Shown here: one piece after another, positions 1 to 14,981 of the stretch
Layout of the letters: each line of letters starts with the position of its first letter
Position numbering within the stretch: position 1 is the stretch's first letter
From: a virus
Lineage: Duplodnaviria; Heunggongvirae; Uroviricota; Caudoviricetes
IMG/VR virus record: IMGVR_UViG_2606217106_000010
Coordinates: 1-14,981 of that record
Reading direction: 5' to 3' (one strand)
Length of the DNA stretch: 14,981 nt
The notes under the pieces: model-generated
Seen by the model: only the letters and a program-made list of their open reading frames with translations
The model's database searches: none
What the model was told of the DNA's origin: nothing
Position numbers and translations under genes: made by a program

Positions 1-472
1 TACGTCACTTAAAAAACTCAGGCCGCAGTCGGTAACCTCGCGCATACAGCCGGGCAGTGACGTCATCGTCTGCGCGGAAATGGACGAACAGTGGGGCTAT
101 GTCGGGGCTAAATCGCGCCAGCGCTGGCTGTTTTACGCGTATGACAGGCTCCGGAAGACGGTTGTTGCGCACGTATTCGGTGAACGCACTATGGCGACGC
201 TGGGGCGTCTTATGAGCCTGCTGTCACCCTTTGACGTGGTGATATGGATGACGGATGGCTGGCCGCTGTATGAATCCCGCCTGAAGGGAAAGCTGCACGT
301 AATCAGCAAGCGATATACGCAGCGAATTGAGCGGCATAACCTGAATCTGAGGCAGCACCTGGCACGGCTGGGACGGAAGTCGCTGTCGTTCTCAAAATCG
401 GTGGAGCTGCATGACAAAGTCATCGGGCATTATCTGAACATAAAACACTATCAATAAGTTGGAGTCATTACC
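1..472 (+). mobile_element. IS1 insertion sequence, right-hand ~470 bp; the rest lies left of the window
   Basis: Sequence ends with the characteristic IS1 terminus ...CAATAAGTTGGAGTCATTACC at 451-472, and the internal ORF is InsB. The element is cut by the window edge, so its completeness cannot be judged. Confidence 0.9.
2..457 (+). CDS. insB: IS1 transposase InsB, C-terminal portion (5' partial at window edge)
   Basis: The frame is open from nt 2 and translates ...[48 protein letters not shown]...[15 protein letters not shown], matching IS1 InsB as I recall it. The provided ORF 80..457 is the internal-Met part of this frame. Confidence 0.9.
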
Positions 473-516
473 GGAAGCTAATTCTGATATTAGCGATCCC
501 ATGTATTATTGGTTTT

Positions 517-1887
517 ATGCCAGCTCCGGCAGGATTAAGCGAACTGGCGTGGGTGCTTTTTGGTATTTACCTGGCGGCCATTGTGGGGCTGGTTATCAAG
601 CCTTTCCCGGAACCTGTCGTACTGTTAATTGCCGTTGCTGCCTCAATGGTGGTGGTCGGTAACTTATCCGACGGTGCGTTTAAAACCACCGCCGTATTAA
701 GCGGTTACTCTTCAGGTACCACCTGGCTGGTGTTCTCGGCGTTTACCTTAAGCGCCGCATTTGTGACCACCGGTTTAGGTAAACGTATTGCCTATCTGCT
801 GATTGGTAAAATCGGTAACACCACGCTGGGTCTGGGTTACGTTACGGTATTCCTCGATCTGGTACTGGCTCCGGCAACACCGTCTAACACCGCGCGTGCG
901 GGCGGCATTGTGTTACCGATCATCAACAGCGTGGCGGTGGCTTTGGGGTCCGAACCGGAAAAAAGTCCGCGTCGTGTCGGACATTACCTGATGATGTCCA
1001 TTTACATGGTCACCAAAACCACCAGCTATATGTTCTTTACCGCAATGGCGGGGAACATTCTGGCGCTGAAAATGATCAACGACATTCTGCACCTGCAAAT
1101 TAGCTGGGGTGGATGGGCGCTGGCAGCCGGATTGCCGGGCATCATTATGCTGCTGGTCACCCCGCTGGTGATTTACACCATGTATCCACCAGAAATTAAG
1201 AAGGTGGATAACAAAACCATCGCTAAAGCGGGCCTTGCCGAACTAGGACCGATGAAAATCCGCGAAAAAATGCTGCTCGGTGTCTTTGTGCTGGCGCTGC
1301 TGGGCTGGATTTTCAGTAAGTCTCTGGGGGTTGATGAATCCACCGTGGCAATCGTTGTTATGGCAACCATGCTGCTGCTGGGTATCGTTACCTGGGAAGA
1401 CGTGGTTAAAAATAAAGGCGGCTGGAATACCTTAATCTGGTACGGCGGTATTATCGGCTTAAGCTCCTTATTATCGAAAGTTAAATTCTTCGAATGGTTA
1501 GCTGAAGTCTTTAAAAATAACCTGGCATTTGATGGTCACGGTAACGTTGCTTTCTTCGTTATTATTTTCCTCAGCATTATCGTGCGTTATTTCTTCGCTT
1601 CCGGTAGTGCCTATATCGTTGCTATGTTACCGGTATTTGCCATGCTGGCGAACGTCTCCGGCGCACCGTTAATGTTAACCGCGCTGGCACTGTTGTTCTC
1701 CAACTCCTATGGCGGCATGGTTACTCACTATGGCGGCGCGGCAGGTCCGGTCATCTTTGGCGTGGGTTATAACGATATTAAATCCTGGTGGTTGGTCGGT
1801 GCGGTACTGACGATATTAACCTTCCTGGTGCATATCACCCTCGGCGTGTGGTGGTGGAATATGCTGATCGGCTGGAACATGCTGTAA
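517..1887 (+). CDS. ybhI: DASS-family (divalent anion:Na+ symporter-like) inner-membrane transporter YbhI; the N-terminus may be truncated by the upstream IS1
   Basis: 456-aa ORF, highly hydrophobic with many predicted TM segments, matching E. coli YbhI in sequence and in its position before ybhJ/ybhC. No ATG/GTG/TTG exists in frame between the upstream stop (412-414) and 517. The in-frame upstream codons 472-516 encode a hydrophobic stretch (RKLILILAIPCIIGF) that looks like coding sequence running into the IS1 end. Confidence 0.85.
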   Translation: MPAPAGLSELAWVLFGIYLAAIVGLVIKPFPEPVVLLIAVAASMVVVGNLSDGAFKTTAVLSGYSSGTTWLVFSAFTLSAAFVTTGLGKRIAYLLIGKIGNTTLGLGYVTVFLDLVLAPATPSNTARAGGIVLPIINSVAVALGSEPEKSPRRVGHYLMMSIYMVTKTTSYMFFTAMAGNILALKMINDILHLQISWGGWALAAGLPGIIMLLVTPLVIYTMYPPEIKKVDNKTIAKAGLAELGPMKIREKMLLGVFVLALLGWIFSKSLGVDESTVAIVVMATMLLLGIVTWEDVVKNKGGWNTLIWYGGIIGLSSLLSKVKFFEWLAEVFKNNLAFDGHGNVAFFVIIFLSIIVRYFFASGSAYIVAMLPVFAMLANVSGAPLMLTALALLFSNSYGGMVTHYGGAAGPVIFGVGYNDIKSWWLVGAVLTILTFLVHITLGVWWWNMLIGWNML

Positions 1888-2069
1888 ATATTCTCGTCAT
1901 ACTTCAAGTTGCATGTGCTGCGTCTGCGTTCGCTCACCCCAGTCACTTACTTATGTAAGCTCCTGGGGATTCACTCGCTTGTCGCCTTCCTGCAACTCGA
2001 ATTATTTAGAGTATATCCATTTATTATCTTTCTGCGCACTTCACGGTGCGCAGATATCTGGAGCATTTG

Positions 2070-4331
2070 ATGATCAAGTTATCTGAAAAAGGCGTGTTTC
2101 TCGCCAGTAATAACGAAATAATTGCCGAAGAACATTTCACCGGCGAAATTAAAAAAGAAGAAGCCAAAAAAGGCACTATTGCCTGGTCTATTCTCTCTTC
2201 GCATAATACGTCCGGAAATATGGATAAACTTAAAATTAAGTTTGATTCATTAGCCTCTCACGATATTACCTTTGTTGGTATTGTACAGACCGCTAAAGCG
2301 TCCGGTATGGAACGTTTCCCGCTGCCGTATGTGCTGACCAACTGCCATAACTCACTCTGCGCCGTCGGCGGCACTATTAACGGTGATGACCATGTTTTTG
2401 GTTTATCGGCGGCCCAGCGTTATGGCGGTATTTTTGTGCCTCCGCATATTGCGGTCATCCATCAATATATGCGTGAGATGATGGCAGGCGGCGGCAAAAT
2501 GATCCTCGGGTCAGACAGCCACACCCGTTACGGTGCATTAGGGACAATGGCAGTCGGTGAGGGCGGCGGTGAGTTGGTAAAACAGCTGCTTAATGACACC
2601 TGGGATATCGACTATCCGGGCGTGGTTGCGGTGCATCTGACCGGAAAACCTGCGCCGTATGTGGGGCCACAGGATGTGGCGCTGGCTATCATTGGCGCGG
2701 TGTTCAAAAACGGTTACGTCAAAAACAAAGTCATGGAGTTCGTTGGACCGGGCGTTAGCGCGCTCTCTACCGATTTCCGTAACAGCGTTGACGTGATGAC
2801 CACTGAAACGACCTGTTTAAGTTCTGTCTGGCAAACCGATGAAGAAGTCCATAACTGGCTGGCGCTGCACGGTCGCGGCCAGGATTACTGCCAGCTTAAC
2901 CCTCAACCGATGGCGTACTACGATGGCTGCATCAGCGTTGATTTAAGCGCCATCAAACCAATGATTGCGCTGCCGTTCCACCCGAGCAACGTGTATGAAA
3001 TCGACACACTGAACCAGAACCTGACCGACATTCTGCGTGAGATTGAAATTGAGTCCGAACGCGTGGCGCACGGTAAAGCCAAACTCTCGCTGCTGGATAA
3101 AGTGGAAAATGGTCGCCTGAAAGTGCAGCAGGGGATTATCGCGGGCTGTTCTGGCGGTAACTACGAAAACGTCATCGCGGCGGCGAATGCACTGCGCGGT
3201 CAATCCTGTGGCAATGACACCTTCTCGCTGGCAGTTTACCCGTCATCACAGCCGGTGTTTATGGATCTCGCCAAAAAAGGTGTGGTAGCAGATTTGATTG
3301 GCGCAGGCGCAATCATCAGAACCGCGTTCTGCGGCCCATGCTTTGGCGCGGGCGATACGCCAATCAACAACGGTTTGAGTATTCGCCACACCACGCGTAA
3401 CTTCCCGAACCGCGAAGGCTCTAAGCCAGCTAATGGGCAGATGTCAGCGGTGGCGTTGATGGACGCTCGTTCTATCGCTGCGACTGCGGCAAACGGTGGC
3501 TATTTAACCTCTGCCAGCGAACTTGATTGCTGGGACAACGTGCCGGAGTACGCCTTCGATGTAACGCCGTATAAAAACCGTGTTTATCAGGGCTTTGTGA
3601 AAGGGGCAACTCAGCAACCGCTGATTTACGGGCCGAACATTAAAGACTGGCCGGAATTGGGTGCGCTGACTGACAATATCGTCCTGAAAGTGTGCTCGAA
3701 GATCCTCGACGAAGTGACCACCACCGACGAACTGATTCCTTCCGGTGAAACCTCTTCTTATCGTTCAAATCCGATTGGTCTGGCGGAGTTTACCCTGTCT
3801 CGCCGCGATCCCGGTTATGTTAGCAGAAGTAAAGCGACTGCTGAGCTGGAAAATCAGCGTCTGGCGGGGAATGTCAGCGAGCTGACAGAGGTGTTTGCGC
3901 GCATTAAGCAGATTGCTGGTCAGGAGCATATTGATCCGCTGCAAACTGAAATTGGCAGCATGGTCTATGCGGTGAAACCAGGCGATGGTTCTGCGCGTGA
4001 ACAGGCGGCGAGCTGCCAGCGTGTGATTGGCGGTCTGGCGAATATTGCCGAGGAGTACGCGACTAAACGCTATCGTTCTAACGTCATCAACTGGGGGATG
4101 TTACCGCTGCAAATGGCGGAAGTACCAACCTTTGAAGTGGGGGATTACATTTACATCCCTGGCATTAAAGCGGCGCTGGATAATCCGGGTACGACGTTTA
4201 AAGGTTATGTGATCCATGAAGATGCGCCGGTAACGGAAATTACGCTCTATATGGAAAGTCTGACTGCTGAAGAGCGCGAGATTATCAAGGCGGGTAGTTT
4301 GATTAACTTCAATAAAAACCGTCAGATGTAA
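2070..4331 (+). CDS. ybhJ: Aconitase-family protein YbhJ
   Basis: The provided ORF starts at GTG 2046, but the in-frame ATG at 2070 ([11 protein letters not shown]...) gives 753 aa, the length I recall for E. coli YbhJ. The protein has aconitase-like glycine-rich and Cys-containing regions and the expected position between ybhI and ybhC. Confidence 0.88.
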
Positions 4332-4344
4332 AAAGCGCCATGTG

Positions 4345-4552
<208 letters not shown>

Positions 4553-4564
4553 AGTTAATTGCTC

Positions 4565-5848
4565 TTACTTCTTCGCCTCTGCAACCACTTTACTACCCAC
4601 GCCGCGGTTATTGTATTCCCACATGCGGTTGTAGTTAGTGTCATTCAGATTGCGCTGTATTTCGTCGTTATCATCTACGCTGCCGGTATTACCCGCAAAC
4701 GGACGATTAGAGATCACCGCATCGGCCCACGGTTTAGCCGTGTTAAAACCTTCGTTGATGGCGCTATCACGGATCACCACCTGACCGTTGGTATTGGCAT
4801 CAACATCCAGCGAGCGGCCCAGTTGCGCCACACCATCACCGAAAGCATTGAAACGGCTGTTTACGGCGAGGAAACCGTAGTAAATGTTGGACAGCGTAGC
4901 CGGTGCAAACACATACGCTTCTTGCTGAGTACGTGAGTTCACCACGCGGAATTCGGTGTTATCGAACACCACTGCGCCGCGACCAGAAACGATATCCACA
5001 TCCCCTTCAATGTAGCTGTTGGTCACCAGCGTACGCGGCTGACGATTTGTTTCCAGACGGTTCTGCACACCGCTGTTGGTGACAAAGAAGGTGTTCTGAC
5101 GACCGAGAATGTTAACGTTGTTAATCTGTACCTGGTCACCATCAGTACGCAGTGCCACCGCCGGATGGTTACCTGCATCTACGCTATCGCCCAGCGTGTT
5201 TTCGATGGTCAGATTTTGCAGTTGCAGGCCATTGTTTTGTGACCAGAAGACCGCAGAGCAGAGAACACCGATACTGTCGCTGCGTTTGCTCTGGCAGCTA
5301 TCGTACATATACCACGCTGGTTTACCTGGCATATATTTGCCGCGCGGGTTGACGTCGTGACGCCAGTCGGCAGGGCTCATGCCACCATCAAGGGAAAGCC
5401 CAATCTTCACATCAATCGGTTTTTCACCTGTACCGTACAGAGTAATTCCACCCGGAGCGGCAGGGACATATACCGTTCCCTGATACTCACCAGGCATCAC
5501 GGCAATATACTGGCGCTTGTTGGTACGCTTGATAATTGCCGCATCTACCGCCGCCTGAATCGTGGTATGCGTTACACCTTGAGTGCCCGCCGGGCCGACA
5601 ACAAAGTCAGGTTGCGCAGGCAGGGTAATCGGGGAAGGATTCCACGCTGCAGCACCTGGTGTCAGGGATGCAAAATAGTGTTGAGCATCGAAATTCTGCG
5701 CTTCTTTTGCCGACAGAATCGGGCGAGAAGAGGTACCAGGCGCGGTTTGATCAGAAGGACGTTGATCGGGCGGGGTTGAGCTACAGGCGGTCAGCGTCAC
5801 GCCAAAAGCCAATGCCAGCGCCAGACGGGAAACTGAAAATGTGTTCAC
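4565..5848 (-). CDS. ybhC: Outer-membrane lipoprotein YbhC (pectinesterase-family fold; putative acyl-CoA thioesterase)
   Basis: 427-aa ORF with a lipoprotein signal peptide and lipobox (MNTFSVSRLALALAFGVTLTAC...). It is the last host gene before attB-lambda in E. coli, and its length matches YbhC. Confidence 0.9.
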   Translation of the reverse strand: MNTFSVSRLALALAFGVTLTACSSTPPDQRPSDQTAPGTSSRPILSAKEAQNFDAQHYFASLTPGAAAWNPSPITLPAQPDFVVGPAGTQGVTHTTIQAAVDAAIIKRTNKRQYIAVMPGEYQGTVYVPAAPGGITLYGTGEKPIDVKIGLSLDGGMSPADWRHDVNPRGKYMPGKPAWYMYDSCQSKRSDSIGVLCSAVFWSQNNGLQLQNLTIENTLGDSVDAGNHPAVALRTDGDQVQINNVNILGRQNTFFVTNSGVQNRLETNRQPRTLVTNSYIEGDVDIVSGRGAVVFDNTEFRVVNSRTQQEAYVFAPATLSNIYYGFLAVNSRFNAFGDGVAQLGRSLDVDANTNGQVVIRDSAINEGFNTAKPWADAVISNRPFAGNTGSVDDNDEIQRNLNDTNYNRMWEYNNRGVGSKVVAEAKK

Positions 5849-5879
5849 AGGTTGCTCCGGGCTATGAAATAGAAAAATG

Positions 5880-5982
5880 AATCCGTTGAAGCCTGCTTTT
5901 TTATACTAAGTTGGCATTATAAAAAAGCATTGCTTATCAATTTGTTGCAACGAACAGGTCACTATCAGTCAAAATAAAATCA
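5880..5982. other. Lambda-type attL (bacterial arm, 15-bp common core, phage P-prime arm with Int arm-type and IHF sites)
   Basis: Core GCTTTTTTATACTAA at 5895-5909 is preceded by host sequence TGAAGCCT and followed by GTTGGCATTATAAAAAAGCATTGCTTATCAATTTGTTGCAACGAACAGGTCACTATCAGTCAAAATAAAATCATTATTTGATTTCAATTTTGTCCCACTCCC, which is the lambda attP P-prime arm as I recall it. Confidence 0.92.
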
Positions 5983-7053
5983 TTATTTGATTTCAATTTT
6001 GTCCCACTCCCTGCCTCTGTCATCACGATACTGTGATGCCATGGTGTCCGACTTATGCCCGAGAAGATGTTGAGCAAATTTATCGCTTATCTGCTTCTCA
6101 TAGAGTCTTGCAGACAAACTGCGCAACTCGTGAAAGGTTGGCGGATCCCCTTCGAAGGAGAGACCTGATGCTTTTCGTGCGCGCATAAAATACCTTGATA
6201 CTGTGCCGGATGAAAGCGGTTCACGACGAGTAGATGCAATTATGGTTTCTCCGCCAAGAATCTTTTTGCATTTATCAAGTGTTTCCTTCATTGATATCCC
6301 GAGAGCATCAACATGCAATGTTGTTGGGATGGCAATTTTTACGCCTGTTTTGCTTTGCTCGACATAAAGATATCCATCTACGATATCAGACCACTTCATT
6401 TCGCATAAATCACCAACTCGCTGCCCGGTAACAACAGCCAGTTCCATTGCAAGTCTAAGCCAACATGGTGATGATTCTGCTGCTTGATAAATTTTCAGGT
6501 ATTCGTCAGCCGTAAGTCTTGATCTCCTTACCTCTGATTTTGCAGCGCGAGTGGCTGCGACCGGGTTTGTTGTTATATGGCCTTCAGCCATAGCCTCTCG
6601 GAATGCATCGCTCAGTGTTGATCTGATTAACTTGGCTGATGCCGCCTTTCCCTCGTCTATGTATCCATTGAGCATTGCCGCAATTTCTTTTGTGGTGATG
6701 TCTTCAAGTGGAGCATCAGGCAGACCCCTCCTTATTGCTTTAATTTTGCTCATGTAATTTATGAGTGTCTTCTGCTTGATTCCTCTGCTGGCCAGGATTT
6801 TTTCGTAGCGATCAAGCCATGAATGTAACGTAACGGAATTATCACTGTTGATTCTCGCTGTCAGAGGCTTGTGTTTGTGTCCTGAAAATAACTCAATGTT
6901 GGCCTGTATAGCTTCAGTGATTGCGATTCGCCTGTCTCGGCCTAATCCAAACTCTTTACCCGTCCTTGGGTCCCTGTAGCAGTAATATCCATTGTTTCTT
7001 ATATAAAGGTTAGGGGGTAAATCCCGGCGCTCATGACTTCGCCTTCTTCCCAT
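5983..7053 (-). CDS. int: Phage lambda-type integrase (tyrosine recombinase)
   Basis: 356-aa ORF MGRRRSHERRDLPPNLYIRNNGYYCYRDPRTGKEF...HLLGHKSDTMASQYRDDRGREWDKIEIK, near-identical to lambda Int by recollection. It sits directly against the P-prime arm of attL, as in a lambda lysogen. Confidence 0.96.
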   Translation of the reverse strand: MGRRRSHERRDLPPNLYIRNNGYYCYRDPRTGKEFGLGRDRRIAITEAIQANIELFSGHKHKPLTARINSDNSVTLHSWLDRYEKILASRGIKQKTLINYMSKIKAIRRGLPDAPLEDITTKEIAAMLNGYIDEGKAASAKLIRSTLSDAFREAMAEGHITTNPVAATRAAKSEVRRSRLTADEYLKIYQAAESSPCWLRLAMELAVVTGQRVGDLCEMKWSDIVDGYLYVEQSKTGVKIAIPTTLHVDALGISMKETLDKCKKILGGETIIASTRREPLSSGTVSRYFMRARKASGLSFEGDPPTFHELRSLSARLYEKQISDKFAQHLLGHKSDTMASQYRDDRGREWDKIEIK

Positions 7054-7145
7054 TTCTGATCCTCTTCAAAAGGCTACCTGTTACTGGTCGATTTAAGTCA
7101 ACCTTTACCGCTGATTCGTGGAACAGATATTCTCTTCCATCCTTA
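7031..7145 (-). pseudogene. xis: xis remnant: only the C-terminal ~37 codons of lambda-type excisionase remain
   Basis: The reverse strand encodes ...KDGREYLFHESAVKVDLNRPVTGSLLKRIRNGKKAKS* and overlaps the int start as in lambda. Lambda-like sequence ends near 7145/7146, with no upstream xis start codon or N-terminal coding sequence. Confidence 0.75.
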
Positions 7146-7155
7146 TATAACCAGG

Positions 7156-7336
7156 TGAATCATTTGATACCGACAAGGGTTTTAGTGAAAGGAGGTGAAA
7201 TCACCTGTAAGATACTGAAATAAAACAGGTGATGGCTAGATGTGCGGATAAGGTCTATTTGATACCGATTGTGCAATAATTAGTCATTTATTATAAAATC
7301 GGCAACTCATTTGATACTGTGGTTTTAGTCTTTTAA
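7156..7336 (+). repeat. Putative left end (attL) of a Mu-like transposable prophage with three direct transposase-binding-site-like repeats
   Basis: CATTTGATACCG at 7161-7172, TATTTGATACCG at 7256-7267 and CATTTGATACTG at 7308-7319 are direct repeats; repeats 1 and 3 are each followed by GGTTTTAGT. Spacing of ~95 and ~52 bp resembles Mu L1-L2-L3. A candidate terminal 5'-TG lies at 7156-7157. Confidence 0.55.
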
Positions 7337-7377
7337 GGCGTTCCAAACAATGCGAAATACTCGATATAGTGCAAAAT

Positions 7378-7406
7378 GCGGGCTAATGCTATTAACCCGC
7401 TTTTGG
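7378..7406 (-). terminator. Possible hairpin terminator overlapping the 3' end of the repressor gene
   Basis: GCGGG (7378-7382) and CCCGC (7396-7400) form a 5-bp stem with a 13-nt loop, flanked by a T/A-rich run on either strand. The stem is short. Confidence 0.3.
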
Positions 7407-7937
7407 TTCTACCGCGTTAGATTTGCGACTTCTCTCAGTTTCTTCCAAAATCTCTCTGACGCGTTCGTCAGACATACCTTCAAGCTGTAATGCAGCTATT
7501 CTTTTCCTTCCTTCTAAGCGGATTAGATCTTGATTTTCAGGCTCTAACAACCGAGCTAAGTACTTGGCTCCATTCAGAACCAAATTTTTCGATAGCTGCT
7601 CTAAGTCTTTTTCATCAAGTGCGCTGATAATCGTCATAATTATCTTCTTGCTTTCATCTTGATTTTCCTTGATCTCACAACGATTCACTTGTGATGCATC
7701 ACTGAATCCACATAGCCACTCAACACTTACTCCTTCGATAGACGCAATCTGAAGGGCGACACTTAAGGATGGCTCAGTGCCACGAGACAGATAATTGTTT
7801 AGTGTTGAAAATGAAAGCCCCCAATCTCTTGCTGCAGCTCTGACGCTGCGGGAGCCAATCAGCCTTTTCAGACGCTCAGCAATGCTTTCTTTTCTACCAC
7901 CAGGAAAAGAAAGAGATGTTGTTGTTTGCTTGTTCAT
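7392..7937 (-). CDS. Prophage repressor with Cro/CI-type HTH, in the position and orientation of Mu c
   Basis: 181-aa ORF divergent from ner. The N-terminal region (IAERLKRLIGSRSVRAAARDWGLSFSTLNNYLSRGTEPSLSVALQIASIEGVSVEWL) has the pattern of an XRE/CI-family HTH. There is no obvious S24 peptidase domain. Confidence 0.7.
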   Translation of the reverse strand: MNKQTTTSLSFPGGRKESIAERLKRLIGSRSVRAAARDWGLSFSTLNNYLSRGTEPSLSVALQIASIEGVSVEWLCGFSDASQVNRCEIKENQDESKKIIMTIISALDEKDLEQLSKNLVLNGAKYLARLLEPENQDLIRLEGRKRIAALQLEGMSDERVREILEETERSRKSNAVEPKAG

Positions 7938-8121
7938 TTTCTTTTCTTCCTATCAATTTGAAATTATTAACTTTTAGTGTTGTCAGCAACCATTGATCCA
8001 CAATAGACAAAAGAAAGATGTTTTTTTGCTTTACATGAAGCAGAAGTGGATCAATACTTATATCAAATTTGATAACTAAGTTTAGTTATCAAATTTCGTA
8101 ACTTTTTAGGATAGATGAATC
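7938..8121. promoter_or_regulatory. Divergent promoter/operator region between the repressor and ner
   Basis: AT-rich 184-bp intergenic region containing a 14-bp perfect palindrome TATCAAATTTGATA (8061-8074), a further half-site copy TTATCAAATTT (8086-8096), and a 10-bp inverted repeat ATTGATCCAC (7993-8002) / GTGGATCAAT (8046-8055). Confidence 0.5.
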
Positions 8122-8352
8122 ATGGCGAGAAATGAAGTTAAGCCTGATTGGCATCCTCAAAGAATTTTGGGGGAAGTCAGAGCCAGAGAAGGAAGCATGA
8201 GGGCGCTGGCCCGTAAAGCTGGCGTGGGTCAGAACAATCTGTACAACGCGGTATACCGCCATGTTCCCAAGTATGAGGGGATTATCGCGGAATGCCTGGG
8301 GGTGCCGCCCGAGGAGATTTGGCCCAGCCGCTACATTCGTAAGGTCGCGTAA
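8122..8352 (+). CDS. ner: Ner-like DNA-binding protein (Mu Ner / Nlp family)
   Basis: 76-aa ORF containing the motif EEIWPSRY (cf. Mu Ner ...PEVIWPSRY) and a KPDWHPQRILG N-terminus resembling Mu Ner. It is the first gene of the rightward operon and sits immediately before the transposase gene. Confidence 0.85.
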   Translation: MARNEVKPDWHPQRILGEVRAREGSMRALARKAGVGQNNLYNAVYRHVPKYEGIIAECLGVPPEEIWPSRYIRKVA

Positions 8353-8354
8353 TT

Positions 8355-10442
8355 ATGTTTGCTTCAGTCAAAGAACTGGTTGGATTACCGGGGATGCCGG
8401 GAACGGAGCAAGGCGTTCGCTATTCAATCAGGAAGTATGCAACCAGCGAAACCAGCAGACGCCGCAAGAAAGGCGCTAAAGGTTTTGAATACAGCATTGA
8501 CTGTTTACCTGAAGTGACACAGCAGGCATTACGCGAACGTTATGCCCTGCAACTGATGACGCAAAAAGCCGATGAATCACCGGCTCCGGTGGTGACAAAG
8601 GCCAGACGCTCGTCTGCCGTGGTTGATGCGGTGGAGGCATATCGCGGATCACCACAACTGATGGTCGAACGCCTCAATGCCCTGACTGAAAACCAGCGCC
8701 AGGTGGCAGACGCACGCATTGCGATCGTCAGTGAGGTGCTGAAATTCACGCAACAACCCGGTTTCAGCTGCGCTAAAGCTATCCGGTTCATCGTTGACCG
8801 CCTGTCACACTCGCAACTGGATGAGCGCATTGTGGCAATGGTTGAGATAGCGAACGCCAGAAAGGGAAACAGTCGCGTGTTGAGTGAAATCACGCTGAAA
8901 CGCTGGATTGCGGCCTTTAATAAGGCACAGAACGCTGCTGAACGCCTGCTTTTGCTGGCACCAGGTAAACGCCAGGAAATAAAAGCCGAAGATATTAACT
9001 GGTTGCCCGAATTTCTGGCGCAGTATCGCCAGTCAAACGGCCGACCAATGACCGAGGCTTACGAGGATTTTGTTGCCGAATGGCAGCACCGGCACGCTGA
9101 TGAGCCTTATATGCTCGATATCATGCCGTCTTATGACACCATTCGCCGCGCAATGAAGAAACTGCCGGAAGTGGTGAAACAAAAAGGACGGGTTACCGGC
9201 AGTGAATACCGCCAGCTTGAGGGATTCACGCGCCGCGACTGGTCAAAAATGCCGGTGAATTATGTCTGGATTGGTGACGGTCACGGCATGAAGCTGAAAT
9301 GCGCGCACCCGGTTCACGGGCGGCCATTCGCACCGGAAGTGACCTTTGTTATCGACGGTGGCACGCGCTTTGTGGTGGGCTGGAGCCTTGACCTGGCTGA
9401 AAATGTTTTCGCCGTAGCCGGTGCCATACAGCACGGTATTCGCCATCATGGCAAACCGTTTCTGTATTACTCGGATAATGGCTCCGGGGAAACCGCCGAC
9501 GTCCTGGATAAGGAGATTGTGGGGATACTGCCACGACTGGGGATTAATCACCCGACAGGGATTGCCGGTAATCCGCAGGGACGGGGCATTATCGAACGGC
9601 TTAACCGCACATTACCGATGCGCATAGCCCGTAAATACCGCACCTATTTCGGGAAAGGAGCAGATCGCGAGACGTTACGTAAAACCAACCGCGATTTACG
9701 CTCGGCATTCAGTGCCCTGCAACAGGGCAAACGGCTGAACGCCCGGCAGCAGTCAGCGATGCGTGATTTACCGTCCTGGTCTGAACTGATTGATGCCATT
9801 CGTGACGGTGTTGAGTGGTACAACAACCGGCCGCACGATGAATTACCCATGAAGCCGAACGGTAAACATTACAGCCCGGCGGAGTTCAGAAAAAAACGCC
9901 TGGCGGAAGAGGACACGGAAATTGAATGGCTGTCCGATGTTGAACTGCGGGATATGTTCCGGCCGATGGTGGAGCGCCCTGTAAGACGCTGTGAAATACG
10001 CTGGCTGAATAATATTTACTACGCGCCCGAGCTGCGTGACGAGCATGGCCGTAAGGTACTTATCAGCTATGACATTCATGATGCCGAACGAATTACCGTG
10101 CGCCGCCCGGATGGCAGCGTGATTTGCGAGGCGGTATGGGACGGCAATAAACGCGAAGCCTTCCCTGTCAGCGCGGAATACTACAAACAGCAGCAGCGCC
10201 TTAAAGGCATGCGTAAACGCGCAGAGGAAAAAATCCGTGATGCCGAGGATGAGGTTGTCAACGTGCTGGAGCACAAGCCGCAGGAGCCCTGGCTGGAAAA
10301 CATATACCGCCCTGTGGGTAATACGGTGACCGTTCAGCAACCGGTCGCTGACGATGAACCTGATGAAGAATACGAGCGTAATTTCCAGCGGGGATTGCAA
10401 CTGCTCGAAGCGAAATTAAAAGAAAGTGATCCGCTGGCCTGA
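8355..10442 (+). CDS. MuA-family DDE transposase (transposable-phage transposase A)
   Basis: 695-aa ORF. Its N-terminus resembles the MuA enhancer-binding domain (cf. Mu MELWVSPKECANLPGLPKTSAGV...GVKGGKAIEY versus here ...GLPGMPGTEQGV...GAKGFEYS). The catalytic-core region VWIGDGHGMK...ILGWSLDLAEN parallels Mu WINGDGY...ILGWRCDVSEN. It is followed by a B-like gene. Confidence 0.92.
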   Translation: MFASVKELVGLPGMPGTEQGVRYSIRKYATSETSRRRKKGAKGFEYSIDCLPEVTQQALRERYALQLMTQKADESPAPVVTKARRSSAVVDAVEAYRGSPQLMVERLNALTENQRQVADARIAIVSEVLKFTQQPGFSCAKAIRFIVDRLSHSQLDERIVAMVEIANARKGNSRVLSEITLKRWIAAFNKAQNAAERLLLLAPGKRQEIKAEDINWLPEFLAQYRQSNGRPMTEAYEDFVAEWQHRHADEPYMLDIMPSYDTIRRAMKKLPEVVKQKGRVTGSEYRQLEGFTRRDWSKMPVNYVWIGDGHGMKLKCAHPVHGRPFAPEVTFVIDGGTRFVVGWSLDLAENVFAVAGAIQHGIRHHGKPFLYYSDNGSGETADVLDKEIVGILPRLGINHPTGIAGNPQGRGIIERLNRTLPMRIARKYRTYFGKGADRETLRKTNRDLRSAFSALQQGKRLNARQQSAMRDLPSWSELIDAIRDGVEWYNNRPHDELPMKPNGKHYSPAEFRKKRLAEEDTEIEWLSDVELRDMFRPMVERPVRRCEIRWLNNIYYAPELRDEHGRKVLISYDIHDAERITVRRPDGSVICEAVWDGNKREAFPVSAEYYKQQQRLKGMRKRAEEKIRDAEDEVVNVLEHKPQEPWLENIYRPVGNTVTVQQPVADDEPDEEYERNFQRGLQLLEAKLKESDPLA

Positions 10443-10524
10443 AATAAAAAAATAACCCGAGGGGTGACTCAGGTTATTTGAGGTTTCAGTCTCGGAGAAT
10501 GCTGTCTCAAGCGAGGTGAATAAT

Positions 10525-11457
10525 ATGACCGATATTAACGATGTAATCAAGACCATTGATGAACTTATTGATGGCGGCGTACTGACGCAGTATGCCATCG
10601 CCAGAGAGGCGGGAATTTCCGACGGCACATTATCGGCTTTCCGTAAGGGAAAATATAAAGGCGATAACGCTGCTGTGGCTGCTTCCCTGCGCTCCTGGTA
10701 TGAGAACTGGAATAAACAAAGCGCACTGCCGGAACCGCCGCAGTTTGTGGAAACTCAGACAGTCCAGGAGCTGCGCGCACTGTTTCAGGCGGTTCGCCTG
10801 ATGGGCTGTATTAACGTTATTGTGGGCGTACCGGGTGTGGGTAAAACGGCCACTGCCCGTAATTACTGCCAGGAGCAACCAAACACCTGGATGATCACCC
10901 TGTCACCCGCGCACTCCAGCGTCACGGAGTGTCTGCTGGAGCTGGCCGATGCGCTGGGGATTGATTACACCCGCGCGAACAAAGGGGCATTATCCCGCGC
11001 CATCCGCCGTCGCCTGATGGGAACGCGTGGACTGGTGATTGTGGATGAGGCGGATCATCTTGGTATTGACGGTCTGGAGCAACTCCGGGCAATTCAGGAC
11101 GCCACGGGGATCGGGATGGTGCTTATTGGTAACCCGCGCGGATTGTTTAAAGGTGGACGCCGCGCCTTTGATGATTTATCGCGCCTGTTCAGCCGTCTTG
11201 CCCGTACAAAACAACTTCGCAAGGCCAAAAAGGCGGATGTGCTGGCCATTGCCAGGGCATGGGGTATCAGTGGTGAGGCCGAGCTGGCCGTCATGCAGGC
11301 TATCGCTGAAAAGCCGGGAGCGTTACGCGTTCTGACACATACGCTTAACCAGGCGTGGCTCACCGCCAGCGGTGAAGGCGCGGCGCTGACAGAAAAACAT
11401 ATTAATGCGGCCTTTAAAGAGGTTTATACCAACCCTGAATTACTCTCACAGGTGTGA
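10525..11457 (+). CDS. MuB-family AAA+ ATPase / target DNA activator
   Basis: The provided ORF starts at GTG 10516; the ATG at 10525 with a GAGGTG RBS upstream is the more likely start. Walker A VGVPGVGKT and Walker B LVIVDEADHL are present. Strong resemblance to Mu B (PEPPRFVETQTV..., QKPGALR...). Confidence 0.9.
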   Translation: MTDINDVIKTIDELIDGGVLTQYAIAREAGISDGTLSAFRKGKYKGDNAAVAASLRSWYENWNKQSALPEPPQFVETQTVQELRALFQAVRLMGCINVIVGVPGVGKTATARNYCQEQPNTWMITLSPAHSSVTECLLELADALGIDYTRANKGALSRAIRRRLMGTRGLVIVDEADHLGIDGLEQLRAIQDATGIGMVLIGNPRGLFKGGRRAFDDLSRLFSRLARTKQLRKAKKADVLAIARAWGISGEAELAVMQAIAEKPGALRVLTHTLNQAWLTASGEGAALTEKHINAAFKEVYTNPELLSQV

Positions 11458-11459
11458 TT

Positions 11460-11681
11460 ATGGTGATATTTAATATTCCTGATATTTACGGACGCTTTCA
11501 CCTGGTGAATTTCGATAACGTCAAAGCAGTCTCCGTGTCTGACAGTGAAGAATGTGGCGATTTACTTTTTGAATTTAATGATCGCACCAGAATGGCAATA
11601 TCGGCAGGACTTGATCGTGAAGGTGCGAAAGAAGCTTACAGCAATATTTGTCGTTTTATCGGTGCAAAACGAATCAGCTAA
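11460..11681 (+). CDS. Hypothetical small early protein (positional equivalent of Mu kil)
   Basis: 73-aa ORF starting at an ATG that overlaps the end of the B gene (a GTG at 11454 is an alternative start). It has the same orientation as the early operon. No recognisable motif. Confidence 0.5.
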   Translation: MVIFNIPDIYGRFHLVNFDNVKAVSVSDSEECGDLLFEFNDRTRMAISAGLDREGAKEAYSNICRFIGAKRIS

Positions 11682-11693
11682 ACGAGGTGTTAT

Positions 11694-11948
11694 ATGAATA
11701 TGCAATCCTGCGGTAACAAAATGAATTTATTCGACTCCCTGAACAGCGCGCGCCGTCTGACCGAACTTGCCGGTGCGGTACTGGAACGCAGTAAGCGCTA
11801 CCCACAACGTTTTGCACTGAAAACCACGCCGCCGGTAGGCAACGTGCAGGGAACCGGTGAAATTGAAATCACCATACAGACCAACGGCCTGCGCCGCCGT
11901 GTGAAGGCCACCCGCATAAGCGGATGCACGGTTTACTGGGAGGTGTGA
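11694..11948 (+). CDS. Hypothetical early-region protein
   Basis: 84-aa ORF with a GAGGTG RBS 5 nt upstream, tightly packed in the operon. Function unknown. Confidence 0.5.
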   Translation: MNMQSCGNKMNLFDSLNSARRLTELAGAVLERSKRYPQRFALKTTPPVGNVQGTGEIEITIQTNGLRRRVKATRISGCTVYWEV

Positions 11949-11949
11949 G

Positions 11950-12231
11950 ATGAAACGAAATCTGATTGCGTGGGCGTGGTCGAGCGGTCTCATTGAGTTT
12001 GGTTACGTCCTGCCGGAAGGTGCATTGCCGATAGTTGCCGGAAAGCCTGCCACAGTACGGCATGTGATTGAGGTTATGGCGCGTCATGGACGTGATGAAC
12101 AGGAGCAGTTACTGGTTCCGGGGATACCGGAAGCGGTGACGGAGGAAGAAGCCTTTAATGCCATGATTCGGTTCTGCCGTGAGGTCAGACGCCGGGTCAG
12201 TTATCCAAACAGAACGAGGACCAGAGGATGA
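11950..12231 (+). CDS. Hypothetical early-region protein
   Basis: 93-aa ORF with a GGAGGTG RBS. It starts 2 nt after the previous stop and overlaps the next start (ATGA). Function unknown. Confidence 0.55.
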   Translation: MKRNLIAWAWSSGLIEFGYVLPEGALPIVAGKPATVRHVIEVMARHGRDEQEQLLVPGIPEAVTEEEAFNAMIRFCREVRRRVSYPNRTRTRG

Positions 12232-12500
12232 GTAAAGTTGTACGCATTATTTTCGAATACAAGGAGCACGTTATCCATAAAAACGCTGATGAAACAGTGC
12301 ACATGGGGGTAAGTCTGGGCATACGTTCAACCGGGATAAAGCAGAAAGGTGATGGACCCGCCATGATTTTTGGGGTGGTTATGCTCGCGGAAAGCAGAGA
12401 CTTTGCTGAACTTGTGGCAATGAAAGCCAGAGCGCTCATGAAAGATATGAACATGAGTTCCGGGGTTATTAAAGGTAATGAATTTAATCAGCAGGGGTAA
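12228..12500 (+). CDS. Hypothetical early-region protein, paralog A (N-terminus MSKVVRIIFEYKEHV)
   Basis: 90-aa ORF whose start overlaps the upstream stop (ATGA). Its N-terminus is shared with the next ORF. Confidence 0.55.
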   Translation: MSKVVRIIFEYKEHVIHKNADETVHMGVSLGIRSTGIKQKGDGPAMIFGVVMLAESRDFAELVAMKARALMKDMNMSSGVIKGNEFNQQG

Positions 12501-12504
12501 TTCC

Positions 12505-12798
12505 ATGAGCAAAGTACGCGTTATTTTTGAATTTGAGCATGTTTCGCATGACGAAAAGCTGGCAGGCAATGACTGTGTTGAAGTGCATGAAAAGATTGGT
12601 GTGGATGTGAAAACAGAACGTGATACGGAGAACAGCCCGACGTCACTCTGTGATGTTTATGCAAGTATTCTCCAGTATCACAGTCCTGCAATTATTCATT
12701 TCCTCTCAGCGGAATTTCAGGCATCTGCACAGGATTTTGGAGCGGATGCCATCATTAAACGCCACCGCGTGCATAAAGCATCAGGCACACTGCAATAA
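12505..12798 (+). CDS. Hypothetical early-region protein, paralog B (N-terminus MSKVRVIFEFEHV)
   Basis: The provided ORF starts at 12478; the ATG at 12505 has a better RBS (AGGGG) and gives the N-terminus MSKVRVIFEFEHVSH, which parallels the preceding gene. Confidence 0.55.
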   Translation: MSKVRVIFEFEHVSHDEKLAGNDCVEVHEKIGVDVKTERDTENSPTSLCDVYASILQYHSPAIIHFLSAEFQASAQDFGADAIIKRHRVHKASGTLQ

Positions 12799-12809
12799 GG
12801 AAAAACAAA

Positions 12810-13340
12810 ATGGCTAAACGCGTTACAAAATTAAAGGCCGCAGCCGAGGCCGCACCACAGACCCGCGAAGAAGTCAGCCGCGATATCCGACGCTTTGGGG
12901 ATATGCAGCGTGAGGCGCTGCGCCTGGAAACAGCGATGAATGACGAAGTGGCAGAAATTACCGCCCGTTATACGCCGCAGATTGAAAACCTTAAAAAAGA
13001 AATCAAAGTGCTTTTTAAAGGGATTCAGGACTGGTGTAAAACCAACCGCAATGAGCTGACGAACGGCGGTGAAACCAAAACAGCCAATCTGACCACCGGA
13101 ACGGTGTCATGGCGGCTGGGAACGCCATCATGCAGCGTCAGCCGTGATGTGGAAGGCGTGATTGAAATGCTGCGCCGTATGGGCCTTGAGCGCTTCATCC
13201 GCACGAAAGAGGAAGTGAATAAGCAAGCTGTCCTGGCGGAGCCGGATGCGGTGAAAGACATTGCCGGTATTAAGGTGAATAAAGGCGCTGAAAGTTTTTA
13301 TGTCGAGCCTTTTGAACAGGACGCCGGACTGAACAAATAA
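12810..13340 (+). CDS. gam: Gam-like host-nuclease inhibitor / DNA-end-binding protein (Mu Gam family)
   Basis: 176-aa ORF resembling Mu Gam along its length by recollection: LQREALRLETAMNDEVAEITARY..., NRNELTNGGETKTANLTTGTVSWR..., RFIRTKEEVNKQAVLAEP..., PFEQDAG. Confidence 0.88.
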   Translation: MAKRVTKLKAAAEAAPQTREEVSRDIRRFGDMQREALRLETAMNDEVAEITARYTPQIENLKKEIKVLFKGIQDWCKTNRNELTNGGETKTANLTTGTVSWRLGTPSCSVSRDVEGVIEMLRRMGLERFIRTKEEVNKQAVLAEPDAVKDIAGIKVNKGAESFYVEPFEQDAGLNK

Positions 13341-13437
13341 CACCGCATTAAATCTTTAAATATCACTTCATTTTAATTATGGCGCTCGCGTCAGGGGACT
13401 GCCTGCGCCTGTAAACTGAAAATAAGGAACAGGAAAT

Positions 13438-13980
13438 ATGGCATATTTTTATTTCAAATTAGACTGTGTGCAGACAAATAAATATTTCACCAAATATCAA
13501 CAGACTGTTTTACCGCTACGCAACAGTATTCTTCGGGCGTTACTGAAAAATACAGGCGCTACCGGATTGCGCTTAAAGCCGTTCGCCATGGACGTAATCA
13601 GTGAGTTTTATTTTTCCGGTGCTCTGCCTGCGGGCTGGTGTAAGCGCGATGATGTGGCTTTTATCGGTGGTGGACAGTGCTTTATAGCCAGACCTGATGA
13701 GTCATGCCCTGAAGGAGCGGCGATTGCCGCAATGATTGAAGCCGCTGAACGCGAGTTAAGAAAGCGTCCTGATTTCCTTGTCTGGCTCTGTGAAAAGCTG
13801 GGGGTAATGAGAATCCCCTCCATGTTTAACACAGACTCCTGGTGGACCCCGTCTCTCTCCCGTGATGCCCTGTGCGTGGTGTTTAAAGTAGGTGCTTATG
13901 GCAGGGAAATAAACGGGCGTATTCCTGAAGAATGTCAGGAAATTAAACATTCTGAATATGTGGCGCTGACGGAGGAATAA
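13438..13980 (+). CDS. Hypothetical protein (late part of Mu-like early region)
   Basis: 180-aa ORF with an AAGGA RBS, preceded by a 97-bp AT-rich gap after gam. No recognisable motif; it contains several Cys residues without a clear zinc-finger spacing. Confidence 0.55.
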   Translation: MAYFYFKLDCVQTNKYFTKYQQTVLPLRNSILRALLKNTGATGLRLKPFAMDVISEFYFSGALPAGWCKRDDVAFIGGGQCFIARPDESCPEGAAIAAMIEAAERELRKRPDFLVWLCEKLGVMRIPSMFNTDSWWTPSLSRDALCVVFKVGAYGREINGRIPEECQEIKHSEYVALTEE

Positions 13981-13983
13981 TTC

Positions 13984-14517
13984 ATGATAGATGCAAAAGT
14001 GCTTGAAGGGGTTAAAAACTGGCTGAGCATTTACGGGCGTCTGACCTGCGGCGTTCTGGCTCAAAGAATGAATATGCCGCCATCCTCGATGGTCTATTTT
14101 CTGCGTGATGCGGTTGATGCCGGTGTGCTGACAGAATGTAACGGTTTTTATGATATTCCGCGTCCCCGCCCGGTACAGCCGGTTCGTCGCAAATGCCGCC
14201 AGGAGTCTGTGGCTGATGATGTTCAGTGGTGCAGCTTCAGAAAATCCCTGCCGTGGGTTGAAGGGCATGATATTCCGTCGATGGCGTGGGAATTTGCGCA
14301 GGGCGTTCTGACCTGTGAAACCGTTTATGTGGTGGCTGAAGTTGATGAGCAGGCAATGAAAGAAGGTGTGCCCCAGTTTGTGATGGCGTATATCGACATT
14401 CGCCTGGGGACCATTATCTGCGGTTTAAGCGGCTGGAATATCACCGAACATGTTCTGCGTTACCTGATTGTTGACCGGACGGCAGCGCCTGCCGGGATAT
14501 CTGCGGAGGTGGCGTAA
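13984..14517 (+). CDS. Hypothetical protein, possibly with an N-terminal winged-helix-like domain
   Basis: 177-aa ORF with a GGAGGA RBS, starting 3 nt after the previous stop. Residues ~15-50 (IYGRLTCGVLAQRMNMPPSSMVYFLRDAVDAGVL) resemble a winged-HTH pattern; this is inference only. Confidence 0.5.
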   Translation: MIDAKVLEGVKNWLSIYGRLTCGVLAQRMNMPPSSMVYFLRDAVDAGVLTECNGFYDIPRPRPVQPVRRKCRQESVADDVQWCSFRKSLPWVEGHDIPSMAWEFAQGVLTCETVYVVAEVDEQAMKEGVPQFVMAYIDIRLGTIICGLSGWNITEHVLRYLIVDRTAAPAGISAEVA

Positions 14518-14979
14518 TGTTCTTTAAAACATCGAACCCTTCCGCGCTGGCTGCGTGGCAAAAATATCAGCAGGACTGCCAGCAAGTTAAGGATGAGGCA
14601 AAACGCCTTGAGGCCGTGCTGAATGTTGAGTGCCGGTCGGTATTTGTATCCGGTATCAGCGGTTTTTGTTTTAAGGGGCTGCGTTTTACGAATGACAAAT
14701 ATCCTTTTCATCGTGATTTATGGCGAAAACCGACTGCGTCGAATGGCTGGAGCTGCACGCCGCGCACATCGCGCATTCCCAAAGCCCTGCGCACTGCCTC
14801 TGACGAACTGAACAGTCTGTGGCGTGAATATTCGCCCGTCACGTATGCCAGAACCGATGCCCTGTTGTTCTGGCTGGGCATTGATTTCTCAGCAATCCTG
14901 TATGGCCCTGTGGAGTGGTTCTGCGTTGACGATGTGATTTATCTTCAGTGCGGTGTAAAACCCGCAAATCAGAAAATGA
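14518..14979 (+). CDS. Hypothetical protein, 3' partial (runs off window end)
   Basis: An ATG at 14518 immediately follows the previous stop (TAATG). The frame stays open for 154 codons to the window edge (MFFKTSNPSALAAWQKYQQDCQQVKDEAKRLEAVL...). It is absent from the supplied ORF list, probably because it has no stop codon within the window. Confidence 0.45.
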
Positions 14980-14981
14980 CC

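Follow-up and report, generated by a model that had tools for sequence, protein, structure and literature searches.

IS1 insertions are classically polar, in either orientation, and the polar mutations gal::IS1 and lac::IS1 are close counterparts of the ybhI allele described here. They share with it the same 768 bp IS1 with imperfect inverted repeats, a 9 bp target site duplication (TSD) and an AT-rich target within a gene. The disruption of the gene and the downstream polarity to be expected are also the same, and the mechanism is no different. Unlike these mutations, the insertion considered here lies at codon 10 and leaves an almost full-length downstream open reading frame (ORF), which is still called as a protein of 456 or 477 aa. 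The TSD of IS1 is 8 or 9 bp (PMC12428005), and the element prefers AT-rich targets, with 9 bp TSDs in 78% of events (PMC10359306). An A6C motif has a role in the frameshift between insA and insB', the element's own promoter is 'extremely weak', and upstream transcription has been reported to run into chromosomal IS1 copies (PMC12428005).

A further described role of IS1 is the formation of fusion promoters, for which blaTEM-1 and acrEF are the precedents given in a review (PMC9330008, citing Prentki et al., 1986; Olliver et al., 2005). In such cases the IS1 end lies against AT-rich DNA upstream of an ORF, an arrangement able to give a hybrid -35/-10 promoter. The ybhI junction resembles these cases in that respect, but has no hexamer pair of acceptable match and spacing, and the insertion takes away the ribosome binding site (RBS) and start codon of the target gene rather than leaving both in place downstream. 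The target gene belongs to ybhHIJ, a cluster regulated by YbhD and Nac with a tentative link to L-malate or tricarboxylate use; a growth phenotype dependent on L-malate is reported for the ybhD deletion (PMC9068703). Like other DASS transporters (TC 2.A.47), such as plant DiT1 and DiT2.1 and LaINDY, YbhI is a family member, with an end-to-end match to Pfam PF00939, whereas in the present allele the first 6-7 residues are coded apart from the rest, and a protein started at Met22 would omit the first conserved hydrophobic segment.

The window analysed here (14,981 nucleotides) is the whole of the draft contig JNRB01000090.1 from E. coli GCA_000704465.1, and starts inside an IS1; a search of the literature on this assembly accession found nothing relevant. 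An Rfam scan of the window returned only the REP-derived naRNA4, far from the IS1/ybhI junction. The features that concern us are as follows.

1 to 472, + strand: right-hand part of IS1 (IS1 nt 297-768), an exact substring of the copy in strain 20AR0300 (locus L002), co-oriented with ybhI
2 to 457, + strand: insB' frame, coding for the C-terminal portion of the InsAB' transposase and closed by TAA at 455-457 (listed as an ORF at 80-457)
11 to 17, + strand: A6C (AAAAAAC) programmed -1 frameshift motif of insA/insB', IS1 nt 307 onward
450 to 472, no strand: right inverted repeat (IRR) of IS1
454 to 1887, + strand: chimeric 477 aa coding sequence, in sister genomes annotated by PGAP as 'ybhI anion permease', with an ATA start in the IRR and its first seven residues, MSWSHYR, from IS1-derived codons
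473 to 481, no strand: right copy of the TSD, GGAAGCTAA (ybhI CDS nt 20-28), as defined by the flanks in 20AR0300; the left copy is outside the window
473 to 516, + strand: ybhI from the last 2 nt of codon 7 through codon 21, 100% identical to K-12 (locus L001, 2501-2544), in frame, without canonical start, RBS or promoter
517 to 1887, + strand: rest of ybhI from Met22 to the stop (456 aa in the ORF list), DASS-family anion permease, matching Pfam PF00939 from profile position 20 of 472 (E=1.2e-188)
2070 to 4331, + strand: ybhJ, an aconitase-family hydratase by the K-12 annotation and a called gene in locus L031, the next gene downstream, which IS1 polarity may reach

The element itself has the characters of IS1. 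The copy in 20AR0300, labelled 'IS1-like element IS1A family transposase' in RefSeq, is 768 bp long and identical to the window over 1-472, and against the IS1B and IS1A copies of NCTC9040 the identity of the window segment is 99.1-99.7%. Only 472 bp of IS1 are present in the window, as the contig breaks within the repeat. Imperfect terminal repeats of about 23-30 bp are found, the left one (IRL) being taken from the 20AR0300 copy: the reverse complement of the IRR, the last 23 nt of the element, reads GGTAATGACTCCAACTTATTGAT and shares 18 of 23 positions with the IRL. The insB' part of the insA/insB' frames is in the window together with the A6C motif, and the domain PF03400 (DDE_Tnp_IS1) is found on the gene called at 1-457 in locus L031; insA lies outside. 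The preliminary description had put the IS1 terminus at 472, which is where the IRR ends, and had counted 45 bp from there to the first usable start, ATG 517; the 44 nt between them (473-516) agree with this.

The point of insertion can be read by comparison with K-12 and 20AR0300. Window position 473 corresponds to nt 20 of the ybhI CDS, and from there the window is 100% identical to K-12 up to position 3200. The complete genome of 20AR0300 has the same right junction, with the 768 bp IS1 placed after ybhI nt 28 (codon 10). To the left of the element ybhI runs up to nt 28, and to the right it resumes at nt 20, so that the duplication of 8-9 bp to be expected on the other side of the element is there, as 9 bp of GGAAGCTAA on both sides. 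Reading into the element from the left gives the peptide MNKKSLWKLR*, 10 codons followed by a TGA in the IS1 left repeat. In 20AR0300, then, ybhI is split rather than deleted. The left junction is seen in 20AR0300 alone, the window's own contig beginning inside IS1; a search with the whole window found no complete genome covering it, and a look-up with a Mu-like repressor protein, aimed at the left junction, returned only unrelated Mu insertion sites. An insertion into the extreme 5' end of ybhI had been proposed from the window sequence, and this is supported by the reference start, which lies 63 nt upstream of the equivalent of ATG 517. The companion claim, that ybhI is 5'-truncated or has lost its native promoter, holds in that promoter, RBS and ATG are cut off, but no loss of ybhI DNA is needed, as 20AR0300 keeps the first 28 nt to the left of IS1.

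AT content is 70% over the opening 63 nt of ybhI and 50% over the whole gene. A complete IS1 most probably transposed into this AT-rich 5' end after CDS nt 28, duplicating the 9 bp, and it lies in the orientation of the ybhH-ybhI-ybhJ cluster. Across ybhH-ybhI, a simple insertion would read ...TCGTTATGGAAGCTAA / GGTGATGCTGCC..., at 777 bp above the wild-type length. The allele appears young, since the body of ybhI is still 100% identical to K-12. That body is without secondary inactivating mutations, which fits a recent knock-out and, equally, retained function.

In K-12, ybhI (L001, 2482-3915) encodes 477 aa, the length given in the preliminary description, and begins ATG AAT AAG AAA TCG TTA TGG AAG CTA ATT, with AGGA 6 nt upstream. 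The insertion separates this RBS, the ATG and the first 6-7 codons from the remainder of the gene. In the arrangement of 20AR0300 the native RBS, ATG and first nine codons stand to the left of IS1 and the other 468 codons to the right, where the first canonical start is Met22. ATG 517 is the equivalent of this Met22 and not of the reference start, and opens the frame of 456 aa that had been read from it. The frame runs open from IS1 into ybhI from 415 onward, and between the in-frame stop TGA 412-414 and ATG 517 it indeed has no ATG, GTG or TTG; its near-cognate codons upstream of ATG 517 are ATA 454 and 487, ATT 481, 505 and 508, CTG 484 and ATC 496. No Shine-Dalgarno (SD) sequence precedes ATG 517 (best upstream match to AGGAGG 2/6). 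Upstream of both CTG 484 and ATT 481 there is a weak SD-like GGAAG (473-477), at 6 nt from the former and 3 nt from the latter.

The codons at 472-516 had been noted as a hydrophobic, membrane-like stretch, and they do encode one, RKLILILAIPCIIGF, with Kyte-Doolittle means over 15 residues of 2.3-2.5 in the K-12 protein. The hydropathy peak of YbhI covers residues 7-24. K-12 YbhI matches PF00939 (Na_sulph_symp) over residues 4-474 on profile positions 2-472 (E=6.6e-195, 649 bits). For the 456 aa form the match is confined to profile positions 20-472 and falls to 628 bits, a loss of 21 bits, so the longest canonical ORF of the window lacks the full-length match that includes the N-terminal helix. 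The solved structures of DiT1 (E=2e-83), DiT2.1 and LaINDY align with YbhI residues 6-472, starting at residues 6-9. Together, the alignments to Pfam and to the solved structures put residues 4-21 inside the conserved fold. With 100% nucleotide identity to K-12 ybhI from nt 20 onward, the window's gene belongs to the DASS family by descent, but it is no longer a complete member.

Taken as a whole, the locus is best explained, and with high probability, as an ordinary IS1 insertional knock-out in codon 10 of ybhI, not as a new kind of element. The allele is most likely null or severely reduced, as judged from the sequence, because transcripts would have to read through IS1 and the promoter of IS1 is very weak. 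For those that start at the ybhH-proximal promoter this would mean 768 bp of IS1 RNA, most of it not translated. Expression of ybhI would then, we infer, depend on transcription coming out of IS1 and on initiation at the internal ATG, and a protein started at Met22 would be without the hydrophobic segment that opens the DASS fold. Expression of ybhJ may also drop through polarity.

The same junction, in the same orientation, occurs in 11-12 public assemblies, which include one of 5,426 complete genomes (20AR0300), and in three sequence backgrounds. One is K-12-like, another (L032) has 17 synonymous SNPs in ybhI, and the third (L034) has a SNP 41 nt from the junction; from the junction on, both L032 and L034 have IS1-free genomes that match them at 100% identity for more than 2 kb. 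The recurrence could reflect recombination or independent insertion; the comparison covers the sequence from the junction rightward, SNPs within IS1 being no reliable guide at the ends of draft contigs. The cluster has been hit repeatedly elsewhere, the codon-10 allele being a distinct site. Independent lesions in the N-terminal part of ybhI include ATG>AAG, a codon-6 nonsense mutation, a 1 bp deletion, and IS5 and other IS1 insertions. In the complete genomes searched IS1 is also found within ybhI (nt 177-185 and nt 337-345), in the ybhH-ybhI spacer and, at four different sites, within ybhH. Strain 23AR0998 carries two IS1 insertions in the cluster, and IS1-mediated deletions from ybhD to ybhI are found in natural E. 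coli. In other genomes, an IS5 at CTAA (ybhI nt 25-28) and an IS1 in the opposite orientation also lie within 20 nt of the codon-10 site.

Some residual function is the alternative with most in its favour, although it is improbable. Here read-through from the ybhH or IS1 promoter would be translated from ATG 517, or from CTG 484 or ATT 481 behind GGAAG, into a shortened or altered YbhI that still inserts and transports. From 415 the frame continues into ybhI without a stop, low-level near-cognate initiation, as at CTG 484 with GGAAG 6 nt before it, would keep most of the first hydrophobic segment, and the lack of secondary lesions in ybhI would fit. The shortened protein begins just before the next hydrophobic segment (then Lys), which makes its insertion into the membrane conceivable. 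A certain amount of read-through is plausible too, IS1 being co-oriented with the operon and upstream transcription being reported to enter chromosomal copies (PMC12428005). However, ATG 517 has no SD, both Pfam and the solved DASS structures show conservation of the first hydrophobic segment, and absence of decay is to be expected after a recent event. Near-cognate starts, moreover, reportedly initiate at roughly 1% or less of the ATG level in E. coli, and the polarity of IS1 in both orientations is classical. Far less probable is an activating insertion, in which a -35 in the IS1 end and flanking ybhI DNA would form a fusion promoter and drive the truncated ybhI and ybhJ constitutively, independently of YbhD and Nac. 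Besides its precedents, this reading can point to TTGGAG at 459-464 as a partial -35 and to the AT-rich flank, with a -10-like TCTGAT at 483 and TGATATTAG at 485-493. Yet a stringent scan found no sigma-70-like promoter on the + strand in 1-2100, and the best hits of a relaxed scan matched 7-8 of 12 hexamer positions. At the junction the best pair, TTGGAG or TGGAGT with a spacer of 17-18 nt to TCTGAT (18 nt from TTGGAG), reaches 7/12, its -10 lacking the conserved A at position 2, and the extended -10 TATTAG is 23 nt from TTGGAG. Neither scan thus yields a plausible sigma-70 promoter at the IS1/ybhI junction, nor is an outward -35 in the IS end predicted at 16-18 nt from a flanking -10. An mRNA, even if made, would be without the ybhI RBS and start, and at one complete genome in 5,426 selection for the allele is not evident. 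With nothing convincing from either scan at the junction, the fusion promoter was dismissed as the leading reading.

That ybhI is intact, as PGAP has it, and makes a 477 aa YbhI from ATA 454 inside IS1, has hardly any probability, even though the chimeric protein (WP_032188575.1, at 4155-5588 in 20AR0300, locus L002, and exactly the same on 11-12 contigs) is a RefSeq 'anion permease' of wild-type length. ATA is a very poor initiator, the match to AGGAGG upstream of it is at best 2/6, and it lies within the IRR, 1 nt before the insB' stop codon. The equal length is forced by geometry (454 = 473 - 19), and residues 2-7 are the IS1-derived SWSHYR in place of NKKSLW. The intact call is most likely a homology-driven annotation artefact. 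An assembly artefact, with IS1 reads fused to ybhI at a chimeric contig end, is just as remote. This short-read draft contig does begin in a multi-copy repeat, but the closed 20AR0300 chromosome has the identical junction, there with a proper TSD, and the junction recurs in 10 further assemblies, drawn from several projects. Chance is not at issue, since the junction is a physical one and not a statistical pattern. A more elaborate proposal would have the first ~55 nt of ybhI, specifically GGAAGCTAA, as an IS hot spot hit independently in several lineages, with the junction yielding low-level functional chimeric or Met22 YbhI as a regulatory variant. It is compatible with the same junction in three backgrounds, with the 100% identity of L032 and L034 to IS1-free genomes from the junction on, and with the IS5 and opposite IS1 within 20 nt, and as a whole it is unlikely. 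That lesions cluster within codons 1-21 was set aside as evidence for a hot spot, being an ascertainment effect of the 456 aa product look-up, which returns only genomes with an N-terminal lesion. Nor do the numbers call for an enrichment of IS elements in the region: there are ~15 IS hits in ybhHIJ among 5,426 genomes with a median of ~10 IS1 places each, and by a rough estimate random insertion into a dispensable region of ~5 kb would produce as many.

The biological weight of the favoured reading, an insertional knock-out, is small: natural IS1 knock-outs gain a further example, in a transporter gene that is poorly characterised. That gene is evidently dispensable in nature, given the independent N-terminal lesions and the IS1 hits across ybhH, ybhI and ybhJ, and this collection of independent lesions suggests relaxed selection on the cluster in E. 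coli. The disrupted ybhI passes as an intact 'anion permease' in annotation pipelines, at 477 aa in PGAP and at 456 aa with other callers, so pan-genome and pseudogene surveys that take such automated calls will miss the disruption. Natural ybhI mutants of this kind could serve as ready-made strains for tests of the function of the cluster.

The insertion event is read most directly in E. coli strain 20AR0300, a complete sister genome with an identical right junction, which supplies the left end of IS1; the window covers the right junction only. In 20AR0300 the DNA to the left of IS1 carries ybhI up to nt 28 and that to the right picks up again at nt 20; between them is a 768-bp IS1 with the 9-bp direct repeat GGAAGCTAA on each side. 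These junctions are the signature of simple IS1 transposition, and they support the preliminary description, which placed the insertion in the extreme 5' end of ybhI and proposed a search for a target-site duplication on the other side of the element. IS1 is known to make 8- or 9-bp duplications (PMC12428005), with 9 bp in 78% of events and a preference for AT-rich targets (PMC10359306). The A+T content of ybhI is 70% in its first 63 nt and 50% over the whole gene. The native ribosome-binding site and ATG stay to the left of IS1 in 20AR0300, where the ATG now codes only for MNKKSLWKLR before a TGA within the left repeat.

IS1 features in the window
1-472, right-hand part of IS1 (IS1 nt 297-768, an exact substring of the 768-bp copy at the same place in 20AR0300)
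11-17, A6C frameshift motif of IS1
450-472, IS1 right inverted repeat, 23 bp, 18 of 23 positions agreeing with the left repeat
455-457, TAA stop of the insB' frame

The right inverted repeat thus ends at 472, the terminus originally proposed. The window is the whole of contig JNRB01000090.1 (14,981 bp; draft assembly GCA_000704465.1), and locus L031 matches window positions 1-11,887 base for base. Short-read assemblies break in repeats, which is why the contig begins within IS1.

From 473, 2,728 nt of the window are 100% identical to K-12, beginning at nt 20 of the ybhI coding sequence. K-12 ybhI (1,434 nt, 477 aa) opens ATG AAT AAG AAA TCG TTA TGG AAG CTA ATT CTG..., and AGGA stands 6 nt before this ATG. 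As window position 473 is ybhI nt 20, ATG 517 is Met22, and the ORF from it is 456 aa. All the factual elements of the first observation are borne out: the ybhI-frame TGA lies at 412-414, it is followed by 0 ATG, GTG or TTG codons in that frame before 517, and the lengths of 477 and 456 aa agree with the K-12 annotation and the window ORF.

The preliminary description allowed that the reference gene might itself start at the equivalent of ATG 517, and four grounds speak against this. RefSeq annotates ybhI as 477 aa, with the AGGA upstream of its ATG. In K-12 YbhI, residues 4-474 match positions 2-472 of the Pfam Na_sulph_symp profile (649 bits); the Met22 form matches from profile position 20 only (628 bits). 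Alignments to solved structures (chloroplast DiT1 and DiT2.1, and LaINDY) start at residues 6-9, and the hydrophobic peak of YbhI covers residues 7-24, with two lysines ahead of it at positions 3-4. YbhI residues 1-21 therefore lie within the family-aligned region.

IS1 exerts polar effects whichever way it is oriented. A stringent scan of window positions 1-2100 found no sigma-70 promoter on the + strand, and a relaxed scan gave at most 7-8 of 12 hexamer matches, with TCTGAT as the best partner of the IS1-end hexamer TTGGAG. No Shine-Dalgarno sequence precedes ATG 517; the sole SD-like element is GGAAG at 473-477, 6 nt ahead of a CTG and 3 nt ahead of an ATT. The promoter of IS1 itself is described as extremely weak (PMC12428005). 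Together, the lack of a promoter and of a Shine-Dalgarno at ATG 517, the weakness of the IS1 promoter and IS1 polarity make a null or strongly reduced ybhI allele the most probable outcome; the downstream ybhJ may also be affected. A trickle of read-through transcript, with initiation at Met22 or a near-cognate codon, could yield some YbhI; this is conceivable because co-oriented chromosomal IS1 copies can receive upstream transcription (PMC12428005), and we consider it improbable beside a null or strongly reduced ybhI.

The exact junction occurs in 1 of 5,426 complete E. coli genomes and in 11-12 contigs of a larger protein collection. The carriers divide into three sequence backgrounds, named here by loci of other assemblies where needed.

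Backgrounds carrying the junction
K-12-like: JNRB, JNRC, JNRD, 20AR0300, L011, L033
L032: 36 SNPs in 5.9 kb, 17 of them in ybhI and synonymous
L034: SNP 41 nt from the junction; 1.6-kb deletion inside ybhJ

IS1-free genomes exist that match the L032 and L034 backgrounds at 100% for >2 kb from the junction onward. IS1 may have entered one favoured site more than once, or recombination may have carried the insertion between backgrounds. In L034 (GCA_025828735.1), positions 2244-2245 correspond to window positions 2614/4231, a clean 1,616-bp internal ybhJ deletion with the same IS1-ybhI junction, which may represent further decay of the cluster following the IS1 hit.

YbhD and Nac regulate the ybhHIJ cluster, whose link to L-malate use is only tentative (PMC9068703). 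Lesions in ybhH, ybhI and ybhJ are frequent. Other IS1 sites lie in ybhI (n=2), ybhH (n=4) and the ybhH-ybhI spacer, and strain 23AR0998 has two IS1 insertions. IS1-mediated deletions spanning ybhD to ybhI also occur, as do a start-codon mutation, a codon-6 nonsense mutation and a 1-bp deletion in ybhI. Three further loci carry different IS events, all ≤35 nt from the present site.

Neighbouring insertions
L009 ~553-560, IS5-type element at CTAA, ybhI nt 25-28
L010 ~120-141, oppositely oriented IS1, ending before ybhI nt 39
L007 9519-9990, 92%-identical IS1 variant, ending before ybhI nt 54, with ybhH deleted

Because the lesion list comes partly from a look-up that selects N-terminal lesions, it does not show enrichment. 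By a rough estimate, complete genomes hold about as many lesions as IS1 would cause by inserting at random in a dispensable region.

Elsewhere in the window, the ybhI-ybhJ gap (1888-2016) holds a nested imperfect palindrome of ~127 bp, absent from Rfam, whose core CCCCAGTCACTTAC/GTAAGCTCCTGGGG we take to fit the ERIC/IRU consensus. Between ybhJ and ybhC, Rfam naRNA4 (REP-derived nucleoid-associated RNA) matches 4426-4496 at 60.7 bits (gathering score 59.5); the sister genomes differ from one another by SNPs and an indel concentrated in this gap, at 4407-4452. A 356-aa lambda-type integrase lies at the lambda attachment site beside ybhC (5983-7145 region). Homology to the NCTC9040 lambdoid prophage ends at 7145, within its excisionase gene, and the left arm of a Mu-like prophage runs from 7146 to the contig end (14981).

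Genes of the Mu-like arm
7392-7937, minus strand, repressor-like ORF
8355-10442, MuA

This arm also carries ner-like, MuB, kil and gam genes, and shares ~94% identity with regions annotated as 'inserted Bacteriophage Mu-like phage' in two Stx-converting phages; the Mu-like phage sits inserted inside another prophage.

In carriers of the junction, PGAP calls a 477-aa 'anion permease' starting within IS1.

Automated gene call
454-1887 (4155-5588 in the 20AR0300 locus), PGAP ybhI, WP_032188575.1, ATA start in the IS1 right inverted repeat

Residues 2-7 of this protein come from IS1-derived codons, and ATA 454 has no Shine-Dalgarno sequence. The 'wild-type length' is set by junction geometry, and an intact 477-aa ybhI from ATA 454 is therefore regarded as an annotation artefact. 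The 90%-identity protein cluster containing YbhI also includes many 350-aa entries for YbhH (4-oxalomesaconate tautomerase), presumably because a gene call that is fused or reads through chains the two together, a database oddity rather than biology. The ybhI allele is a textbook case of a non-essential transporter gene disrupted by IS1 insertion, and its chief practical interest is that the disruption is concealed by automated annotation.

Follow-up and report, generated by a model that had tools for sequence, protein, structure and literature searches.

A lambda-type attachment site, a full-length integrase gene and the last part of an excisionase gene stand side by side in the DNA examined here, and the locus raises the question of why xis breaks off where it does and what the DNA beyond the break is. 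The window analysed is the entire contig JNRB01000090.1 (14,981 bp) of the draft short-read assembly GCA_000704465.1, and it stops inside a Mu-like phage, in a gp12-like gene. An earlier note on this DNA had read positions 5880–7145 as a lambda-type prophage end with a truncated excisionase gene.

Attachment site and integrase gene

The left part of the window contains the following features:
4565–5848, minus strand: ybhC (427 aa), a chromosomal gene on the gal side of lambda attB
5895–5909, plus strand: attL common core, GCTTTTTTATACTAA, 15 bp, equal to lambda 27724–27738
5910–6025, plus strand: attL P′ arm, through the annotated Int arm-site block; it overlaps the 3′ end of int
5983–7053, minus strand: int, lambda-type tyrosine integrase, 356 aa, full length (Pfam Arm-DNA-bind_1 and Phage_integrase)
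7031–7145, minus strand: 3′ remnant of xis, comprising K36–S72, the stop codon (7031–7033), and a single base from codon 35, with no start

To the left of the attL core, the flank is E. coli chromosomal DNA from the ybhC side, and many genomes of the species match it with 100% identity. The gene itself was identified by 100% identity to E. coli genomes in which ybhC is annotated and by a Pectinesterase Pfam match. A flank of this kind is what the gal-side junction of a lambda lysogen would be expected to show. The common core was read directly and agrees with both the misc_recomb feature of J02459 and the ungapped alignment, and the Int arm-site block annotated in J02459 (lambda 27814–27854) falls at 5985–6025 of the window.

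The alignment to lambda int–xis that the earlier note had proposed as a check was carried out as an ungapped comparison with lambda J02459 27724–28974, which ends at 7145 and gave 21 mismatches in 1251 bp (98.3% identity). No mismatch was found between 5895–6078 and lambda 27724–27907; the core and the P′ arm are thus identical to lambda, and their earlier description as intact stands. The integrase was likewise correctly called full length. It retains all six catalytic residues (R212, K235, H308, R311, H333, and Y342; RKHRH-Y) and differs from lambda Int at 5 of 356 residues (I155M, H164P, A245T, I248V, and E264K; 98.6% identity), in line with the few differences noted earlier. The int–xis region is 99.8% identical to mEp332, with further matches in HK106, HK630, and 30-odd other records, and the identical Int protein is present on at least 1000 contigs. 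In view of these identities and the five Int substitutions, the element is a lambda relative and not laboratory lambda, as had been supposed.

The core, the P′ arm, the integrase, the Xis remnant, and the position adjoining ybhC are all held in common with the lambda int–xis–attP module. Compared with a lambda lysogen at attB (gal–bio), the locus differs in that xis is interrupted after codon 35, and the remaining prophage is outside the window. As a recombination module composed of attL, Int, and Xis, the locus is therefore incomplete: attL and Int are present as in lambda, whereas an intact 72-codon xis is not.

The excisionase remnant

The remnant of xis consists of 37 codons and one base, and it overlaps the start end of int. 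It carries one change relative to lambda Xis (G59S) and is identical to the matching part of the intact 72-aa Xis of NZ_CP042350.1, in which the int–xis DNA is 100% identical to that of the window. An in-frame TGA is located five codons upstream of the remnant, within the foreign DNA, and no start codon follows this TGA. In each of the 36 phage records spanning this segment (36/36), and also in E. coli genomes, lambda-type homology extends to 7145 and no further. Both the coordinates given in the earlier note (5880–7145) and its count of the last ~37 codons without a start were accurate. A lambda-type int–xis is carried by 2,003 of 5,426 complete E. coli genomes, and some relatives with the same int–xis allele are already degraded remnants.

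The break in xis as a phage terminus

The DNA to the right of the break begins with the following features:
7146–7391, plus strand: left end (attL) of a Mu-like prophage, with the terminus TATAACCAGG
7162–7172, 7257–7267, and 7309–7319: three repeats ATTTGATAC(C/T)G (ATTTGATACYG), presumed MuA binding sites L1–L3

The terminus was fixed by the window together with eight other independent insertion sites. A look-up of the identical MuA protein returned ten places, which represent eight other independent chromosomal contexts, and these were aligned on an internal anchor. In all eight (8/8), sequence like that of the window extends down to the T at 7146 (TATAACCAGGTGAATC...) and is directly preceded by unrelated DNA. 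Ten further insertions of the Sp18 group (O157) break at the same base, reading TGTAACC, which brings the independent insertions with this fixed left terminus at unrelated genomic sites to 18 besides that in the window (8 + 10). That one element is found at many unrelated genomic positions, always ending at the same base, indicates transposition and not site-specific integration. The sequence from 7146 onward also matches E. coli chromosomal loci at unrelated positions, annotated as Mu transposase C-terminal domain protein, XRE regulator, and HTH protein, as well as “inserted Bacteriophage Mu-like phage” annotations in two Stx-converting phages. The assignment of the repeats is based on the motif count against chance: three copies are present at the left end, ~18, 113, and 165 bp from the terminus, against 0.01 expected.

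Judged from the sequence, a Mu-like prophage fills the window from 7146 to its right-hand edge, and the 7145/7146 break is exactly where its left terminus lies. The earlier description of xis as truncated therefore holds in one respect and fails in another. The copy seen yields no Xis, but the cause is not trimming or decay, because the break is the Mu-like left terminus. The best-supported reading of the sequence is that xis would be interrupted by a phage insertion of ~38 kb, with its 5′ half expected ~38 kb away and not lost.

The reading of the earlier note was that xis had been cut short by a deletion or by prophage decay, with the DNA to the right being what the deletion left behind. The presence of only the 3′ 37 codons of xis is in agreement with such an event, as are the many E. 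coli strains with degraded lambdoid remnants bearing the same int–xis allele. We nevertheless regard it as very improbable, since the break falls on the very base at which a mobile element ends at the 18 other independent sites, and the 7.8 kb that follows has the collinear arrangement of a Mu-like early region; a deletion endpoint has no reason to land exactly on a transposon end. An assembly chimera, in which a lambda-type attL–int–xis fragment was wrongly joined to a Mu-like prophage from elsewhere, might be suspected in a short-read draft whose 14,981-bp contig ends inside a phage, and the Mu terminus shares TAACC with the part of lambda xis just beyond the break point (a small microhomology). 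Misjoins, however, need shared repeats of k-mer length and not of 5 bp, and a misjoin is not expected to recreate an exact transposon terminus that is defined by many independent insertions. With the contig recorded for two samples as well, an artefact of this kind is improbable in the extreme.

The explanation that we favour, and hold to be very probable, is that a Mu-like, Sp18-type transposable phage inserted into xis of a lambda-like prophage, or of a remnant of one, at the ybhC-side attB. In the proposed course of events, the lambda-like prophage or prophage remnant would first have been seated at the classical attB adjoining ybhC, and the Mu-like phage would then have transposed between the third base of xis codon 35 and codon 36.

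Gene content of the Mu-like prophage

The genes to the right of the left end are as follows:
7392–7937, minus strand: repressor, Mu c analogue, HTH/XRE type, 181 aa (weak matches to Pfam HTH_3 and Phage_CI_repr; called a transcriptional regulator in the annotation of relatives)
8122–8352, plus strand: ner-like early regulator, 76 aa (Pfam HTH_35, E = 1e-21)
8355–10442, plus strand: MuA-type transposase, 695 aa (Pfam Mu-transpos_C 2e-17 and HTH_Tnp_Mu_1 1.6e-8, both above curated cut-offs)
10525–11457, plus strand: MuB-type AAA+ target-DNA activator, 310 aa, directly downstream of MuA (Pfam Phage-MuB_C 2.5e-25 and AAA_22 4e-18)
11460–14981, plus strand: Mu-like semi-essential early region of small ORFs, the last of which is the start of a gp12-like gene cut by the contig end (Pfam Phage_Mu_Gp12)
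11694–11948, plus strand: kil-like ORF (Pfam Kil_protein)
12810–13340, plus strand: gam (Pfam Phage_Mu_Gam 2.6e-40)
13984–14517, plus strand: Gp11-like ORF (Pfam Gp11_C)

The early-region architecture is that of Mu (Muvirus), with c on the opposite strand followed by ner, A, B, kil, and gam, and the MuA, MuB, and Gam Pfam domains are common to both. The repressor gene has the position and orientation of Mu c and is transcribed toward the phage left end, hence toward xis′–int. There is no nucleotide similarity to Mu, and MuA matches Mu structures only over its N-terminal domain (1TNS in the PDB, E = 7e-6). Matches to the predicted DDE core were weak (rve, E about 0.004–0.007; RSV integrase core, 1.6e-4). 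SfMu, Mu, and D108 were considered as close relatives and set aside, as none gave a megablast match. As a whole, 7146–14981 is collinear and 99.1% identical with two prophages in other E. coli assemblies (L003 and L006).

A scan of 5850–8400 for promoters and terminators gave no signal above chance. Between the first and second terminal repeats, nested inverted repeats are present at 7193–7237 (AGGTGAAATCACCT and CACCTGT...16 nt...ACAGGTG), which are a possible host-factor or regulatory site. In a sibling assembly (GCA_000704505.1), the same Mu-like segment is found on a 3.7 kb contig only. The break of the contig past 14981, inside the Mu-like early region, suggests a second, partly similar Mu-like copy that collapsed the assembly at that point.

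Right end and target duplication

A full-length relative was used for the part of the phage that is outside the window. This relative (NZ_CP145714.1, L002) is 38.4 kb long including an IS5, has the same left terminus, extends through com/mom-like genes, and splits bcsA. It encodes homologues of Com and Mor as well as a module for contractile-tail morphogenesis. At its right end, the motif core TTTGATAC occurs three times in inverted orientation, ~18, 40, and 75 bp from the terminus. The transposase sites of Mu are arranged as L1–L3 and R1–R3. The repeats of the present lineage, three per end as in Mu and with the right end taken from the relative, resemble this layout in their spacing and are putative transposase binding sites.

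The right terminus, ...GCGCTATA, was fixed by ORFs in which the N-terminus of a host gene is fused to a peptide read through from the Mu-like end. Inspection was directed to the fusion ORFs covering the C-terminal half of the query, which join different host-gene N-termini to the same peptide. In all of the more than 20 inspected, the read-through peptide begins at the same terminus, TAT AGC.

The origin of these fusions is an open frame that leads out of the Mu-like right end (YSAAIFLIPICISFDTAEKRRYATYLILNRRFSFEF; L002 about 38790–38896, minus strand). As a result, gene callers report “hypothetical proteins” of well over a hundred kinds, in which the N-terminus of a disrupted host gene is joined to the Mu-end peptide. 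Those seen here were P0162, P0176, and P0184–P0269, some with misleading names such as “terminase small subunit” and “YtfJ family protein”. Such host-gene::Mu-end fusions provide a ready catalogue of insertion sites.

The length of the target duplication was determined on the bcsA insertion by an empty-site test. When the two flanks were joined with one GACG, the composite matched uninterrupted bcsA with 100% identity over exactly 296 bp, and the duplication is therefore 4 bp. For the insertion in LC727881, the annotation also gives a duplication of 4 bp, so that a simple insertion with a short duplication was found in both relatives in which the two ends were examined (2/2). The bcsA and LC727881 insertions allow one further feature to be predicted in the window:
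7142–7145, plus strand: CTTA, predicted left copy of the 4-bp target-site duplication

A 5-bp duplication with the terminal T counted as a host base was also considered. It was rejected because every insertion site has this T and because, in the window, the base does not come from lambda; a length of 5 bp is also at odds with the empty-site test, which gives exactly 4 bp. The right end of the lineage reads ...TA-3′. At the left end, 10 sites of the subgroup to which the window belongs have TA, and 10 sites of the Sp18/O157 subgroup have TG. In phage Mu, the target duplication is 5 bp and the termini are TG...CA; the lineage of the window appears to differ from it in both respects, with 4 bp in the two relatives and TA...TA. 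The positions of the duplication or terminus are 7146–7149 in the window, 38889–38900 in L002, 1495–1505 in L014, and 174–185 in L015.

Searches for the junctions

If the Mu-like phage was inserted in xis as proposed, its genome would continue for ~38 kb beyond 7146 and end in ...GCGCTATA. The right junction would then be expected to read ...GCGCTATA-CTTA-ACCGGAGG..., or in longer form ...CGGTATCAAAAAAATCGCCGCGCTATA-CTTA-ACCGGAGG(A/T)GGGAATATCC..., continuing into the 5′ half of xis and any part of the lambda-like prophage that survives. With the right end outside the contig, the 5′ half of xis, pI, and further lambda-like DNA are expected and not seen in the window.

The viral, species-representative genome, and metagenome contig collections contained neither the exact left junction nor the predicted right junction (GCGCTATA N0-6 TAACCGGAGGNGGGAATATCC). 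The absence of the left junction as well indicates that the source genome is simply outside the scanned collections. The left junction, a Mu-like end in a lambda-type xis, was also found in 0 of the 5,426 complete E. coli genomes. For the predicted 72-aa fusion ORF, Xis(1–36)::Mu-right-end, no full-length match was obtained among 5.8 billion called proteins; the 31 candidate matches inspected proved to be either Xis variants, intact or altered in other ways, or unrelated fusions of host genes to the Mu end.

These results bear on a variant of the insertion model in which the Mu-like phage entered xis and a Mu-mediated rearrangement followed, replicative transposition having deleted or inverted the neighbouring DNA. 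In that event, xis′ would adjoin the Mu left end, the right end would lie beside unrelated DNA, and the 5′ half of xis and the other parts of the lambda-like prophage would have been deleted or displaced. Replicative transposition of the Mu type is known to yield such changes, the right junction was found neither as DNA nor as a fusion ORF, and the contig break in the Mu-like genome fits a second, partly similar Mu-like copy. On the other hand, a missing right junction is to be expected anyway for a source genome outside the scanned collections, from which the left junction is missing too, and both relatives examined at their two ends showed simple insertions with short duplications. A later rearrangement is accordingly unlikely.

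Consequences for excision and transcription

On the simple-insertion model, the consequences for the resident element follow from established lambda biology. The locus would provide no functional Xis, and Int-mediated attL × attR excision would thereby be blocked. From this textbook knowledge, the lambda-like element is probably excision-defective, in agreement with the earlier note. In lambda, pI is located at the 5′ end of xis and pL further upstream, and the insertion would cut int off from both promoters. If Xis were provided in trans, the circle released would still be oversize by ~38 kb and above the packaging capacity of lambda. The separated promoters and the unpackageable composite would both reinforce the expectation that excision does not occur, and we infer that the lambda-like element is effectively grounded. 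Phages of the Mu type replicate by transposition, with no excision in their life cycle; the disruption of xis would therefore be essentially permanent. The Mu-like phage itself may still be active.

With the insertion in place, the Mu-like repressor gene would be the sole source of transcripts entering int from upstream on its own strand. No recognisable terminator was found between this gene and int, which is weak negative evidence. A leftward transcript from the repressor gene could thus drive constitutive Int in the absence of Xis, and the Mu-like phage may gain from disabling the excision of a resident competitor. The 4-bp duplications and TA termini, if biochemically uncharacterised so far, would in turn represent a variant transpososome geometry. 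That the insertion has a meaning of this sort beyond chance disruption, be it constitutive Int or a disabled competitor, together with such a variant geometry, is a doubtful proposition to which we give little weight.

Comparison with Sp18-like phages

Sp18 from strain Sakai (E. coli O157:H7) and the Sp18-like Mu-like phages found in STEC are transposable prophages of about 38–40 kb with the same gene order as the element in the window. From the interior of MuA (~8471–8528) to the window end, the identity to Sp18-like phages, e.g., Mu_JNE082796 in the Stx2c phage LC727881, is 94–95%. The terminal sequence and the TTTGATAC repeats are also common to both, and the annotated duplication of the Sp18-like phages is 4 bp. 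They occupy variable chromosomal sites and are also found inside other prophages. In the STEC CC119 lineage, ten Sp18-like Mu-like phages were reported in 13 closed genomes, and 6 of the 10 were inside other mobile elements including Stx prophages; the variable location was attributed to transposition (PMC10132054). Sp18-like prophages in O157:H7 also have strain-specific locations (PMC7430833).

The element in the window differs from the Sp18 group in its immunity region (7320–8470; repressor, ner, and the MuA N-terminus), which is unalignable by blastn, and in its left terminus, TA and not TG. Its insertion site, a lambda-type xis, has no counterpart in the complete E. coli genomes. The Mu-like phage is mosaic, with 7320–8470 unalignable with the Sp18/O157 group and the remainder 95% identical. 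By sequence comparison, the element looks like a heteroimmune variant made by recombination. The MuB allele of the window is the very common Sp18 type (>21,000 index blocks), while the MuA allele is much rarer (213 blocks).

A nested prophage of this kind is an already known event that involves a known phage lineage, and Mu-like insertions in resident prophages have been published before; the finding itself raises no new question. Its main value is the correct annotation of the locus, in which an apparently decayed, xis-truncated lambda remnant is a phage within a phage. Prophage predictors and readers of draft contigs may easily misread such a junction. The locus adds one more case of a transposable phage grounding a resident prophage, an event that can fix prophage-borne genes in a lineage and builds large composite elements.

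Chromosomal neighbours

Two observations concern the surroundings of the attachment site. The ybhI ORF (anion permease) at 517–1887 of the window encodes 456 aa, compared with 477 aa in other members of its protein cluster and in NZ_CP042350.1. The 456-aa form is present on 134 contigs, and this frequency indicates that it is probably a lineage-specific start or upstream change. At least one complete E. coli genome (NZ_CP007442.1, positions 775729–775858) has kept only ~130 bp identical to window 5911–6040, which covers P′ arm sequence and the end of int, in a stretch that carries no annotated gene. This segment resembles a minimal scar left by a lambda-type prophage at the ybhC-side locus.

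Follow-up and report, generated by a model that had tools for sequence, protein, structure and literature searches.

We analyzed a window of 14,981 bp, which is the whole of contig JNRB01000090.1 from a draft short-read E. coli assembly (GCA_000704465.1). The contig was recognized by an exact match to a rare 97-aa protein of the window, and the two sequences are identical over the positions compared (2505-14981). The contig is bordered by IS1 on the left and by Mu-like sequence on the right, that is, by repeats at both ends. The IS1 end covers positions 1 to 473, and this copy sits about seven codons into ybhI. The chromosomal portion, 99.8 to 100% identical to E. coli, then runs in the order ybhI', ybhJ, and ybhC (4565-5848) and leads to the core of a lambda attL site (Table 1). 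The attL arms consist of bacterial DNA on the left (ybhC side) and of the phage P' arm on the right, followed by int, and the 15-bp common core is present between them.

The exact Int protein was found in 3,910 blocks of the protein collection and adjoins ybhC in 10/10 of the places listed; an intact 72-aa xis normally lies beside this exact Int allele at the attB-lambda locus. In the window, the intact xis that overlaps the start of int in a lambda-type prophage is represented by nucleotides 105 to 219 only. These are identical at 115/115 positions to the same nucleotides of intact xis in the same prophage lineage (L016), and the 37-aa product matches only positions 37 to 77 of the Pfam Exc profile, i.e., its C-terminal half (E 7e-15). 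Hence, xis is split, and the window keeps codons 36 to 72 without a start codon. Elsewhere, we noted another strain (L017) whose copy of this lambdoid prophage has an IS element in xis, and many prophages carrying the exact Int allele that are already rearranged or defective.

Beyond the xis fragment, the remainder of the window corresponds to the early region of a Mu-like phage. The c gene diverges from ner-A-B, as it does in Mu-like phages, and B stands directly downstream of A. The N terminus of A matches the enhancer-binding domain of MuA (1tns), and its core weakly matches retroviral integrases. The exact A protein was present in 213 blocks of the protein collection and the exact B allele in 21,282 blocks. 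Exact matches to A, Int, B, and a 180-aa protein led solely to insertion sites other than the present one. Homologues of c carry a transcriptional regulator annotation in related prophages. The c-ner region also contains a sigma-70-like site on the + strand (8030-8058). A scan of positions 6900 to 8400 reported no terminator-like site on the minus strand; by eye, a GC-rich hairpin lies at the stop codon of c, and its bearing on read-through from c into xis'-int is speculative.

Table 1. Features of the lambda-type prophage and of the Mu-like early region in the 14,981-bp window
Feature	Position	Strand	Basis
attL core (O) of the lambda-type prophage, GCTTTTTTATACTAA	5895-5909	+	Exact core string; lambda match begins at lambda 27724, the start of the misc_recomb core 27724-27738
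int, intact lambda-type tyrosine integrase, 356 aa	5983-7053	-	Pfam Phage_integrase E 2.5e-40; lambda Arm-DNA-bind_1 E 7e-33
xis 3' fragment: last base of codon 35, codons 36-72, stop	7031-7145	-	No start codon; 5' 104 nt missing
Left end of the Mu-like prophage, terminal 5'-TATAACCAGG	7146-7330	+	Same terminal sequence against different flanks elsewhere
Putative transposase-binding motif ATTTGATACYG, three direct copies	7162-7172, 7257-7267, 7309-7319	+	Motif count
c-type repressor, 181 aa	7392-7937	- (towards left end)	PHROG 3037 transcriptional repressor E 4.5e-60; weak HTH_3
Operator-like repeats and perfect 15-nt palindrome, c-ner divergent control region	8061-8103		Repeat search; putative function
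ner-like early regulator, 76 aa	8122-8352	+	Pfam HTH_35 E 1e-21; PHROG 769
A, Mu-type DDE transposase, 695 aa	8355-10442	+	PHROG 310 transposase E 3.6e-211; HTH_Tnp_Mu_1 E 1.6e-8; Mu-transpos_C E 2e-17
B, MuB-type AAA+ transposition ATPase, 310 aa	10525-11457	+	Phage-MuB_C E 2.5e-25; AAA_22 E 4e-18; PHROG 296
Semi-essential early region (contains kil, gam, gp11-like, and gp12-like genes)	11460-14981	+	Gene table of L042, identical to the window
kil	11694-11948	+	PHROG Kil E 6.6e-46
gam	12810-13340	+	Pfam Phage_Mu_Gam E 2.6e-40
gp11-like gene	13984-14517	+	L042 gene table
gp12-like gene, cut by the contig end	up to 14981	+	L042 gene table

Lambda homology ends at a single base within xis

We then positioned the boundary between the two prophages by a megablast search of positions 5860 to 7300 against 50,697 phage records. 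Window positions 5895 to 7145 aligned to positions 27724 to 28974 of lambda (J02459) with 98.3% identity, and the match to mEp332 was 99.8% identical. In every phage record aligned, the lambda match stopped at the same base, position 7145 of the window (query position 1286), which corresponds to lambda 28974 and falls within xis (complement 28860-29078). Mu-like homology began at the very next base, 7146, both in complete E. coli genomes and in the Stx-phage records LC727881 and LC727895. The abrupt passage from lambda to Mu-like sequence that the initial annotation had described near 7145 is therefore real and sharp, and BLASTN against lambda fixes the end of lambda homology at 7145. The int-xis'-Mu junction was absent from all complete E. 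coli genomes (0/5,426), which points to a strain-specific event rather than to a conserved phage architecture.

The Mu-like element has the same termini at many unrelated sites

We looked into the sequences that flank the same terminus in other genomes. The terminal sequence TATAACCAGGTGAATCATTTGATACC (TATAACC type) has 16 distinct flanks among the loci examined (L003-L014, L035-L046), which include bcsA, citD/citE, the O-antigen region, puu, sgrR, and two P2-like prophage genes. Its TGTAACC variant, TGTAACCAGG, has 13 further flanks (L002, L025-L034, L036, L040, L044), among them Sakai sorM, an Stx phage, and a lambdoid terminase region. For the right end, we searched proteins with a predicted chimera and obtained 105 distinct host-gene N termini fused to one right-end read-through (...YSAAIFLIPICISFDTAEKRRYATYLILNRRFSFEF). 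Each of these chimeric open reading frames (ORFs) represents an independent insertion. As expected of transpositional integration, identical termini thus lie against many unrelated targets, with ∼29 left flanks and 105 right-end chimeric ORFs.

These comparisons also defined the ends of the element. The junction had been predicted to lie within 7146-7157, with a candidate terminal TG at 7156-7157. The range holds, but the element starts at 7146 with TATAACCAGG, and the TG is rejected as the terminus: the 10 bp that precede it travel with the element at every site and, for this reason, are Mu-like phage DNA. The left terminus in the window is TA (7146-7147). As for the right end, which had been expected to finish in CA, it reads ...GCGCTATA (...CTATA) in 6/6 loci and in 105/105 chimeric ORFs of the Sp18-like family, named here after Sp18 of E. 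coli O157:H7 Sakai, the closest named prophage; the family right terminus is TA. All three copies of the putative transposase-binding motif ATTTGATACYG in the window are at most 175 nt from the left end (chance expectation, 0.51 copies), and the right end of Sp18-like relatives carries three inverted copies (GGTATCAAA/AGTATCAAA). The outermost site lies 17 nt from the terminus at both ends, the right one being read in the relatives.

Because the same terminus abuts ∼29 different host contexts, we conclude that 7145/7146 is a true junction between a transposon end and its target. The lambda side is co-linear with intact int-xis prophages that thousands of assemblies carry at this site. Together, this co-linearity and the start of Mu-like sequence at the terminus defined by ∼29 sites make a hybrid phage or a chance join very unlikely. 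A natural hybrid would unite lambda-type int and Mu-like c-ner-A-B in one genome, and the adjacency itself, nothing more, speaks in its favor. Such a phage would hardly carry an xis gene cut in the middle of its codon series, without start or promoter, next to a Mu-like module that ends at its normal transposon terminus; moreover, lambdoid genes otherwise always follow this Int allele. The initial annotation had stated that a natural family with this gene arrangement, if one turned up, would argue against nesting, and we found no adjacency of int and Mu-like c-ner-A-B in the phage records or the complete E. coli genomes searched. The hybrid-phage reading is effectively refuted.

An assembly artefact, in which a contig of a lambdoid prophage and a contig of a Mu-like prophage were joined into a chimera, is somewhat more plausible and still very improbable. 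The assembly is indeed a fragmented short-read draft, and both extremities of this contig are repetitive (IS1 at 1-473, Mu-like sequence at 14981). However, the breakpoint falls on exactly the nucleotide that ∼29 other sites define as the biological end of the element, the two partners have no common repeat at the join that could have misled the assembler, and where true repeats occur, the assembly did stop.

Complete insertions of the family are flanked by 4-bp duplications

We then examined six complete insertions (L003, L004, L035, Sakai Sp18, L045, and L046). All six are simple insertions that begin with T(A/G)TAACC, finish with GCGCTATA, and are flanked by direct repeats of 4 bp (GACG, CATG, CTTT, TAAA, CGCC, and AACA, respectively), and the depositors of LC727881 likewise annotated a 4-bp duplication. 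The 5-bp target duplication anticipated in the initial annotation is not what this family makes. A 5-bp duplication with shifted ends was also considered and dropped, as it is readable at only one of the six sites, which is chance level. Given the 4-bp stagger of the family, the duplication expected here is CTTA (7142-7145) and not a 5-mer. Sp18-like elements should best be bounded by T(A/G)TAACC...GCGCTATA plus a 4-bp duplication, rather than by TG...CA plus 5 bp.

The right junction lies beyond the contig

The right junction falls outside our view, since the window is the whole contig and ends inside the Mu-like early region. With respect to the proposal of a Mu-like phage nested within xis of a lambdoid prophage, the left junction is thus exact, whereas the nesting itself is visible on one side only. 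If the insertion is simple, the right end would be followed by CTTAACCGGAGGAGGGAATATCCTGC, corresponding to xis codons 36 to 1, and then by the lambdoid early-left genes; the predicted junction would read ...AATCGCCGCGCTATA joined directly to CTTAACCGGAGGAGGGAATATCC and the rest of xis. A scan for CGCGCTATA and ACCGGAGGWGGGAATATCC separated by 0 to 8 nt did not find this junction in viral, GTDB-representative, or JGI metagenome contigs, and the left junction was absent there too. These scans carry no information, as the source assembly, and hence the known left junction, is missing from those collections.

At the protein level, the predicted 72-aa read-through ORF Xis(1-36)::Mu was not among 5.8 billion protein clusters, which include the proteins of the source assembly. 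This could mean that a contig breaks at the junction, that the gene was not called, or that there is no 5' half of xis. A contig break would explain the missing ORF: both ends of our contig are repeats, and a sibling assembly (GCA_000704505.1, JNRD01) breaks the region differently. The chimeric-ORF search also returned several unrelated xis truncations. The + strand ORFs across the predicted right junction were dropped as queries, being antisense and having no credible start.

We also considered that the left junction between the Mu end and xis is genuine and that the locus was rearranged later, leaving a truncated prophage remnant beside a Mu-like phage rather than a true nest. Mu promotes adjacent deletions and inversions, and possible routes here are an adjacent deletion or inversion by intramolecular replicative transposition or recombination between Mu-like copies. 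The absence of the Xis-N::Mu ORF from a protein collection that covers the source assembly is in line with such an event. So are the different breakpoints of the contig and of the sibling assembly within the Mu-like early region, which would fit the presence of several Mu-like copies, and the many rearranged or defective prophages that carry this Int allele. Nevertheless, 6/6 complete insertions of the family are simple, with matching 4-bp duplications, and the fragmented assembly accounts equally well for the missing ORF. We therefore regard a later rearrangement as unlikely. Under that reading, the right end would border something other than the 5' half of xis, and the remainder of the lambdoid prophage would be lost or elsewhere, an outcome that we likewise consider improbable.

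Proposed course of events and consequences for the two prophages

The best explanation of the locus is a simple insertion of an Sp18-like Mu-type phage into xis of a lambda-type prophage at attB-lambda, to which we assign a probability of about 0.85. We propose that Int first placed a lambda-type prophage in attB-lambda, which lies between ybhC and ybhB/bio. Codon 36 of xis would later have received an Sp18-like phage by transposition, its c (left) end pointing towards int. By analogy with Mu, A would bind the three ATTTGATACYG sites at each phage end, and target DNA would be delivered by B. The 3' ends of the phage would then be joined to target positions 4 bp apart, the stagger of this family, and CTTA would accordingly reappear at the right junction.

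Xis is required for excisive recombination between attL and attR, and pI and pL lie upstream of the insertion point in xis, such that the insertion would cut int off from both. Full-length elements measure ∼38 kb in related prophages, and one of that size would part int from the upstream lambda promoters. Since Xis is needed for the attL x attR reaction, the lambdoid prophage has probably lost its excision: it would be unable to excise alone, while the Mu-like phage would still be able to transpose. The locus clearly illustrates how one temperate phage can disable the excision machinery of another. The split xis should lock the lambdoid prophage, together with any cargo, in the chromosome, whereas the Mu-like phage stays mobile, and disruption of xis is one route to "grounded" prophages. 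Such loci are mishandled by prophage callers and assemblers, because, as here, the contig has repeats at either end.

An E. coli family with TA termini and an apparent 4-bp stagger

The 4-bp duplication and the TA termini are the most unusual by-product of this analysis, more so than the nesting. Terminal CA is near-universal in transposition of the Mu and retroviral-integrase type, and transposable prophages are recognized by a duplication of 5 to 6 bp. In the Sp18-like family, TA forms the right end of every copy seen and both ends in the lineage of the window, and the TA-ended lineage is found at ≥16 independent sites with identical transposase. Lineages with a 4-bp duplication and TA termini are clearly still transposing. 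We consider it an even bet that this abundant E. coli family of Mu-like phages transposes with a 4-bp stagger and TA 3' termini. If this is true and uncharacterized, the family would be a naturally occurring, active departure both from the terminal-CA rule and from the criterion of a 5- to 6-bp duplication.

Comparison with known phages

On the lambda side, the int-xis-attP regions of lambda, mEp332, ev099, HK106, and HK630 are 98.3 to 99.8% identical in nucleotide sequence to the window over the stretch that begins at the att core, includes int, and reaches xis nucleotide 105. The chromosomal site beside ybhC is common to the window, lambda, and the lambdoid prophages at attB-lambda. The window differs from lambda in that Mu-like DNA replaces everything to the right of lambda 28974 and interrupts xis.

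On the Mu-like side, the window has the gene order c, ner, A, B, kil, gam in common with Sp18 and Sp18-like prophages. Its B is identical to the allele found beside TGTAACC-ended prophages of the Sp18 type (in the ten places listed), its left-end sequence equals that of Sp18 except at position 2 (TATAACC here, TGTAACC in Sp18), the right ends belong to the same family, and the 4-bp duplication is a family feature (TAAA in Sakai). In contrast, the c-ner-A allele differs from that of Sp18, with c of 181 versus 176 aa and A of 695 versus 696 aa. Sp18-like Mu-like phages of O157 occupy variable, strain-specific positions (PMC7430833). The insertion in a lambdoid xis seen in the window has no counterpart among the 5,426 complete genomes compared.

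The closest parallel to the nesting is provided by the Mu-like phages of STEC CC119 in LC727881 and LC727895, which are 93 to 94% identical to the window over the early region at the nucleotide level (A, 93.5%). Both are annotated in GenBank as "inserted Bacteriophage Mu-like phage," and in both, as proposed here, a Mu-like phage transposed into a resident lambdoid prophage. Their host is an Stx phage integrated at other sites, whereas here it is a prophage with a lambda-type immunity region at attB-lambda whose xis is disrupted; furthermore, the left terminus is TG in LC727881 and TA in the window. In closed genomes of STEC CC119, 6/10 Mu-like phages lie within mobile elements, several of them in Stx phages (PMC10132054). 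We also found members of the Sp18-like family inside P2-like prophages (L012/L013 and L045) and, in L025, adjacent to a lambdoid terminase gene. Publications and annotations thus already cover Mu-like phages that reside in lambdoid Stx or P2-like prophages. With nesting of this phage family on record for STEC, our case adds an instance and not a principle.

Compared to Mu itself, the architecture of the early region is common to both, including MuA-type N-terminal DNA-binding and Mu-transpos_C domains, a MuB-type ATPase, Gam, and Kil, as are three putative transposase sites per end and quasi-random insertion. However, A is very divergent: Mu is not among its 25 best phage matches, which extend down to ∼31% identity, and the nearest isolates are Yersinia vB_YpM_5/vB_YpM_6 (82%), Klebsiella Kp4866-3 (57%), and Haemophilus SuMu (43%). 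The termini are TA/TG...TA in the Sp18-like family and TG...CA in Mu, and the duplication of the family is 4 bp (6/6 insertions), compared to 5 bp for Mu and 6 bp for B3 (PMC8705779).

Termini, target duplication and fusion ORFs of the Sp18-like family

The six complete insertions of the Sp18-like Mu-type family that were examined (L003, L004, L035, L045, L046, and L044, which is Sakai Sp18) all showed a 4-bp target duplication. The right terminus of the family reads ...GCGCTATA and is thus TA, not CA, and the left terminus varies among lineages, being TG in some and TA in others, with TA at positions 7146 to 7147 of the window. Since the TG and TA variants were each found at many independent sites, both appear able to transpose.

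Leftward transcription and translation into the Mu-like right end (39320 to 39428 in L003, a complete insertion) encounter 36 open codons (YSAAIF...FSFEF) before a stop, and therefore every in-frame insertion yields a host::phage fusion ORF. Public gene calls contained at least 105 different fusions of this kind (proteins P0012 to P0120 of the protein-cluster search), which often carry the name of the host gene in their annotation.

Insertions of mobile elements into resident prophages

Members of the Mu-like family were also located in or next to genes of other prophages (see the table), and chimeric ORFs revealed further insertions in genes for antiterminator Q, the small terminase, and a head-tail connector. 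In another strain (L017, positions 8604 to 10023), an insertion sequence of the IS3 family splits the xis gene of this same attB-lambda prophage, and Exc remains as two fragments, 54 and 22 aa long. Different mobile elements have therefore struck the prophage's xis independently.

Features located in the window and in comparison loci
Feature	Locus	Position	Strand	Context
IS1 copy, end part	Window	1-473		Contig starts within IS1
Perfect 15-nt palindrome AAATTTGATAACTAA/TTAGTTATCAAATTT and 17-nt direct repeat	Window	8061-8103		c-ner divergent region
Mu-like insertion	L012/L013	~8792		P2-like prophage (tail sheath and major capsid genes hit across L012/L013 and L045)
Mu-like insertion	L045	2002/34749		P2-like prophage (as for L012/L013)
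Mu-like insertion	L025	6427		Lambdoid prophage, adjoining the large terminase gene
RefSeq "tRNA-OTHER"	L003	19076-19155	Minus	Mu-like prophage, outside the window
RefSeq "tRNA-OTHER"	L046	18460-18539	Minus	Mu-like prophage, outside the window

Contig boundaries

The left boundary of the contig is explained by the IS1 copy, whose terminal inverted repeat (...CACTATCAATAAGTTGGAGTCATTACC) extends to approximately position 473, with an insertion point approximately seven codons into ybhI. Because of this copy, the median number of matches to positions 1 to 5900 was 36 per E. coli genome. At position 14981, the contig stops within a gp12-like gene of the Mu-like phage, and hence the right junction is missing. 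The same Mu-like region is broken at other points in a sibling assembly (L043, JNRD01000158.1, 3,692 bp), which, together with this contig end, suggests that these genomes each harbour two or more related Mu-like prophages.

Organization and mosaicism of the Mu-like element

The palindrome and direct repeat between c and ner, a part of whose sequence resembles the end-site motif (TTTGATA), are probably operators for the repressor and Ner. The annotated tRNAs of the related prophages are flanked by a head-morphogenesis (MuF-like) gene and a virion-morphogenesis gene.

Judging from sequence comparison with L005, L037, and L025 to L034, the Mu-like element (7146 to 14981) is a mosaic. Over its entire 7.8 kb it shares 99.1% identity with L005, and its c-ner-A module belongs to the 181-aa/695-aa type. 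Among the proteins encoded downstream, three represent rarer alleles, and a protein of 97 aa turned up in two assemblies only. The B protein is identical to a very common allele, listed in 21,282 blocks of the collection, which belonged to Sp18-type prophages at the ten places examined.

Follow-up and report, generated by a model that had tools for sequence, protein, structure and literature searches.

In phage Mu, the transposase sites lie at positions 6-27 (L1), 111-132 (L2) and 151-172 (L3) of the left end and at positions 6-27 (R1) and 28-49 (R2) of the right end, R3 being inverted. The packaging (pac) site of Mu lies within the left end, in the L1-L2 spacer, as do HU sites; host factors act within attL, and the Mu repressor itself has some affinity for the Mu ends. 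A list of such sites for the Mu-like prophage Sp18 is said to come most likely from Morgan et al. (2002, J Mol Biol). The KS10 paper (PMC2628397) gives six putative transposase binding sites for each of Sp18, Mu, FluMu and Pnm1. The CC119 paper (PMC10132054) likens the inserts of the LC7278xx records to Sp18 of O157 Sakai. Another source (PMC8705779) gives a target duplication of 5 bp for Mu and of 6 bp for B3, and mentions TA-TA tips in transposable prophages of Leptospira. Papers on Mu-like phages of Yersinia and on a Pseudomonas saltovirus yielded no usable information on ends.

The window analysed here is the whole stretch of 14,981 nucleotides. Sequence comparisons indicate that its positions 7146-7319 are very probably the attL of an Sp18-type Mu-like prophage lodged in a lambdoid xis gene, and that three repeats found there are the end-binding sites of the prophage transposase. 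The lineage, the Sp18 type of E. coli O157, is already known, and six putative sites are cited for it in the KS10 paper. The three repeats were read in the window as follows.

7161-7172, + strand: repeat 1, CATTTGATACCG
7256-7267, + strand: repeat 2, TATTTGATACCG
7308-7319, + strand: repeat 3, CATTTGATACTG

A sequence-only reading of this DNA had noticed three repeats of the same orientation, about 95 and 52 bp apart, and the exact positions and spacings were confirmed: the start-to-start distances are 95 and 52 bp, and all three copies are on the + strand within 160 bp. When YATTTGATACYG was searched with at most one mismatch on both strands of the 14,981 bp, it matched at 7161, 7256 and 7308 only (0.28 matches expected), and three or more matches were obtained in 0 of 200 dinucleotide shuffles. 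The 8-mer core TTTGATAC likewise occurs in the window at these three places only (0.45 expected). The region around the repeats has a G+C content of about 40%. The same reading had seen GGTTTTAGT after repeats 1 and 3. The sequence is indeed present, at 7178 and 7321, but its offset from the start of the repeat is 17 nt for repeat 1 and 13 nt for repeat 3, and relatives lack the copy that follows repeat 3. As an extension of the site it was rejected; since it is out of register and unconserved at L3, we treated it as incidental, and the comparison of relatives suggests that it is probably not part of the transposase site.

The repeats had also been placed just outside a repressor gene and at a boundary with foreign DNA. 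Both placements were borne out: the repeats lie downstream of the repressor gene, which occupies 7392-7937 on the - strand, and the junction falls between 7145 and 7146. The features on the left side of this boundary and at the junction itself are these.

5983-7053, - strand: lambda-type integrase, adjoining the 3′ part of xis
7031-7145, - strand: remnant (3′ part) of a lambdoid xis gene, target of the Mu-like insertion, from lambda and HK022 homology
7142-7145, no strand assigned: CTTA, predicted left copy of a 4-bp target duplication, from six insertions of the same family
7146-7147, + strand: left terminus of the Mu-like prophage, dinucleotide TA, from the homology break and about 20 insertions

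The int-xis regions of lambda and HK022 match the window from 6900 to 7145 at 99-100%, and the homology then ends. The uninterrupted xis in the HK022 alignment reads ...CATCCTTA|ACCGGAGG, and the window reads ...CATCCTTA|TATAACCAGG; repeat 1 begins 15 nt inside this junction and the L1 frame 5 nt inside it. From 7146 onwards, the window matches the bcsA prophage of E. coli CP145714 at 99.8% over 955 bp, with 100% identity over the first 255 bp, and it matches at 93% the DNA annotated as 'inserted Bacteriophage Mu-like phage' in the Stx phages LC727881 and LC727895. A further 23 loci with related transposases yielded about 20 unrelated flanks, all of them abutting T[G/A]TAACCAGGT. These flanks, together with the lambdoid break at 7145, set position 1 of the element at window position 7146. 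Left ends 100% identical to one another, with the TA terminus, stand behind four different flanks (those of the window, of CP145714 and of two IMG/VR contigs), which shows that the element is mobile; the Mu-like element was found in bcsA, fbpC, meaB and many other loci. Of 5,426 complete E. coli genomes, 233 contain left ends of the family, some of them as many as four, and no record among the 5,426 covers the window's own junction.

On the lambdoid side, the xis gene of a lambda/HK022-type prophage has been split by the Mu-like element. Only its 3′ 115 nt are left beside int, so that excision of the lambdoid prophage is probably impaired. This prophage (window 5983-7145) adjoins a ybhC-like host gene. 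Upstream of the integrase gene lie genes for a DASS symporter, a PRK11413 hydratase and a PRK10531 esterase-like protein, which resemble the E. coli genes ybhI, ybhJ and ybhC.

The right end of the window's insertion lies outside the window, and right ends were read in other copies: in CP145714, in LC727895 (a 93% relative), in the O157:H7 fbpC prophage, in the meaB prophage and in about 15 IMG/VR contigs. In all right ends read, the element finishes with ...TAGTATCAAA(N23)CGGTATCAAATGAAATGCAAATCGGTATCAAAAAAATCGCCGCGCTATA and is followed by unrelated DNA. Three inverted TTTGATAC cores are located 18-25, 40-47 and 75-82 nt from the right tip, and the left cores 18-25, 113-120 and 165-172 nt from the left tip. 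The terminal core is therefore equidistant from both tips (18-25), and the R1-to-R2 spacing is 22 bp. Set in 22-bp frames, the putative sites are the following.

7151-7172, + strand: L1, CCAGGTGAATCATTTGATACCG, element positions 6-27, core at 7163-7170
7246-7267, + strand: L2, GGATAAGGTCTATTTGATACCG, element positions 101-122, core at 7258-7265
7298-7319, + strand: L3, ATCGGCAACTCATTTGATACTG, element positions 153-174, core at 7310-7317
6-27 from the right tip, inverted: R1, read in other copies of the prophage
28-49 from the right tip, inverted: R2, read in other copies of the prophage
63-84 from the right tip, inverted: R3, read in other copies of the prophage

The sequence GCAACTYATTTGATACT is common to L3 and R3. 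The right junction of the window's own insertion is predicted to read ...GGTATCAAAAAAATCGCCGCGCTATA|CTTAACCGGAGG, about 38.4 kb downstream. The sequence-only reading had taken the repeats for transposase sites of a Mu-like left end. This proposal is supported by the mapping of the true end to 7146, 15 nt before repeat 1, by the presence of the motif, three times and inverted, at the opposite boundary in other copies of the same or a related prophage, and by the gene order described below.

Most relatives have TG as their left terminus, where the window has TA. On the right, every E. coli-type end read in the three lineages covered finishes in TA-3′, with right ends taken from L003, L004 and L080-L127, and a few more distant contigs of the same scan finish in CA-3′. 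A 4-bp direct repeat flanks all six complete insertions (L001/L004, L002/L003, L028/L091, L128, L129, L130). It is GACG in the bcsA insertion, CACG in fbpC, GTCA in meaB, ATCA in one IMG/VR contig, TTCA in VL40 (L130) and AGAG in LC727895, where the depositors also annotated a 4-bp duplication. A probable seventh pair (L037/L094) has GTCG. A 5-bp duplication, tried with the terminal base shifted to either side, was rejected because at least five of the six pairs contradict it (four of the six when the base is shifted to the left side). The flanking sequences suggest that the target cuts in the Sp18-type family appear to be 4 bp apart, and on the strength of the six insertions CTTA is predicted to be the duplicated target in the window.

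Inside the element, the left end is followed by a set of early genes.

7392-7937, - strand: repressor with a helix-turn-helix, 181 aa, in the position of Mu c (weak Pfam HTH_3 and weak NCBIfam RstR-like matches)
7938-8121, no strand assigned: divergent operator/promoter region with TATCAAATTTGATAAC repeats, palindrome at 8061-8103
8122-8352, + strand: ner-like gene, 76 aa (Pfam HTH_35, E = 1e-21)
8355-10442, + strand: transposase, 695 aa, MuA analogue and presumed reader of L1-L3
10516-11457, + strand: MuB-like AAA+ target-capture ATPase (Pfam Phage-MuB_C, E = 2.5e-25, and AAA_22)

The order repressor (divergent), ner, A and B is that of Mu, with Pfam matches to HTH_35, HTH_Tnp_Mu_1, Mu-transpos_C and Phage-MuB_C. 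The counterpart of the repressor in CP145714 is annotated as a transcriptional regulator. The operator region contains a perfect 15-nt palindrome at 8065-8096, and it is wholly different in Sp18-like relatives that carry the same end motif. The transposase is 23% identical to MuA. Its Pfam domains are HTH_Tnp_Mu_1, Mu-transpos_C and a weak rve core, and its sequence matches MuA I-alpha (1TNS) and retroviral integrase cores; the I-gamma domain of MuA was not detected in it by Pfam. Residues 1-300 were modelled with AlphaFold at moderate quality (pLDDT 75, pTM 0.42); the model contains three helical modules, and the top Foldseek matches of this modelled N-terminus are MuA I-beta and the Mu transpososome, all with E > 0.01. 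From these results we infer that the transposase may read the 22-bp sites in two halves, as in Mu, with a different specificity.

The conservation of the sites was followed in 13 distinct, diverged left ends, which could be aligned without indels. Positions 1-88 of the element are 86% invariant. The core of L1 is invariant, that of L2 is invariant to 88% and that of L3 to 100%; in the spacers flanking L2 and L3 only 14-28% of the columns are invariant, so that the cores alone stay fixed there. The lineage L037/L041, whose transposase is about 80% identical, keeps TTTGATACT with spacings of 104 and 42 bp. Beside L1 it carries AAAAATCCGGGAGGA, and the closeness of this sequence to AAAAAACCGGGAGGA of Mu points to a common ancestry with the Mu attL. 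In four more distant IMG/VR contigs (L075, L081, L098, L102), which are assumed to be from transposable phages, two GGTATCAAA sites are found 22 bp apart and a CA-3′ end follows 17 nt after the inner GGTATCAAA, as in GGTATCAAACCGTTCGCGCCGCTACA. These sequence comparisons suggest that the TTTGATACC site type may be older and more widespread, with the canonical CA tips elsewhere.

Two groups of relatives depart from the window in different parts of the element. The first is a sister lineage from E. coli and Shigella (L007/L044/L130), with the tip TATGACTAGGTAA and a transposase 74% identical to that of the window. It has TTCAAGATAA at the three left positions and, inverted, at the three right positions, the right-end spacings being 22 and 35 bp (loci read: L007, 1737-1900; L130, 205-360 and 34740-34825; L044; L054). 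Its transposase and that of the window are 44-57% identical in residues 58-200 and 86-95% identical in the catalytic core. The second is the O157:H7 relative, in which the TTTGATAC ends are kept and, past residue 57, the transposase shares 90-99% identity with that of the window; its repressor is only 42% identical, residues 1-57 of its transposase 53% identical, and its operator region is unrelated. The O157:H7 relative thus keeps its ends despite a different immunity region, and the sister lineage is changed in residues 58-200; the end motif goes with the central part of the N-terminal region of the transposase and is independent of the immunity module. A looser constraint on N-terminal regions could by itself explain why residues 58-200 have diverged more in the sister lineage.

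Relative to the O157:H7 prophage, the operators, the repressor and residues 1-57 of the transposase (8355-8525) have changed together. Such a joint change of the I-alpha and immunity functions resembles the modular swap between Mu and D108. In Sp18-like prophages, RefSeq annotates a 'tRNA-OTHER' between head morphogenesis genes (L128, 17923-18003; L129, 23610-23689).

The repeats might be bound by a regulator or a host protein (the prophage repressor, Ner, IHF, HU or Fis) and not by the transposase. The presence of ATTTGATA also inside the operator palindrome TATCAAATTTGATAAC at 8061-8103 speaks for this reading, as do the end affinity of the Mu repressor and the action of host factors in the Mu attL. 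We nevertheless consider it very improbable, because the relatives with a 42%-identical repressor and unrelated operators keep the end motif, because L054 combines TTTGATAT-type operators with TTCAAGATAA ends, and because the right end, far from any regulatory gene, carries a mirror image of the motif equally far from its tip. A single reader common to the end and operator motifs, both of which contain ATTTGATA, was likewise rejected, since operators and ends vary independently among the relatives.

The region between the first two sites is itself conserved.

7173-7233, + strand: L1-L2 spacer, nearly invariant in the family, candidate pac or host-factor site

Copies of the hexamer AGGTGA/TCACCT lie in it at 7193, 7227 and, on the minus strand, 7201; L1 holds another one at 7153. 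Four of the nine copies of this hexamer in the window cluster in 7153-7233, and they include the palindrome AGGTGAAATCACCT. The hexamer was looked for at the right end and is absent there. Sister lineages have a Mu-like CCGGGAGGA...GATGGGAT spacer in place of the AGGTGA spacer. By analogy with the position of pac and HU sites in Mu, the AGGTGA spacer is a candidate for a pac or host-factor site. That the repeats themselves would be the packaging elements recognized by the terminase is very improbable: they do lie in the left end, as the Mu pac does, but a Mu-type pac is specific to the left end and the repeat motif is equally present, inverted, at the right end. The left-specific, invariant AGGTGA spacer at 7173-7233 is the better pac candidate.

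A chance recurrence in AT-rich DNA, or arm-type sites of the lambdoid int/xis system, which the 40% G+C content and the neighbouring lambda-type int and xis might evoke, can practically be dismissed, as no shuffle gave three matches, the cores are conserved islands across diverged relatives, and the repeats lie beyond the lambdoid homology break and travel with the Mu-like element into many loci. In particular, arm sites of a lambda-type attP for Int, Xis or IHF were rejected because the lambdoid homology ends at 7145 and the repeats lie beyond it.

The preferred reading remains that the transposase binds the repeats, which would be the conserved 3′ halves of the three 22-bp sites L1, L2 and L3. 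We infer by analogy with Mu both that the transposase is the binder and which of its residues read the sites. Subdomains of its N-terminal part (around residues 90-270, I-beta-like and probably I-gamma-like) would bind L1-L3 and also the three inverted sites of the right end. Pairing of the ends by the bound subunits would give a transpososome. Nicking would take place at the terminal TA-3′, and the strands would be joined to a target DNA held by the MuB-like ATPase encoded at 10516-11457.

For annotation, the immediate gain is that the prophage boundary is fixed to the base, at 7146. The element also has a compact, conserved six-site end code, which differs from that of Mu in sequence and shares its register, and all six sites of this code have changed together in the sister lineage. 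The TA tips and 4-bp duplications are modest variations on a well-studied mechanism and possibly useful for orthogonal tools. More broadly, we tentatively propose, at a little short of an even chance, that the E. coli/Shigella group uses a MuA-type transpososome with TA-3′ tips and a 4-bp stagger, in which sister pairs have switched end specificity (TTTGATACYG versus TTCAAGATAA) through changes confined to transposase residues around 58-200. If this is true, the group already contains Mu-type transposition systems that are orthogonal to one another, and it is a natural experiment in the evolution of site recognition. The feature is otherwise ordinary within a known phage family and is not a new kind of system.

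Among the known systems, the Sp18-type O157:H7 prophage in fbpC is close to the window: over roughly its first 200 bp the left end shows about 88% identity and places the three cores identically, the right end does not differ, and the transposases share 93% identity. It differs in its left terminus, which is TG where the window has TA, and in the repressor, operators and residues 1-57 of the transposase, with the values given above. The sister lineage (L007, L130) has like tips, six sites, the same 22- and 35-bp right spacings and a 4-bp duplication, and differs in the core at all six sites and in residues 58-200 of the transposase. The transposable prophages of Leptospira (with TA-TA ends) and phage B3 resemble the present family in having TA tips or a duplication other than 5 bp, but they make duplications of 6 bp (PMC8705779) as against the 4 bp found here.

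The comparison with Mu bears on a last claim of the sequence-only reading, that of a distinct lineage with its own end recognition. With a transposase only 23% identical to MuA, this description is fair; it has to be qualified in that the lineage is the known Sp18 type and that TCAYTTGA is common to the window sites and to L1 and R3 of Mu. Several other traits set the two apart. The window sites end in TTTGATACYG, unlike the Mu consensus (…TTCAYT…RCGAAAR); R3 is direct in the family of the window and inverted in Mu; the rve core of the transposase is more like that of retroviral integrases; TA...TA termini replace TG...CA, and the target duplication is 4 bp instead of 5. The architecture is nevertheless that of Mu. 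In both, the terminal site occupies positions 6-27 at each end and R2 follows directly at 28-49, a long gap separates L1 from L2 and a shorter one L2 from L3 (95 and 52 bp here, 105 and 40 bp in Mu), and the genes run in the order c-ner-A-B. The N-terminal part of the transposase may also share the folds of MuA I-alpha and I-beta.

Follow-up and report, generated by a model that had tools for sequence, protein, structure and literature searches.

The window, by which we mean the whole stretch of 14,981 nucleotides that was analysed, carries an early region that fits a Mu-like transposable prophage, with a divergent c gene, ner, a DDE transposase bearing an Ialpha domain, a MuB ATPase and an end with repeated A-site motifs, of which only the left end lies within the window (Table 1). 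As in Mu, c is the leftmost gene of the early region and is divergently oriented. The left end includes three copies of a TCATTTGATAC(C) motif (7160-7173, 7257-7268 and 7307-7317; repeat families D6 and D8), which are presumed to be transposase end-binding sites. Its position agrees with the annotated end of the Mu-like element in the Stx phage LC727895, and it is mostly 80-100% identical per 30-bp interval to five of seven E. coli relatives, with the other two (L008 and L009) diverging from approximately position 7236.

Table 1. Features of the left end and early region, with positions in the window
Feature	Position	Strand	Basis or remarks
Left end (attL) of the Mu-like prophage	7146-7325	+	Starts TATAACCAGG; junction with lambdoid xis sequence at 7145/7146
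c, two-domain lysogeny repressor	7392-7937	-	181 aa; the earlier note gave the same coordinates
All-helical C-terminal domain of c	7395-7661	-	About residues 93-181; Mu Repc has a homologous C-terminal half
XRE/CI-type helix-turn-helix domain of c	7710-7889	-	About residues 17-76; HTH_3, Phage_CI_repr, PDB profile, AF2, Foldseek
c-ner control region, promoters and operators	7938-8121	.	184 bp; read from the sequence and a comparative footprint
Candidate c operators	7992-8055	.	10-bp perfect inverted repeat: ATTGATCCAC (7992-8001), GTGGATCAAT (8046-8055)
Predicted early promoter Pe	8030-8058	+	TTTACA-17-AATACT; consensus match only
Candidate Ner operator	8061-8103	.	32-bp perfect palindrome AAATTTGATAACTAA-gt-TTAGTTATCAAATTT (8065-8096); repeats I2, D2
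ner, Cro-like early regulator	8122-8352	+	76 aa; HTH_35, E=1e-21; PHROG 769, E=1.5e-24
Transposase A	8355-10442	+	695 aa; PHROG 310, E=3.6e-211; PF02316; Mu-transpos_C, E=2e-17
Variable 5' segment of A	8355-8495	+	About residues 1-47; DNA-recognition part of the Ialpha winged helix
B, MuB-type AAA+ transposition protein	10516-11457	+	Phage-MuB_C, E=2.5e-25; AAA_22; PHROG 296, E=2.5e-110

The profile matches of ner, A and B in Table 1 agree with the earlier note, which had described all three as Mu-like, with the qualification that A is only 23% identical to MuA (E=2e-14). Ner is 43% identical to Mu Ner. The N-terminus of A matches the Ialpha profile HTH_Tnp_Mu_1 (PF02316; E=1.6e-8) with 35.4 bits against a gathering score of 23.3, and a query with the transposase against the genome contigs returned only two loci, at 74% identity.

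The c product is an ordinary member of PHROG 3037, annotated as 'transcriptional repressor' (E=4.5e-60, residues 3-180 on profile positions 2-188/189), a sequenced and uncharacterised family that includes proteins of Sp18, Yersinia vB_YpM_5 and Pseudomonas VW-6B. Homologues of c in Enterobacterales number 93, and those that were checked adjoin a Mu-type transposase and a MuB-type ATPase, with ner adjacent in the two cases where it was called.

With regard to the N-terminal head, the XRE/CI-type helix-turn-helix that had been proposed from the sequence is supported by sub-threshold Pfam matches and by PHROG, a PDB profile search, AF2 and Foldseek. The head matches HTH_3 (PF01381; residues 31-75, E=2e-4) with 21.8 bits against a gathering score of 23, and Phage_CI_repr (PF07022; E=7e-3) with 17.1 bits against a gathering score of 22, while homologues at 48-53% identity exceed the gathering score for one or both of these families. 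Searched against PDB sequences, the family profile matches exclusively XRE/CI proteins (4ich at 2e-6, TP901-1 CI, P22 C2 and 434), with no chain of the Mu repressor or of MuA among the matches. The AF2 model contains five helices (residues 18-26, 31-38, 42-51, 57-67 and 71-75), with a pLDDT of 86-90 over residues 21-70, and Foldseek superposes about 60 residues of the modelled domain on P22 C2, 434 repressor/Cro and SinR (target TM 0.73-0.79, rmsd 1.5-2.1 A). The predicted structure thus conforms to the five-helix lambda-repressor-like fold of the XRE/CI type, which is also the fold of the lambda CI, P22 C2 and 434 heads, at an identity of only 17-25%. By analogy with these proteins, dimeric binding to inverted repeats is a likely mode for c as well.

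The Mu Repc head, in contrast, is a winged helix paralogous to MuA Ialpha. No match of c to PF02316 was found at E<=1 in the Pfam search, and BLASTP found no similarity between c and the N-terminus of the adjacent transposase (best E=2.8), which itself carries PF02316. The absence of resemblance between these two N-termini that the earlier note had reported therefore stands, and none of the profile searches assigns the repressor head to the MuA/Mu c fold family. Since the head of c differs in fold class from Ialpha and is not homologous to it, the two proteins cannot share sites by homology, and the arrangement found in Mu, where the sites of repressor and transposase coincide because their heads are paralogous, cannot apply here.

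The C-terminal domain of c tells a different story, as profile comparisons identify it as a homologue of the C-terminal half of Mu Repc, so that only the DNA-binding head differs. Direct BLASTP of full-length c against Mu Repc found no match, and the homology emerged with profiles and intermediates only. Residues 94-178 of c match phrog_7148, the Mu Repc family, at E=1.2e-4, and, reciprocally, residues 90-184 of Mu Repc match phrog_3037 at E=1.1e-4, the PHROG cross-matches ranging overall from 1e-4 to 1e-6. The two C-halves give an hhalign E-value of 4.2e-5 with a probability of 69.5%, and they align colinearly (alignment A6). Furthermore, the C-domain of c matches that of the PF02316-headed repressor of L008, found on the same backbone, with a BLASTP E-value of 4e-11. 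A bridge is provided by protein P0119, which joins an XRE head to a tail 53% identical to that of Mu Repc, including its ..PQDVKKAV terminus. The element encoding P0119 is a genuine Mu, its A being 91% identical to MuA. The C-terminus of c is the basic-Ala-x tail (..PKAG) typical of the family, and this signature is kept across both head types (..KAG, ..KKAV, ..KQAG and ..KKAS). The Pfam search detected no Peptidase_S24 in c, and the C-terminal dimerisation/autocleavage domain of the lambda type is absent from it. In Mu, the C-terminal half of Repc mediates oligomerisation and ClpXP-controlled stability, roles that may, by analogy, carry over to the C-domain of c.

The survey of relatives combined E. 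coli RefSeq matches with protein look-ups. When the window was compared with the element in LC727895 and the seven E. coli relatives, the flanks were mostly 80-100% identical per 30-bp interval and positions 7326-8495 only about 20-70%, with DNA identity resuming at approximately 8496. Between flanks that are about 90-100% identical among the E. coli relatives, the variable cassette comprises c, the operators, ner and the first 45-55 or so codons of A. Residues 1-45 of A are 39% identical to the Sp18-type transposase, as opposed to 94% for residues 46-160. These boundaries bear out the earlier suggestion of a mosaic in which the immunity module was exchanged insofar as there is a recombination cassette between conserved flanks and an XRE head within it; the suggestion goes too far with regard to c, in which the head alone differs and the C-terminal half is of the Mu Repc type. 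Nor does ner belong to a conserved Mu-like backbone, as had been supposed, for it lies inside the variable cassette together with the first 45 or so codons of A.

Exchange also takes place at a finer level. Some relatives differ in c and its proximal operators and retain the combination of Pe-proximal palindrome, ner and the Ialpha part of A. Two independent pairs show c exchanged without Ialpha, namely the window, or CI5 type, compared with L004 of the Z1825 type and L005 of the M1 type, and Sp18 (L006) compared with JNEC-KY174 (L007). L008 has the same E. coli backbone, and the head of its repressor is truly of the Mu type: it scores 29 bits on PF02316, for which the gathering score is 23.3, and is 42% identical to the N-terminus of the L008 transposase (E=4e-14). 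In every cassette examined Ialpha scores above the Pfam threshold except in L009, where 20.8 bits were obtained from a RefSeq-truncated start. The notion that the L009 transposase is missing part of Ialpha was rejected, as the RefSeq start lies too far downstream. The linkage between Ialpha and ner could partly reflect mere adjacency.

Within the control region, the c-proximal part tracks the c type among relatives and the ner-proximal part tracks the ner/A type. Pe is the sole sigma-70-like site in 7140-8400 and is conserved in L010 and L004. Apart from the two arms of the inverted repeat, the right one of which overlaps the -10 element of Pe, the window contains no further exact copy. Among the relatives, only L010, whose c is of the same type, retains both arms, with a single mismatch in the left one; L004 and L005 have lost the left arm. 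From this sequence pattern we infer that the repeat represents candidate c operators. The 32-bp palindrome sits just downstream of Pe, inside two direct TATCAAATTT(C)GxTAACT repeats. All cassettes with an identical ner (L004, L005 and L010) have kept it, their left arms differing by one to three substitutions, and ner-2 cassettes have other repeats in its place; by analogy with the Ner proteins of Mu and D108, it is probably the Ner operator. Additionally, CTTTCTTTT-like motifs lie at 7938-7947 and, inverted, at 8007-8016. E. coli cassettes of the same Ialpha type contain them too, and Yersinia L003 has a looser variant, CTTTTGTAG. The motifs are similar to the CTTTTYAGTAA repeats of the Mu operator and are located within 6 bp of the candidate operator arm at 7992-8001. 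The counts of the candidate operator motifs in the window are not statistically remarkable, and their weight comes only from position and co-variation with the c or ner type. In Mu, an IHF site separates two enhancer clusters. No match to the IHF consensus WATCAANNNNTTR occurs in the control region, leaving a Mu-like O1-IHF-O2 layout unsupported.

Taken together, positions 7392-8352 most probably constitute the module for immunity and early control in a Mu-like E. coli prophage of the Sp18 type, whose repressor carries an XRE head on a Mu Repc-type C-domain. In the proposed working, c would most likely bind as an oligomer to the inverted-repeat operators around Pe, which would shut off ner, A and B, whereas during lytic growth Ner would occupy the palindrome just downstream of the promoter. 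The transposase, having retained Ialpha, probably uses an enhancer in or near the control region, and it would have no sites in common with c through homologous heads. As the Ialpha of A is intact, hypervariable and linked to the cassette, the use of an enhancer is probably preserved, and doubt is limited to its identity with the repressor operators. The exchange of c and its proximal operators independently of the unit formed by palindrome, ner and Ialpha argues that the Ialpha target differs from the c operators, in which case any direct block of transposition by c would be steric. The swap pattern suggests that recognition by the repressor and by the transposase is uncoupled.

Other readings of the module fare less well. 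It is very unlikely that a complete foreign module of the lambda/P22 type was acquired, with a repressor unrelated to Mu c, an unchanged ner-A-B backbone and no operator-linked enhancer: an XRE-type head unrelated to the N-terminus of A and a divergent cassette between conserved flanks are what it would predict, but the homology of the C-terminal half of c to that of Mu Repc already contradicts it, c has neither an S24 peptidase nor a lambda-CI-type C-domain (compare D3112 cI), ner and codons 1-45 of A lie inside the cassette, and Ialpha is kept above the Pfam threshold in the cassettes examined, bar the truncated L009. Still more remote is the idea that the ORF encodes another small helix-turn-helix regulator, such as an antitoxin or an accessory regulator, in place of the immunity repressor. 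The sub-threshold Pfam scores of the 181-aa protein and a repressor role that is assigned to the family from sequence would leave room for it; against it, the position, orientation and size of the gene match those of Mu c, synteny with A and B (and with ner where called) is conserved in E. coli, Yersinia, Citrobacter and a Pseudomonas phage, the C-domain is homologous to that of Mu Repc, and prophages that are identical elsewhere differ in c, as expected of an immunity determinant.

How repressor and transposase are coupled within the module is a question on which two accounts, both rather doubtful, can be given. In Mu, the enhancer to which Ialpha binds overlaps with O1-O3 (PMC3145075, PMC3362531). 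A similar coupling could be preserved here by overlap, with Ialpha sites interleaved among the XRE-type operators and the bound repressor occluding the enhancer as in Mu. Such an arrangement is conceivable in a control region that has only 184 bp to accommodate Pe, Pc, the c operators and the Ner site, and the CTTTCTTTT-like motifs, shared with cassettes of the same Ialpha type, reminiscent of the Mu operator repeats and adjoining a candidate operator arm, would be in keeping with it. However, these motifs are short and T-rich, one copy doubles as the ribosome-binding region of c, and c was exchanged with its proximal operators and without Ialpha in two independent pairs. Under the other account, held just as tentatively, the Ialpha target in XRE-headed Mu-like cassettes would travel with the Pe-proximal palindrome and ner, so that the enhancer would be uncoupled from the lysogeny operators and perhaps coupled to the Ner site instead, and c would control transposition only via transcription.

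A search with the C-domain profile yielded 95 clusters. Of the 70 full-length cluster representatives with a c-type C-domain, 48 carry a head of the XRE type and 22 one of the Mu type. The earlier claim that the regulatory module differs from Mu is thus true, with the proviso that Mu turns out to be the minority case. It seems a little less probable than an even chance that the XRE head is ancestral and the Mu/D108 arrangement derived, in which case the 5' end of the transposase gene would have donated a copy of its winged-helix head to the same C-terminal scaffold. Besides the excess of XRE-type heads among the cluster representatives, this direction would be favoured by the distribution of XRE-headed members, which occur in E. 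coli, Salmonella, Yersinia, Serratia, Klebsiella, Xenorhabdus, Photorhabdus and the Pseudomonas phage VW-6B, while the named full-length Mu Repc homologues found are all from E. coli or Salmonella, save one labelled 'MULTISPECIES [Pseudomonadota]' and several unnamed metagenomic ones. Moreover, D3112 and the Mu-like phages of Vibrio and Shewanella likewise use HTH_3-type repressors, and the existence of tandem-head variants shows that the c-type scaffold gains and loses heads. On the other hand, cluster counts reflect sampling, and the presence of both head types on the same E. coli backbone means that exchange clearly goes on in both directions today.

With regard to known systems, the repressors of Mu and D108 (PHROG 7148) are likewise encoded at the far left and divergently from ner-A-B, and they are similar to c in size (196 aa for Mu Repc); the C-terminal helical domain and basic-Ala-x tail of Mu Repc are homologous to those of c. 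The cassette logic is also shared: Mizuuchi et al. reportedly described in 1986, for Mu and D108, a cassette of c, operators, ner and the 5' end of A, as in the E. coli relatives here. Closer relatives of c over both domains are ECs_4943 of the E. coli O157 Sakai prophage Sp18 (42% identity), the 'C-repressor' of Yersinia vB_YpM_5 (52.5%) and the 'C repressor' of Pseudomonas VW-6B (35%), all with ner, A and B as neighbours, as in the window. Sp18 represents another immunity type, for the body of its transposase is 94% identical to A, whereas the recognition region, the operators, ner (43% identical) and Ialpha (39% identical) differ. The vB_YpM_5 paper simply names the protein C-repressor (PMC10434027). 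The cI of Pseudomonas D3112 also combines an HTH_3 head with a transposase carrying a strong PF02316 Ialpha, so that the pairing seen in the window is already on record in a classical phage; its C-domain, however, is a Peptidase_S24 (6.1e-23) in place of the Mu Repc type, and pairwise comparison of c with D3112 cI gave no significant similarity (E=0.39). A literature search found no paper on the architecture of XRE head and Repc tail, nor on an enhancer in Sp18-type elements.

In Mu, the textbook example, a single DNA region is both repressor operator and transposition enhancer, which is possible because repressor and transposase share a DNA-binding domain. The enteric relatives of Mu, both close and distant, usually lack the shared domain and combine the Mu repressor tail with an ordinary XRE head, the transposase keeping its Ialpha. 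In annotation, the name 'C repressor' of Mu-like prophages consequently covers two head types on one scaffold, and immunity cassettes show two nested levels of modularity in Mu-like prophages that are widespread in E. coli and STEC. The natural recombinants would allow one to ask whether direct occlusion of the enhancer is needed for stable lysogeny; if the enhancer is indeed uncoupled, the prophage pairs that differ only in c (the window compared with L004 and L005, Sp18 compared with L007) would offer a ready-made separation of the two roles of the Mu repressor. The importance of these results lies mostly in annotation and experimental design, and no new kind of system is revealed. As a minor observation, the hybrid-head protein P0163 is encoded on a 1.9-kb contig whose context contains no recognisable ner or A.

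The DNA-binding head of the 181-aa repressor c is of the XRE/CI type and is unlike the N-terminus of the adjacent transposase A, as the earlier note had proposed. In Pfam, the head matches HTH_3 (E=2e-4; 21.8 bits, just below the gathering score of 23) and Phage_CI_repr (E=7e-3), and c homologues at ~50% identity exceed the Pfam thresholds. The PDB chains matched by a 42-sequence profile of the c family are exclusively XRE/CI proteins, and the AF2 model of c, with five helices over residues 18-75 and a pLDDT of 86-90 over residues 21-70, superposes on P22 C2, 434 repressor/Cro and SinR with an rmsd of 1.5-2.1 Å. With regard to the transposase, its N-terminus exceeds the Pfam threshold for PF02316, the winged-helix DNA-binding domain Ialpha, and aligns visibly with MuA residues 3-61. 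No similarity was found between c and the first 148 residues of A, nor between c and the Mu c repressor (Repc) by BLASTP, and profile searches did not assign the c head to the MuA/Mu c fold family. The premise about Mu itself was reproduced, with Mu Repc and the MuA N-terminus each matching phrog_7148 and phrog_310.

Features of the window around the immunity region
Feature	Position	Strand	Basis
ybhC-like pectinesterase-family gene	4565-5848	-	Pfam
lambda-type integrase	5983-7053	-	Pfam
left end of the Mu-like element	from 7146		homology to mEp332 xis ends at 7145
c	7392-7937	-	
c-ner control region (184 bp)			
ner	8122-8352	+	HTH_35 1e-21 (Pfam)
A (transposase)	8355-10442	+	Mu-transpos_C 2e-17 and HTH_Tnp_Mu_1 1.6e-8 (Pfam)
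B	10516-11457	+	Phage-MuB_C 2.5e-25 (Pfam)

The window repressor is a chimera and not a foreign CI. Residues 94-178 of c match phrog_7148 (E=1.2e-4), the Mu Repc family, against which Mu Repc itself scores 6.7e-73; reciprocally, Mu Repc residues 90-184 match phrog_3037, the family of c. In a profile-profile comparison of the two families, the C-halves alone align (E=4.2e-5, probability 69.5%). The link to Repc is firm because it is bridged by two intermediates. One is P0119 from E. coli, which groups 342 member sequences. Its XRE head shares 32% identity with the c head (E=2e-11), and its tail shares 53% identity with Mu Repc 101-196 (E=5e-26), a match that takes in the ..PQDVKKAV at its end. 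The encoding element is a genuine Mu that has a ner and an Ialpha sequence of its own; its A shares 91% identity with MuA overall and hardly differs from it beyond ~residue 65. The other is the repressor (1004-1510, minus strand) of L008 (NZ_CP076245.1, 5047416-5050623), from an O157:H7 strain with the window-type backbone. Its head belongs to PF02316, scoring 29 bits where the gathering score is 23.3, and shares 42% identity with the N-terminus of the L008 transposase (E=4e-14), while its tail is 38% identical to that of c (E=4e-11); the L008 cassette is a classical Mu-type one, following the Mu paradigm. The tails from both head classes align colinearly and share a conserved basic-Ala-x C-terminus. 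The contig encoding P0119 (Logan ERR5014366 contig 61, repressor at 4001-4609) represents a third Mu immunity type, in addition to those of Mu and D108.

Searched against 1.84 billion representative proteins, the C-domain profile recovered 95 clusters. The head of the 70 full-length clusters is of the XRE type in 47, Mu-type in 22 and another XRE-like HTH in one, so most of this repressor family carries an XRE head. A few proteins (P0163, P0145 and P0134) carry tandem double heads on the same C-domain, in the combinations XRE plus Mu-type winged helix (P0163, XRE first), XRE plus XRE and Mu-type plus Mu-type; neither ner nor a transposase was found beside P0163 on the sole contig found (1.9 kb). 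PHROG 3037 also holds the unstudied repressors of Sp18, vB_YpM_5 and VW-6B, and papers on such phages name the gene 'C-repressor' and leave its head unremarked (PMC10434027, PMC4406740). The literature searched contained no description of the XRE-head and Repc-tail architecture or of nested immunity cassettes. The use of HTH or CI-type repressors by Mu-like phages is already established for D3112, which likewise combines an HTH_3 repressor with a transposase carrying a strong Ialpha, but whose repressor tail is Peptidase_S24.

The nearest relatives of the window element are the Mu-like elements found within Stx phages (94% identical at the DNA level when the immunity region is set aside), the Sakai prophage Sp18 and the Yersinia phages vB_YpM_5 and vB_YpM_6; its A is only 23% identical to MuA. 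Of 5,426 complete E. coli genomes, 233 have the backbone, and just 12 of these have the window cassette over at least 80% of the query. Seven other cassette variants were compared with the window at the protein and DNA level. The attL flank is conserved to ~7325 in five of these seven relatives, L008 and L009 diverging already from ~7236, and everything from ~8496-8526 on (A codon ~47-57) is conserved in all. Between these flanks, the entire segment 7326-8495 (c, operators, ner and the 5' end of A) differs from Sp18-type and other cassettes, which bears out the exchange of an immunity module proposed in the earlier note. That only a foreign repressor had been brought in is contradicted by the Repc-homologous tail (phrog_7148, P0119, L008), and ner and the start of A, which the earlier note had described as Mu-like, vary with the cassette: ner is 43% identical to the Sp18 type, and A is 39% identical over residues 1-45 and 94% over residues 46-160. 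Such joint variation from c to the 5' end of A is the pattern of Mu/D108 heteroimmunity; unlike in that pair, the window cassette is exchanged without homology between the repressor and transposase heads.

A smaller unit, comprising c and its proximal sites, is nested in the cassette, as judged from sequence comparison. L004 and L005 share ner (100%) and Ialpha (93-96%) with the window and differ in their repressors (~50% identity), DNA identity resuming inside the control region at ~8016-8046 and ~8076, respectively. Sp18 and L007 (JNEC-KY174) show 100% identity throughout attL, ner and A but are completely different in c and in the adjoining ~120 bp of the control region, a pair that gives the appearance of a clean and recent swap of the immunity gene alone. 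From these patterns it follows that the 60-70 bp upstream of ner, ner and the Ialpha part of A always move together, and that replacement can be confined to c and its proximal sites. In L009 (NZ_CP028687.1, 2325-2373), the RefSeq transposase start lies too far downstream; starting instead from an in-frame ATG at position 2325 of the locus recovers the N-terminus of Ialpha, MWVTAKECVGLPDLP.

The control region contains a sole sigma-70-like site, TTTACA-17-AATACT (8030-8058), directed toward ner, the predicted early promoter Pe. The -35 lies between the arms of a perfect 10-bp inverted repeat made up of ATTGATCCAC (7992-8001) and GTGGATCAAT (8046-8055), the right arm overlapping the -10. Only the relative that shares the c type of the window retains both arms. 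The Sp18-type (ner-2) cassettes comprise two different c types, each with its own inverted repeat around a common TTGATT hexamer, presumably the -35 of their Pe. The inverted repeats around Pe are placed as candidate repressor operators. Pe is directly followed by a perfect palindrome of 32 bp (8065-8096; 15-nt arms, 2-nt centre), which all cassettes of the window ner type retain with only 1-3 substitutions and which gives way to other repeats in ner-2 cassettes. Mu and D108 Ner bind inverted repeats at the corresponding position, downstream of Pe, and by this analogy the palindrome is a candidate Ner operator; TAACTAAGT within it resembles the half-site consensus of Mu Ner. Motifs like CTTTCTTTT recur in E. 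coli cassettes of the window Ialpha type; they are similar to the CTTTTYAGTAA repeats in the Mu operator, and a role as Ialpha sites is speculative.

In the proposed mechanism, the XRE head would bind the inverted repeats flanking Pe, the repressor being oligomerised via its Repc-type tail, and the bound repressor would silence ner-A-B. As c has no S24 domain, induction by RecA-stimulated autocleavage is unlikely. The Mu repressor is induced through its C-terminal tail and host proteases, and a Mu-like route would be the default expectation here. With regard to coupling, Ialpha of Mu binds an enhancer that overlaps O1-O3 (PMC3145075, PMC3362531). Loss of the enhancer is not supported: in different genera and in almost all of the cassettes examined, Ialpha exceeds the Pfam threshold, and the domain is therefore under selection. 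Transposases that are otherwise near-identical diverge extremely in Ialpha, implying that its DNA target is specific to the cassette. This target is probably distinct from the repressor operators, since c and the operators are exchanged without Ialpha. The independent exchange therefore makes it plausible that, as the earlier note suspected, Mu-style coupling, strictly as shared recognition, is absent here; steric overlap of repressor and Ialpha sites is possible. The most useful product of the analysis is a set of natural recombinants suited to testing enhancer-operator coupling.

The window is E. coli chromosome, and its integrase region shares 99.8% identity with int-xis of phage mEp332. 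The Mu-like prophage interrupts the xis gene of a lambdoid prophage (window 5983-7146), which the adjoining ybhC-like gene suggests is located at att-lambda; the broken xis is expected to fix that prophage in place. At the left terminus, the sequence is TATAACC in the window (7146-7150), L005 (~701) and L010 (~697), the latter two inserted elsewhere (flgL and xdhA), and TGTAACC in five other relatives. The canonical terminal TG of Mu-family ends is thus replaced by TA in some elements, which have evidently transposed nonetheless.

Follow-up and report, generated by a model that had tools for sequence, protein, structure and literature searches.

In phage Mu, the region between the repressor gene c and ner is the place of the operators, the early promoter Pe and the Ner site, and Ner reportedly binds the Mu dyad. 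The Mu transposition enhancer consists of two clusters of transposase sites split by an IHF site, about 1 kb from the left end, and between Mu and D108, c, ner and the start of A differ as one block. The role described for Ner is regulation of the early transposase operon (PMC10434027). The Mu enhancer and the repressor operators overlap, and relative to Pe the enhancer is on the side of those operators (PMC3145075). For the Ner family, a view of the complex with DNA is offered by EnrR (PDB 7F9H/7F9I), two monomers of which occupy the AT-rich palindrome ATATC-TATA-GATAT (PMC9023278). EnrR is a chromosomal nucleoid-associated regulator of Edwardsiella with loose specificity.

The locus described here has the same gene order and divergent layout as Mu and D108. 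It lies in a stretch of viral DNA of 14,981 nucleotides, which was analysed as a whole and is referred to as the window, and it is the early control region of a Mu-like transposable prophage in E. coli. We read it as a divergent region in which two independent operator systems, the c sites and a Ner site, would flank one early promoter, and we give this reading a probability of roughly 0.7. It draws on sequences, positions, protein families and the co-travel of a DNA segment with one protein in natural recombinants, from which we infer binding and regulatory outcome. The switch is an ordinary one of a known kind, the Mu-type c/Ner switch, whose sites were previously unmapped.

A Mu-like prophage inside a lambdoid prophage

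The genes and the left end of the prophage are arranged as follows.

5983-7053, minus strand: lambdoid integrase gene, beside a pectinesterase-like gene
7146-7318, plus strand: attL, left end of the Mu-like prophage; ATTTGATAC(C/T)G occurs three times, at 7162, 7257 and 7309
7392-7937, minus strand: repressor gene c, 181 amino acids, with an XRE-type helix-turn-helix at residues ~31-75
8122-8352, plus strand: ner, 76 amino acids, Pfam HTH_35 (E 1e-21)
8355-10442: transposase gene A
8355-8519, plus strand: codons 1 to ~55 of A, the I-alpha enhancer-binding domain, in one cassette with the Ner operator and ner
10516-11457: gene B

The xis/int junction of HK022-/434-type phages matches 7050-7145 of the window at 99-100%, and the Mu-like prophage starts at 7146, with its E. 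coli relatives, which occupy many different chromosomal sites, aligning from 7145-7148 onward. The insertion interrupts the lambdoid xis gene (7054-7145 / 7146) and leaves it with ~30 codons, so that the lambdoid prophage may be unable to excise. The attL segment is 78-91% conserved in all relatives. Its three repeats, which also occur at both ends of Yersinia phage vB_YpM_5, are spaced similarly to L1-L3 of Mu and are presumed to be the corresponding transposase end-binding sites. The terminal dinucleotide of the left end is TA in the window and in two relatives (L001 and L003), and TG, the canonical Mu end, in two others (L002 and L059).

The identities of c, ner, A and B were taken from Pfam, PHROG and PDB matches, and place the sites of interest in the c-ner intergenic region. 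The repressor is annotated in RefSeq as an XRE family regulator. It matches phrog_3037, 'transcriptional repressor', at E 4.5e-60, Pfam HTH_3 at E 2e-4, which is below the family cut-off, and, weakly, the TP901-1 CI structure 6TRI; its C-terminal domain is common to other Mu-like c proteins. No significant similarity was found between c and Mu c by direct BLASTP, or between c and 1G4D/1TNS. In the case of phrog_7148, a match was obtained to the C-terminus of c (E 1.2e-4) and also to the N-terminus of A; homology between c and Mu c through this family is not claimed, since the BLASTP comparison of the two proteins was empty. Whereas Mu c has a winged helix that it shares with the I-alpha domain of MuA, c of the window has an XRE-type helix-turn-helix instead. 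Nearly all repressors of the window and its relatives end in K-A-G or K-A-S despite diverse C-terminal domains, endings that recall the regulatory C-terminal tail of Mu c.

The Ner protein of the window matches the Mu Ner structure 1NEQ (E 3.7e-13) and EnrR 7F9H (E 2.9e-11), with 43% identity to Mu Ner. In A, the match to the I-alpha enhancer-binding domain of MuA (1TNS, E 4.8e-7; also PF02316) covers the first 60 residues, so that the transposase, like that of Mu, has an I-alpha domain of the MuA type.

The predicted early promoter and the putative repressor operators

Approximately 35 related loci with a c-ner control region were compared, drawn from complete E. coli genomes, Yersinia phage vB_YpM_5 and a Mu-like phage inserted in an Stx phage. 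Also included were 53 IMG/VR loci reached through the transposase, about two dozen of which extend far enough upstream, and contigs with repressor homologues. The elements on the repressor side are the following.

8030-8058, plus strand: predicted early promoter Pe, with -35 TTTACA at 8030-8035, a 17-bp spacer and -10 AATACT at 8053-8058
8036-8053: putative main repressor operator O_R, an 18-bp dyad filling the Pe spacer, consensus TGATCCAC-NN-GTGGATCA
7992-8001, plus strand: putative upstream repressor site O_L, with the core TGATCCAC at 7994-8001

A reading of the window made from the sequence alone (the sequence-only reading) had suggested promoter prediction as a check on the region, and Pe at 8030-8058 is the sole sigma-70-like match in 7050-8400, which puts the inferred transcription start near 8065. 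The TTTACA -35 hexamer is found in 9 of 11 aligned loci; upstream of Mu ner, both this hexamer and the 17-bp length of the spacer recur. For the repressor's own promoter, Pc, no location was obtained beyond weak candidates, for instance TTGCTG/AATAAT on the minus strand at 7989-7963, and these are not conserved in L099.

The sequence-only reading also described a 10-bp inverted repeat in this region. The repeat is real, although its left arm, ATTGATCCAC, lies at 7992-8001 rather than at 7993-8002, and its spacer is 44 nt rather than 43; the right arm, GTGGATCAAT, is at 8046-8055 as described. In an alignment of the loci on the Pe -35, however, the two arms do not form one unit and instead belong to two separate sites, the right arm being the right half of O_R, in the Pe spacer, and the left arm being O_L, an upstream half-site. 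In the window, O_R reads TGAAGCAG-AA-GTGGATCA, with the left half matching the consensus at 5 of 8 positions and the right half at 8 of 8. The dyad is perfect in L236, and the left half matches at 7 of 8 positions in L237, L240 and L241. Among 5000 shuffled versions of the 184-bp intergenic region, 163 (3.3%) contained an inverted repeat with arms of 10 nt or more and a gap of up to 60 nt; by itself, the feature is only mildly unusual.

What ties these sites to the repressor is their distribution. The sequence GTGGATCAAT is invariant in all 11 loci whose c has the helix-turn-helix DWGLSFSTLNNYL, across at least five Ner types and in E. coli, Klebsiella, Citrobacter, Xenorhabdus and Izhakiella. 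Upstream, the TGATCCAC core is found 44 bp from GTGGATCA, exactly in the window, L001, L099 and L237, and with one mismatch in L240, L236 and L241; O_L is thus present in seven loci and missing in the four most distant (L242-L245). It is the outer half of O_L that is conserved, and if O_L, like O_R, is taken as an 18-bp site, the two centres are separated by 42 bp, or four helical turns. GATC occurs in both conserved repressor half-sites (7996-7999 and 8049-8052), and Dam methylation could therefore affect repressor binding.

These conserved elements could alternatively be promoter features, with GTGGATCAAT as an extended -10 and the dyad upstream of ner as a leader, their co-inheritance reflecting sites of recombination. 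Indeed, the -10 hexamer lies partly within GTGGATCAAT, whose invariance may in part reflect constraint on the promoter, and L002, which has a different c, retains TTGGATCAAT; recombination breakpoints need flanking homology, which a conserved promoter would supply. We consider this explanation quite improbable. A sigma-70 promoter needs neither eight specific spacer bases nor an inverted copy of them at a fixed 44 bp, as in seven loci, nor the perfect 18-bp palindrome of L236, and each of the other c types has inverted repeats of its own at the same place (AAAATACC/GGTATTTT, AGAACAA/TTGTTCT, TCTACATGTAGA, TGTAGA). Moreover, the four-half-site pattern nearer to ner, described below, survives unrelated intervening sequence across Ner types.

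On the reading that we prefer, with c sites and a Ner site as separate systems, the leftward-transcribed c would give a protein that recognises TGATCCAC half-sites. The main operator lies between the -35 and -10 hexamers of Pe, and a bound repressor would therefore exclude RNA polymerase and silence ner-A-B. The upstream half-consensus site at 7994-8001 would probably act cooperatively, and may control the promoter of c itself. The CI repressors of lambdoid phages and 434 are likewise of XRE type, with a dyad of ~18 bp over the core of the lytic promoter, and here, as there, a second site on the same face could allow cooperativity and autoregulation. Unlike those systems, the window has only two recognisable sites, one of them a half-site, and a repressor that lacks an S24 peptidase domain. 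In place of Cro, a competitor for the same sites, the antagonist is a Ner-family protein with an operator of its own.

Two further features were observed close to c. The segment ACTTTTAGT at 7969-7979 is GGCTTTTAGCC in L001, with complementary differences on the two sides that extend a small dyad located immediately before the c start. In addition, TATCAATTTGAAA (7950-7962), 13 bp upstream of the c start, resembles the palindrome upstream of ner minus one base, and all repressor types have, ahead of c, a related element, TTATC-N2-3-ATTGA, which may belong to the repressor promoter or leader.

The dyad upstream of ner

A further element of the sequence-only reading was a perfect 14-bp palindrome, TATCAAATTTGATA, immediately upstream of ner, with a half-site repeat 12 bp downstream. 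Both are present, the palindrome at 8061-8074 and the repeated TATCAAATTT at 8087-8096. Perfection of this length is to be expected by chance about once per 15 kb: a perfect 14-bp palindrome appeared in 63% of dinucleotide-shuffled versions of the whole window (188 of 300) and in 2.5% of shuffled versions of the 184-bp intergenic region (126 of 5000), and the palindrome on its own is, like the 10-nt repeat, only mildly unusual. Perfect 12-bp palindromes also occur at 8248-8259, 7691-7702 and 117-128 (for instance GCGGTATACCGC inside ner), and four such palindromes in 15 kb is approximately the chance number. The strongest feature of the region, which the sequence-only reading did not include, is a perfect inverted repeat with 15-nt arms (8065-8079 / 8082-8096) and a gap of 2 nt, matched in none of 5000 shuffles.

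Comparison with relatives bears on the palindrome in two ways. Its conservation in related prophages, which had been suggested as a check, holds for the larger site of which it is a part, and fails for its perfection. Position 8068 is T in the window and C in each of the five relatives read base by base (L013, L014, L060, L061 and L001); L002 and L003 read AAACTT at this stretch, and none of the 22 complete E. coli genomes with a match to 8036-8121 matches that stretch at 100%. The palindrome is thus perfect because of a private C-to-T change at 8068, and the eye-catching symmetry is a single-base accident on top of a real, larger site. That site is the following.

8060-8101: putative Ner-type operator with four half-sites, ATATC (8060-64), N6, GATAA (8071-75), N10, TTATC (8086-90), N6, CGTAA (8097-8101)

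The site is 42 bp long, begins two bases after the predicted -10 of Pe, and has its dyad centre at 8080/8081, 41 nt before the ner ATG. The palindrome corresponds to half-site 1-N6-half-site 2, and its half-site repeat to half-site 3. When loci are aligned on the dyad centre, the arrangement half-site 1-N6-half-site 2-N8/10-half-site 3-N6-half-site 4 is found in every Ner type and in Mu, where the dyad is in register with that of the window. The distance from the dyad centre to the ner ATG is 38-41 nt in all prophages and 55 nt in Mu, and the distance from the -10 to a shared TAACTTT block is 40 nt in both the window and Mu. The sites of the individual types, of which N1 is that of the window, read as follows.

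Window (N1): ATATC-aaattt-GATAA-ctaagtttag-TTATC-aaattt-CGTAA
N2: TTACC-N6-GATAT-N8-ATATC-N6-GGTAA
N3: TTACC-N6-GATAA-N10-TTATC-N6-GGTAA
N4: TTATC-N6-GATTA-N10-TTATC-N6-GATAA
Mu: TTAGT-N6-GCTAA-N10-TTAGT-N6-GCTAA

The half-site sequences thus differ between Mu and the window. In Mu, in N1 and in N3, a G-N-T-A-A motif lies 6-10 nt from the dyad centre. The half-sites bound by EnrR are oriented like those of ATATC-N6-GATAA in the window and are nearly identical to them in sequence, the spacer being 4 bp in the crystal DNA and 6 bp in the window. The residue at the base-contact position Arg47 of EnrR is N in Ner of the window, T in Mu and D in N2/N4, and changes together with the sequence of the Ner site. 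Two observations count against the assignment of this site to Ner: GATAA/TTATC half-sites are common to most Ner types, and half-site 1 is poorly conserved even with the same Ner, being GTATT in L001 and CTACT in L003. A single change was seen in half-site 2, a T-to-C change at the equivalent of 8073 in L061 (E. coli 23CRST047) that converts GATAA to GACAA; the transposase of this prophage is frameshifted, and the change is consistent with decay after inactivation.

An inverted repeat of this strength at the 5' end of a message might act mainly as an RNA hairpin, affecting stability or translation of ner, rather than as a protein site. A start near 8065 would give a transcript that begins with a 13-bp stem with a predicted energy of -16 kcal/mol (z = -3.4), a value equalled by no fold among 200 shuffled sequences; the dyad lies here in every Ner type, so each could fold. 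Nevertheless, such a role appears quite unlikely, as variants with the same Ner lack compensatory changes, with a C-A mismatch at 8068/8093 in all relatives and A-A at 8077/8084 in L002 and L003. Between Ner types, the 5-bp half-sites are kept at fixed positions while the spacers vary, which is the pattern of protein contact, and half-sites 1 and 4, which lie outside the stem, obey the same architecture.

A protein other than Ner might also be the ligand, the dyad or palindrome serving the transposase as an I-alpha enhancer element or an end-like site. The sequence ATTTGATA, which also forms the core of the attL end repeats, has six copies in the window where 0.56 would be expected, three of them in attL and three in 8061-8094, and the part of A that encodes I-alpha shares a cassette with ner and the dyad. 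Yet two of the three operator copies depend on the private T8068, the relatives reading ACTTGATA, and we therefore reject the likeness to the end repeats as mostly an effect of that base. Phage vB_YpM_5 and L059 have the same end repeats and quite different Ner-proximal sequences, and the N1 and N4 transposases share a putative recognition helix, QGVRYSIRK, and their dyads differ. The Mu enhancer, moreover, is on the repressor-operator side of Pe (PMC3145075). A transposase site at this position is thus decidedly unlikely.

With Ner as the ligand, the four GATAA-like half-sites of 8060-8101 would be recognised as one 42-bp operator. This operator covers the inferred start to about +35 to +37, and Ner would therefore throttle the early operon, as in Mu.

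Natural cassette swaps and candidate enhancer sites

The assignment of the two classes of site to two proteins comes from natural exchanges between prophages. One identical Ner occurs with four c types (window/L001, L002, L003/L110), which are 39-41% identical to c of the window. All loci with this Ner keep TTGATAAC-N8-GTTATCAAATTTCGTAAC, and the DNA around the Pe -35 differs; 8060-8101 stays with the Ner type regardless of the repressor, and is constant for one Ner type across four c types. Among 28 distinct loci, pairs that share Ner and differ in c have 92% identity in the Ner-proximal segment, falling to 67% in the distal one, against ~63% in both segments for unrelated pairs. Position 8065 is the exact start of the homology that the window shares with L003. 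For each of the Ner types N2, N3 and N4, two or more c types are found, and the segregation is as for N1.

The converse exchange is also found. Four loci (L099, L237, L240 and L236) have a c that is 64-69% identical to that of the window, with a near-identical helix-turn-helix DWGLSFSTLNNYL, and an N4-type Ner, while L241, from Xenorhabdus, combines a window-like c DNA-binding domain with yet another Ner type. In all five, the Pe spacer still contains GTGGATCA and the DNA next to ner bears no relation to that of the window, such that GTGGATCA stays with one repressor helix-turn-helix across differing Ner types. Four more distant loci with the same helix-turn-helix, Klebsiella, Citrobacter and Izhakiella among them, keep GTGGATCAAT. 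Neighbouring DNA is inherited with a gene, so linkage alone gives some co-segregation, and the argument rests on the clustering of breakpoints at the start site in several independent exchanges. The proposal of the sequence-only reading that the region holds two operator classes, one for the helix-turn-helix repressor and one for Ner, gains support from segments that follow either the Ner type or the c helix-turn-helix.

The region alone does not show which protein binds which site, and the assignments could in principle be reversed, with c on the large dyad by ner and Ner on TGATCCAC/GTGGATCA. Nothing specific favours this arrangement, which we regard as far-fetched. Four c types whose recognition helices start differently (SF, PV, SY) share an identical dyad and an identical Ner, and at least three Ner types share GTGGATCA with the same repressor helix-turn-helix. 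The dyad is also positionally homologous to the dyad upstream of Mu ner, which we take to be the binding site of Ner.

Searches for further loci gave the following. Among the matches listed for Ner in genome contigs were five distant loci, and the c protein, searched against viral contigs, returned the same two prophages and one distant locus. In viral contigs, TTGATAAC-N8-GTTATCAA gave 39 matches, three of which are known prophages, the rest lying outside the contigs of the Ner search, and TGATCCAC-N40-48-GTGGATCA had c, ner or A nearby in none of the 118 matches listed.

The cassette that includes ner ends inside A. Residues 1-55 of A are 40-53% identical between N1 and either N2 or N3, and residues 56-130 are 93-97% identical. 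A sharp mosaic boundary thus falls at approximately codons 40-55 (window 8355-8520, compared with L059, L074 and L082), and DNA homology to the N2 and N3 phages resumes at 8471-8520. From this boundary it follows that there are two cassettes, one made up of the Ner operator, ner and I-alpha, the other of c and its operators; whereas c, ner and the start of A differ between Mu and D108 as a single block, in the window lineage c and the ner-plus-I-alpha block are exchanged separately.

This arrangement has a consequence for transposition. As c of the window is of XRE type, its TGATCCAC operators cannot, unlike those of Mu, double as I-alpha sites, and with a c DNA-binding domain unrelated to I-alpha, the enhancer must here be something other than the operators. 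Candidate I-alpha sites are four copies of (C)TTTCTTTT(C/G).

7885-7894, plus strand: first candidate I-alpha site
7904-7913, minus strand: second candidate I-alpha site
7937-7946, plus strand: third candidate I-alpha site
8008-8017, minus strand: fourth candidate I-alpha site

Four of the five matches to this motif in the window cluster at 7885-8017, against 1.14 expected in the whole window. The copies lie 740-870 bp from the left end, and the sites of the Mu repressor and MuA I-alpha have a CTTTT core that resembles the core of TTTCTTTT. The motif is found again in every repressor type, and the 7-mer that recurs most among 10 diverged types is AAAAGAA/TTCTTTT, at a level that any 7-mer reached in 1 of 300 shuffles; the flanks of the TTTCTTTT repeat differ between transposase I-alpha lineages. 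A search by eye for the IHF consensus WATCAANNNNTTR found none between the operator elements. Two of the copies form an inverted pair within the first 20 codons of c, over conserved FSF and KES codons. Together, these features point weakly to the TTTCTTTT repeats as a transposition enhancer with I-alpha binding sites. A fuller scheme, possible but doubtful, is that an XRE domain was swapped in for an I-alpha-like one, that the enhancer consists of TTTCTTTT repeats interleaved with the operators, and that two cassettes meet at the Pe start. If this were true, the repressor could block transposition only by occupying neighbouring DNA, without competing directly for the same sites.

The more interesting leads from this locus are its cassette structure and the separation of the enhancer from the operators, and they raise a tractable question, namely where the enhancer is located once the repressor no longer shares the DNA-binding domain of the transposase. 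The maps given here offer concrete, testable operator positions for a group of Mu-like prophages that is widespread in E. coli and other Enterobacterales and so far uncharacterised, some of its members being inserted in Shiga-toxin phages. The locus also illustrates how natural cassette swaps allow DNA sites to be assigned to regulators without experiments, and the site assignments predict which prophages should be mutually immune.

Follow-up and report, generated by a model that had tools for sequence, protein, structure and literature searches.

The block between B and gam

The block under study occupies positions 11460–12798 of the window (the whole 14,981-nucleotide stretch of viral DNA that was analysed). 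Five ORFs of 73, 84, 93, 90 and 97 aa follow closely on one another there, all on the plus strand, flanked by the genes of the transposition ATPase B and the Ku-like DNA-end binding protein Gam:

10516..11457, plus strand: B, transposition ATPase (context); Pfam Phage-MuB_C, E 2.5e-25, and AAA_22
11460..11681, plus strand: ORF1, 73 aa, starting 2 nt past the end of B; phrog_3375
11694..11948, plus strand: ORF2, 84 aa; Kil family, phrog_2679
11950..12231, plus strand: ORF3, 93 aa; phrog_1518
12228..12500, plus strand: ORF4, 90 aa; phrog_4107
12505..12798, plus strand: ORF5, 97 aa; phrog_2230
12810..13340, plus strand: gam, Ku-like DNA-end binding protein (context); Pfam Phage_Mu_Gam, E 2.6e-40; 11 nt past ORF5

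The flanking proteins are 48% (B) and 55% (Gam) identical to their counterparts from phage Mu. The intergenic gaps from B to gam are, in order, 2, 12, 1, –4 (an ATGA overlap), 4 and 11 nt. The earlier note, made from the letters of the sequence, had described five small ORFs of 73–97 aa between B and gam with overlapping or closely adjacent stops and starts and a ribosome binding site for each. The ORFs are real and their packing is as described, but a clear Shine-Dalgarno sequence precedes only four of the five (AGGTG, GAGGTG, GGAGGTG and (G)AGGA); ORF5 has the weak AGGGG. The ORF5 start at 12505 is favoured over 12478 by N-terminal homology and by the NCBI gene call. Searches for promoter and terminator signals on the plus strand within the block gave none, the counts not exceeding shuffle expectation.

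The block is carried by about 230 of 5,426 complete E. coli genomes, the Sakai prophage Sp18 being among the carriers, and the same five genes are called intact by the NCBI pipeline in these ~230 genomes. Selection was estimated as pairwise dN/dS in the called frames, near-identical copies (less than ~15 substitutions apart) being left aside. The values are 0.15–0.29 for ORF1, 0.06–0.18 for ORF2, ~0.2 for ORF3, 0.25–0.44 for ORF4 and 0.28–0.42 for ORF5, as compared with 0.03–0.06 for B (close alleles) and 0.01–0.10 for gam. All five are well below 1, with synonymous divergence among the compared copies reaching 0.4–1.1. Purifying selection acts on all five ORFs, and they are coding genes, not chance frames. 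From spacing and selection we infer that the block is translated and translationally coupled. An early promoter would drive it together with ner-A-B, and the five genes would be translated in succession into small soluble proteins of 8–11 kDa.

Recombination makes the region a mosaic. Some E. coli copies have ORF3 and others lack it, the gene being deleted in about one third of the copies examined; the deletion leaves a 74-nt scar in loci L005 and L007, and a Mu gp8-like gene occurs in some of the ORF3-less variant copies only. ORF5 exists as two allele types that are 56% identical (allele a in 206 genomes, allele b in 32), P0043 is a recombinant between them, and P0059 is an ORF4–ORF5 fusion. 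The dN/dS values of ORF4 and ORF5 are 3–5 times those of B and gam. Judged by the strain names in the match tables only, there is no obvious link between ORF5 allele and serogroup, because O157:H7 contains both alleles. Frameshifted ORF5 and truncated ORF4 variants exist as well (P0047, P0056, P0058, P0036, P0037), and in one genome an IS1 element has removed the entire block. These losses, and dN/dS of ORF1, ORF4 and ORF5 above the values of the core genes, could mean that certain of the five are relics of a domesticated prophage, in decay or untranslated, and now serve no function. This is very improbable in view of the low dN/dS at substantial synonymous divergence, the intact genes in ~230 genomes and the homologues kept in the same order in distant phages.

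In transposable phages the semi-essential early (SE/SEE) region lies between B and the middle operon and holds a series of short early genes of low conservation, most of them without known function; kil and gam are among them (PMC8705779, PMC3820752). The block is probably the promoter-proximal part of this region in an Sp18-type Mu-like prophage of E. coli, and its placement by the earlier note in the non-essential part of the early operon holds. It differs in no way in kind from the SE/SEE region of other transposable phages, of which it is the Sp18-type version, and its gene set overlaps the kil-gp6-gp7-gp8-gp9 series of Mu only in part. A literature search found no study of the Sp18 early genes.

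Assignment of ORF1, ORF2 and ORF3

Sequence searches of Pfam, NCBIfam and PDB gave no match for any of the five ORFs, and BLASTP of Mu gp6, gp8 and gp9 against them gave none either. Word-indexed protein searches reached no further than E. coli relatives sharing at least 70% identity, and a scan of genome contigs with Gam added two distant metagenome-assembled loci only. The assignments below are based on homology; taken jointly, the identities proposed for the five ORFs are highly probable.

ORF1 encodes an acidic (pI 5.2) and soluble protein, and the GC content of the gene is low (0.40). It matches phrog_3375 (E 1.2e-40) and has two allele types, ~74% identical to each other. Homologues of about 50% identity directly follow B in the distant Mu-like contigs L077–L079; Mu itself has none. 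Neither the ORF1 sequence (Pfam, NCBIfam, PDB) nor its family profile (Pfam, PDB) produced a match. ORF1 is a conserved early protein of phrog_3375 with no function assigned.

ORF2 is a basic protein (84 aa, pI 10.3), similar in this respect to Mu Kil (74 aa, pI 10.2). It matches phrog_2679, annotated as 'Kil' (E 6.6e-46), and phrog_2743, the family of Mu Kil (E 9e-4). Mu Kil in turn matches phrog_2743 (E 1e-42) and, reciprocally, phrog_2679 (E 9e-5). A direct BLASTP comparison aligns the two proteins over the C-terminal 39 aa (33% identity, E 6e-6), where both conserve the motif R..R(I/L)(S/N)GC.(V/I).W. Of the 31 MuB-containing loci, 25 have the order B-kil-ORF3. ORF2 is therefore most probably the Kil of this phage. 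Like Mu Kil (gp5, AAF01084), it is a small basic early protein whose gene closely follows B and whose C-terminal half is conserved, but its N-terminal half is unrelated and the identity is only 33% over 39 residues. In Mu kil is the first gene after B, as in many relatives, whereas ORF2 is the second. By analogy with Mu Kil, ORF2 would harm the control of cell shape or division in the host.

According to a passage in PMC3961180 (citing Waggoner 1989), expression of Mu kil yields spherical cells. The PHROG label "septation inhibition" is at odds with the spherical-cell phenotype given in that passage.

ORF3 matches phrog_1518 (E 8.5e-43) over profile positions 10–101 of 103. The core of this family reads SGLIEFG...P.GA...G...R...RH...LLVPG(V/I)PEA, and ORF3 keeps its invariant residues G..LI, RH and LLVPG.PEA. 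The family is found in 76 phage records and 271 viral contigs. One member is part of a longer protein: ORF3 is 43% identical over 74 residues (E 8e-19) to residues 176–248 of the Gam of Pseudomonas phage D3112 (D3112p13, 266 aa, phrog_18351), the residues 1–161 of which are 52% identical to the window Gam and include the PF07352 region (19–156). phrog_18351 is a PHROG of long fused proteins with a profile length of 298. ORF3 is most probably a free-standing version of the domain that phages of the D3112 type carry at the C-terminal end of their Gam. The conserved core is common to both; the difference is that here the domain has a gene to itself, located two genes upstream of gam.

The names Gam and nuclease inhibitor should not be given to ORF3 itself: the Gam domain PF07352 was not matched in a Pfam search at E up to 1, and ORF3 aligns outside the PF07352 region of D3112 Gam. 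The 'host nuclease inhibitor' label that it carries is an annotation transfer, because the ORF3 family adjoins Gam in many phages. The family profile found neither a structure in PDB nor a family in Pfam, and no study of the C-terminal domain of Gam was found in the literature.

The genomic context of the family suggests that ORF3 would act with Gam, or with whatever occupies the Gam slot, on phage or host DNA ends. The homologue is fused to Gam or near it in 23 of 59 loci (the D3112 fusion and 22 loci with Gam within 3 kb); in 9 of the 22 the gap or overlap between the two genes is at most 19 nt, in either gene order. Other neighbours are likewise genes of recombination or DNA-end processing, namely ExoVIII/RecT in KL4 and RdgC in phiSHP3. 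It is also quite possible, short of being probable, that ORF3 works independently of Gam and that fusion and adjacency merely reflect the crowding of small early genes. Gam was not detected within 3 kb of the homologue in the remaining 36 of the 59 loci, DUF3164 sits in the Gam position in L077 and L084, and free-standing homologues occur without Gam in KL4 and BcepMigl, which are non-Mu phages of Burkholderia. Moreover, Mu lacks ORF3, as do many Sp18-type copies in which gam is retained. Against such independence stand the D3112 fusion with the other long fused proteins of phrog_18351, the nine direct abutments in both gene orders and the nature of the other neighbours.

The ORF4–ORF5 pair and its probable link to Mu gp7

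ORF4 and ORF5 encode soluble proteins of opposite charge (pI 9.1 and 5.7, respectively) and match different families: ORF4 phrog_4107 (E 7e-58) and ORF5 phrog_2230 (E 4e-37). An HMM search with ORF4 among 1.84 billion representative proteins retrieved its own family only. Single-copy homologues of ORF5 are present in contigs L077–L080. ORF4 thus appears to be a lineage-restricted paralogue. The two genes occur together in all 39 ORF4-selected loci that reach that far.

The N-termini of the two proteins match in 12 of 17 residues (Smith-Waterman z 4.3, a score reached in 10 of 2,000 shuffles), and the first 45 aligned nucleotides of the genes are ~80% identical. After residue 17 the similarity between ORF4 and the window ORF5 ends (z = –0.2), and hhalign aligns only 33 columns, at 79–82% probability. 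Taken with the demonstrably recombinogenic character of the region, this pattern fits a local effect between unrelated genes, such as gene conversion, a recombination junction or a constraint on initiation at the mRNA level. Such an origin of the shared N-terminus is nevertheless improbable. Allele b of ORF5 is colinear with ORF4 over 86 aa (27% identity, z 11.4 by Smith-Waterman), and the similarity persists when its first 20 residues are removed (z 3.8–4.7; the score is matched by 2 to 14 of 2,000 shuffles). hhalign gives the ORF4/ORF5 comparison an E-value of 1e-5. An iterative HMM search seeded with ORF4 recovered ORF5 at E 1e-14 and took in 146 sequences, which are the ORF4 and ORF5 families and two bridge proteins, with no decoy among 7,609 ORFs. 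The motif M[SA]KV..I.E. is kept at the protein level despite diverged DNA in L077, L081 and Mu gp7, and the predicted order of secondary-structure elements is the same in both proteins. AlphaFold models of low confidence (pLDDT 56 for ORF4 and 58 for ORF5) show a long N-terminal β-hairpin (residues 4–19 and 24–39) followed by a helix; Foldseek of these models against the BFVD viral structures gave no match at E of 1e-3 or less.

ORF4 and ORF5 are therefore most probably full-length paralogues. The paralogy proposed by the earlier note is borne out by the profile searches and by the comparison with allele b. The shared N-terminus that it had seen is also real, but the divergence thought to follow gives way to colinearity over ~85 residues once allele b is considered.

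A direct relation of the pair to Mu gp7 (E6, Mup07, Gnarl2), suspected from the N-termini, does not reach significance in pairwise tests: z is at most 2.1 in all Smith-Waterman comparisons of ORF4 or ORF5 with gp7. It is accepted via intermediates only. The bridge proteins L081 and L087 align with gp7 almost without gaps (z 11.2, and 6.3–6.6 without the first 10 residues). Both belong to phrog_2230 (E 3e-15 and 2e-14, respectively), and their only other PHROG matches are phrog_10252, the family of gp7 (E 1e-3), and phrog_4107, that of ORF4 (E 3e-3). In a search of 38,880 families, gp7 has a single secondary match, phrog_2230, which spans the full length (E 9e-3). In the iterative search seeded with ORF4, gp7 was the only other scorer (E 5.6e-3), and with hhalign the superfamily profile and gp7, taken as a single sequence, align over 79 columns (E 1.2e-4, probability only 55%). 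Since the direct comparisons are not significant, the link rests on the two bridges and on profile methods. The identity of ORF4 and ORF5 to the bridges is only 25–28%; a scan of viral contigs with the alignment of gp7 and bridges gave no further bridging sequences, and tblastn with the L081 protein against sequenced phages gave nothing.

All members occupy the slot between kil and gam, and their size and N-terminal motif are conserved as well. By profile homology, ORF4 and ORF5 most probably belong to the same superfamily as Mu gp7, into which phrog_2230, phrog_4107 and phrog_10252 collapse. Mu gp7 (NP_050611.1; phrog_10252) is, like them, a small soluble protein (87 aa against 90 and 97 aa). 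Its gene also lies between kil and gam, its N-terminal strand has the motif M[SA]KV..I.E., and full-length colinear homology is seen through L081, L087 and the profiles. It is present in a single copy, in contrast to the two tandem copies of opposite charge, assigned to other PHROGs, that are found here.

Possible functions of the block and their meaning

Gnarl2 is NP_050611.1, encoded at NC_000929:4784-5047 (PMC12373910). Silas et al. (Nat Commun 2025, PMC12373910) showed that it shifts the O-antigen ladder downwards and makes wild E. coli sensitive to phage T5, whose infection of ECOR1 and ECOR22 increases 1e5- to 1e6-fold; the effect is strain-specific. Gnarl1, Gnarl3 and Iap of phage D3 are small non-enzymatic phage proteins that perturb LPS/O-antigen pathways (PMC12373910) and may be functional analogues of ORF4 and ORF5, likened to them by function only. 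Neither ORF4 nor ORF5 matches enzyme families. By analogy, both would be non-enzymatic binders of host proteins that perturb O-antigen/LPS synthesis as Gnarl2 does, so that the cell surface would change in the lysogen or once the prophage is induced. This O-antigen function is proposed tentatively, as possible rather than probable; at 20–28% identity the function of gp7 need not carry over. The O-antigen pathways of E. coli are very variable, and the duplication, the opposite net charge and the two recombining allele types suggest that the pair has diversified in target specificity to match them.

A different reading, which is a real possibility while falling rather below an even chance, keeps the gp7 fold and changes the targets: ORF4 and ORF5 would act on an intracellular defence system, on a competing prophage or on each other in a heterodimer, and the Gnarl2 phenotype would therefore not transfer. 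The lack of directly detectable identity to gp7 and the low identity to the bridges fit this reading. The basic ORF4 and the acidic ORF5 are consistent with different partners or a heterodimer. Their joint presence in all of the 39 ORF4-selected loci that reach that far also fits, and both ORF5 alleles are found within the one serogroup O157:H7. In addition, "Gnarl" denotes a phenotype class, since the three Gnarls are not described as related and only Gnarl3, which binds GalU, is tied to a target (PMC12373910). On the other side, the sole experimentally characterised member of the superfamily shows an O-antigen phenotype, and operon position, size and N-terminal motif are conserved throughout.

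The most complete picture, in which ORF4 and ORF5 are specificity-diversified tandem inhibitors of the Gnarl2 type and ORF3 is a Gam-type partner domain for the protection of DNA ends, is as a whole unlikely. In it the pair would together widen the range of O-antigen pathway variants remodelled by the phage, and the two proteins might act as a heterodimer or on different targets of the Wzx/Wzy/Wzz/WaaL type. ORF3, separately, would represent a partner domain of Gam-type DNA-end protection that has so far gone unnoticed and that can be fused to Gam, adjacent to it or free.

The block corresponds to a region already known, the semi-essential early one, and its genes add new members to known families. 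With its members assigned, it is therefore an ordinary but better annotated part of that region. The statement of the earlier note that none of the ORFs could be assigned no longer applies: ORF2 is placed with Kil, ORF3 in a Gam-linked family, and ORF4 and ORF5 in the gp7/E6 superfamily. Nor is the block unusual cargo, as other Mu-like phages have four of its five families in unchanged order and Mu itself has homologues of two. The contrary view, which that note had itself put forward as fatal to its reading, is that these are ordinary conserved Mu early genes with housekeeping roles. It is half right: because the families recur in Mu-like phages, and two in Mu, the genes are ordinary ones of the SE region, but the housekeeping part does not hold. 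A host-interaction role remains the best reading for the genes of the block.

The value of the present assignments lies in annotation and in two leads, the Gnarl2-like tandem pair and the Gam-linked domain. The carriers of the block include many STEC strains of O157:H7, O111, O145 and O121, where the five genes are labelled "hypothetical". Three of these can now be named, as a relative of Kil and two proteins of the Gnarl2/E6 family, and the misleading "host nuclease inhibitor" label on ORF3 can be corrected. The fusion of the ORF3 domain to Gam directs attention to a component of DNA-end handling in phages that has received no study. The one characterised member of the merged three-PHROG superfamily alters O-antigen; if the same is true of ORF4 and ORF5, Sp18-type prophages could influence the length of O-antigen chains and the phage susceptibility of STEC, and possibly also the serotyping of these strains or surface properties related to virulence.

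The early block of the Sp18-type prophage

The window comprises, in order, E. coli chromosomal genes, a lambda-type integrase and a Mu-like prophage, in which five small ORFs are located between B and gam:

5983-7053, minus: lambda-type integrase
7392-7937, minus: prophage repressor
between repressor and transposase A: ner
8355-10442: transposase A
10516-11457: B
11460-11681, plus: ORF1, 73 aa
11694-11948, plus: ORF2 (kil), 84 aa
11950-12231, plus: ORF3, 93 aa
12228-12500, plus: ORF4, 90 aa
12505-12798, plus: ORF5, 97 aa
12810-13340: gam, followed by further early genes

The stretch is found in 232-233 of 5,426 complete E. coli genomes with 87-97% identity. Many of the carriers are STEC; one is O157:H7 Sakai, whose annotation names the stretch "prophage Sp18, Mu-like phage". 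The phage collection contains it only as a Mu-like phage inside two Stx phages (annotated so in LC727881 and LC727895), and one viral contig (L013) matches the window almost without difference.

The lambda-type xis at 7037-7146 (minus) is interrupted by the Mu-like insertion: its 3' part, ending in KDGREYLFHESAVKVDLNRPVTGSLLKRIRNGKKAKS and the stop, is intact to about 7146, and phage-end DNA follows from there. Because of this disruption the lambdoid prophage is probably locked in without Xis. Its near-lambda int (5983-7053) adjoins ybhC on the attB-lambda side. The left end of the Mu-like prophage has three copies of the sequence ATTTGATAC(C/T)G in less than 160 bp (7162, 7257 and 7309, plus), with no further copy elsewhere in the window; these copies are likely the MuA-type transposase end-binding sites L1-L3. 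At the extreme start of the window a partial IS1 insB-type transposase ORF (80-457) lies beside a citrate/dicarboxylate-type transporter gene. At 4340-4520 the same peptide is encoded twice (e.g. RIRCASIASDNKCRM) in overlapping ORFs on both strands, which points to tandem REP/BIME-type repeats of the ybhJ-ybhC intergenic region, an ordinary E. coli feature.

The positions and sizes of the five ORFs agree with those in the earlier note, and the close packing of stops and starts described there is seen in the distances from B to gam (2, 12, 1, -4, 4 and 11 nt). The ribosome-binding site ascribed to each ORF is a good Shine-Dalgarno sequence in four of them and a weak one in ORF5. No plus-strand promoter-like or terminator-like sites were found inside the block. 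The NCBI pipeline calls the same five genes, each labelled "hypothetical protein". The dN/dS ratio (Nei-Gojobori, called frames, five diverged copies) is below 1 for all five ORFs in every informative comparison, so they are real genes. The values are 0.06-0.18 for kil, about 0.2 for ORF3, 0.15-0.29 for ORF1, 0.25-0.44 for ORF4 and 0.28-0.42 for ORF5, as against 0.03-0.06 for B (close alleles) and 0.01-0.10 for gam, so the ORF1, ORF4 and ORF5 proteins evolve several-fold faster than core genes. The GC content of these three is 0.40-0.45 versus 0.52-0.55 in their neighbours.

ORF4, ORF5 and the Mu gp7 superfamily

It was proposed in the earlier note that ORF4 and ORF5 share an N-terminus and then diverge. 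This describes the window pair correctly: similarity ends after residue 17 (12 identities up to there, z 4.3), the remainder being at noise level. It does not hold for the second ORF5 type, allele b (loci L004 and L005), which is 56% identical to the window type, allele a, and is carried by 32 complete genomes versus 206. ORF4 and allele b are 27% identical over 86 residues (z 11.4), and without the first 20 residues z is still 3.8-4.7, a score reached by 2-14 of 2,000 shuffles. Profile-profile comparison aligns the N-terminal 33 columns of the two families at E 1e-5. The AlphaFold models, although poor (pLDDT 56 and 58), both begin with a long beta-hairpin, after which comes a helix; fold searches with these low-confidence models gave no matches. 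Judged by their sequences, the two genes are paralogues over their full length.

An exhaustive HMM search of the ORF4 family against 1.84 billion representative proteins returned its own family only, so ORF4 is restricted to this phage lineage. The ORF5 family (phrog_2230) is broader, and distant Mu-like contigs (L077-L080) with the order B, ORF1-family, kil, ORF3, ORF5-family have only one member of the pair. ORF4 may have arisen by duplication in place or been imported by recombination.

Direct comparison of ORF4 or ORF5 with Mu gp7 (E6, Mup07, NP_050611.1, NC_000929:4784-5047) is not significant. The connection is provided by two 85-aa proteins encoded in the same region of viral contigs L081 and L087. 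They belong to phrog_2230 (E 3e-15 and 2e-14, respectively), and their sole other PHROG hits are phrog_10252 (Mu gp7; E 1e-3 and 1.4e-2) and phrog_4107 (ORF4; E 2.7e-3 and 8e-2). Compared with 38,880 families, gp7 has a single secondary hit, to phrog_2230 over the full length (E 9e-3). Pairwise, gp7 scores z 11.2 with L081 or L087 (6.3-6.6 without the first 10 residues), the three-way alignment being nearly gapless, and L081 scores z 6.9 with allele b and 6.0 with ORF4. An iterative HMM search seeded with ORF4 across the complete set of 7,609 ORFs from the collected loci gained L081 (E 4e-5), then L087, then the entire ORF5 family (window ORF5 E 1e-14); no decoys were included and the sole other scorer was gp7 (E 5.6e-3). 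Alignment of the superfamily with gp7 by hhalign covers 79 columns (E 1.2e-4, probability 55%). Most probably, both ORF4 and ORF5 belong to the gp7 superfamily.

In the accessory-gene screen by Silas et al. (PMC12373910), Mu gp7 goes under the name "gnarl2" (orf63). Its expression in wild E. coli ECOR1 and ECOR22 raises T5 infection 1e5- to 1e6-fold and downshifts the O-antigen ladder, and transposon disruption of O-antigen genes gives the same phenotype; a small non-enzymatic modulator of O-antigen synthesis was proposed, which might serve superinfection exclusion or prevent re-adsorption to debris (PMC12373910). By homology, the best available hypothesis is that ORF4 and ORF5 would act on O-antigen synthesis as Gnarl2 does, which we hold only tentatively, at somewhat below even chances, in view of their divergence from gp7.

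ORF2 and ORF3

ORF2 falls in phrog_2679 (E 6.6e-46), with a weaker hit to phrog_2743. For Mu Kil the strong hit is phrog_2743 (E 1e-42) and the reciprocal, weaker one phrog_2679 (E 9e-5). The C-terminal halves are 33% identical with the common motif R..R(I/L)(S/N)GC.(V/I).W, and both proteins are basic (pI about 10.2-10.3). These similarities identify ORF2 as a Kil relative. The PHROG label "septation inhibition" derives from unrelated kil genes; spherical cells on Mu kil expression are mentioned in PMC3961180 (citing Waggoner et al. 1989). The start of Kil is ambiguous (11694 or 11721): in the window a strong ribosome-binding site precedes ATG 11694 (84 aa), Kil of copies with a gp8-like gene starts at an internal Met (76 aa, MNLFDS...), and the Kil PHROG profile begins at residue 6.

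ORF3 matches phrog_1518, labelled "host nuclease inhibitor". Its relatives (tblastn, 76 phage records, 43-50% identity) are mostly in Pseudomonas D3112/JBD-type transposable phages, and in D3112 the match falls within the 266-aa "gam" gene. Residues 1-161 of that protein are the Gam domain (PF07352 at 19-156; 52% identical to window Gam), and ORF3 aligns with residues 176-248 at 43% identity (E 8e-19). No Gam-domain match was found in ORF3 itself, so the label is an annotation transfer from Gam fusions. The assignment of ORF3 as Gam was rejected for this reason and because it aligns outside the PF07352 part.

The ORF3 family comprises 271 viral contigs. Among 59 loci it is fused to Gam in one, has Gam within 3 kb in 22 (nine of these pairs abut or overlap, <=19 nt, in either order) and has no detectable Gam nearby in 36. 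It is also free-standing in non-Mu Burkholderia phages, lies near ExoVIII/RecT in KL4, and in Stenotrophomonas phiSHP3 is the N-terminal part of a larger protein encoded near RdgC. Its profile matches no solved structure or Pfam family. From fusion and adjacency we infer that ORF3 is functionally linked to DNA-end handling.

In the closest non-E. coli relatives the Gam position is occupied by DUF3164 (L077 3572-4210 and L084 3571-4188; PF11363 E 6e-79 and 5e-86), with ORF3-family genes still just upstream; DUF3164 may be a functional replacement of Gam there. Pseudomonas transposable phages (L003 5589-6077, D3112 orf15; L116-L123 around 3440-3780) have a further ORF3-like domain, a weak one (HMM E 2e-4 to 5e-7), a few hundred bases farther downstream, so the Gam-linked domain may itself be duplicated in these phages.

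Mosaicism and standing of the block

ORF3 is present in 25 of the 38 ORF4-containing viral contigs covering its position and missing in 13; nine of the latter instead have a gene resembling Mu gp8 (phrog_3690), located between ORF1 and kil. The ORF3-less copies retain a 74-nt scar, giving ORF4 an artificial N-terminal extension. ORF4 and ORF5 are both present in every ORF4-containing locus reaching that far. The a and b alleles of ORF1 assort independently of those of ORF5; one variant copy (P0043) is a recombinant between ORF5 alleles, another (P0059) an ORF4-ORF5 fusion, and some ORF5 copies are frameshifted. Another swapped cassette of the same early region follows gam directly: the window's gene there (13438-13980; phrog_2260, weak DUF5420 match) gives way in other prophage copies (L005 4205-4783) to a 192-aa DUF5420 protein that is only 23% identical. 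In E. coli HCP4S3_I4 (L006 5937-6634) IS1A directly follows B, and ORF1 and all the rest of the block are absent.

The B-gam interval of Mu also has five genes (kil, gp6, gp7, gp8 and gp9). The only BLASTP match of the block to Mu is ORF2 to Kil, and Mu has no relative of ORF1 or ORF3. The block is thus not simply Mu's gene set: two of its families, kil and E6, have Mu counterparts, whereas ORF3 is a widespread Gam-linked domain and ORF1 a conserved unknown. The view that none of the genes could be assigned is superseded for ORF2 to ORF5. As a phenomenon the block is already known, since the semi-essential early (SE/SEE) region of transposable phages has been described as an extended series of small genes with low conservation and no known function (PMC8705779, PMC3820752). 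The observation in the earlier note stands and its interpretation is partly supported. All five belong to the ordinary SE-region repertoire of this Sp18-type Mu-like phage. What is new is the placement of the tandem pair in the Gnarl2/E6 superfamily, together with the link of ORF3 to the Gam domain; both are leads.

Follow-up and report, generated by a model that had tools for sequence, protein, structure and literature searches.

Mu gp11 and gp12 homologues, a polymorphic gene slot and a conserved intercistronic hairpin downstream of gam in a Mu-like prophage

Results

Organization of the region downstream of gam

In the window (the whole 14,981-nucleotide stretch of viral DNA analysed here), gam is followed by a gap and three open reading frames, ORF1, ORF2 and ORF3 (Table 1). 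The gap length and the tight packing of three consecutive frames, as described in an earlier note on this DNA, were verified from the coordinates, as were the lengths given there for the first two products; the third frame, put at 154 aa or more, has 155 codons. ORF1 and ORF2 are separated by 3 nt, and the stop codon of ORF2 shares one base with the start codon of ORF3 (TAATG). Full-length ORF3 comprises 171 aa in a 98.5%-identical prophage (locus L002), the window copy being without the last 16 codons. A Shine-Dalgarno sequence was found at every ORF (AAGGA for ORF1, GGAGGA for ORF2 and GGAGG for ORF3), and dN/dS was 0.34-0.36 for ORF1, 0.16 for ORF2 and 0.20 for ORF3 as compared with 0.09 for gam. 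Thus, the low dN/dS ratios, together with the Shine-Dalgarno sites and tight coupling, indicate that ORF1-3 are real genes under purifying selection.

Table 1. Positions of genes and gap features at the right end of the window
Feature	Positions	Strand	Description
gam	12810-13340	+	Stop TAA at 13338-13340; Mu Gam / Ku-like DNA-end-binding protein; ends the conserved block
gam-ORF1 gap	13341-13437		Exactly 97 bp
AT-rich 5' arm	13341-13380	+	22.5% GC; 3' end is the conserved TTTTAATTAT
GC-rich hairpin	13381-13409	+	29 nt; 79% GC; -14.3 kcal/mol
AT-rich 3' arm	13410-13437	+	28.6% GC; contains the ORF1 ribosome-binding site AAGGA
ORF1	13438-13980	+	180 aa; divergent DUF5420 relative (phrog_2260)
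ORF2	13984-14517	+	177 aa; Mu gp11 homologue by sequence comparison
ORF3	14517-14981	+	First 155 of 171 codons; Mu gp12 homologue by sequence comparison; runs past the window end

The gam product matched the Pfam model Phage_Mu_Gam (2.6e-40) and was 55% identical to Mu Gam. The gap that follows is the widest in the early operon within the window, where the remaining gaps range from -23 to +12 nt with the exception of one of 73 nt between A and B. The suggestion that this gap marks a boundary held, as it separates the conserved replication/gam block from variable accessory cargo. The variable, non-essential half ("semi-essential early") of a Mu-like prophage early operon begins here. Of 5426 complete E. 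coli genomes, 234 carried the region.

Identity of the three genes

Sequence comparison places ORF2 as a homologue of phage Mu gp11. Of its 177 residues, 119 (67%) were identical to Mu gp11 in a full-length, colinear alignment with one gap (5e-82), and residues 90-167 matched all 78 positions of Gp11_C (PF25754) with a score of 139.9 bits (E 3.4e-41), above the Pfam gathering cut-off of 27 bits. The position of ORF2 downstream of gam is also that of gp11 in Mu, and synteny extends to SfMu. The protein consists of a winged-helix-like N-terminus (approximately residues 1-58), a variable linker rich in proline and arginine and the Gp11_C domain; the winged-helix-like character of the first 50-60 residues comes from a predicted, low-confidence model with a poor whole-model pLDDT of 59.9.

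Comparable alignments mark ORF3 as a homologue of Mu gp12. The full-length copy from L002 was 53% identical to Mu gp12 in a colinear, full-length alignment (1e-67), ORF3 matched phrog_2314 (3.3e-74), its database homologues carry PF26885 and its PGAP label is "Mu-Gp12 family protein", whereas no model in the copy of Pfam searched matched either ORF3 or Mu gp12.

ORF1 was 40% identical (4e-43) to SfMu gp11, a protein annotated as DUF5420. Against the Pfam model for DUF5420 (PF17457) it scored only 14 bits (E 0.045), and as this is under the 26-bit gathering threshold, ORF1 was filed as a divergent relative rather than as a Pfam DUF5420 member. Of 27 proteins retrieved with an ORF1 profile, 18 matched DUF5420, with a best E of 9e-28. 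The close family of ORF1 is small, with 25 cluster representatives among 1.84 billion at E <= 0.001. No solved structure resembled the ORF1 fold, and the ORF1 model matched only unnamed relatives in a library of viral folds.

Mu is without the ORF1 gene, and other phages and prophages differ in what lies directly past the hairpin described below. At least 24 loci had a window-type ORF1 in this slot, at least 14 had a third allele with 28% identity to the SfMu protein, and others had the SfMu-type allele. Two tandem copies were noted in one locus (L235). In some loci the slot was empty, and the empty slots of the window's own lineage retain a leftover ORF of 14 codons. ORF1 thus adds a DUF5420-superfamily gene at a site where close relatives have this gene, a different one or none, and the slot is a hotspot of presence/absence and allele replacement.

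Alignment of the ORF1 and ORF3 families with hhalign gave a probability of 86-87% (E 4e-6) over 154-159 columns aligned end to end. In controls, unrelated alignments reached 0.2%, the reversed alignment 0.4% and 30 column shuffles no more than 3.1%. ORF1 and ORF3 are therefore probably remote paralogues that share one fold; with the gp12 family and DUF5420 appearing as one superfamily, the number of unknown folds in the region is halved.

Where the earlier note recognised no motif, ORF2 and ORF3 proved to have clear homology to known Mu early proteins, an outcome that the note had named as counting against its reading. Its remark that the three proteins do not obviously resemble Mor was borne out, all three being without a Mor-family match in Pfam and NCBIfam, and the search it suggested for a Mor/C-type activator further downstream led, in the 98.5%-identical L002, to a Mor-family gene approximately 3.2 kb downstream, beyond the part that corresponds to the window. 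In L002, where this gene is annotated at 12893-13315, gp12 is followed by a SANT/Myb-like gene, four small ORFs, gemA and the Mor-family gene. The genes are thus those of Mu gp11, Mu gp12 and a DUF5420-type extra protein and not a new regulator.

The statement that the three genes are functionally uncharacterised also stood, in that all belong to catalogued families, none with an assigned function. Searches of the PDB and NCBIfam with the three proteins gave no matches, and sequence searches of solved structures with the proteins and their profiles returned only noise (MIF, PnuC and others). No PADLOC-DB profile matched ORF1, ORF2, full-length ORF3 or the downstream SANT protein at E <= 1, and neither membrane nor toxin features were seen in the three proteins. 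Literature searches that covered Mu transcriptomes and the old "arm" and "lig" functions, as well as DUF5420 and Mu gp11 and gp12 themselves, gave nothing on these genes. The "arm" (amplified replication) function may map near this region. According to published accounts, the functions of semi-essential genes are largely unknown (PMC3820752, PMC8705779).

A conserved hairpin in the gap

The description of the gap as AT-rich applied to its two arms but not to the GC-rich hairpin between them; overall, GC content was 41% for the gap and 50% for the window. The hairpin, GGCGC-UC-GCGUC-AGGG-GAC-U-GC-CU-GCGCC, has approximately 12 pairs with internal mismatches. The 5' arm and TTTTAATTAT are kept in Mu, SfMu and Yersinia phage vB_YpM_23, which were chosen by their proteins and not by the motif, while the 3' arm varies with the identity of the gene next to the hairpin. 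Identity to Mu was 76.5% for the gap and 80-87% for the core, as compared with 49-51% at third codon positions of gam and gp11. By itself, the folding energy of the gap was unexceptional (z = -1.08).

Evidence of compensatory change came from 30 variants, collected with search patterns that fixed the outer four pairs and the CAGGGG loop. Stem positions were paired in 85% of cells as opposed to 28-51% when partners were slid. At pair 13-35, 15 variants had U-A, 14 had C-G and one had U-G, and none left it unpaired; at pair 14-34, 14 variants had A-U and seven had G-C. Double changes occupied 27 cells as compared with 10.1 +/- 4.3 after shuffling, a value attained in none of 500 shuffles, in a set that spans few clades and perhaps 3-5 independent events. 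Covariation was absent when RNAalifold was applied to the first 18 variants, because the pattern used to collect these fixed the stem; it was revealed by the looser pattern that yielded 30. By comparative sequence criteria, therefore, base pairs preserved through compensatory change and a degree of conservation that exceeds the neutral level qualify the gap element as a conserved structured RNA element.

A covariance model of the element matched positions 13373-13414 with 58.7 bits (E 2e-12), the sole strong match in the window, and the element was single-copy in each genome, including the whole of Mu, where the hairpin occupies 6368-6396. The gap gave only chance matches to Rfam 15 at E <= 10, far under the gathering scores. 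In a separate search of the whole window at gathering thresholds, the only Rfam family found was naRNA4, at 4426-4496. In every case the element has the conserved block upstream of it (A, B ... gam; in other transposable phages, DUF3164) and variable cargo ending in gemA-mor downstream. A distance of 15-28 nt separates the hairpin from the following start codon in most variants. It was absent from protein-picked transposable phages PhiKM, JBD93, Pasteurella AFS-2018a, B3 and WX_01 and likewise from KS10, Burkholderia vB_E433, Mannheimia 3927AP2 and a Vibrio phage, and is thus not a general requirement of transposable phages. A genome-wide pattern scan of one genome per species gave essentially chance matches in GC-rich genomes only; the lone enterobacterial match (Erwinia, L197) had neither a nearby gam or related gene nor an AT-rich arm.

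Two specific roles for the gap sequence were tried and rejected. Masking of the ribosome-binding site by the AT-rich 5' arm was not indicated, since pairing probability did not exceed that of shuffled 5' arms in 20 gap types. A mini-ORF beginning at the conserved ATGGCG, of 11 codons in the window, changes frame between classes through a 1-nt indel, stops after two codons in the Klebsiella type and is without a Shine-Dalgarno sequence. The loop GGA expected of a CsrA site occurs in Mu only, most variants having GGGG or CGGG.

Discussion

For the original observation, the main outcome of this analysis is a clean-up of gene identities. On balance we favour, with moderate confidence, a joint reading in which ORF1-3 are accessory Mu-type early genes read from the early promoter Pe and the hairpin acts between cistrons on RNA processing or stability. 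ORF1-3 would then be part of one long transcript and would not depend on a promoter in the gap. An endonuclease would cut in an AU-rich arm and leave the hairpin as a protective end, so that the accessory message downstream could vary in amount independently of the A-B-gam message upstream. For the hairpin itself, a role in setting processing or stability is what we infer. The three proteins would be non-enzymatic accessory factors that act on nucleic acid or on host proteins, with ORF2 binding nucleic acid through its predicted winged helix and ORF1 and ORF3 modulating host functions or defences through binding.

That the hairpin might instead be an attenuator, i.e., a pause site or leaky factor-dependent terminator that cuts read-through into the accessory genes, is consistent with a stable GC-rich stem, conserved with covariation, at a boundary inside the operon, and downstream of gam a Pasteurella phage has a different hairpin, with GUGUUUU next to it on the 3' side. 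The window hairpin, however, is followed by UGUAAACUGA and not by a U run, a terminator scan of the gap was without a match, and the bases 3' of the hairpin were UGAAA, UGUAA or UAAAU, with a U run in none of the 30 variants. Purifying selection on the downstream genes, which implies that these must be expressed, also speaks against attenuation, and this alternative is considered unlikely. Similarly improbable is that the element works as DNA, either bound by a protein of host or phage origin or simply providing recombination homology for module swapping. In keeping with a DNA-level role, the right-hand gene changes while the element stays, as at lambdoid junction sequences, the loop CGTCAGGGG is kept in sequence beyond what structure alone would ask, and ORF2, the neighbour of ORF3 (a SANT/HTH protein) and several host proteins are potential DNA binders. 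Recombination homology alone does not, however, explain compensatory changes that keep the arms complementary, nor does it fit conservation that exceeds synonymous sites across phages with Gam only 55% identical; a site for a dimeric protein would normally conserve bases rather than covary, and the element is retained in loci without gp11 (L097, L122 and L140).

The internal promoter suggested by the earlier note, which would give the accessory genes a separate transcript, perhaps weak, constitutive and active in the lysogen, appears most unlikely. The gap is the operon's largest, AATTAT in the AT-rich tract with the conserved TTTTAATTAT matches four of six positions of the -10 hexamer, and Mu itself yielded Pe*, a second promoter for the B gene, only recently (PMC3820752), which leaves room for promoters as yet unmapped. 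Nevertheless, a sigma-70 scan for -35 and -10 hexamers with 16-18 bp spacing found none in the gap that reached 9 of 12 matches, candidate -35 hexamers at this spacing matching at no more than two of six positions; between 12700 and 14981, the single promoter-like site was at 14128-14157, as compared with 2.3 expected by chance. A weak or activator-dependent promoter in the gap is still conceivable. The conserved part of the gap is a hairpin with covarying arms, for which a promoter has no need, and in L140 and L104 the core is retained although the sequence upstream of it is entirely unlike. Transcription starting approximately 7 nt past AATTAT would moreover begin inside the 5' arm of the hairpin and make stem covariation pointless. 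A further, very unlikely idea is that the hairpin is a dedicated RNA switch that gates a fast-changing counter-defence or host-manipulation cassette. It would be recognised by a specific protein, whether a host RNase, a host RNA-binding protein or the winged-helix gp11 encoded just downstream, and the cassette of DUF5420/gp12-superfamily genes, gp11 and the SANT protein would move between otherwise unrelated phages of the Gam and DUF3164 types.

With regard to the proteins, the view that ORF1-3 are expressed by the prophage for the benefit of the lysogen, for example in phage exclusion, rather than for host takeover or counter-defence draws on the polymorphic slot and on the evolution of ORF1, which is about four times faster than that of gam. 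In addition, Mu lysogens show low-level transcription from Pe across the semi-essential genes, for which a benefit to the host has been proposed (PMC3820752). This view is unlikely given that no known defence protein model in PADLOC was matched, that membrane and toxin features were not seen and that the genes lie inside a lytic early operon behind a gap without a promoter consensus. Counter-defence genes usually sit in presence/absence hotspots of this type, which makes the slot a sensible first target for functional screens. The hairpin, at the border between replication/gam and accessory genes in Mu as well and absent from Rfam, offers an easily mutated handle on how expression is graded along the early transcript of approximately 9 kb.

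Compared with Mu, the window has the same order of genes after gam and shares the Pfam families of gp11 and gp12 (PF25754 and PF26885), with a gap of 98 bp in Mu that carries the same hairpin, but differs by the extra 180-aa gene between hairpin and gp11 and, in the window-type prophage, by the downstream SANT/Myb-like gene, which was not found in Mu by protein comparison. As Mu gp11 and gp12 are without an assigned function, homology to them yields a name and not a mechanism. Like ORF1, SfMu gp11 is the first gene past the gam hairpin and precedes a gp11 homologue; the two proteins are equal in length, and both carry YFK.D, WLCE.LG and a C-terminal IKHSE[YF]VALTEE. ORF1 differs from DUF5420 members proper in its sub-threshold Pfam score and its small close family.

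Intercistronic stem-loops are known to set differential mRNA stability, as with REP sequences, the RNase E sites of papBA and T4 gene 32 and the RNase III sites of the T7 early region, and RNase E favours AU-rich single-stranded stretches. The window element resembles these as a stable stem-loop that lies inside a long operon, separates two cistrons and has no U tract, with AU-rich flanks and the next ribosome-binding site close downstream. It is, however, single-copy whereas REP sequences are dispersed, and its approximately 12 pairs, interrupted by mismatches, make it shorter than typical RNase III substrates; the conserved AGGG loop suggests specific recognition. Mosaic lambdoid phages have conserved junction ("boundary") sequences at module borders, which, like the window element, are short conserved non-coding stretches located exactly where gene content switches. 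Unlike these boundaries, the window element shows covariation that preserves structure, and the gene that flanks it differs altogether, being either gam or DUF3164.

Gene layout and prophage setting

The gap of 97 bp (13341-13437) and the three ORFs described after gam in the earlier note were borne out, and the ORF coordinates were confirmed. Each ORF is preceded by a Shine-Dalgarno sequence. Values of dN/dS among natural alleles were 0.34-0.36 for ORF1, 0.16 for ORF2 and 0.20 for ORF3, compared with 0.09 for gam and 0.06-0.10 for B; these values indicate that all three ORFs are real genes under selection, with ORF1 the least constrained.

Features of the window, including the gap between gam and ORF1
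Feature	Position	Strand	Length	Remarks
naRNA4 (CssrE, REP-derived nucleoid-associated RNA)	4426-4496	plus		60.7 bits; host part of window
Lambda-type phage end (attL-int-xis)	5894-7145			99.8% identity to lambda-type phages
Repressor-like gene	7392-7937	minus
ner	8122-8352
Transposase A gene	8355-10442
A-B intergenic gap	10443-10515		73 nt
B gene	10516-11457
Five small early ORFs	between B gene and gam
Small ORFs directly upstream of gam	12228-12500 and 12478-12798
gam	12810-13340
Gap 5' arm			40 nt	22.5% GC
Gap hairpin	13381-13409		29 nt	79% GC; -14.3 kcal/mol
Gap 3' arm			28 nt	28.6% GC; holds ORF1 ribosome-binding site
ORF1	13438-13980		180 aa
ORF2	13984-14517		177 aa
ORF3	from 14517, past window end		155 codons in window	TAATG overlap at start

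The left end of the Mu-like prophage begins about 7.15 kb into the window, where the lambdoid match ends, the Mu-like prophage being nested within a lambda-type one. The same Mu-like element was found at 93-94% identity in Stx-converting phages, annotated 'inserted Bacteriophage Mu-like phage'. Of 5426 complete E. coli genomes, 234 carry the ORF1-3 region. Recurring CATTTGATACCGA-like motifs in the left end (about 7160-7320) may be transposase sites. In the window naRNA4 was the sole Rfam family to exceed its gathering score. Besides the post-gam gap, only the A-B gap is of any size in the early operon; in Mu a second promoter, Pe*, is reported to serve B (PMC3820752). The two small ORFs directly upstream of gam look like tandem paralogues, sharing MSKV(V)R(I)IFE[YF].. 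close to their N-termini; the second probably starts at an internal Met. In the closest complete-genome relative, a 98.5%-identical prophage (L002), the transposase gene is frameshifted (1213-3299) and ISEc22, an insertion element of the IS66 family, lies within the set of small early ORFs (5791-8126); this copy is therefore defective.

Identity of the three ORFs

Contrary to the earlier note, which recognized no motif in these proteins, ORF2 proved to be a homologue of Mu gp11 (67% identity over the entire length; Pfam PF25754 'Phage Mu Gp11 C-terminal domain', 3.4e-41) and ORF3, in its full-length form from the 98.5%-identical prophage, a homologue of Mu gp12 (53% identity). The latter is named 'Mu-Gp12 family protein' by PGAP, and PF26885 is present in its database relatives. 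In that prophage ORF3 is followed by genes for a SANT/Myb-like protein, four small ORFs, gemA (gp16 family), Mor and lysozyme, so that the Mor-type activator sought further downstream does exist, about 3.2 kb beyond ORF3 and outside the window. Genes like gp12 were also found without gp11 in Klebsiella, Vibrio, Acinetobacter and Pseudomonas phages.

Mu lacks a counterpart of ORF1, its gam being followed by a 98-bp gap and then directly by gp11. At the equivalent position SfMu carries a 'DUF5420 family protein' (SfMu gp11) with 40% identity to ORF1. ORF1 itself scored below the Pfam DUF5420 threshold (14 bits vs 26). Of 27 aligned relatives, 18 matched this family; an exhaustive profile search of 1.84 billion proteins gave only 25 cluster representatives related to ORF1. 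In profile-profile comparison the gp12 and ORF1/DUF5420 families aligned end to end (154-159 columns, probability 86-87%, E 4e-6), while controls were clean (unrelated alignments 0.2%, 30 column shuffles at most 3.1%, reversed alignment 0.4%). On this account a remote paralogy of ORF1 and ORF3 is probable, and the two would share one fold.

A conserved hairpin in the gap

The earlier description of the gap as AT-rich held for both arms but not for the middle, which is occupied by the GC-rich hairpin. Compared with Mu, SfMu and Yersinia phage vB_YpM_23, which were chosen via proteins and independently of the motif, the gap was 74-76% identical and its core 80-87%, against just 48-51% at third codon positions of flanking gam and gp11. 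The gap is a conserved element rather than a spacer. Masking of the ribosome-binding site by the 5' arm was tested and rejected.

Scanning viral contigs with a looser pattern yielded 28 distinct hairpin variants, and 30 variants were aligned. Pairing was found in 85% of cells, compared with 28-51% when partners were slid. Pair 13-35 was U-A in 15 variants, C-G in 14, U-G in 1 and unpaired in none; pair 14-34 was A-U in 14 and G-C in 7; and inner stem pairs also switched (G-C/C-G/G-U and U-A/G-C/U-G). Double-change cells numbered 27 compared with 10.1 +/- 4.3 after shuffling, a value reached in 0 of 500 shuffles, for variants that come from few clades and were found with a pattern that itself fixed the outer four pairs and the CAGGGG loop. 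In most variants the hairpin lies 15-28 nt 5' of the next start codon.

With a covariance model of the hairpin variants there was exactly one strong match in the window (13373-13414, 58.7 bits), one in the whole Mu genome (6360-6402) and one each in vB_YpM_23, Klebsiella ST405-OXA48phi1.1 and Pseudomonas VW-6B. No match was obtained in PhiKM, JBD93, Pasteurella AFS-2018a, SopranoGao, a Vibrio phage or six DUF3164-type phages selected by protein, and nothing in Rfam 15 resembled the element. In DUF3164-type phages that carry it, the element is located 3' of DUF3164, with 0-2 small ORFs between, before variable cargo and in every case upstream of gemA-mor. Unrelated GC-rich hairpins were noted in the post-gam gaps of PhiKM (L209, 4011-4110) and Pasteurella AFS-2018a (L211, 3020-3096), the former gap sharing ACGTCAG and an AT-rich lead-in with Mu; post-gam hairpins may extend beyond the motif modelled here.

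A polymorphic slot after the gap

Loci gathered via Gam protein or via the gap motif all share gam and the gap element but differ in what lies downstream. The slot held a window-type ORF1, an SfMu-type allele, a third DUF5420-like allele (28% identity to the SfMu protein), two tandem DUF5420-like genes or unrelated genes, or was empty with gp11 directly next. In members of the window's lineage without ORF1 (L007 and relatives), a 14-codon ORF, MKYVYIVINNVVGK, 0-76 nt past the hairpin and before gp11, looks like a scar left by a deleted DUF5420-type gene. In a DUF3164-type contig (L235, 27-1157 nt past the hairpin) the tandem DUF5420-like pair is followed by gp11 and gp12 homologues; this arrangement indicates that the whole cassette passes between transposable phages of the Gam and DUF3164 types.

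Interpretation

A single-copy constrained hairpin stands at a fixed boundary within a long operon. ORF1-3 would be transcribed from the early promoter, Pe, together with the remaining early operon, and the hairpin would act at the RNA level, preferably as an intercistronic processing or stability determinant. After a cut in one of the AU-rich arms the hairpin would remain as a protective terminus, by which the level of accessory message could be set independently of the A-B-gam message.

Alternatively, the hairpin may be a pause or attenuation site within the operon; no U run follows it. The element may instead be a DNA-level site or recombination junction, a reading that the variable slot at its border favours and that stem pairs switching together speak against. 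As a third alternative the gap would hold a cryptic promoter, as the earlier note had proposed, and AT-rich arms are present; a promoter scan found no promoter consensus in the gap, and the proposal gained no support from the sequence.

No match of ORF1-3 was found to solved structures by sequence, to NCBIfam models or to known defence-system models, and no invariant polar residues suggestive of catalysis were seen by eye in the family alignment. In general terms only, the data place ORF1-3 among the non-essential accessory factors of the early region. Nucleic-acid binding is probable for ORF2. Its cysteines C22, C52, C83 and C111, distributed across the two domains, are fully or almost fully conserved among 29 gp11 homologues and could hint at a possible metal site. 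Host-interaction or counter-defence roles would fit ORF1-3, since the slot is polymorphic and ORF1 evolves faster. The literature describes the semi-essential genes as largely of unknown function (PMC3820752, PMC8705779). As context, the neighbouring Gam and GemA have recently been tied to host defence sensing (PMC12407980).

The value added here lies in the conserved hairpin, the gp12-DUF5420 link and the hotspot, which are of modest interest and directly testable. The gp11, gp12 and DUF5420 types were families on record before, with no function assigned, and the finding as first written is ordinary, being a Mu gp11/gp12 block with a DUF5420-type extra gene.
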